Positions 1 to 27,133 of a DNA stretch of 27,133 nucleotides are shown one piece after another. Origin of the DNA: Minisyncoccota bacterium. Its GTDB lineage: Bacteria; Patescibacteriota; Minisyncoccia; UBA6257; 2-01-FULL-56-20. The stretch's first letter is position 1. Each line of letters begins with the position of its first letter. The DNA lies in contig DATJQA010000029.1 of the NCBI GenBank assembly GCA_035506115.1, positions 1-27,133 on the forward strand, read 5' to 3'. Below the pieces are notes generated by a model. That model was given only the letters and a program-made list of their open reading frames with translations. It ran no database searches and had not been told where the DNA came from. The position numbers and the translations under genes were made by a program.

Positions 1-2706
1 GTAGAAGTCTCGAACGGAACCTGCTTTGTCGGCGAACCAGATATACGTTAAAGCGTTAGCTGGCGGAGTCGCTGGCATTCCATTGTTATAAATAATCTGC
101 TCAATGGTTGCTCGAATCGTCTGGCCGATACCAATGGTCCGCACAGTAAGTGCCGCGGTATTACCCGCCTCATCGCTTACAGCGTAGACTGTCCGGACCG
201 GGCGGAGCGATCTAAAGCCGAGCAGAGCAGCAGGCAGGAGCGTCGCGCCATCGTCATCGCTCATCTTCTGTTGGAGATCGTCAAAGGCATCGCCGAAAAT
301 ACTTTTCGCGGGTAACGAAGTTGTTGAAACTTTCGGCTCCTGGGTTAGGTTATCGAGACCGCGAACAACGATCGATCTTTTATCAACGTCCCAACCGATC
401 TCCGCCTCCGGCGGGGTTTTGTCTATTTTGATAGTAGAGCTTTTCGCGTCTTCAACATTTCCGGCCACATCCTTCGCTCGATAAAAAATGCTCTGCGCTC
501 CCTCTGTGGAAATAACTATCGGCTGACTATACTTCTGCCAAGTCGACTCGTTGTCGAGAGAATATTCAATTGACGACACACCGCTCCCGCCTTCATTGTC
601 TTCGGCAGAGAGCGTCGCGGTGACATCGGAAACATACCAGCCGTTCAAGCCGGCGGTACCAGAAATGTTTACGGTCGACATGGGCGGAATTGTATCAACC
701 GGCGCGATAACAGTCGAGGAATTTTGTGGGTCCGCGATGTAATCGACGATCTTGCCAGTCTCAATCGTGCCGGTCACCTCAGCAGTATGACCATCACCGT
801 TATCGTCGTAAACCAAGCCTCCGATCGTGTATGACCCTTCACCGGTGCCGATGACCTTAATGTCATATTTTCCCGGTTCGGTTTGGGGAATATAAACAAT
901 TTTCTTTTCGTGAACGGAACCAGGCGGCAATGGTTCGTCGCTTGAAATAATGGGCCCCTCAAGAGAATAATTCGCTCTGGGTATTTCCGCGTAATCCGTC
1001 CCCGAAACAGGGTCTCTACCGATACGCCGACCGGACGGGTCAGTAATGAGAAGTTCCGCCGGAGAAGCGATGTAAACAGTCATCGAGCCGAGAATGTCAA
1101 CGGGTGATGCGTGATAGGAAAACAGGTTAGCTTTATCGAATTCGTTGTTATAGGCCTGAATATTATTCGCGAGATTCTTTGTTTCGTCCAGGCGTTTTGT
1201 ATTGAACCAGAGCGGATCATTGATAAGATATGTGAACTGGTCTGGGGCTTTTTGGTACTTATTCTTGAGAACGAAGTAGTGGCCGTAAGTAGCGCTATGA
1301 CCGATAGCCGGTTTGTTGTCTCCTAGATATTGGTCTATCAAGGCGCCTCTTGTTGCCGATGAGGCATTGTGATAGTCAAGTGTTAAATGGTTTTTCTTTT
1401 TTCCGGCGCTAACGTTTCCAAGATATTCGACGGCCTTACTCCACCACAAGGAACCGGAAGCGTTATAGCCGTCGTTAGAGGTTAGCCAATTATTAATGCC
1501 CAAAGGGCTGTTATCAGAATTGTCTATCCCGATGTTAAGGCCGTAATACCTTCCGACCATGACCATAGACGTAATAGCACATCCGCAACGCCTTATGGTC
1601 GAGTTTGTGGTGCCATTTTCATAGCAATCTTTATAGGAACCGCTACCGTACAACAAAGAGGCCCATTGTGATGTAAGAATCGCAGATGGATAATCGGAAA
1701 TTACTTGCGTATACAGTGGCACCGTATGCACCGTGAAATCACCGCTGCCGAGTGCGCCGTATTCCTGCCAATCCGAAGCGAGATTTGTCACCGTATCCAC
1801 CGCCCGGGCGCGCCAGCGATATTGACCGTCAGGTAGATCTGAGACCGAAGTGGTCGCCTGACTGCCGGGTAGAACAGGCCCGCTCGTCGCGTTCGCAACT
1901 CCGGAAAAAGAGGTGCTCGTCGTGTATTCAACTTCCAATCGAACTTGATTAGTCGAAGATGACTGGAGCGTCGCCCCGAATATCACCTCATCTTCCATGG
2001 TCGTGTCGCCTTCAGCAATTTCAGTTAGGGCATCTGAGTGATACTGTTTCAGATCCCCGATAGACGGCGGCTGGCTTGGCTCTCCGGTCAGCCTGATGGC
2101 CAATTCCTTATTCGTGTACTCCGTCCAGCCTACGGGATAAAAAGCGTATGTATGATATTCCCAATATGATGAATACGAATATTCGTCTGCGCTCCGCACA
2201 ACCGATAGATACATGGACTGAAACGGGTCGTATTGCGAACGACTGAACTGGAACCAGTAGGTCGTGCCAGCCGCAAGGTCAAGACAGGGGTCCAGGGCAA
2301 ATTCGGCGTAGTCGCTCTGGTTCGTCGGCAAAAACGCAGCTGGGACAAGAACGCTCGCGAGAACGGCGCTGCCTGCTCCGCCCGGCTCGGCGCCGTTCTG
2401 GTAGACAGTAAGTACGACGCTGTCGGTCTGTTGATTCATCCGCCTAACCCTGTGTCCGACCGAACAGATACGCTGGTTTTCCGGCGGGATGTACTTCTCG
2501 GCAATAACATCGATGCCGGTCACTATGCCGCGGCCCCAGCCGAGATCATACATCGAATCGGGAAAGGCGCCGTGAACCTCGAAGATGGTCGGACCGAGCG
2601 CAAGCGTTGTCGCTGGTCTGAACAAAACTCCGCCGACCACAAAGGCCAGCGGCAGGAGAAATCCGCAGAGCAGGGTCATCGGACTGTGGCAGCGTCCGAA
2701 AGACAT
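1..2706 (-). CDS. Large secreted/surface protein with a peptidase C39-like domain and Ig-like beta domains; 3' end lies outside the window (>=902 aa)
   Basis: Manual translation from ATG 2706 (MSFGRCHSPMTLLCGFLLPLAFVVGGVLF..., hydrophobic N-terminus) stays open to base 1; absent from the ORF track because it has no stop in the window. Papain-fold motifs: PLYTQ (Q334), CGCAITSMVM (C376), GHYFV (H476), LINDP (D497). Ig-like segments: YRWRARAVD and GLNGWYVSDVTATLSAEDNEGGSGVSSIEYSLD...YRAKDVAGNVE...IDKTPP. Confidence 0.85.
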   Translation of the reverse strand, partial: MSFGRCHSPMTLLCGFLLPLAFVVGGVLFRPATTLALGPTIFEVHGAFPDSMYDLGWGRGIVTGIDVIAEKYIPPENQRICSVGHRVRRMNQQTDSVVLTVYQNGAEPGGAGSAVLASVLVPAAFLPTNQSDYAEFALDPCLDLAAGTTYWFQFSRSQYDPFQSMYLSVVRSADEYSYSSYWEYHTYAFYPVGWTEYTNKELAIRLTGEPSQPPSIGDLKQYHSDALTEIAEGDTTMEDEVIFGATLQSSSTNQVRLEVEYTTSTSFSGVANATSGPVLPGSQATTSVSDLPDGQYRWRARAVDTVTNLASDWQEYGALGSGDFTVHTVPLYTQVISDYPSAILTSQWASLLYGSGSYKDCYENGTTNSTIRRCGCAITSMVMVGRYYGLNIGIDNSDNSPLGINNWLTSNDGYNASGSLWWSKAVEYLGNVSAGKKKNHLTLDYHNASSATRGALIDQYLGDNKPAIGHSATYGHYFVLKNKYQKAPDQFTYLINDPLWFNTKRLDETKNLANNIQAYNNEFDKANLFSYHASPVDILGSMTVYIASPAELLITDPSGRRIGRDPVSGTDYAEIPRANYSLEGPIISSDEPLPPGSVHEKKIVYIPQTEPGKYDIKVIGTGEGSYTIGGLVYDDNGDGHTAEVTGTIETGKIVDYIADPQNSSTVIAPVDTIPPMSTVNISGTAGLNGWYVSDVTATLSAEDNEGGSGVSSIEYSLDNESTWQKYSQPIVISTEGAQSIFYRAKDVAGNVEDAKSSTIKIDKTPPEAEIGWDVDKRSIVVRGLDNLTQEPKVSTTSLPAKSIFGDAFDDLQQKMSDDDGATLLPAALLGFRSLRPVRTVYAVSDEAGNTAALTVRTIGIGQTIRATIEQIIYNNGMPATPPANALTYIWFADKAGSVRDFY

Positions 2707-2715
2707 AATGCCTAT

Positions 2716-2744
2716 TTTATAGCGCTCCCGAAGAATCACGTCAA
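2716..2744 (-). promoter_or_regulatory. Predicted sigma70 promoter of the C39-like gene
   Basis: TTGACG (2744-2739), 17 bp, TATAAA (2721-2716); ATG 9 nt downstream; no SD. Confidence 0.6.
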
Positions 2745-2772
2745 ACAGCTAATTTTTATCCCTTAAATCACC

Positions 2773-2814
2773 TAAAAACATTCTCAAATTCTTAAGAATT
2801 TGAGAATGTTTTTA
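2773..2814. repeat. Perfect 42-bp palindrome (copy A)
   Basis: TAAAAACATTCTCAAATTCTT|AAGAATTTGAGAATGTTTTTA; checked base by base; centre 2793/2794. Confidence 0.97.
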
Positions 2815-3085
2815 TGAACGAGACGAATGTTTTCCCGTATGGAGAAAGGGAGTGTTCGACGGCGTGACCGCGATAACGTTTCTCCACGAGCCCGGCTTGA
2901 GCAAGTCGGCGAACATGTTCCGCAACCGTCTTGAAATTCCCGCCCACCTCCTTCGTGATGCCTTCCACTGTCATTCCTTTTTGGTTGGCAATTAGAAGCA
3001 ACGCCTCAATGCGCCAATGATTTGCCACGCCCTTGAAATGCCGCTCTAACTGTCGCGCCGTTTTCGTTTTCTTCGGTCCGATCAT
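2792..3085 (-). CDS. ArsR/SmtB-like winged-helix transcriptional regulator (97 aa)
   Basis: ANHWRIEALLLI...MTVEGIT...VAEHVRRLAQAGLVEKRYRGHAVEHSLS fits the ArsR wHTH pattern; no Cys, so no classical alpha3 metal site. Confidence 0.85.
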   Translation of the reverse strand: MIGPKKTKTARQLERHFKGVANHWRIEALLLIANQKGMTVEGITKEVGGNFKTVAEHVRRLAQAGLVEKRYRGHAVEHSLSPYGKTFVSFIKTFSNS

Positions 3086-3091
3086 TTTTTT

Positions 3092-3120
3092 ATTTTACCG
3101 TCTTCACAATATATTCTCAA
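3092..3120 (-). promoter_or_regulatory. Predicted sigma70 promoter of the HTH gene; -35 lies inside palindrome B
   Basis: TTGAGA (3120-3115), 17 bp, TAAAAT (3097-3092), 6 nt, ATG 3085. Confidence 0.7.
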
Positions 3121-3145
3121 ATTCTTAAGAATTTGAGAATATATT
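3108..3145. repeat. Perfect 38-bp palindrome (copy B); 28-bp core identical to copy A
   Basis: AATATATTCTCAAATTCTT|AAGAATTTGAGAATATATT; shared core ATTCTCAAATTCTTAAGAATTTGAGAAT at 2780-2807 and 3113-3140. Confidence 0.97.
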
Positions 3146-3179
3146 TAATCTTGGGAATGCACGCTTAGACCAAAGTACG

Positions 3180-3209
3180 AACCCCACACCTATGAGTAGG
3201 TGTGGGGTT
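3180..3209. terminator. Intrinsic terminator-like hairpin
   Basis: 13-bp stem AACCCCACACCTA/TAGGTGTGGGGTT, 4-nt loop, directly after the stop of 3210..3401. Confidence 0.75.
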
Positions 3210-3401
3210 TTATGAATGGAAGAGCTCGGCGTAGCCCATCACCTGAGCCAGTATCAGACGGCATTCCGGACAGCGCAGGATGTTGCCCAGCATCTCGGCG
3301 GCATCATGCGCCTCTATTTCGAACCCGCAACCGCAGTTCGGGCAGTCGAACTTGTCGCCGGCCTGAACGAACCTGGTCGGCGGGCGCCGCAGGATCTTCA
3401 T
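3210..3401 (-). CDS. Small zinc-ribbon protein (63 aa)
   Basis: CPNCGC...CPEC; GGGAGGTG SD with GGAGG 6 nt before ATG; extended -10 TGgTAAGAT at 3440-3432; downstream hairpin. Confidence 0.7.
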   Translation of the reverse strand: MKILRRPPTRFVQAGDKFDCPNCGCGFEIEAHDAAEMLGNILRCPECRLILAQVMGYAELFHS

Positions 3402-3457
3402 TCGTCACCTCCCAAGTAAAATGACCACTTTATCTTACCACAGGAGACGCTCAAGAT

Positions 3458-3492
3458 AAAAATAACGATGGGGCGCCTTGTTAGGGGCGCCC
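3458..3492 (-). terminator. Intrinsic terminator
   Basis: Stem GGGCGCC/GGCGCCC (3471-3477, 3486-3492) followed on the minus strand by TTATTTTT; downstream of 3518..3805. Confidence 0.6.
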
Positions 3493-3517
3493 CGTTTCTT
3501 GGTGGACCGCATCGGCG

Positions 3518-3805
3518 TCAGTCAGCGTGGGTCGGCGCGCTCGCCGGCCAGCCGCGCTCCGGTTGCTGCTCGCTCCTCCGCACGCAGCTGCTGCAGGCGT
3601 AGCTTTCGCAGGCCTCGCAGAACCGACCCTCGCGCGGATAGGTGAACCAGTCGCCGCACTGCCGACACTTCCGACGCGTTTCGAGCGACGGCTTCTTCTC
3701 CTCCGCGTGCCGGCGGCAGATCCCCTCCCCGCAGTAGATGCACCTGTGGCCTTCTCTGGGGAAGATGAACCAAACGCCATCGACCACGCACTTCAAGGAC
3801 TCCAT
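3518..3805 (-). CDS. Cys-rich protein with two tandem zinc-finger-like repeats (95 aa)
   Basis: Repeats KCVVDGVWFIFPREGHRCIYCGEGICRRH and KCRQCGDWFTYPREGRFCEACESYACSSC; AAGGAGGG SD with GGAGG 8 nt before ATG. Confidence 0.75.
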   Translation of the reverse strand: MESLKCVVDGVWFIFPREGHRCIYCGEGICRRHAEEKKPSLETRRKCRQCGDWFTYPREGRFCEACESYACSSCVRRSEQQPERGWPASAPTHAD

Positions 3806-3905
3806 TAAGATACCCTCCTTCTGACTCCATCTTTACCACACTATCCCCACTTCCGTGAAGCGGACTTCACTGGACGGGCCGCCCGCCGGGCGTAAAATTG
3901 AAGCT

Positions 3906-4421
3906 ATGCCCGCCAAAAAAATATCTCTCGAAAAGGCCAAGGAGAACAAGCTTTTCTATTTCGTCGCGAACGCCGTCGTCTACCGGGAATCGGACGGTCG
4001 CTGCCTTATCCTCAAACGCAGTCCGGAGGAGAAGGTCCATCCCGGAAAATATTGCGTGCCGGGCGGCAAGCTGGAATGGAGCGAGCTCGACCCGACAAAA
4101 CCGACGCGCCTGAACGGTGACGTGCTGGATTACGAAGACACCGTCGAAAAACTGTTGGCCCGCGAAGTCCTCGAAGAAGCCGGCATCGAGATATATCCGA
4201 ACCTTACATATATGAACAGCGTCGCCTTCATCCGGCCGGACGGTATTCCGGTCGTCCTCGTGAAGTTCGCCGTGCGCTATAAGAGCGGCGAAGTGAAGCC
4301 GGATAAGAACGATTTTTCCGACTTCGCCTGGGTTAACGCCGAAGAGGTCAAGAAGTATGAATGTATCCGCGGCATTCCGGAAGAGATAAAGACGACCATC
4401 GCGCTCTTCAAGAAGCCCTAA
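3906..4421 (+). CDS. NUDIX hydrolase (171 aa)
   Basis: PGGKLE...REVLEEAGI Nudix box; start moved to ATG 3906, 7 nt after TAAAAT (3893-3898). Confidence 0.88.
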   Translation: MPAKKISLEKAKENKLFYFVANAVVYRESDGRCLILKRSPEEKVHPGKYCVPGGKLEWSELDPTKPTRLNGDVLDYEDTVEKLLAREVLEEAGIEIYPNLTYMNSVAFIRPDGIPVVLVKFAVRYKSGEVKPDKNDFSDFAWVNAEEVKKYECIRGIPEEIKTTIALFKKP

Positions 4422-4422
4422 T

Positions 4423-4455
4423 AACAAAAAATCCGCCATCGGCGGATTTTTTGTT
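4423..4455. terminator. Bidirectional intrinsic terminator between convergent NUDIX and ndk
   Basis: 15-bp perfect stem AACAAAAAATCCGCC/GGCGGATTTTTTGTT, 3-nt loop. Confidence 0.88.
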
Positions 4456-4459
4456 CTAA

Positions 4460-5053
4460 TTACTCGTCCACGCCGTACCGCTTATACGGATGGGGTTTGA
4501 AGTTCTTCCCGAACCAGTGCGCGATCTCGTGCTCGGCTTCCTCCTGGGTCTCGGAGGCGTGGAGAAGGTTCATCACGGCCCGCTTCTCTTTGTTACCGAG
4601 GAGCGGGGAATCGATAGAGAAATCGCCGCGGATGGTGCCGACCTCGGCCATCGCCGGAATGGTCGGACCGGCCACTTTGCGCACAACGTCCACGGCGTGG
4701 ATACCCTGGACGACCATCCGCACCAAGGGCGCCGAGGTCATGTAGTCGACGAGCCACTTGCGGACCATCTTCCCGATCTCGTACTCATCGACGGTCCCTA
4801 TCTCCTCCATCGCATCGTAGCCGTACTTTTCGTAGGTCTTAAGCGTCTTTTGACCGAGCCGGCTGATCCACGCTTGATCCTTCGGATAATGTTCGTCTAT
4901 CTGCTCGCGCGTCGGCTGGAACATTTCGAGAGCGACGATCTTCAGGTCGCGCTGCTCGAACCGCCTGATTATTTCGCCGATAAGACCTTTGCGCACGCCG
5001 TCCGGTTTCACCATCACGTACGTTACTTCCTCTTTTGGATGTTTTCTTACCAT
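4460..5053 (-). CDS. ndk: Nucleoside diphosphate kinase (197 aa, long form)
   Basis: VMVKPDGVRKGLIGEII, YMTSAP, GTIRGDF, NLLHASET (catalytic His). Confidence 0.95.
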   Translation of the reverse strand: MVRKHPKEEVTYVMVKPDGVRKGLIGEIIRRFEQRDLKIVALEMFQPTREQIDEHYPKDQAWISRLGQKTLKTYEKYGYDAMEEIGTVDEYEIGKMVRKWLVDYMTSAPLVRMVVQGIHAVDVVRKVAGPTIPAMAEVGTIRGDFSIDSPLLGNKEKRAVMNLLHASETQEEAEHEIAHWFGKNFKPHPYKRYGVDE

Positions 5054-5060
5054 AGTATTT

Positions 5061-6452
5061 TTATTTTTCCGACGACTTTTTTGATATTTCGATGCCCAGC
5101 TCGCGCAATTGCTTCGGCTCGGCCGGCGATGGCGACCCCATCATCGGATCGCGTCCGTCCCCGGTCTTGGCGAAAGCGATGACCTCGCGGATGTTCGGCT
5201 CGTTCCCGAGGACCATCAGGAAACGATCGAGGCCCGGCGCGATGCCGCCATGCGGCGGCGCGCCGTAGGAAAGCGCTTCGAGCATGTGACCGAAGTTCGC
5301 CTCAATGCGTTCGTCGGTGAAACCCATTATCTTGAAAACGGCCTTAAGCGCTTCCGGCTTATGGTTCCGGATGCTTCCGCCGCCGATCTCATAGCCGTTC
5401 AGGGCCAGGTCGTACTGGGTCGTGAGAATCTTGGGAATGTTCTTCCCGGCCAGAAGGTCGGCCATGTGTTCCGGCTTCGGCGCCGAGAACGGGTTATGCG
5501 TGAAGGTCCAACCGCCTTCGTCGGATTTTTCGAAGAACGGAAAATCGACGATCCAGCAGAAGGCCAAGAGGTTCGGGTCGTTCTTATCTTTCCGCAGGTC
5601 GGGCTTATCGCTCTTGTACTTTTCCATCGCCTCCGCGTAGGTCAAGCGCGGGAACGGAAGCTGCTGGATCTTTTTCTCCGGGAACAAGGTCTTCACCGTT
5701 TCTATAAAAAGCCGCTCGGTTAACGCCATGACGTCCTCGCGTTCCACAAAGCTCATCTCGAGGTCGAGCTGAGTGAACTCCGGTTGGCGGTCGCCGCGCG
5801 TGTCCTCATCCCGGAAGCAGCGTGCTATTTGGAAATATTTTTCGACGCCGGCGACCATCAAAAGCTGTTTGTACTGTTGGGGTGATTGCGGTAAGGCGTA
5901 AAAGTTGCCGGGCCGGATGCGGGCCGGCACAAGATAATCACGCGCGCCTTCCGGCGTCGACTTCGAAAGGATGGGCGTTTCCACTTCCAGAAAACCTTCT
6001 TTGTCCAAAAAATCCCGGATGAACTTGACGACCCGATGGCGGTCGACGAGATTCTTTTGGAGCCGGGCGCGGCGCAGATCGAGGTAGCGGTATTTGATGC
6101 GCGTTTCTTCGTCGATGTCGTAACCGGTGCCGTCTACCGGTATAGGCAGGGCCTCTGCGCGGTTCAAGATGGTAAGTTCTTTTGCTTCGAGCTCGTAAGC
6201 GCCGTTCGGCTGGTCAGCGTTCACCATCGAAGGCGGGCGTTTTTTAATGATGCCTTTAAGGCCGATAACGTACTCCAATCGAAGCTCTTTGGCGTCTTCA
6301 AGCTGCGGCCCGAAGACGACCTGAACGAATCCGCTTCGGTCGCGAAGATCTATGAAAACGAGCTTGCCGTGGTCGCGGCGGGCGTGAACCCAGCCGTAAA
6401 GCTCGACCTCTTTGCCTTCCTTATCGCGAATGTCCCCTATCAGAGTTCTCAT
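5061..6452 (-). CDS. aspS: Aspartate--tRNA ligase, short form lacking the GAD insertion (463 aa)
   Basis: RRDHGKLVFIDLRD, RIKYRYLDLRR, STPEGARDYLVP, QIARCFRDED, PPHGGIAPGLDR. Confidence 0.96.
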   Translation of the reverse strand: MRTLIGDIRDKEGKEVELYGWVHARRDHGKLVFIDLRDRSGFVQVVFGPQLEDAKELRLEYVIGLKGIIKKRPPSMVNADQPNGAYELEAKELTILNRAEALPIPVDGTGYDIDEETRIKYRYLDLRRARLQKNLVDRHRVVKFIRDFLDKEGFLEVETPILSKSTPEGARDYLVPARIRPGNFYALPQSPQQYKQLLMVAGVEKYFQIARCFRDEDTRGDRQPEFTQLDLEMSFVEREDVMALTERLFIETVKTLFPEKKIQQLPFPRLTYAEAMEKYKSDKPDLRKDKNDPNLLAFCWIVDFPFFEKSDEGGWTFTHNPFSAPKPEHMADLLAGKNIPKILTTQYDLALNGYEIGGGSIRNHKPEALKAVFKIMGFTDERIEANFGHMLEALSYGAPPHGGIAPGLDRFLMVLGNEPNIREVIAFAKTGDGRDPMMGSPSPAEPKQLRELGIEISKKSSEK

Positions 6453-6486
6453 AAATTAAGACGGCGCCAGGCCGGCGCCTGATAAG

Positions 6487-6495
6487 TGCTATAAT
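6487..6495 (+). promoter_or_regulatory. Extended -10 promoter of the MgtC-family gene
   Basis: TGcTATAAT, then 6 nt to ATG 6502. Confidence 0.7.
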
Positions 6496-6501
6496 AAAGC
6501 A

Positions 6502-6966
6502 ATGATGGACATAACTCAAATGCTTTTGCGTTTCGGCGTCGCTCTTTTTTTGGGCGCCCTCATCGGCGTCGAACGGGAGATGGCCGGCAAAGAGGCCGGT
6601 GTCCGAACTTCGATGATGGTCTCCGGCGGCGCGGCGATGTTTTCCATCGCAGCCATCCAATTGCCTTATCTCATTGCCACCTCGCCGGCGGAGATCCCGA
6701 ACATCATGGCCCATAATAGCGGCTTCCTGGCCATCATCGCGAACATCGTGGTCGGTATCGGCTTCCTCGGTGCCGGCATGATATTCAAGACCGAAAGCCA
6801 TGTTCATAGCCTAACGACCGCCGCCGTCATCTGGGCGGCCGCGGCCATCGGAATGCTTTCCGGTATCGGCCTCATGAACTTCGCGACCGCCGCGACCATT
6901 ATCATCAGCACGTTGCTCTACATCATGCGGAGGGTCGGTATCTCAGAAAAGCTCCGCCACGATTAG
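6502..6966 (+). CDS. MgtC/SapB family membrane protein (154 aa, membrane domain only)
   Basis: LGALIGVERE...AGVRT, IVVGIGFLGAGMI, SLTTAAVIW. Confidence 0.92.
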   Translation: MMDITQMLLRFGVALFLGALIGVEREMAGKEAGVRTSMMVSGGAAMFSIAAIQLPYLIATSPAEIPNIMAHNSGFLAIIANIVVGIGFLGAGMIFKTESHVHSLTTAAVIWAAAAIGMLSGIGLMNFATAATIIISTLLYIMRRVGISEKLRHD

Positions 6967-7484
6967 CGCTCGAGCCGGAACCGCCAGCGCCGTTTCGCCC
7001 AGTACGAGCCCGCGTAAGCCACGCCGACGCGAGCGCTTTTTTTGATATCGCGCGGCAAGACACGCGCGCCGCGGTCCTCTAGCCACAGACCGGACCGACG
7101 CGTTGCCGGTCGGGCGTTCTGCTTTTTATCAATAGCAAAATATTTTGTGAGTCGGGCGGGACCGCTCACGCCCTCGACGCCCCGGATAAGAACGGCCGCC
7201 GGATAACCGCGCTCGCGCGTGACGATGTTCAGCATCCAGTGCATCCCGTAAGTAAAGTAAACGTACCAATAGCCGGGCGGCCCGAACATCGGCGCATTCC
7301 GCATCGTTCGGCCGCGCGCGGCGTGTGAAGCGCGGTCGCGAAAACCGTCATAGACTTCGACCTCGGTAATAAGACCGGCGCTGATTTTCCGCCCGCGCCG
7401 GCGAACCAAGTACTTTCCCAAAAGCGCGGACGCCACGATTGGCGTCGGCCGAGCGAAAAATTTTTTCGATAGAACCTTGCGCAT
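6963..7484 (-). CDS. mpg: 3-methyladenine DNA glycosylase (AAG/MPG family, 173 aa)
   Basis: ALLGKYLV, ITEVEVYDGFRDRASHA, MFGPPGYWYVYFTYGMHWMLNIV, GPARLT, ARVGV. Confidence 0.93.
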   Translation of the reverse strand: MRKVLSKKFFARPTPIVASALLGKYLVRRRGRKISAGLITEVEVYDGFRDRASHAARGRTMRNAPMFGPPGYWYVYFTYGMHWMLNIVTRERGYPAAVLIRGVEGVSGPARLTKYFAIDKKQNARPATRRSGLWLEDRGARVLPRDIKKSARVGVAYAGSYWAKRRWRFRLER

Positions 7485-7556
7485 ACGGTATTCAGTATAC
7501 CCAAAGATGGGTAGGCGCCGGGAGCAACAGCTCTCGGCGCCTACGTCCTCGAAGGT

Positions 7557-7928
7557 TCAGGTGGCGGCTACGACGGTAGCCGACTTCATCGCCGCGTACC
7601 GCGCGAGGCGGGCCGCCGCGATGAGAGGCTCGCGGCGTCTCTCCGCTGGCAGACGACGACGCTGCTCGTCGCAGTAGCGCTGGAACTCCACGGCCGCCAT
7701 GAGTCGCCGCAGCTGAGCGGCCAGGCGCCTGTTCTCCCGCCAGGTCTTGAGCTTCGCCCGGACGATGATCGGTCGCACGGCGAGATACTGGTCGAGGCAC
7801 CGCTGGTTGTGGAAAGGCCTCTTCCGCCACTCGACGCGGTGCGGCTCGTACGCTGCGACCTTCTTGTGGCATCCAAGACACTCGCCAGCGACGTGCGAAA
7901 CGCCTGGTTTCGCGGCTTCTAATTGCAT
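7557..7928 (-). CDS. Hypothetical protein with CxxC...HxxxC motif and Arg-rich tail (123 aa)
   Basis: CLGC-x19-HNQRC; own predicted promoter at 7984-8011; overlapping alternative ORFs have low-complexity composition. Confidence 0.6.
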   Translation of the reverse strand: MQLEAAKPGVSHVAGECLGCHKKVAAYEPHRVEWRKRPFHNQRCLDQYLAVRPIIVRAKLKTWRENRRLAAQLRRLMAAVEFQRYCDEQRRRLPAERRREPLIAAARLARYAAMKSATVVAAT

Positions 7929-7983
7929 CCTAACCCCCAGGACTTAAAGGTACATCCGAGCGCAGTAGCCCGGATAAGATATT

Positions 7984-8011
7984 AGGATATCAAGAAAAGG
8001 CTGTGTGTCAA
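7984..8011 (-). promoter_or_regulatory. Predicted promoter of 7557..7928
   Basis: TTGACA (8011-8006), 16 bp, TGa-TATCCT (7989-7984). Confidence 0.55.
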
Positions 8012-8143
8012 TCCCTCACCCAACGAGGAGATGCATTCATCTGAAGCTGACGAATTCGCCGAAGTATCTTCGAGAGCTGGGTATTCGTCGGTTCGGCAAC
8101 CTTACGGAACGCAGGAATTCTAACTCTTCGTTGGGTGAGGGAT
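8011..8143 (+). ncRNA. Candidate structured RNA or small IR-bounded element, unassigned
   Basis: 20-bp terminal stem 8011-8030/8124-8143 (one G-U on +), inner 10-bp stem 8046-8055/8083-8092 (two G-U on +), hairpin CGAAG-TAT-CTTCG. Plus strand preferred from wobble pairs. Confidence 0.45.
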
Positions 8144-10662
8144 CAAGCGGCTGTTTCTATAAGATGACCGTAACGCCGCTCGAACCATCGCTTAACGAGC
8201 TCCACGGCAAGAAGATAGACACCCACGATCGCCCAAATGCTCAGGAGCGGCGCGAGCGGTAAACGCGCTAATCCGAAAAGATCTGCCAGCGGCGTGAACG
8301 GAAGAAGCCAGGCTGCCAGGACGGCGCCGAACGTTCCGAAGATAAGGAAAGGGTTCGGGAAGCTCCAGCCGCCGCCGAAACGCCGGATGACAAGAACGAC
8401 GAGCGTCTGAGTAGCGATGGATTCCAGGAACCAGGCGGTCTGGAAAGAAGCATTCACATAACGAAAACCAAAATACATGACGATGAAGGTCGTGACATCG
8501 AAAACCGAGCTGACCGGCCCGAAGGTCATCATGAAGCGTCGCAAGAACTGAAGGTTGAACTTCTTCGCCCGCCGAACGAACTCATCGCTCACGTTGTCCC
8601 AAGGAATGGTCAGTTGAGACGTATCATAAAGGAAGTTGTTCAAGATTATCTGGGCCGGTAGCATCGGCAGGAACGGCAGGAAAAGCGAGGCGATGGGTAA
8701 ACTGAACATGTTCCCGAAGTTCGACGAAAGAGCCATCATCAGATACTTGAAGATGTTCGCGAAGGTCCGCCGGCCCTCGACCACGCCTTCGATGAGCTCG
8801 CCGAGGTCGCCGCGCAAAAGGATGATGTCCGCTGTTTCTTTGGCGATCTGGGTCGCGTTATTGACCGAGATGCTCACATCGGCCGACTTCAAGGCCAGAA
8901 CATCGTTCACGCCGTCGCCCATGAAACCGACCACGTGGCCGTTCTCCCGAAGAGCCCGAACGATCTCTTGCTTCTGCTCTGGATTAACACGCGCGAAGAT
9001 GTTCGTCGTCGCTACTTTCTCCTTAAGTTTTTGATAGCCCATCGCGGCGATCTCATCACCGGAGAGAACGCCGTGGATCGGGAAACCGAGCTCGCGGGCG
9101 ACCATTTCGGTCACCAGATTGTTGTCTCCGGTGATGATCTTGATGTTCACGTTGTGCGCCATCATCTTCAAAATTGTCTGCTTGGCGCTCTTCTTCGGCG
9201 GGTCCATGAAAGCAAGATAGCCGAGGAAGGTCATCTCCGCTTCGTCGGCTTTCGTATATGCGCCGGTCCGCCGGTTGACGTTCTTGATAGCAACCCCGAG
9301 AACGCGGAAACCCTGAGCGCTCAGGTCCTCATACTCTTTTTTGATACGCACCAAGAGGTCGTCGGAAAGGCGCTCGGCTTTCTCCCCGTAGGTCTTGCAG
9401 TGCTTCAAGATCTCTTCCGGCGCACCCTTGCCGAGGAGTTTTATTTCGTTCCCTCGATGGACAACGACGGACTCCATCTTGCGTTCAAAGTCAAAAGGTA
9501 TCTCGTCCGCTTTCGTCCACTCTTCCGGCTTGAAGTCCTTGGCGTAGTCCCGGATAGCGTTATCGAGCGTCCGTCGGATGCCGCTCACGTAGTGCGCCGA
9601 AAGCGACCCCCAAAAGAGGACGTTCCGGCTTTCCGCCCCAAGGCCGTCGACATACTTGATGAGCGAGATGCGATCCTCGGTGAGCGTCCCGGTCTTGTCG
9701 GTACAGAAGATGTCGATGCTCCCGAAGTTATGGATAGCGCTGAGGTTCTTCACGATGACGCCGTTCTTCGACATCTTCTTCGCCCCGCGGGCCAGATTGG
9801 CCGTGACGATCATCGGCAGCATTTCCGGCGCGATGCCGACCGCAATGGCGACGGCGAAGAGGAACGTCTCGATGCCTAGGCTGCGCTTCAGAAGAATGTT
9901 CAAAAGCAGAATGGCCAGAACGAGCGAAAGCGTGACGCGGAAGATGAATAAGCTGAAATCCTTCAGGTTCTTCTCGAATTCCGAGACCGTCTCCGTTGCC
10001 TGCAAACGATTCGCGATCTGACCCATCTTCGTGTTCCGGCCGGTCACGACCGCCACCGCTGTCGCTTCTCCGGAAACCACGCTCGTTCCCATATAAAGAA
10101 TGTTCGCACCCTCGCCTTTCCCCTTTTCGACCGGCATTGATTCACCGGTAAGAGACGACTCGTTCACGAAGAGGTCACGTTCCTCTATGACCAAGCTGTC
10201 GGCCGGAATAAGGTCGCCGGCGACGACATTAAAAATATCTCCCGGAACTACATCGCGGACGCGCTTTTCTTTGAGCTTGCCGTCGCGCATGACGGCTACG
10301 GTCACTTTGACCTGCTCTTCAAGGTCCAGGACCGCTTGTTCGGACCTGTAAGTATTGAAAAAATCGACCATGGCGCTCACCAGGACCATCGCCATGATGA
10401 TGTAGGCCTCGAAACGGGAATCTAAGAAGAACGAAACGGCGGAAGCGGCGATGAGCATCAAGAGCACCGGACTCTTGAACTTCGAAAGAAGAATAAGAAA
10501 AGGCCGAATGTGCTTCTTGGCCGCATATTCGTTCGGTCCGTATTCGGAAAAACGGCGGTAGGCCTCGACCTCGGTCAGGCCGTTCTCCTGGGAGTTCAGA
10601 GCGGCCAAGATCTCGACCGGCACGTGGGCGGCGTATTTTTTCAAATCCTCTTCCGTAAGCAT
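8143..10662 (-). CDS. mgtA: Magnesium-translocating P-type ATPase (839 aa)
   Basis: LTGES, APEMLPM, FCTDKTGTLT (phosphorylated Asp), KGAPEE, MDPPK, GDGVND, SSNFGNMFS, LNNFLYD. Confidence 0.93.
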   Translation of the reverse strand: MLTEEDLKKYAAHVPVEILAALNSQENGLTEVEAYRRFSEYGPNEYAAKKHIRPFLILLSKFKSPVLLMLIAASAVSFFLDSRFEAYIIMAMVLVSAMVDFFNTYRSEQAVLDLEEQVKVTVAVMRDGKLKEKRVRDVVPGDIFNVVAGDLIPADSLVIEERDLFVNESSLTGESMPVEKGKGEGANILYMGTSVVSGEATAVAVVTGRNTKMGQIANRLQATETVSEFEKNLKDFSLFIFRVTLSLVLAILLLNILLKRSLGIETFLFAVAIAVGIAPEMLPMIVTANLARGAKKMSKNGVIVKNLSAIHNFGSIDIFCTDKTGTLTEDRISLIKYVDGLGAESRNVLFWGSLSAHYVSGIRRTLDNAIRDYAKDFKPEEWTKADEIPFDFERKMESVVVHRGNEIKLLGKGAPEEILKHCKTYGEKAERLSDDLLVRIKKEYEDLSAQGFRVLGVAIKNVNRRTGAYTKADEAEMTFLGYLAFMDPPKKSAKQTILKMMAHNVNIKIITGDNNLVTEMVARELGFPIHGVLSGDEIAAMGYQKLKEKVATTNIFARVNPEQKQEIVRALRENGHVVGFMGDGVNDVLALKSADVSISVNNATQIAKETADIILLRGDLGELIEGVVEGRRTFANIFKYLMMALSSNFGNMFSLPIASLFLPFLPMLPAQIILNNFLYDTSQLTIPWDNVSDEFVRRAKKFNLQFLRRFMMTFGPVSSVFDVTTFIVMYFGFRYVNASFQTAWFLESIATQTLVVLVIRRFGGGWSFPNPFLIFGTFGAVLAAWLLPFTPLADLFGLARLPLAPLLSIWAIVGVYLLAVELVKRWFERRYGHLIETAA

Positions 10663-10669
10663 CCCGTAT

Positions 10670-10698
10670 ATTATCTCGCATCCGAATGCTTATCTCAA
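10670..10698 (-). promoter_or_regulatory. Predicted promoter of mgtA
   Basis: TTGAGA (10698-10693), 17 bp, GATAAT (10675-10670), 7 nt, ATG. Confidence 0.55.
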
Positions 10699-10717
10699 TC
10701 TTTGGTTATAAAGATAT

Positions 10718-10748
10718 GAAAAACCCGACGGGGCGGCGTCGGGTCTTT
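10718..10748 (-). terminator. Intrinsic terminator downstream of rnpB
   Basis: Stem ACCCGACG/CGTCGGGT (10723-10730, 10737-10744) followed by a T-run on the minus strand. Confidence 0.75.
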
Positions 10749-10824
10749 CGTCTCTTGTCGTCCCGACGGAATAGTCGGGGCTCAGATTTTACGACGCGCG
10801 CTTTGCGCGCGGGTAAAACCTATC

Positions 10825-11175
10825 GCTGGTGGTCCGTAAGCCGGATTCTGTTTCCGTCTTGCGACGAAATGCGGCAATTTCTCTAGGCCCTCGATCGCTC
10901 TCGGGCTCGAGCGGGCACTTCCCTCACTTGCGTTCGGGACACGACCCTTGCACCCAGTAAGGATTTGGCCGTTTCACCTCCGCGTTACCGCGGAGCTCCT
11001 CCGACTTGCGCCGGAGGCCTAGGCCTTTCGGCTTCGGCGTCTCTGCTCGCACCTCTATCCTTACGGACGACGGTTGTTAACCGCTACTTTTTTATCCGAC
11101 AACTTGCGCCATCGGATGGTGTCCGGACTTTCCTCACTTCAGCTTGCGCTGAAGCGTAGCCGCTGGACGACCAGC
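10825..11175 (-). ncRNA. rnpB: RNase P RNA (about 351 nt)
   Basis: P1 GCTGGTCGTCC/GGACCACCAGC; conserved GAGGAAAGTCCGGAC, GTGAAACGG, GTGCAAG, AACAGAATCCGGCTTAC; many GNRA-capped hairpins. Confidence 0.96.
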
Positions 11176-11181
11176 AGGCAT

Positions 11182-11209
11182 ATCCTACTAGATAAGCGGC
11201 ACCTGTCAA
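11182..11209 (-). promoter_or_regulatory. rnpB promoter
   Basis: TTGACA (11209-11204), 16 bp, TAGGAT (11187-11182), 6 nt before P1. Confidence 0.75.
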
Positions 11210-11213
11210 ATGT

Positions 11214-11828
11214 TTAATGAAATCCAAGGTCGGCCGGATTGTAGGCGCCGGGAACATGTTTCACGTGACCACCTTCGGCTTCGAACGCTTTCCGGGCAGC
11301 TGTCACTTCTTTGGCAAGCGCCACCGTCTTCGGCGGCAGATCTTTGGCTCGCATCACCCCTTTCGACCAGTAATCAAGGACCAGGCGACTATCGCCGAAG
11401 ATTATCTTGACCCGGATCTTTTCGGCGATGGCGAGCGCATACTTGCAGGCCAGAAGTTCGCCGTAATTGTTCGTTATCCCGCCGGCGAGACGTTCTTTCC
11501 CGAACTTATTGAGTCGGTTCTTCGGCAGCACGAGCGCGAGCAGATCTCGGCCCATCTCATCCGTTACGCTCACTTCCACGCCATGACCTCGGCCCGTCCC
11601 GGCGTCGAAATAGACGCCTGGTTGATGTTTTGGCCGCGGCAACTTCGGCTTCTCTTCATAGCGCGCACCGTCGGCAAGCCACGAGACGGCCTCGGCCCGC
11701 TCGTTGAAGCCGCGGTAGCGGGCCCCGGCTACGCCGGAAACTTTTTTTTCGCAAGCTGACCAATGCGTCACAACGCTCTGCTCTCCGTCCGGTAAATGGT
11801 AAGCGTAGTATTTCTTCTTAGTGCTCAT
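11214..11828 (-). CDS. rnhA: Ribonuclease HI with N-terminal viroplasmin-like hybrid-binding domain (204 aa)
   Basis: KKYYAY...WSACEKKVSGVAGARYRGF...EAVSWL, then YFDAG, TNNYGELLA, IFGDS, NPADLG (D-E-D-D). Confidence 0.85.
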   Translation of the reverse strand: MSTKKKYYAYHLPDGEQSVVTHWSACEKKVSGVAGARYRGFNERAEAVSWLADGARYEEKPKLPRPKHQPGVYFDAGTGRGHGVEVSVTDEMGRDLLALVLPKNRLNKFGKERLAGGITNNYGELLACKYALAIAEKIRVKIIFGDSRLVLDYWSKGVMRAKDLPPKTVALAKEVTAARKAFEAEGGHVKHVPGAYNPADLGFH

Positions 11829-11843
11829 ATAAGAGCATCGATA

Positions 11844-12719
11844 TTATTTATCTTCTTCCGATAATACTGTCCACGGCAGTTTTGAGTCCCTCGGAATAGA
11901 GAATCCTGAAGAATCTCTGTGCCCGCCGCCGCCGAACTGGCTGGCTAATTGTGCAACATTCACTCCCCCGTTCGAACGAAGCGAGACCTTGATGGTCTTT
12001 CGTCGCTGTTTCCAAACAATGGCCATCGGCGGATGAGCCCTAAGAAGTTTGTCGCCGATCATATCGGTCAGATTGTGAGAATTATAGTTCGGGGCGTTCA
12101 CCGCATAGGTCACGATGCCCTTGAAGCGGACGCGTTCGGCCGATTCTCTTATGAGCTCTTCGCAAAGCTTATCCTGATAAGCCAGGACCGTTTCGCCCTT
12201 CTCGATGAGCTTTTTCCTTTTTGCCGGATTCTCGAAATCTTTTATCAGTCCGCTCCAGGTCCGGAAATCCATATCTTGTGTTTCAAGAAAAGCGCGGGCG
12301 GCTTTCGTGTGCGGCAACCTGAATTTCCAAAGATCGATATCTTCGATGTGACGCAAAAGGCGCGGCACCGGTTTCTTCGGGAAAAAATATTGCCAGGCCA
12401 GGACACAACCGGAATGTTCAGTGTCGTACCGGTACTCGTGTGCCATCTTCACGGCTTCTTCGTGGGATTCGTGATGCTCCAAGCTCACGATATGATTCCC
12501 GTTCCGAAGCAATTTTCGGATGACCGGCGCGTCGTAACAAAAATCGATGAAATAAATTTTCTTGCCGTGCAGGTGGGTCATCGGCACCTCGGTATGCGAA
12601 CCGCCGTGATAAAAGGCCGAAGCGCCGAATTTTTTCCACGCCGCCCAGGCCCCACCGAAACCATCGGTGCAGCCGCCGTCATAGATAACGATTATCTTTT
12701 TATCTGATGCCGCCTTCAT
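11844..12719 (-). CDS. DHH/DHHA1 family phosphoesterase (291 aa)
   Basis: YDGGCTDG, FIDF, LEHH, IEDIDLW, GGGGHRDSSGF; start moved to ATG 12719, which overlaps the pgk stop (ATGA). Confidence 0.85.
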   Translation of the reverse strand: MKAASDKKIIVIYDGGCTDGFGGAWAAWKKFGASAFYHGGSHTEVPMTHLHGKKIYFIDFCYDAPVIRKLLRNGNHIVSLEHHESHEEAVKMAHEYRYDTEHSGCVLAWQYFFPKKPVPRLLRHIEDIDLWKFRLPHTKAARAFLETQDMDFRTWSGLIKDFENPAKRKKLIEKGETVLAYQDKLCEELIRESAERVRFKGIVTYAVNAPNYNSHNLTDMIGDKLLRAHPPMAIVWKQRRKTIKVSLRSNGGVNVAQLASQFGGGGHRDSSGFSIPRDSKLPWTVLSEEDK

Positions 12720-13846
12720 TTCTTCCGTAAAGCCTCGATACCCGGCAACTTCTCGCCGGCCAAGAATTCTAGCATAGCCCCGCCGCCTGTCGAGATGAAC
12801 GAGAATTTTTTGTCCAGCTTGTGCTTCTTGAGGAACATGACCGTCTCGCCGCCGCCCGTCACGGAAAAAGCCCGTCGATTCGCCGTGATGGCTTTGGCAA
12901 TCGCCAGATTCCCATGCGCGAAAGCTTTTTTCTCGAAATAACCCATCGGCCCGCTCCACAATATCGTCCCCGCTTTTTTTATGATGTCAGCGTAAAACTT
13001 CTCCGTTCTCGGCCCAATATCCAGAACGACGCCTTTTCCGTCTCGTCGCTCATCCATCGGCGAAATGACCTTCTTCAAGGCTGCGAGTCGGGCGAGCATC
13101 GCGTGGTCCTTGGGATCAGCATCGAACTTGGAGCCCGCCACGTTCACGCCGCGCAGGCCCAGAATGGTGTTCGCCGACGCCCCGCCGAGCAGCATGCTAT
13201 CGGCCCGCTTCTCGAAGAAATGCAGGATGCCGAGCTTATCCTCGGCTTTCGCTCCGCCCACGACCAGCACGAACGGTCGCCTCGGCCTCTTCATCACGCC
13301 GCCGAGGTTCTCTATCTCCTTTTCTAGGCCAAGACCGACGTAGCTCGGAAGATATTTTGTGACGGCCACGACCGAAGCGGCGGCCCGGTGACAGACCGCA
13401 AAAGCTTCGTTCACGTAGTAATCGCCGAGCGCGGCAAGTTCTTTGGCGAAGACCGGATCGTTCTTTCCTTCGCCCGGCAGGAAACGGAGATTCTCGATAA
13501 GGAAGATGCTCCCCCGAGGCGCCGTCGCCGCGAGCGCCTTTATCTCGGCGAAGCGGAAATGGGGAACGAACGTGACCGGCTTCTTAAGCCAACGCGTGAG
13601 CGCCTTTGCGTCCTTCTCGAGCGAAAGTTTCTGGTCGAAATCCTGCGGCACGCCGTCCACTACCTTGATATTCTCCGGTCGGCCGCGGTGGCTTACGATA
13701 ATGACCGCCTGGGCAGACTTCTCCAGTAATTTCACGGTCGGCAGAGCCGCGACCATCCGCCATTCGTCTTCGGTATTAAAATCGAGCCGGACAAGGGCTC
13801 GACCTTTTAATTTATTCTTGGAAGCAGCGCGAAGATATTTCATCAT
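12716..13846 (-). CDS. pgk: Phosphoglycerate kinase (about 376 aa)
   Basis: VRLDFN, SHRGRP, IENLRF, VNEAFAVCHR, VGGAK, STGGGAMLEFL; start at ATG 13846 or 13843. Confidence 0.93.
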   Translation of the reverse strand: MMKYLRAASKNKLKGRALVRLDFNTEDEWRMVAALPTVKLLEKSAQAVIIVSHRGRPENIKVVDGVPQDFDQKLSLEKDAKALTRWLKKPVTFVPHFRFAEIKALAATAPRGSIFLIENLRFLPGEGKNDPVFAKELAALGDYYVNEAFAVCHRAAASVVAVTKYLPSYVGLGLEKEIENLGGVMKRPRRPFVLVVGGAKAEDKLGILHFFEKRADSMLLGGASANTILGLRGVNVAGSKFDADPKDHAMLARLAALKKVISPMDERRDGKGVVLDIGPRTEKFYADIIKKAGTILWSGPMGYFEKKAFAHGNLAIAKAITANRRAFSVTGGGETVMFLKKHKLDKKFSFISTGGGAMLEFLAGEKLPGIEALRKK

Positions 13847-13855
13847 GACTTTTTC

Positions 13856-13885
13856 ATTATAATTCAGGGCCGCTATCCTTGTCAC
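13856..13885 (-). promoter_or_regulatory. Predicted promoter of pgk-DHH-rnhA
   Basis: GTGACA (13885-13880), 18 bp, TATAAT (13861-13856), 9 nt, ATG. Confidence 0.6.
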
Positions 13886-13903
13886 CGTTCATAAATATGA
13901 CAA

Positions 13904-13934
13904 GGCCGGAACACGCACGCGGCGTGCTCCGGCC
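13904..13934 (-). terminator. Terminator-like hairpin closing the orphan operon
   Basis: GGCCGGAGCACGC/GCGTGTTCCGGCC, 13 bp with one G-U on the minus strand; weak U-tract. Confidence 0.6.
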
Positions 13935-13951
13935 CATGTCGCCCTCGGCGG

Positions 13952-14260
13952 TCAGTACGGACCGCGCGGAGCAAGGTAAAGCGGGTGTCCCGGCAGGACC
14001 ACGACGACGTGGTACGACGCATGGTACAGACCGAGCTCCCGACTGACGATCTCTTCCAGCTTGTCGAGCGGAAACTCGAGCGGCAGAACGACGGTCTTCG
14101 GTTCCAGGGGATGACGAAAAGCCGTCACCACGCCCGGCAGAACAGTGTTCAGTCTGCCCACCTCGCCGGCCGTCCACTCGCCCAGCTCGCGGATGATGAG
14201 CGTCCGCTGAACGGTCCGGGGTTCCGTCGATCCCGAGACCCGGCGTTGAAAAAGACTCAT
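13952..14260 (-). CDS. Hypothetical protein (102 aa), probable paralogue of 14257..14565
   Basis: ATGA overlap with the upstream gene; globular composition; shared motif pattern. Confidence 0.7.
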   Translation of the reverse strand: MSLFQRRVSGSTEPRTVQRTLIIRELGEWTAGEVGRLNTVLPGVVTAFRHPLEPKTVVLPLEFPLDKLEEIVSRELGLYHASYHVVVVLPGHPLYLAPRGPY

Positions 14261-14565
14261 TGCTCGTCACTTCCTCCCCAGCCGCCCTTAAGGCTTTCGA
14301 CCTCATCGGCCGTCGCCAACCGGACGCTAAATCTGCTGGTTTTAAGACAAAGAGCGTTCTCCAGGTGTTCCCCGATGAACGCCCCCTTGAGAAGCAAAGC
14401 TTTTCCGGACCGCTTCGGATGGATCCTGGCCCGAACGCCAGCAGCGGACAAGCGACCGATGAAGATGAGCATCGAGTCTATGTTCGGCCGCTCATCCGGT
14501 CTGAGCCGGAACTCGACGACCGTCCAAATTTGAGACCCAAGCGCGTCCGGTTCGCCAGGCGCCAT
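14257..14565 (-). CDS. Hypothetical protein (102 aa)
   Basis: AAAGGAGGTGA SD (14581-14571), GGAGG 8 nt before ATG 14565. Confidence 0.72.
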   Translation of the reverse strand: MAPGEPDALGSQIWTVVEFRLRPDERPNIDSMLIFIGRLSAAGVRARIHPKRSGKALLLKGAFIGEHLENALCLKTSRFSVRLATADEVESLKGGWGGSDEQ

Positions 14566-14593
14566 CTCTATCACCTCCTTTCTCTTAAGTTTC

Positions 14594-15271
14594 CTATTTC
14601 TTGAAGCACGGGCCGAAACGCTCCGGGTCGGCCGACCGTTCGAGCTTGCGCTCGCAATCGAAGCCGTCGCCGACCGTGAGGCCGAAATGACCGCGGTCCA
14701 GAGCTCGGCCGGACGGCTGCCGCAGCGCCAGGATGTTCGGCGTTCCGGGATCGCGGCGGCAAACGACGCCGCGATAGAAAGGGTTGCCGAGCACCTTCTT
14801 GAACGTAAGTTCGTCCGTCCACGGCTGAGGCGGCTTCCGAGTGCTCGTGATGGTGAAGACGCTCCACGTCTCGACCGGCGTTCTGCCCCAACGCTTCAAA
14901 CGCGCGGCGCTTCGCTTCCGCTTCAGGTCCCTCATGTCAACCGAACCGTCGGGATTCTTGCGAACACCGTAGACGATGTCATGGTCGTAGCGGGCGCGAA
15001 CCCACCACGGCACCCGGTTCTTCGGCAGGATACTGGGGATCAGAATGAAGCGCGGATTTTCCCGGTCGAATGGGAGACCGAGCCCGGAGCGACGCTCGTT
15101 GACAAGGGCGTGGCTCTGCCTGATGTGCTCGATGACCGCTTGGTGCTCCAGGCGGGTCCGCACCCCAAGCCGGGTCCTCTTCTTGTCGACGTAGACCTTG
15201 CGTTCGAGGACGGTCAGAACCGGAAAGATGTCGAGGCGCGGTTCCGACCGGACGATCTTGATCGTCGTCAT
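14594..15271 (-). CDS. Basic hypothetical protein (225 aa)
   Basis: GAGGTGA SD, GAGG 6 nt before ATG; possible promoter TAGACA-17-TAAAAA at 15365-15337. Confidence 0.75.
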   Translation of the reverse strand: MTTIKIVRSEPRLDIFPVLTVLERKVYVDKKRTRLGVRTRLEHQAVIEHIRQSHALVNERRSGLGLPFDRENPRFILIPSILPKNRVPWWVRARYDHDIVYGVRKNPDGSVDMRDLKRKRSAARLKRWGRTPVETWSVFTITSTRKPPQPWTDELTFKKVLGNPFYRGVVCRRDPGTPNILALRQPSGRALDRGHFGLTVGDGFDCERKLERSADPERFGPCFKK

Positions 15272-15385
15272 GCATCACCTCTCGTCCAGAAAAAGCTCTT
15301 GGTTATCCAAGTTGTCGTTCTCGATGAACCGTCCATTTTTTAACACGAACGAAGAGCCTTGTCTATAGAAAACGTTTCCTCTGAA

Positions 15386-17767
15386 CTATGTCCGTAGGCG
15401 CGCGAAGATATCCTGCTCCACTTGCTGCAGGTCGGCGCCGTACTTCTGGCGCGAGTACTCCTTGAGCGCGGCCGCGAGCTCCTGTTTGCCGCGCGTCCAT
15501 GATTCCGTTCCGACCTTCATGCTGAAGGGCTGGGCTGTCTGGCCGTTGATAAGGATCTTCGCCACGGCGTACAAGTTGTCGATGTTGGTGAGATCGTCCT
15601 CGTTGAAAATACCGGAGAGCTGTTTCACCAGGAACTCGGCATCCTGCGCGCCGACGCGCATGATTATTTGTGAACCGACGTTCCCGAAAACAGCGTCCCT
15701 TATCTTGTCCTGCAGCTGAGCGATGAACTGGTGAGCCATCGTGAGCGAGAGCGCGTACTTGCGCGCCTCGGAGAGGATGGAAGCCACGGCGTCGGTCGAG
15801 AAGTTCTGGAACTCGTCGATATAAAGGTTGAAATCGCGCCGGGCGCTCTTGTCCGCGATGTCGCCGCGCGACAGCGCCGCCATCAATATCTTCCCGATGA
15901 CTATCATGCCGAGGAGGTTGGCGTTGATATCCCCGAGGCGGCCCTTCGAGAGGTTCACGAGGATTATCTTCCCTTCGTCCATCGCCGTCCGGAAATTGAA
16001 GGCCGATCTCGGCTGGCCGATGATGGGCCGCATAAAATCGTTCGCGATGAAGTTGTTGAACTTCGACGTGATATACGGCGTCATATTGGCGAGCGAGGCT
16101 TCGCCGCCGGCCTTGGCCGCTTCCTTCAGCCAGAAGTCCGCCACGACCGGATTGCGGATGCGCTCCAGCTTTCGCAGACGGAACTGAGTATCGGTGAATA
16201 CGCGCGGGACCTCGATGAGCGTCGCCGGTTCGTTCGCCATATCTTCCATGAGGAGCAGCAGGGCGTTCCGCATATATTGCTCGAACATCGGACCCATCGA
16301 TTCCGGCGGGAAAAGCTTGTTGAAGATGCTCTGCATCTCGTTCACGATGAACGTCTTTTCTTCCGGCCGGTTCGGATTGAAGTCGAGCATATTCAAACCG
16401 AGCGGCCGTTCGCGGTCGGTCGGGTCGAAAAGGATAAGGTCGTCAACACGCTCTTTCGGAATATAAGTGAGGGCGTTCTCGACAAGGTCGCCGTGCGGAT
16501 CGATGACAGCAATGCCTTTGCCGCGCTTCATATCCGACATGATGAGATTGCCGATGAGCGTCGTTTTTCCGGTGCCGGTCTGGCCGATGATATAAATATG
16601 GCGCTTCTTGTCCTCATCAGTAAGATAGACCGGCTTCAACTGGCCGCGGAAAGAAGCTTGCCCGAGCAGCTGCCCGTCGGCCGGCAAGTTCGCCGGCGGG
16701 GCGGCTTCTTTCGATTTCAGATACTTCACCTTCGGCGTTTCCGTGCTTGAGGTCGGCAGGTGCCAGAAGCTCGCTATCTCCTCTGTATTAAGAACCATCG
16801 CTTGGCCGGAGGCGTAGTCGCGAAAAACGTAATCGTGAACAAGCCGTCCTACGTTCCGCGGCTTCACCAGTTTGAACTCGTTCCGCTGCGGGGCGGCGAG
16901 CTGCGAAAGGCCGGCCGTCAAGCCATCCAGAATGTCGTCGGCCTGGAACGGCGTTGGTGCCGAGGCCAAGAAGCGGACATTCACGGAAAAAAGCGGTTTC
17001 GTTATCTTGGCTTCAAGCGCTTTGACGGCTTCGTTGTCGACGATGACCGGCTCGCTCTTTTCTTTGGCTTTCTGCTCGGCACTCTTCGGCGAGAGCAGTT
17101 CATGCGCCGGCGGCAGGGCGGCCAGGATCTCGTTCACGCCCAACACTTTCTTGAGCGGTTCGCCTTTCTTGAGCTTCTCGAGATAGCTCAAAACCTCACG
17201 CTTCTTCTGCGGCGCCGGAGTCACGATAAGCTGAAGGGCGGCGCCCTCGCCGACCTGGCTTATCTTCGCGAACGCGCCGATGACCGAAGCGAAGGTGTCG
17301 GCGCCGACCTCCGTATAGGTCCGGACCGGCAAAGCGTAATGCTGTTTCAGGCCGACATACGCCGCCGCGGTCGCCCCCTGCGGATTGAAGATGTTGAAAT
17401 CATCGGTCGCCTGTTCGACGGAAGCCCCGTTCCACAGACCCTGGACCTGCTTCAGCGCCACTTCGCTCAAACGCTTCGGCACCGTCAGGAAGAAATGGAT
17501 CTCCTCGCCGACGTGCGGCACCGCCACTTCGAGCGCGAAGGGCGCCTTGAGGGCCGCTAGGTTCGCGAGTAACTGCTCAGAAGTATTTATTTCCGTCTTA
17601 AAATCCTTCCCCTGTTCCGGCTGGGTATTCGGTATCTTGATAAGAAAGACCGCCCGATTCAAAGAATCGAAGAAGTGCCGACGGCGCGTTGCCCGGACGA
17701 AGAAAAATATCCCGACGCCTAAGATGACCCCGAGACCTATTCCCGCCGCGAATGGAAGCCAGCTCAT
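15386..17767 (-). CDS. Membrane-anchored VirD4/TraD/HerA-like P-loop ATPase (793 aa)
   Basis: N-terminal TM; HIYIIGQTGTGKT (Walker A), VIDPHGD, LYIDEFQNF (Walker B), LSEARKY, AHQFIAQL, FGNVGS. Confidence 0.9.
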   Translation of the reverse strand: MSWLPFAAGIGLGVILGVGIFFFVRATRRRHFFDSLNRAVFLIKIPNTQPEQGKDFKTEINTSEQLLANLAALKAPFALEVAVPHVGEEIHFFLTVPKRLSEVALKQVQGLWNGASVEQATDDFNIFNPQGATAAAYVGLKQHYALPVRTYTEVGADTFASVIGAFAKISQVGEGAALQLIVTPAPQKKREVLSYLEKLKKGEPLKKVLGVNEILAALPPAHELLSPKSAEQKAKEKSEPVIVDNEAVKALEAKITKPLFSVNVRFLASAPTPFQADDILDGLTAGLSQLAAPQRNEFKLVKPRNVGRLVHDYVFRDYASGQAMVLNTEEIASFWHLPTSSTETPKVKYLKSKEAAPPANLPADGQLLGQASFRGQLKPVYLTDEDKKRHIYIIGQTGTGKTTLIGNLIMSDMKRGKGIAVIDPHGDLVENALTYIPKERVDDLILFDPTDRERPLGLNMLDFNPNRPEEKTFIVNEMQSIFNKLFPPESMGPMFEQYMRNALLLLMEDMANEPATLIEVPRVFTDTQFRLRKLERIRNPVVADFWLKEAAKAGGEASLANMTPYITSKFNNFIANDFMRPIIGQPRSAFNFRTAMDEGKIILVNLSKGRLGDINANLLGMIVIGKILMAALSRGDIADKSARRDFNLYIDEFQNFSTDAVASILSEARKYALSLTMAHQFIAQLQDKIRDAVFGNVGSQIIMRVGAQDAEFLVKQLSGIFNEDDLTNIDNLYAVAKILINGQTAQPFSMKVGTESWTRGKQELAAALKEYSRQKYGADLQQVEQDIFARLRT

Positions 17768-17773
17768 GCGTTG

Positions 17774-18169
17774 TTATTCAAGGAGCCCGCGTTTTTGGAA
17801 TTCCGAGTAAAGTTTTCCGACCAAGGCGTCGTGAAATGTGTCGAGAACGTAAGGATTCGAGCGCGCGGCGGCGGCGTTCGCTTTCATGATGCCTTCGCGG
17901 AAAGCCATCTCGAGGAGCTGCTCGACCTCGAGACGCGTTTCCGGCGGTGCGTCCTTGGCGTAGTTCGGCAGCGGGTCCTGGATAACGTTGGCGTTCGCGG
18001 CCGCGGGCGGCGCGGGCGGCGGGGTCATCGATTGAACGGCCTGCTTCAATACCTCCTGATGGGAAACGCCCTGTATCTCCGGCTGTTCGCGCCGATTCTT
18101 CATTTCGGCCGAGAGGTGCTCGATATCGGACTCAAGGAATTGTTCGAAATTTGGTTGGATGTCGGGCAT
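17774..18169 (-). CDS. Hypothetical helical protein (131 aa)
   Basis: Ends 6 nt before the ATPase gene; Pro/Ala linker then VEQLLEMAFREGI...NPYVLDTFHDAL. Confidence 0.78.
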   Translation of the reverse strand: MPDIQPNFEQFLESDIEHLSAEMKNRREQPEIQGVSHQEVLKQAVQSMTPPPAPPAAANANVIQDPLPNYAKDAPPETRLEVEQLLEMAFREGIMKANAAAARSNPYVLDTFHDALVGKLYSEFQKRGLLE

Positions 18170-18210
18170 GTTAATAGAGATTAGAGGACGGGAGCGTTAT
18201 AATGGCTGAT

Positions 18211-19665
18211 ATGACCAAAAACCGCACCGCCTGGCTCTTAGTCGGCATCATTATTATAGCACTCTTTTTGCGGAGCTATCGTTTGGCCGAGGTGCCGCCG
18301 GGGCTCTATCCCGACGAGGCGATGGACGGCACGAACGCGCAGGAGGCCATCGCGACCGGTCAGTATAAAGTTTATTACCCCGAGAACAACGGCCGTGAGG
18401 GACTTTTTATGAACATCCAGGCGGAGTTCTTGAAAGTCATTCTGCCGTTCGCTCATAATGAGCCGGAACCGTGGATGCTCCGCTTCGTTTCGATGGCCTG
18501 CGGGACGCTTACCGTCCTCGGCCTCTACTTTTTGGGCCGAGAACTTTTCTCGAAGCGTGTTGGTCTCTTGGCCGCCTTCTTCATCGCCACGAACTTCTGG
18601 CACATCAATTTTTCCCGCATCAGTTTCCGCGCCATCATGGCCCCGCTCTGCCTCGTCTGGGCCGCTTTCTTTTTCCTCTACGCGGTGAAGCGCGAGAAGA
18701 AATTCGAAAAATACGCGGCGGCTGTTCTCGGCGGTCTTGTTTTCGGGGCCGGCTTCTATACTTATATCGCCTACCGCGTCGCCCCGCTCCTCTTTTTGCT
18801 TTTCATCCCCTTCTTCCGGAAGCACGCCGACTTCTGGAAGGTCGCCGCCGTTTACGTGGCCGTCACGTTCTTCACCGCTCTCCCGATTGGGCTCTACTAT
18901 CTTCATAACCCAGCAGATTTCTTCGGCCGAACGACACAGGTCTCCGTCATGAGCTCGAAGACCCCGCTCGCCGATCTGGCGTGGAACGTCGTGAAGACGG
19001 CCGGCATGTTCAACTTTGTCGGCGACATGAACCCGCGCCACAACGTCTCCGGTCGGCCGGAACTCTTCGCCCCCGTCGGCGCCCTTTTCCTCATCGGCCT
19101 TGTCCTTGGCCTCATCGCCCTCAAAAAGAAACCGGATGAACGTTTCTCGTTCCTTTTCATCTTCGGCTGGGCCACCCTCGCCGCTTTGCCCGTCGTCATT
19201 TCGAACGAAGGCCTCCCGCACGCGCTCCGCTCCATCCTCCTTATTCCGCCGGTCATTCTCCTCGCCGCTTTCGCCGCCGAACGGGTCTACCACGTGATGC
19301 GCGATAAGTGGCCGAAGTATCTGACAATAATTGTGACCGTCCTTTTCCTGGCCCTGCTCCCCGTCGAGGCCTACCACACTTATTTCGTTCTCTTCGCGAA
19401 CGCCGCGGATACACCAGGCGCTTTTGCCGCCGATTATGTAACTATCGGACATGCCATCCGGGCTTTGCCGACCAGCACGCTGAAGTATGTCGTTGTCGAG
19501 GCGGGCGGCGTGGATGTGCGCGGCATCCCGATGCCGGCTCAGACCGTCATGTACATTACGGATTCCTTCACGCCAGAAAAACAGGCGGAGAAGAACATCT
19601 ACTACGTTCTGCCGAAAGACGAGAATAGGATACCGGCCGGGGCGGTCATCTTCCGTCTGAAATGA
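18211..19665 (+). CDS. GT-C fold (ArnT/PMT-like, GT39/GT83-type) membrane glycosyltransferase (484 aa)
   Basis: PPGLYPDEA in the first loop, many TM segments; start ATG 18211, 7 nt after TATAAT (18198-18203). Confidence 0.88.
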   Translation: MTKNRTAWLLVGIIIIALFLRSYRLAEVPPGLYPDEAMDGTNAQEAIATGQYKVYYPENNGREGLFMNIQAEFLKVILPFAHNEPEPWMLRFVSMACGTLTVLGLYFLGRELFSKRVGLLAAFFIATNFWHINFSRISFRAIMAPLCLVWAAFFFLYAVKREKKFEKYAAAVLGGLVFGAGFYTYIAYRVAPLLFLLFIPFFRKHADFWKVAAVYVAVTFFTALPIGLYYLHNPADFFGRTTQVSVMSSKTPLADLAWNVVKTAGMFNFVGDMNPRHNVSGRPELFAPVGALFLIGLVLGLIALKKKPDERFSFLFIFGWATLAALPVVISNEGLPHALRSILLIPPVILLAAFAAERVYHVMRDKWPKYLTIIVTVLFLALLPVEAYHTYFVLFANAADTPGAFAADYVTIGHAIRALPTSTLKYVVVEAGGVDVRGIPMPAQTVMYITDSFTPEKQAEKNIYYVLPKDENRIPAGAVIFRLK

Positions 19666-20624
19666 AGAAGCCCCGCATCGCCGTTCTCGCCGGCGGACCA
19701 TCGAGCGAGTATGAAATTTCGCTCCGCTCTTCGGCGCAGATCGAGCGCGCCTTAAAAGCGGCCTATCCCGTGAAGCGCGTCCTTCTATCGAAAGAGCCGG
19801 CGCGCCTCTTTGATACCTTAAAGAAAAACCTGAAAGGTACCGACGTCGCTCTGCTTTCCGCCCTGCACGGCGAATGGGTTGAAGACGGGCGCCTTCAGGC
19901 GCTCCTCGAAACCCTTCGCGTCCCCTACACCGGCTCCGGTGTTCTCGCGAGCGCGCTTGGGATGGACAAAGCCATGTCCTACGAGCTGGCCAAACGCTTC
20001 GGCCTTCTCGTGCCGCCGTATTTTGTCCTGCGCCGCTCGGCCGAGCCGGATGTCGTCCACGCGCGCCTCAAAGAAGATTTCGGCTATCCGTGCGTTGTGA
20101 AACCAAACGCCCTCGGCTCCTCCATCGGCGTCTCCATTGTTAAGAACCGCCGGACGCTGGACGCCGCGCTCCGGGCCGCTTTCGACTACGACGGAACGAT
20201 AATCGTTCAAAAGTTCATTGCCGGCGCCGAGGTCACTTGCGGCGTGCTCGGCAACACCGCCCGGACGGACCTCGTCGCGCTGCCGCCCATCCTCATTCGC
20301 CCGCCCAAAGGTGCGTTCTTCGACTACCACGCGAAATACGATTCGCCGAAAACGAAGGAGTTGTGCCCCGCGCCGCTGCCGAAAAAGACGCTCGCGAACA
20401 TCGAGGCCGCGGCGCTCTTGGCTCACGCCCTGCACCGCACGGACGGCCTCACGCGTTCTGATTTCATTCTGGACAAGAAAGGCGGTCTCAATTTTTTGGA
20501 AATCAATACGGCTCCCGGCATGACGGAGGCCTCGCTCTGCCCGAAAGAAGCCCGCGCCCTCGGCTGGACGTTCCTCGACCTCCTCGAAAAGATAATCGGC
20601 CTCGGCCTCGAACGGCGGCGGTAA
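19662..20624 (+). CDS. ddl: D-alanine--D-alanine ligase (320 aa)
   Basis: GGPSSEYEISLRS, LHGE..EDG, YTGSGVLASALGMDK, VKPNALGSSIGV, FFDYHAKY, RSDF, EINTAPGMT. Confidence 0.95.
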   Translation: MKKPRIAVLAGGPSSEYEISLRSSAQIERALKAAYPVKRVLLSKEPARLFDTLKKNLKGTDVALLSALHGEWVEDGRLQALLETLRVPYTGSGVLASALGMDKAMSYELAKRFGLLVPPYFVLRRSAEPDVVHARLKEDFGYPCVVKPNALGSSIGVSIVKNRRTLDAALRAAFDYDGTIIVQKFIAGAEVTCGVLGNTARTDLVALPPILIRPPKGAFFDYHAKYDSPKTKELCPAPLPKKTLANIEAAALLAHALHRTDGLTRSDFILDKKGGLNFLEINTAPGMTEASLCPKEARALGWTFLDLLEKIIGLGLERRR

Positions 20625-20627
20625 CGA

Positions 20628-20651
20628 AAGTCCCCGCTCGCGCGGGGACTT
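20628..20651. terminator. Bidirectional terminator between ddl and rplU
   Basis: 10-bp stem AAGTCCCCGC/GCGGGGACTT, 4-nt loop, followed by ATTTTT. Confidence 0.85.
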
Positions 20652-20655
20652 ATTT

Positions 20656-20967
20656 TTACACCTTCGTTATCTCAACCTCGGTATAGTGCTGCCGGTGGCC
20701 CTTCTTCTTCCGATAGCGCACCTTTGAGTGATATTTAAAGATAATGACCTTCCGGGCGCGCGCTTGTTCAACGACGGTCGCTTCCACTTTCGCGGCCTTC
20801 ACGTACGGCGTCCCGACCTCCACCTTGTCTCCGTCCACGGTCAAGAGCACCTTATCGAAGACCATTTTCGCGCCCGCCTCGCCGGCGAGCTTTTCTACTT
20901 TAAGTTTTTGACCGGCAGAAACCCGGTATTGTTTCCCGCCTGTCTCAATGACTGCAAATGAGGCCAT
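20656..20967 (-). CDS. rplU: 50S ribosomal protein L21
   Basis: FAVIETGGKQYRV, VEVGTPYV, IFKY..K..YRKKKGHRQHYT. Confidence 0.97.
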   Translation of the reverse strand: MASFAVIETGGKQYRVSAGQKLKVEKLAGEAGAKMVFDKVLLTVDGDKVEVGTPYVKAAKVEATVVEQARARKVIIFKYHSKVRYRKKKGHRQHYTEVEITKV

Positions 20968-21003
20968 GTTCCTTGGATATTTGAGGCCGCCCGGGGGCGG
21001 CGC

Positions 21004-21363
21004 TTAGTTCACGGAGATGATAGCGGAGAAGGCGATAAAAATCAAGACCGCAAAGACGAAGGTCGAACCGGCGATGAGCTTTCCGAGGAACCAGTCCCGT
21101 TCGTCGAGGCGAACCGCCAGGATACCGTTCAGAACGACCACAAGCACGCCGAAACCGCCGATATCGAAAATATCCCAGATGGTCCCTTTCATCTCGACCG
21201 GCGAGTCGAGGCCCGCATTGTAATGAATGATGAGCGGCTGGGAAATGCCCCGGAGCGACGTGTAGGCCCAGATCCAACCGGCCAGGACGAGGACGAAGCT
21301 AACGCCGATGGCTAAGGCGACGGGCTGATGCCGTTTGAGCTGTGACCAGAACGATTGGTTCAT
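21004..21363 (-). CDS. Small membrane protein, three predicted TM segments (119 aa)
   Basis: Hydrophobic segments around a PLIIHYN loop; ATGA overlap with the galT stop. Confidence 0.8.
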   Translation of the reverse strand: MNQSFWSQLKRHQPVALAIGVSFVLVLAGWIWAYTSLRGISQPLIIHYNAGLDSPVEMKGTIWDIFDIGGFGVLVVVLNGILAVRLDERDWFLGKLIAGSTFVFAVLIFIAFSAIISVN

Positions 21364-22376
21364 GAACTGAGAGGGTGCGGTGGCCGTCGGCCGTGGAGAA
21401 CGGCGGTCAGCCAGTCCGGATCGAAAACATTGATGTCCGTACCTGTCGAAAGCTCAAAGCCGCCCGGCGGCGGGAAGATCTTCGGGATGACGTCGATGTG
21501 CCAGTGATAGTGGGCATATTTCTTCTGGTCCTTGATGGGTCCGGTGTGAATGAAGAAATTCAGGTCCGGGTCGGCCAGATACTTGCGCATCCGCTGGAGC
21601 GTCGACTTGAGGACGATGATGATGTCCAAAAGGTCGCGGCGCGGCGTTTTTTCGAAGAACGGCTCATGGCGCTTCGGATAGATGCTCACTTCCATTCGGC
21701 TCTTCGGCACGAAGGGGGCGACAGCAATGGCCCTGGCGTTCTCGTCCACCACGCGCGTTTTCGCTTTCCGTTCATATTTCAGAACGTCGCAGTGGACGCA
21801 GCGGTGGTGCTTCTTGAAATAGCGCTTCGAACCGCCGAGCGAACCTTCGACCTCCGGCGGGATGAAAGGCAAAGTGAGCATCTGATAATGCGGATGGTAA
21901 AGCGAAGCGCCGGCCAGTGGCCCCCAGTTGAAGAAGGTCGAAACGTACGCCAAGCAATCATCCTCTTCCGCCATTCGGAAGCGCCGCTGCATGGCTTCGA
22001 ATATCTCTAAGGTCGCTTTGGGCGGCAGGTCGGCGATGTTCCGGAAGTGGTCGCGGCCGACGACGAGGTCGTGATAGCCGACGCCTTTCCGATAAGCGTA
22101 CGGTCCACGGTGGTGGATGTCGGCACATTGTTCGCCATGGGCGAGCGCCGGATATTTGTTCGGAATGACGGCCACGCGCCATTTCTTCTCATCGTTCGGA
22201 ACCAAAAAATGGGGCGGCCAGTTGCCCGTCCCGCGCAGGTCCTCAAAAGGACAAGTGGCCTTCGGGGTCGGCTTCCGTTTTTCTTTTTTGGCGAACAGCT
22301 GGTCGGGTCGTTTGGCCCGCTCCGGGACCATGATGACCCAATCACCGGAAACGATGTCTTGGCGAATTTCGCTCAT
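21360..22376 (-). CDS. galT: Galactose-1-phosphate uridylyltransferase family (338 aa)
   Basis: RQDIVSGDWVI..PERAKRP, CPF, VIPNKYPAL, GASLYHPHYQ (HxHxQ), YHWHI, GGFELSTG. Confidence 0.88.
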   Translation of the reverse strand: MSEIRQDIVSGDWVIMVPERAKRPDQLFAKKEKRKPTPKATCPFEDLRGTGNWPPHFLVPNDEKKWRVAVIPNKYPALAHGEQCADIHHRGPYAYRKGVGYHDLVVGRDHFRNIADLPPKATLEIFEAMQRRFRMAEEDDCLAYVSTFFNWGPLAGASLYHPHYQMLTLPFIPPEVEGSLGGSKRYFKKHHRCVHCDVLKYERKAKTRVVDENARAIAVAPFVPKSRMEVSIYPKRHEPFFEKTPRRDLLDIIIVLKSTLQRMRKYLADPDLNFFIHTGPIKDQKKYAHYHWHIDVIPKIFPPPGGFELSTGTDINVFDPDWLTAVLHGRRPPHPLSS

Positions 22377-22394
22377 ATTAGGAATTATTCTACC

Positions 22395-24254
22395 TTATTT
22401 TTTCAGCCGATGCTCGGCGTACCAGGCAAAGACATCGTGCGCTATCGGAACGGCGTTCAAGCTCCCCTCCTTCGAGTTTTCGACGAGAATGAGGAGTGCG
22501 AGCTTCGGATGGTCGGCCGGCAGGTAGCCGACGAAGAAAGCATTCTCTTGGGTCTTATTGAAAACCTGCGCACTTCCGGTCTTGGCTGCGCTCGGGATCG
22601 ACAGGTCGTCCAAAAGATGGGCCGTGCCCATTGGCGAAGTGACCGTCAAGCGCATCCCCTTCTGAACTTCAGCGATGGCCGGCGCGAAGGTCGTGAGGTC
22701 GCCCAGGGCGACGCCGGCCGTCGAGGAAGCGTTCACGAACGGCTGATAAATATAACCGCCGTTCGCGATGGCGGCGATGTAATTGAGCAACGCGATGGGC
22801 GTGACCAAAAGATCGCCCTGGCCGATGGAAACGTTGTAAGTATCGCCGAGCTGCCAGGGCCGGTTCGTGTTCTGCTTCTTCCATTCGATGGTCGGAAGAA
22901 AACCGGTGTTCTCGCCCGGCAGGTCGATGCCGGTCGGTTTATCGAGCCGGAACTTCTGCCACCAGGCGTCCAAACGGTCGATGCCGAGGCCTTTGATATC
23001 GCCGAAGCCGCCGCCCACTTCATAGAAGTAAACATTCGAGGATTGGGCGAGCGCCGCCGCCATGTTCACGTAGCCCTGATAGCGCCAATCCACGAAGCGG
23101 GTCGGATGTTCCGGGTCATACGGATTCGGGACGTCGAGATAGCCGGGTGAGAAGATCTGCCGCGTGGGCGTAATGACGCCTTCGGTCAGAGCCGCGACGC
23201 CATGAAGCGGCTTGATGGTCGAGCCGGGGTTATACATACCGCCCAGAAGACGGTCGAAGAGCGGCCTGGTCGAATCATTCAAGAGCGCCACTCGGTCGGC
23301 GCTCGAACCGGCCCCGCTCATCACGTTATTGTCGTAAGACGGCATACTGAAGAAAGCCAGAACGGCACCGGTCGTAGGATCAATGGCCAGGCCGGCCCCC
23401 GAGGTCCGACCGAGAGCGGTGAGCGCCTCCCGGAAACGCTGATAAAAATATTCCTGGAACTCACCGTCGATGGTGAGTTGAACGGTCGCACCGATCTTCG
23501 CTTCCGAATTGGTCCGTTCCGTAAGCGTTCGCCCTTTCGCGTCCCGCACTTGGACAGCCACGCCGGGCTGACCGCGCAATGTTTTGTCGTACTCCGCCTC
23601 AATGCCGCTCTTGCCCACAACGTCCTGGCCGGTCAAAGTATCGTCGGCTCTGAGATCGTCGGGCGAAGGATAACCGACGTAACCCAAGACGGTCGAGAAG
23701 ACCGGCCCTTTCGGATAAGAACGCCGGTAACCGTCGGTGACCGTGAGCGTCTTCAGGCCCAAAGCCTTCAAGGCAACAAGCTGGCTTTGCGTAAGGTTGT
23801 CGCTCAGGATTATCGGCTCGGATGATTGTTCCGTGTTGCGGTCGCTGACCGCAGACAGGACCGTGTCCGGCGAAATGCCGAGCGTCGTGCTCACGGCCTC
23901 GAGCGTCCGCTCTTCAAGGTCCGGTTCTTGAAGGAAGGCCCGCACATCGAGCGCGGCGGCGAAAGCCGGCTGATTTTCTGCCAAAACCACGCCATTCCGG
24001 TCGACAATGAGACCGCGCGGGGCCGGCGTGAGCTGTTCCTGAAGAAGATTGGCAGCGGCGCGGCGGGCGTAAAAGTCACCGTTCGCCACGTTCAGAAAGA
24101 CGAGTCGAGCGACCACCGCGACGACAACGCCCACCACGGCGAGACCCACGTAAAAGAGCGGTCGGTCGTCGAGCGGTACTTCGACCACGTCCAAGTCGCG
24201 CGACCAATCGTCCGAAAGAGATTCTTCGAAGATTATATCTGTCTTCTTTTTCAT
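22395..24254 (-). CDS. mrdA: Class B penicillin-binding protein 2 (619 aa)
   Basis: TM anchor; PAPRGLIVDRNG; GKSGIEAEYD; PGSTIK (SxxK), SSN (SxN), AKTG; follows mreBCD. Confidence 0.92.
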   Translation of the reverse strand: MKKKTDIIFEESLSDDWSRDLDVVEVPLDDRPLFYVGLAVVGVVVAVVARLVFLNVANGDFYARRAAANLLQEQLTPAPRGLIVDRNGVVLAENQPAFAAALDVRAFLQEPDLEERTLEAVSTTLGISPDTVLSAVSDRNTEQSSEPIILSDNLTQSQLVALKALGLKTLTVTDGYRRSYPKGPVFSTVLGYVGYPSPDDLRADDTLTGQDVVGKSGIEAEYDKTLRGQPGVAVQVRDAKGRTLTERTNSEAKIGATVQLTIDGEFQEYFYQRFREALTALGRTSGAGLAIDPTTGAVLAFFSMPSYDNNVMSGAGSSADRVALLNDSTRPLFDRLLGGMYNPGSTIKPLHGVAALTEGVITPTRQIFSPGYLDVPNPYDPEHPTRFVDWRYQGYVNMAAALAQSSNVYFYEVGGGFGDIKGLGIDRLDAWWQKFRLDKPTGIDLPGENTGFLPTIEWKKQNTNRPWQLGDTYNVSIGQGDLLVTPIALLNYIAAIANGGYIYQPFVNASSTAGVALGDLTTFAPAIAEVQKGMRLTVTSPMGTAHLLDDLSIPSAAKTGSAQVFNKTQENAFFVGYLPADHPKLALLILVENSKEGSLNAVPIAHDVFAWYAEHRLKK

Positions 24255-24718
24255 CTATGATGGCGGGCCCGGCGCACTGGTCCGAAAACGAGCTCGAACG
24301 TCCAGAACGCGAGGGCGGCAAAGAGGATATCGGTCACGAGTATCTGAAAGAAAGTTATCGGCTCCGCCAGAACGGTCGGCCCGTGCAGGAAGCCGTGGAA
24401 AACAGCGGCAGCCAGACCGACGAGAAGAAGATTGGCGAACCACGGTTGCCAGGAGAGAAAGCGGCGCGCGAGCGCGGCCCCGAACACCAGGGCAGCGAAA
24501 AGAATGAGGGCGGGCGCGAGACCCGGTTGCCAATTCAAAAGCAGGACGGTCAGGAGGGTCGTGAAGATGAGCGCTGGCCAATTGAAAAAAGCCCCGAGAA
24601 CAACGCCGGCCGCGAGCGCCAGGTCAGGCGCGAAGCCGAAAAGGACGAGCCCCTTGAGCTCCAGCACGACGGCGAAGAGCATCAAACAGAGGCCGCTTAC
24701 GAAAAGCCGGGGGTTCAT
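24251..24718 (-). CDS. mreD: Rod shape-determining protein MreD-like membrane protein (155 aa)
   Basis: Polytopic, PDLAL motif, ATGA overlaps with both mreC and mrdA; call relies partly on position. Confidence 0.7.
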   Translation of the reverse strand: MNPRLFVSGLCLMLFAVVLELKGLVLFGFAPDLALAAGVVLGAFFNWPALIFTTLLTVLLLNWQPGLAPALILFAALVFGAALARRFLSWQPWFANLLLVGLAAAVFHGFLHGPTVLAEPITFFQILVTDILFAALAFWTFELVFGPVRRARHHR

Positions 24719-25428
24719 GGCGCGGGCGGCGGAGAGACCGGCTGATGGCCGGTCGTAAGCCAGACGATCCTGATATCCGGAATGTCATAACCGAGGCGCA
24801 GGTCGGCCTCCTGGAACAACTGGTCGCCGGCGATGCGCTCGTTCGAAAGCGTCCCGACCGGCAGACCGTACGGCATATCCGGCGTCGCTGTGTAAACGAC
24901 CGTCCCGTCGTTCACCGTGGTTGTTTTCGGAATGAGCGTGAGCTTCGGGTTCGTGCCGCCCTTGAGGAGCGCGTCAGCGCCCTTGTCACCCAAGCGGACG
25001 GCCAGCTGGAAGGACGGATCGAAGACCGTCCGAACGAGCGCGGTGTCGGGAAAGACCTGAACGACCTGACCGATGACGACGGCCGGGCCGGAGGTCGGCG
25101 TGCTGGAATCGGAGGCCGTGATGAGCGCCGCTTGACCGACCTCAACGCCCGCGTCGGCGCCGGCGGAAACGAGCAATTCGTTCTGAAAATTGAAAGGGTA
25201 GCGTGAATAAACGAAAGCCGGTTCGTATTTTTCGACGACGGTCGGGCGCGGCGCCGCCATCGAGCGAACAAGGGCAGCCTGAAGCGAAGCGTTCTCGATG
25301 CCCGCCTGGTCCATCGAAAGACCGCTCCAACCCGTGAGGAGGCGCTGCAGCCGCCAGCCAACGGACGGCGCGAGGACCACGCAGAGGCACGTGGCCAAAA
25401 TTAAGAGAGTGATGAGTAGTCGTTCCAT
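24715..25428 (-). CDS. mreC: Rod shape-determining protein MreC (237 aa)
   Basis: TM, ENASL, beta domain with VIGQVVQV, GTVVYTA...PYGLPVG; start moved to ATG 25428. Confidence 0.85.
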   Translation of the reverse strand: MERLLITLLILATCLCVVLAPSVGWRLQRLLTGWSGLSMDQAGIENASLQAALVRSMAAPRPTVVEKYEPAFVYSRYPFNFQNELLVSAGADAGVEVGQAALITASDSSTPTSGPAVVIGQVVQVFPDTALVRTVFDPSFQLAVRLGDKGADALLKGGTNPKLTLIPKTTTVNDGTVVYTATPDMPYGLPVGTLSNERIAGDQLFQEADLRLGYDIPDIRIVWLTTGHQPVSPPPAP

Positions 25429-25456
25429 GGAACGAAGCTTGAACGCCAGCCCGGCG

Positions 25457-26506
25457 CTAGAGCTCGATCTCCATCGGCCGCAGCGGATTGTCGAGCAGGC
25501 TCCGATGCAGATCGAACTCATCCACGATGTGTCCAAGACCGCGCACGACGCACGTCAGCGGCTCTTGGGCGATACGGGTCTCCACTTGGGTCTCCTTCTG
25601 GATCATCTGGTCGACGCCGCGGAGAAGAGCCCCGCCGCCGCAGAGCGTGAGGCCCTGCTTCAGCATATCACCAACGAGCTCCGGCGGCGTAGCTTCGATG
25701 ACCTCCAGGATGGAATCCACGACAACCCGCAGGGATTTTGCGAGCGCCAGCCGGATGTGGCTGTTCTTTACAAGCACTTCGCGGGGCAAACCGGTCGAAA
25801 GGTCGCGGCCCCGGATAGGCACCTCGAGGCGCTCGTCCAAAGCGATGGCGGAACCGACGGCTATCTTCGCCGCTTCGGCGGTCGGTTCGCCTATCACAAG
25901 CTTGAACTCGTCGCGGACGAACTGGATGACGTCGTTATTGAAGCGGTCGCCGGCCACCTTGAGTGTCCGGGCGACGACCGTGCCGCCCATGGAGATGACG
26001 GCGATGTCGGTCGTGCCGCCACCGATGTCGATGACGAGCGTGCCGGAGGGCTGGTCGATAGGTAAACCGGCGCCGAGGGCGGCCGCCACCGGCTCTTCGA
26101 CGAGATAAACTTTCGCGCAGCCGGCGCTCTTCGCCGCGTCCTCGACGGATTTGCGCTCGACCTCGGTCAGATTGTTCGGAATGGCGAGAATGCCGCGCCG
26201 GAAACTGGCGAAGGGCAGCGAGGCGTTCGTGAGACGTTTCAAAAACTGATAGAGCATCTCGCGGGTCATTTCGAAATCGGAGATGACGCCGTTCACCAAA
26301 GGACGCGTCACGGTGATGTGGGCCGGCGTCCGGCCGAGCATCTTTTTCGCGTCGTCCCCCACCGCGAGGATCTGGTTCGTCTTATTATTGACCGCCGCGA
26401 CGGATGGCTCGTTGATAACGAGCCCCCGATTCTTCAGATAGATGAGGGTGTTGGCCGTGCCCAGGTCAATGCCCACATCGCGGAACAAACGGTCAAAAAG
26501 GGCCAT
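25457..26506 (-). CDS. mreB: Actin-like MreB (349 aa)
   Basis: GIDLGTANT, NEPSVAA, RPLVNGVISDF, EEPVAAALGAG, IDIGGGTTD, GGGALL. Confidence 0.96.
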   Translation of the reverse strand: MALFDRLFRDVGIDLGTANTLIYLKNRGLVINEPSVAAVNNKTNQILAVGDDAKKMLGRTPAHITVTRPLVNGVISDFEMTREMLYQFLKRLTNASLPFASFRRGILAIPNNLTEVERKSVEDAAKSAGCAKVYLVEEPVAAALGAGLPIDQPSGTLVIDIGGGTTDIAVISMGGTVVARTLKVAGDRFNNDVIQFVRDEFKLVIGEPTAEAAKIAVGSAIALDERLEVPIRGRDLSTGLPREVLVKNSHIRLALAKSLRVVVDSILEVIEATPPELVGDMLKQGLTLCGGGALLRGVDQMIQKETQVETRIAQEPLTCVVRGLGHIVDEFDLHRSLLDNPLRPMEIEL

Positions 26507-26533
26507 AAAAATAAGGGTGTTTTGCGCAAACCA

Positions 26534-26563
26534 AGATTAGCACGGGGCGCCGGTCCGATGCAA
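26534..26563 (-). promoter_or_regulatory. Predicted promoter of the mreBCD operon
   Basis: TTGCAT (26563-26558), 18 bp, TGc-TAATCT (26539-26534). Confidence 0.55.
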
Positions 26564-26586
26564 CGCCGAGCGGCTTTTGCCGGCTA

Positions 26587-26626
26587 TGAAAATGGGGTCG
26601 GCGGCACAACGGGCGCCACCGACCCC
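26587..26626 (-). terminator. Intrinsic terminator after 26635..26925
   Basis: GGGGTCGG/CCGACCCC stem (26594-26601, 26619-26626) then ATTTTC on the minus strand. Confidence 0.65.
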
Positions 26627-26634
26627 GACCGACC

Positions 26635-26925
26635 TCAGACGTACACCTGGTACTCCGCGGGATGTCCGCGCAGGCCGGGCTGGCACGTCGGGCAGTAGAA
26701 GATCTCGACCTCCTCCTCCCCGATGCGGACCTTCGTCTTCTGGGTCCGGTCGCCGCAGTCGACGCAGCGCGCGTTCAGAACGTTGTGCTCGTCCGGGCAG
26801 TAGTGCTCAGCTTCGAAGAGCACGATGGTCTCGAAGAGCGCTTCCGCAGCCTCTTCCGGGTCGCGGACCTCTTCCGCCCGTCTGGCGGCCGGGTCTTCGA
26901 CGCGATTCGCTCGGGCACAGAACAT
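26635..26925 (-). CDS. Acidic hypothetical protein with zinc-ribbon motifs (96 aa)
   Basis: CVDC and CPTC; AAGGAGG SD with GGAGG 6 nt before ATG; own terminator. Confidence 0.72.
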   Translation of the reverse strand: MFCARANRVEDPAARRAEEVRDPEEAAEALFETIVLFEAEHYCPDEHNVLNARCVDCGDRTQKTKVRIGEEEVEIFYCPTCQPGLRGHPAEYQVYV

Positions 26926-27133
26926 GGCTCCCCTCCTTCGAGGACCGGAAAGGTGCCGGCTGGCCTTACCCTACTCCTCCCGCCGACCGGAAAGCAAGCC
27001 ACGGCGGCGGTAGGTTGTTTCCCGAAAAAGGAGTTATACTATCCTCGAAAGGCCGGCTAAGGCCACAAACACGCAATAATGCGTATTCTTCGAACATGGG
27101 CGTTCGAGTGGTGGGAGATGGGCATCTTGAAGG

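Follow-up and report, generated by a model that had tools for sequence, protein, structure and literature searches.

A small DNA-binding protein gene in a Minisyncoccota genome lies between two perfect palindromes built on one core, and the question that this locus raises is what the palindromes are to the gene: operators of its product, sites at which the gene is moved, structures in its transcript, or elements that spread for themselves. We analysed the locus within a stretch of 27,133 nucleotides (positions 1 to 27,133 of contig DATJQA010000029.1, assembly GCA_035506115.1), referred to here as the window.

Anatomy of the locus

The features on which the argument rests are the following, in window coordinates:

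1 to 2706, minus strand: gene for a large protein, secreted or membrane-anchored, truncated where the window ends (context)
2716 to 2744, minus strand: promoter of that downstream gene, TTGACG (2744-2739)-17-TATAAA (2721-2716), located by eye, 9 nt before the ATG at 2706
2773 to 2814, no strand: downstream palindrome, terminator-like and proposed as a second binding site (palindrome and core searches, RNA fold)
2792 to 3085, minus strand: gene for a 97-residue winged-helix protein of ArsR/SmtB fold, the regulator (Pfam, NCBIfam, PDB by sequence, AF2 model, Foldseek)
3092 to 3097, minus strand: -10 box TAAAAT, 6 nt before the ATG
3108 to 3145, no strand: upstream palindrome, putative operator on the regulator's own promoter (palindrome and core searches; in the same place in homologous loci, followed by a -10 box)
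3115 to 3120, minus strand: -35 box TTGAGA, in the gene-proximal arm of the upstream palindrome
3180 to 3209, minus strand: GC-rich hairpin like the ordinary terminators of this genome, following the zinc-ribbon gene that lies upstream (3210-3401)

The downstream palindrome is 42 bp long, with 21-nt arms (2773-2793 and 2794-2814), and the upstream one 38 bp, with 19-nt arms (3108-3126 and 3127-3145); in both, the arms are 100% complementary and there is no loop. An identical 28-bp core is contained in each (2780-2807 and 3113-3140), the dyad centres are 333 bp apart, and outside the core each copy continues into private outer arms, AATAT/ATATT in the upstream copy versus TAAAAAC/GTTTTTA in the downstream copy. 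The original prediction had described all of this correctly: twin perfect palindromes sharing an exact core, their distance, and arms extending differently in each copy. It had also placed the gene between the palindromes, and here a correction is needed, for while the gene is indeed bracketed, its last six codons and stop (KTFSNS-stop) belong to the downstream palindrome, whose dyad centre falls on the TAA.

Matches to the core, even with three mismatches allowed, were found in none of 100 dinucleotide-preserving shuffles of the window. Across the whole genome (671 kb, 73% complete) there are just two exact copies of the core. A third, related palindrome of 44 bp lies on another contig, inside miaA, and differs from the bracketing core at several positions. 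Each half of the core contains two 8-bp units with ATTC/TTCT, giving four units per site in the order direct-direct-inverted-inverted. The GC content of the cassette, 0.437, ranks among the lowest 1% of genome windows; the GC3 of the regulator gene is 0.55 compared with 0.71-0.86 in its housekeeping neighbours. The ordinary terminators of this genome are A-tract/T-tract hairpins; because these are GC-rich and unrelated in sequence to the palindromes, we regard the AT-rich, loop-less palindromes as a separate class. In the assembler contigs of one wetland run, the 42-bp piece is found at about four times the depth of its flank; the locus-bearing contigs of that run break at the palindromes, contain no joints and are thus uninformative on inversion or excision.

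The bracketed gene encodes an ArsR/SmtB-fold protein

The protein exceeds the Pfam cut-offs for both HTH_5/ArsR (24.7 bits, cut-off 22) and HVO_A0114 (27.8 bits, cut-off 27.6), which bears out its earlier identification as an ArsR-type helix-turn-helix (HTH) protein. By sequence it matches the ArsR-like PDB entry 2kko (E = 0.0015), and it reaches 37.6 bits with an NCBIfam ArsR/SmtB subfamily model, below the cut-off of 55. An AF2 model built from 36 homologues has a pLDDT of 90.8 and comprises helices at residues 10-34, 40-47 and 51-63, two strands and a helix at 82-95, that is, an HTH, a wing and a C-terminal helix. The best Foldseek matches of this model are 2kko, CzrA, SmtB, SqrR and HlyU (TM 0.65-0.72), followed by MarR proteins, while PADLOC returned only generic winged-helix matches to Csa3/CasR. 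The sequence matches are weak but consistent, and the regulator is an ArsR/SmtB-fold winged-helix protein, with its recognition helix at N50-L61 (NFKTVAEHVRRL). It contains no cysteine, and its α5 helix (YGKTFVSFIKTF) offers no His, Asp or Glu as a ligand. Within the ArsR/SmtB group the protein can thus be placed, at most, with the non-metal members, and no effector can be proposed.

Promoter, probable terminator and neighbouring genes

The regulator's open reading frame spans 294 bp including the stop, and its promoter, TTGAGA-17-TAAAAT, agrees with the consensus at 10 of 12 positions. The closeness of the -10 box to the ATG and the lack of a Shine-Dalgarno sequence imply a near-leaderless mRNA. 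That the upstream copy covers the -35 box and spacer of such a promoter points to autorepression: protein bound at this copy would exclude RNA polymerase and so regulate its own gene negatively. The four-unit arrangement suggests that each site may be occupied by more than one dimer. The earlier proposal of an operator through which the protein silences its own gene thus gains support from the -35 box within the upstream copy, from a layout common to homologues and from co-variation of the recognition helix with the site.

The downstream copy, read as RNA, forms an 18-bp hairpin (-27.3 kcal/mol, z = -6.9) followed by a U-run, and once transcribed it probably terminates a short transcript. As DNA it may, with less certainty, act as a second binding site, a roadblock or an insulator towards the next gene. 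A run of at least four T residues follows the core in 8 of 25 downstream palindromes of homologues versus 1 of 23 upstream ones. In many homologues the conserved C-terminal K-T-F is encoded in the outer arm of the downstream palindrome, the mirror image of which then yields the run. A clear T-run after only about a third of the downstream copies is a point against a terminator role.

Influence on the downstream gene had also been suggested. Silencing of that gene through occlusion by the palindrome finds no support, as the gene has its own promoter, with its -35 box about 52 bp from the palindrome centre, so that the downstream palindrome lies upstream of this promoter without overlapping it. 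Our promoter scan omits TTGACG-17-TATAAA, since its rule accepts only -10 hexamers with T in the sixth place. The downstream gene had been called a peptidase gene, an assignment that we could not confirm: its product has no significant Pfam match, and an Atlas score of 0.81 to C39-like clusters is a weak lead. One distant relative of this large protein was found in a metagenome scan, with no regulator adjoining it. On the other side, the hairpin at 3180-3209 separates the zinc-ribbon gene from the module.

The site-gene-site layout recurs among homologues

A protein search recovered 296 homologues of the regulator at E ≤ 0.001, with named sources in Liptonbacteria, Zambryskibacteria, Kaiserbacteria, Harrisonbacteria and other Parcubacteria; the gene is present in 25 of 61 whole genomes of relatives, often as several paralogues. 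The scan of homologues for paired palindromes that the original prediction had called for was positive. Among about 31 distinct homologous loci, a palindrome is found upstream in 21, downstream in 24 and on both sides in about 16, the upstream ones lying 25-85 bp before the aligned start and the downstream ones overlapping the stop or lying at most about 26 bp past it. A TATAAT-like box follows the upstream palindrome in nearly every locus, at 18-35 bp from the dyad, and the ATG comes 6-12 nt after that box, an order from which we infer that the promoter-operator design is a trait of the family.

The two copies differ in many homologues, where the flanking palindromes belong to different symmetric subtypes. 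In a Zambryskibacteria homologue with 62% identity, the upstream copy has AT-alternating flanks and the downstream copy AAAAAC/GTTTTT flanks, as in the window. The differentiation between the two copies is itself conserved. The flanking genes, on the other hand, are unrelated from locus to locus. The locus had been called a self-contained cassette, and this holds in the sense that a site-gene-site unit recurs among unrelated neighbours, but not in the sense of a unit that excises or inverts, which finds no support. The copy-to-copy spacing across loci is 306-365 bp and has no helical phasing (Rayleigh p 0.16-0.9), which gives no support to a phased form of the looping that had been envisaged.

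The protein and the palindrome as partners

We searched genomes with the pattern ATTC-NN-A-N-ATTCT-NN-AGAAT-N-T-NN-GAAT, allowing up to two mismatches and using the reversed pattern as a control. The pattern occurs at 3-16 sites in each of 16 of 41 same-family genomes, where the reversed pattern gave 0; across 201 genomes, too, the control found no site. In 33 same-family genomes, protein and palindrome are found together in 9, the protein only in 3, the palindrome only in 1 and neither in 20. The three protein-only genomes have variant palindromes, and the palindrome-only genome is 77% complete. For 200 genomes of the same class the corresponding numbers are 32, 8, 24 and 136, an odds ratio of about 23, although these counts, like the co-variation described below, overstate the independent support because the compared genomes are related. 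The 32 class genomes with both hold 176 sites and the 24 palindrome-only ones hold 43; put differently, 24 of the 160 class genomes without a confident homologue still carry 1-4 sites.

The original prediction also raised the possibility that the palindrome co-varies with the recognition helix. It does so across these related genomes: helices of the type NFKT[IV][SA]EH pair with ACATTC..ACATTCT arms, and those of the type NEKT[IL]GEH with CATCCTTACAAACTG arms, in each case in both flanking copies. Intermediate forms of helix and site exist. Within the arms the ATTC and TTCT units are invariant and 8 bp apart; where positions vary, the arms of a site match each other in 74-95% of sites, compared with 48-69% expected if the arms were independent. 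Site symmetry fades about 4 nt beyond the 28-bp core. As far as can be judged from sequence, the small ArsR/SmtB-fold protein and the palindrome are partners.

Copies of the palindrome before and inside other genes

The palindrome is not confined to the regulator loci. There are 3-20 near-identical copies per genome, an identical 28-mer occurs in several different families, and hybrid sites with arms of two types exist. Two site-rich relatives have most of their copies in short spacers, 10-65 bp ahead of the start codons of unrelated genes, among them alr, ddl, rbfA, rplJ and genes for a glycosylase, PCMT, a cation-efflux protein, a NUDIX protein and others. A plausible -10 box comes after some of these solo copies; several have no usable one. 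Their flanks have nothing in common beyond the palindrome, and no target-site duplication was found. The copy between infB and rbfA is present in 1 of 30 genomes examined and is therefore a lineage-specific gain. A conserved regulon was considered and rejected, as no function unites the genes next to solo copies and the rbfA site is not conserved.

Other copies lie within coding sequence. The 44-bp palindrome of the window's own genome is in frame inside miaA, at residues 190-205 of the protein. At the same MiaA loop, three other regulator-bearing genomes have perfect palindromes and a fourth has a remnant (12/16), and orthologues in regulator-less genomes have a gap or a decayed remnant. Overall, the miaA palindrome is perfect in 4 of 9 genomes with the protein versus 0 of 11 without a confident protein match, and its subtype varies among genomes while each remains symmetric. 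In the site-rich relatives, three copies lie within genes, namely ychF, mnmA and a glcD-like gene (genome G066), and all are read in one frame as ..HSNILQNV(G/R)M... That the palindrome is both dispersed and portable is a feature that the original prediction had not noticed.

Weighing the explanations

We consider it likely, on the sequence evidence above, that the two palindromes are the cognate sites of the ArsR/SmtB-fold protein encoded between them, and that this is a class-wide family in Parcubacteria whose operator is portable. The solo copies before unrelated genes and in frame within housekeeping genes would then be this operator in its portable form, although regulon logic explains neither the theme-less and in-gene solo copies nor the rbfA site seen in a single genome of 30. 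These are among the facts that favour a possible but clearly less probable reading, in which the palindrome is a selfish, self-spreading mini-element similar to REP/REPIN sequences or to Rickettsia palindromic elements (RPEs) and the winged-helix gene is its single-copy partner, required to maintain it, tame it or assist its copying. It draws on the multiplicity of near-identical copies; on their positions before unrelated housekeeping genes and, always in the same frame, within miaA, mnmA, ychF and the glcD-like gene; on the isolated rbfA-upstream copy; on a patchy distribution (40 of 200 class genomes); on the 28-mer shared across families and the hybrid sites; on the low GC and GC3 of the cassette; and on the precedent of RAYT genes, which also have their cognate repeats as flanks (PMC3337134). 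Against it, the partner is a 97-residue DNA binder without a catalytic motif, neither a target-site duplication nor a common flank is seen, identical regulators keep a single genomic context across 24 and 21 contigs, and copy numbers are far below those of REPs. Nor do Y1/RAYT transposases co-occur. A PF01797 search, the single search made on this point, found Y1 transposases in 8 of 41 same-family genomes, without relation to palindrome content, and none in the window's own genome or in four genomes holding 3-16 sites (G000, G023, G066 and G020); we have accordingly dropped a RAYT/Y1 transposase as the driver of spread. The selfish reading overlaps with the one we prefer, and autoregulation would then be a by-product. 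A related idea, to which we give similarly modest credence, is that the repressor-operator pair is itself the replicator, the palindrome being copied into promoters and protein loops independently of a transposase and perhaps by a hairpin-mediated route. The copies decay where the protein is not found, so the protein would be required for their integrity. If this is true, unrelated genes are being wired to a private repressor, in a system resembling REPIN/RAYT but with a transcription factor as the partner.

The remaining explanations are much less probable. That the palindromes are site-specific recombination sites (dif/pdif- or attC-like), by which the gene excises, inverts or moves, was the other half of the original prediction, and it is the least credible of those discussed here. 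In its favour, one site stands in two copies around a gene, and neighbours differ among genomes; same-genus genomes share only ndk-aspS-mgtC, at 71-75% DNA identity, and region 1-3850 is non-syntenic in them. Yet the perfect symmetry of each copy extends through its private outer arms, where a central crossover between the copies would leave asymmetric hybrids; flanking copies are different symmetric subtypes in many homologues; perfect palindromes carry no orientation information; and the upstream copy has a clear role in a promoter. The locus is also fixed in two natural populations. For each of two homologues the surroundings are the same throughout, in 24 and 21 contigs respectively, drawn from many samples, and the cassette is present in all 24 contigs carrying the downstream neighbour of one of them, with no cassette-free alleles. 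No clean empty site was found in same-genus genomes or in a metagenome scan with the large neighbouring protein. The private symmetric arms, the fixed contexts and the lack of Y1 co-occurrence together lead us to disfavour the model of a mobile module. It is scarcely more plausible that the palindromes are nucleic-acid structures only, such as terminators or mRNA stabilisers, with the regulator between them by coincidence. The RNA hairpin is strong, and the A-tract/T-tract flanks of the downstream copy resemble the bidirectional terminators of the genome, but ordinary terminators there are GC-rich and of unrelated sequence, the class-wide conservation of the ATTC/TTCT units would be needless for pure structure, the palindrome both co-occurs (odds ratio about 23 among related genomes) and co-varies with the protein, and the upstream copy precedes the transcription start. 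An equally slight chance attaches to a chromosome-organising system like parS/ParB, matS/MatP or Noc, which would suit a few to 20 sites per genome, some in coding sequence and with no regulon theme; it is at odds with several paralogues per genome, each with its own site subtype, with the patchy presence across the class, with lineage-specific turnover of sites and with the fixed relation of the site to the protein's own promoter. The portable operator of a small, probably autoregulatory protein is the explanation that we prefer.

Significance and relation to known systems

To our knowledge, almost nothing experimental has been established about gene regulation in the candidate phyla radiation. 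The present system offers a protein of fewer than 100 residues, a sharply defined site of 28-46 bp, a predictable promoter and many natural variants of specificity, all of which are open to experiment in vitro or in E. coli, with no need to culture the host. If the operator is indeed portable, a regulator of this kind gains target genes by copying its site, palindromic DNA has a route into essential proteins such as MiaA, and the lasting partnership of repeat and protein known from REPIN/RAYT extends to a non-enzymatic partner. In the literature on Parcubacteria palindromes, in-frame palindromic elements and HVO_A0114 we found no published description of the system, and Rfam gave nothing above the gathering score, the sub-threshold matches being to generic hairpin (miRNA) models.

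The closest regulatory parallel is with the autoregulated ArsR/SmtB repressors (SmtB, CzrA and CadC; among non-metal members, HlyU, SqrR and SdpR), with which the regulator shares its fold and small size as well as an inverted-repeat site that overlaps its own promoter, here by a conserved overlap with the -35 box and with binding that is predicted. Operators of ArsR/SmtB proteins are usually imperfect 12-2-12 repeats; the sites described here are, by contrast, perfect palindromes of 28-46 bp made of four ATTC/TTCT units spaced by 8 bp. Further differences are the lack of metal or thiol sensor residues that sets the regulator apart from metal-sensing members, the second site at the stop codon, the near-leaderless mRNA and the dispersed sites, some of them within genes.

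A gene between two copies of a short site is also the plan of pdif modules and integron cassettes, but here the symmetry of the sites takes in their outer arms, populations show the locus as fixed, and no recombinase partner emerged from a survey of the Y1 family. A promoter-associated sequence that recurs before unrelated genes recalls promoter reuse by putative mobile promoters (PMC3575422), from which our case differs in that an operator-sized palindrome is copied rather than a whole promoter, and the flanks share no sequence. RPEs are about 150 bp long and have no known cognate protein (PMC10969869); as with them, palindromic DNA is found here in frame in loops of unrelated housekeeping proteins and is missing from orthologues, but the present element is tied to a regulator gene, measures 32-46 bp and is mostly intergenic. 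As to the REP/REPIN-RAYT systems, RAYT genes are flanked by cognate REP repeats whose A/T-run flanks suggest co-option as terminators (PMC3337134). The likeness lies in a single-copy gene flanked by its cognate palindromes, in repeats dispersed through the genome and in specific protein-repeat pairing with several pairs per genome (PMC3337134, PMC3116915). Unlike REP/REPIN repeats, however, the palindromes described here number 3-20 rather than hundreds, are perfect and loop-less and are tolerated in frame within genes, and their partner is not an HUH/Y1 transposase but a winged-helix DNA binder.

Genes near the regulator

Two genes near that of the 97-aa ArsR/SmtB-fold regulator are encoded on the same strand as it:

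1-2706, minus strand, large protein of more than 900 aa, truncated by the end of the window
3518-3805, minus strand, Cys-rich protein of 95 aa

The large protein has a membrane segment at its N terminus, Ig-like repeats and a middle domain that contains Cys, for which the sole lead, a weak one, is to C39-like peptidases. The GC3 of its gene is as low as that of the regulator gene, and no relatives of the protein were found in genomes of the same genus. With 27.0 bits for Pfam FYVE, the Cys-rich protein falls slightly short of the cut-off of 27.8.

Read depth and sequence differences at the bracketing palindromes

In the wetland sequencing run X1, the flank is assembled at a depth of 5.2, and the assembler's 42-bp piece spanning the downstream ATTC-type palindrome (2773-2814) reaches 19.8. 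A factor of 2 in this excess arises because palindromic words are counted twice; the rest may reflect extra copies of the palindrome within the sample.

The upstream palindrome differs between two contigs of a Zambryskibacteria population that carries the regulator homologue P0039. These sister contigs, L108 and L107, are 99.75% identical, and all 8 differing positions fall within the 79 bp of L108:1088-1166, comprising the upstream palindrome and promoter, with no differences across the remaining 3146 bp. The changes in L108 disrupt the symmetry of the palindrome. They reflect either a variant in regulation or a fault of assembly at the hairpin.

Palindromes elsewhere in the genomes

Beyond the window, we observed the following palindromes in the genome itself (G000) and in related genomes:

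G000 C47:4583-4626 (L045:1084-1127), 44 bp, ATTC-type family, in frame within miaA
G000 C41:5175-5216, 42 bp, AT-rich, 6 bp ahead of the start of a TrpRS-like gene
L049:7925-7950, L050:2132-2157 and L054:2449-2474 (G023), GC-rich, GAATGCGCCACCCGGGTGGCGCATTC type
L052:2964-2993 and L058:91-120, additional type with centre ATTCGCGCGAAT or ATTCGTTCGAAT

The miaA palindrome codes for SISYSNVLKNIGIGNV. In three related genomes (G004, G014 and G005), the MiaA loop matching this insertion contains palindromes that are likewise perfect but belong to other subtypes, and in G001 and G011 it has decayed palindrome remnants; the loop in G001 is filled by a decayed copy of the ATTCGCGCGAAT/ATTCGTTCGAAT-centre type.

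The AT-rich palindrome belongs to a sequence family distinct from the ATTC-type and may be an operator for some other regulator. The GC-rich palindrome immediately adjoins ATTC-type palindromes at its three loci. It may be a terminator that moves together with these palindromes, or it may represent a second family of repeats.
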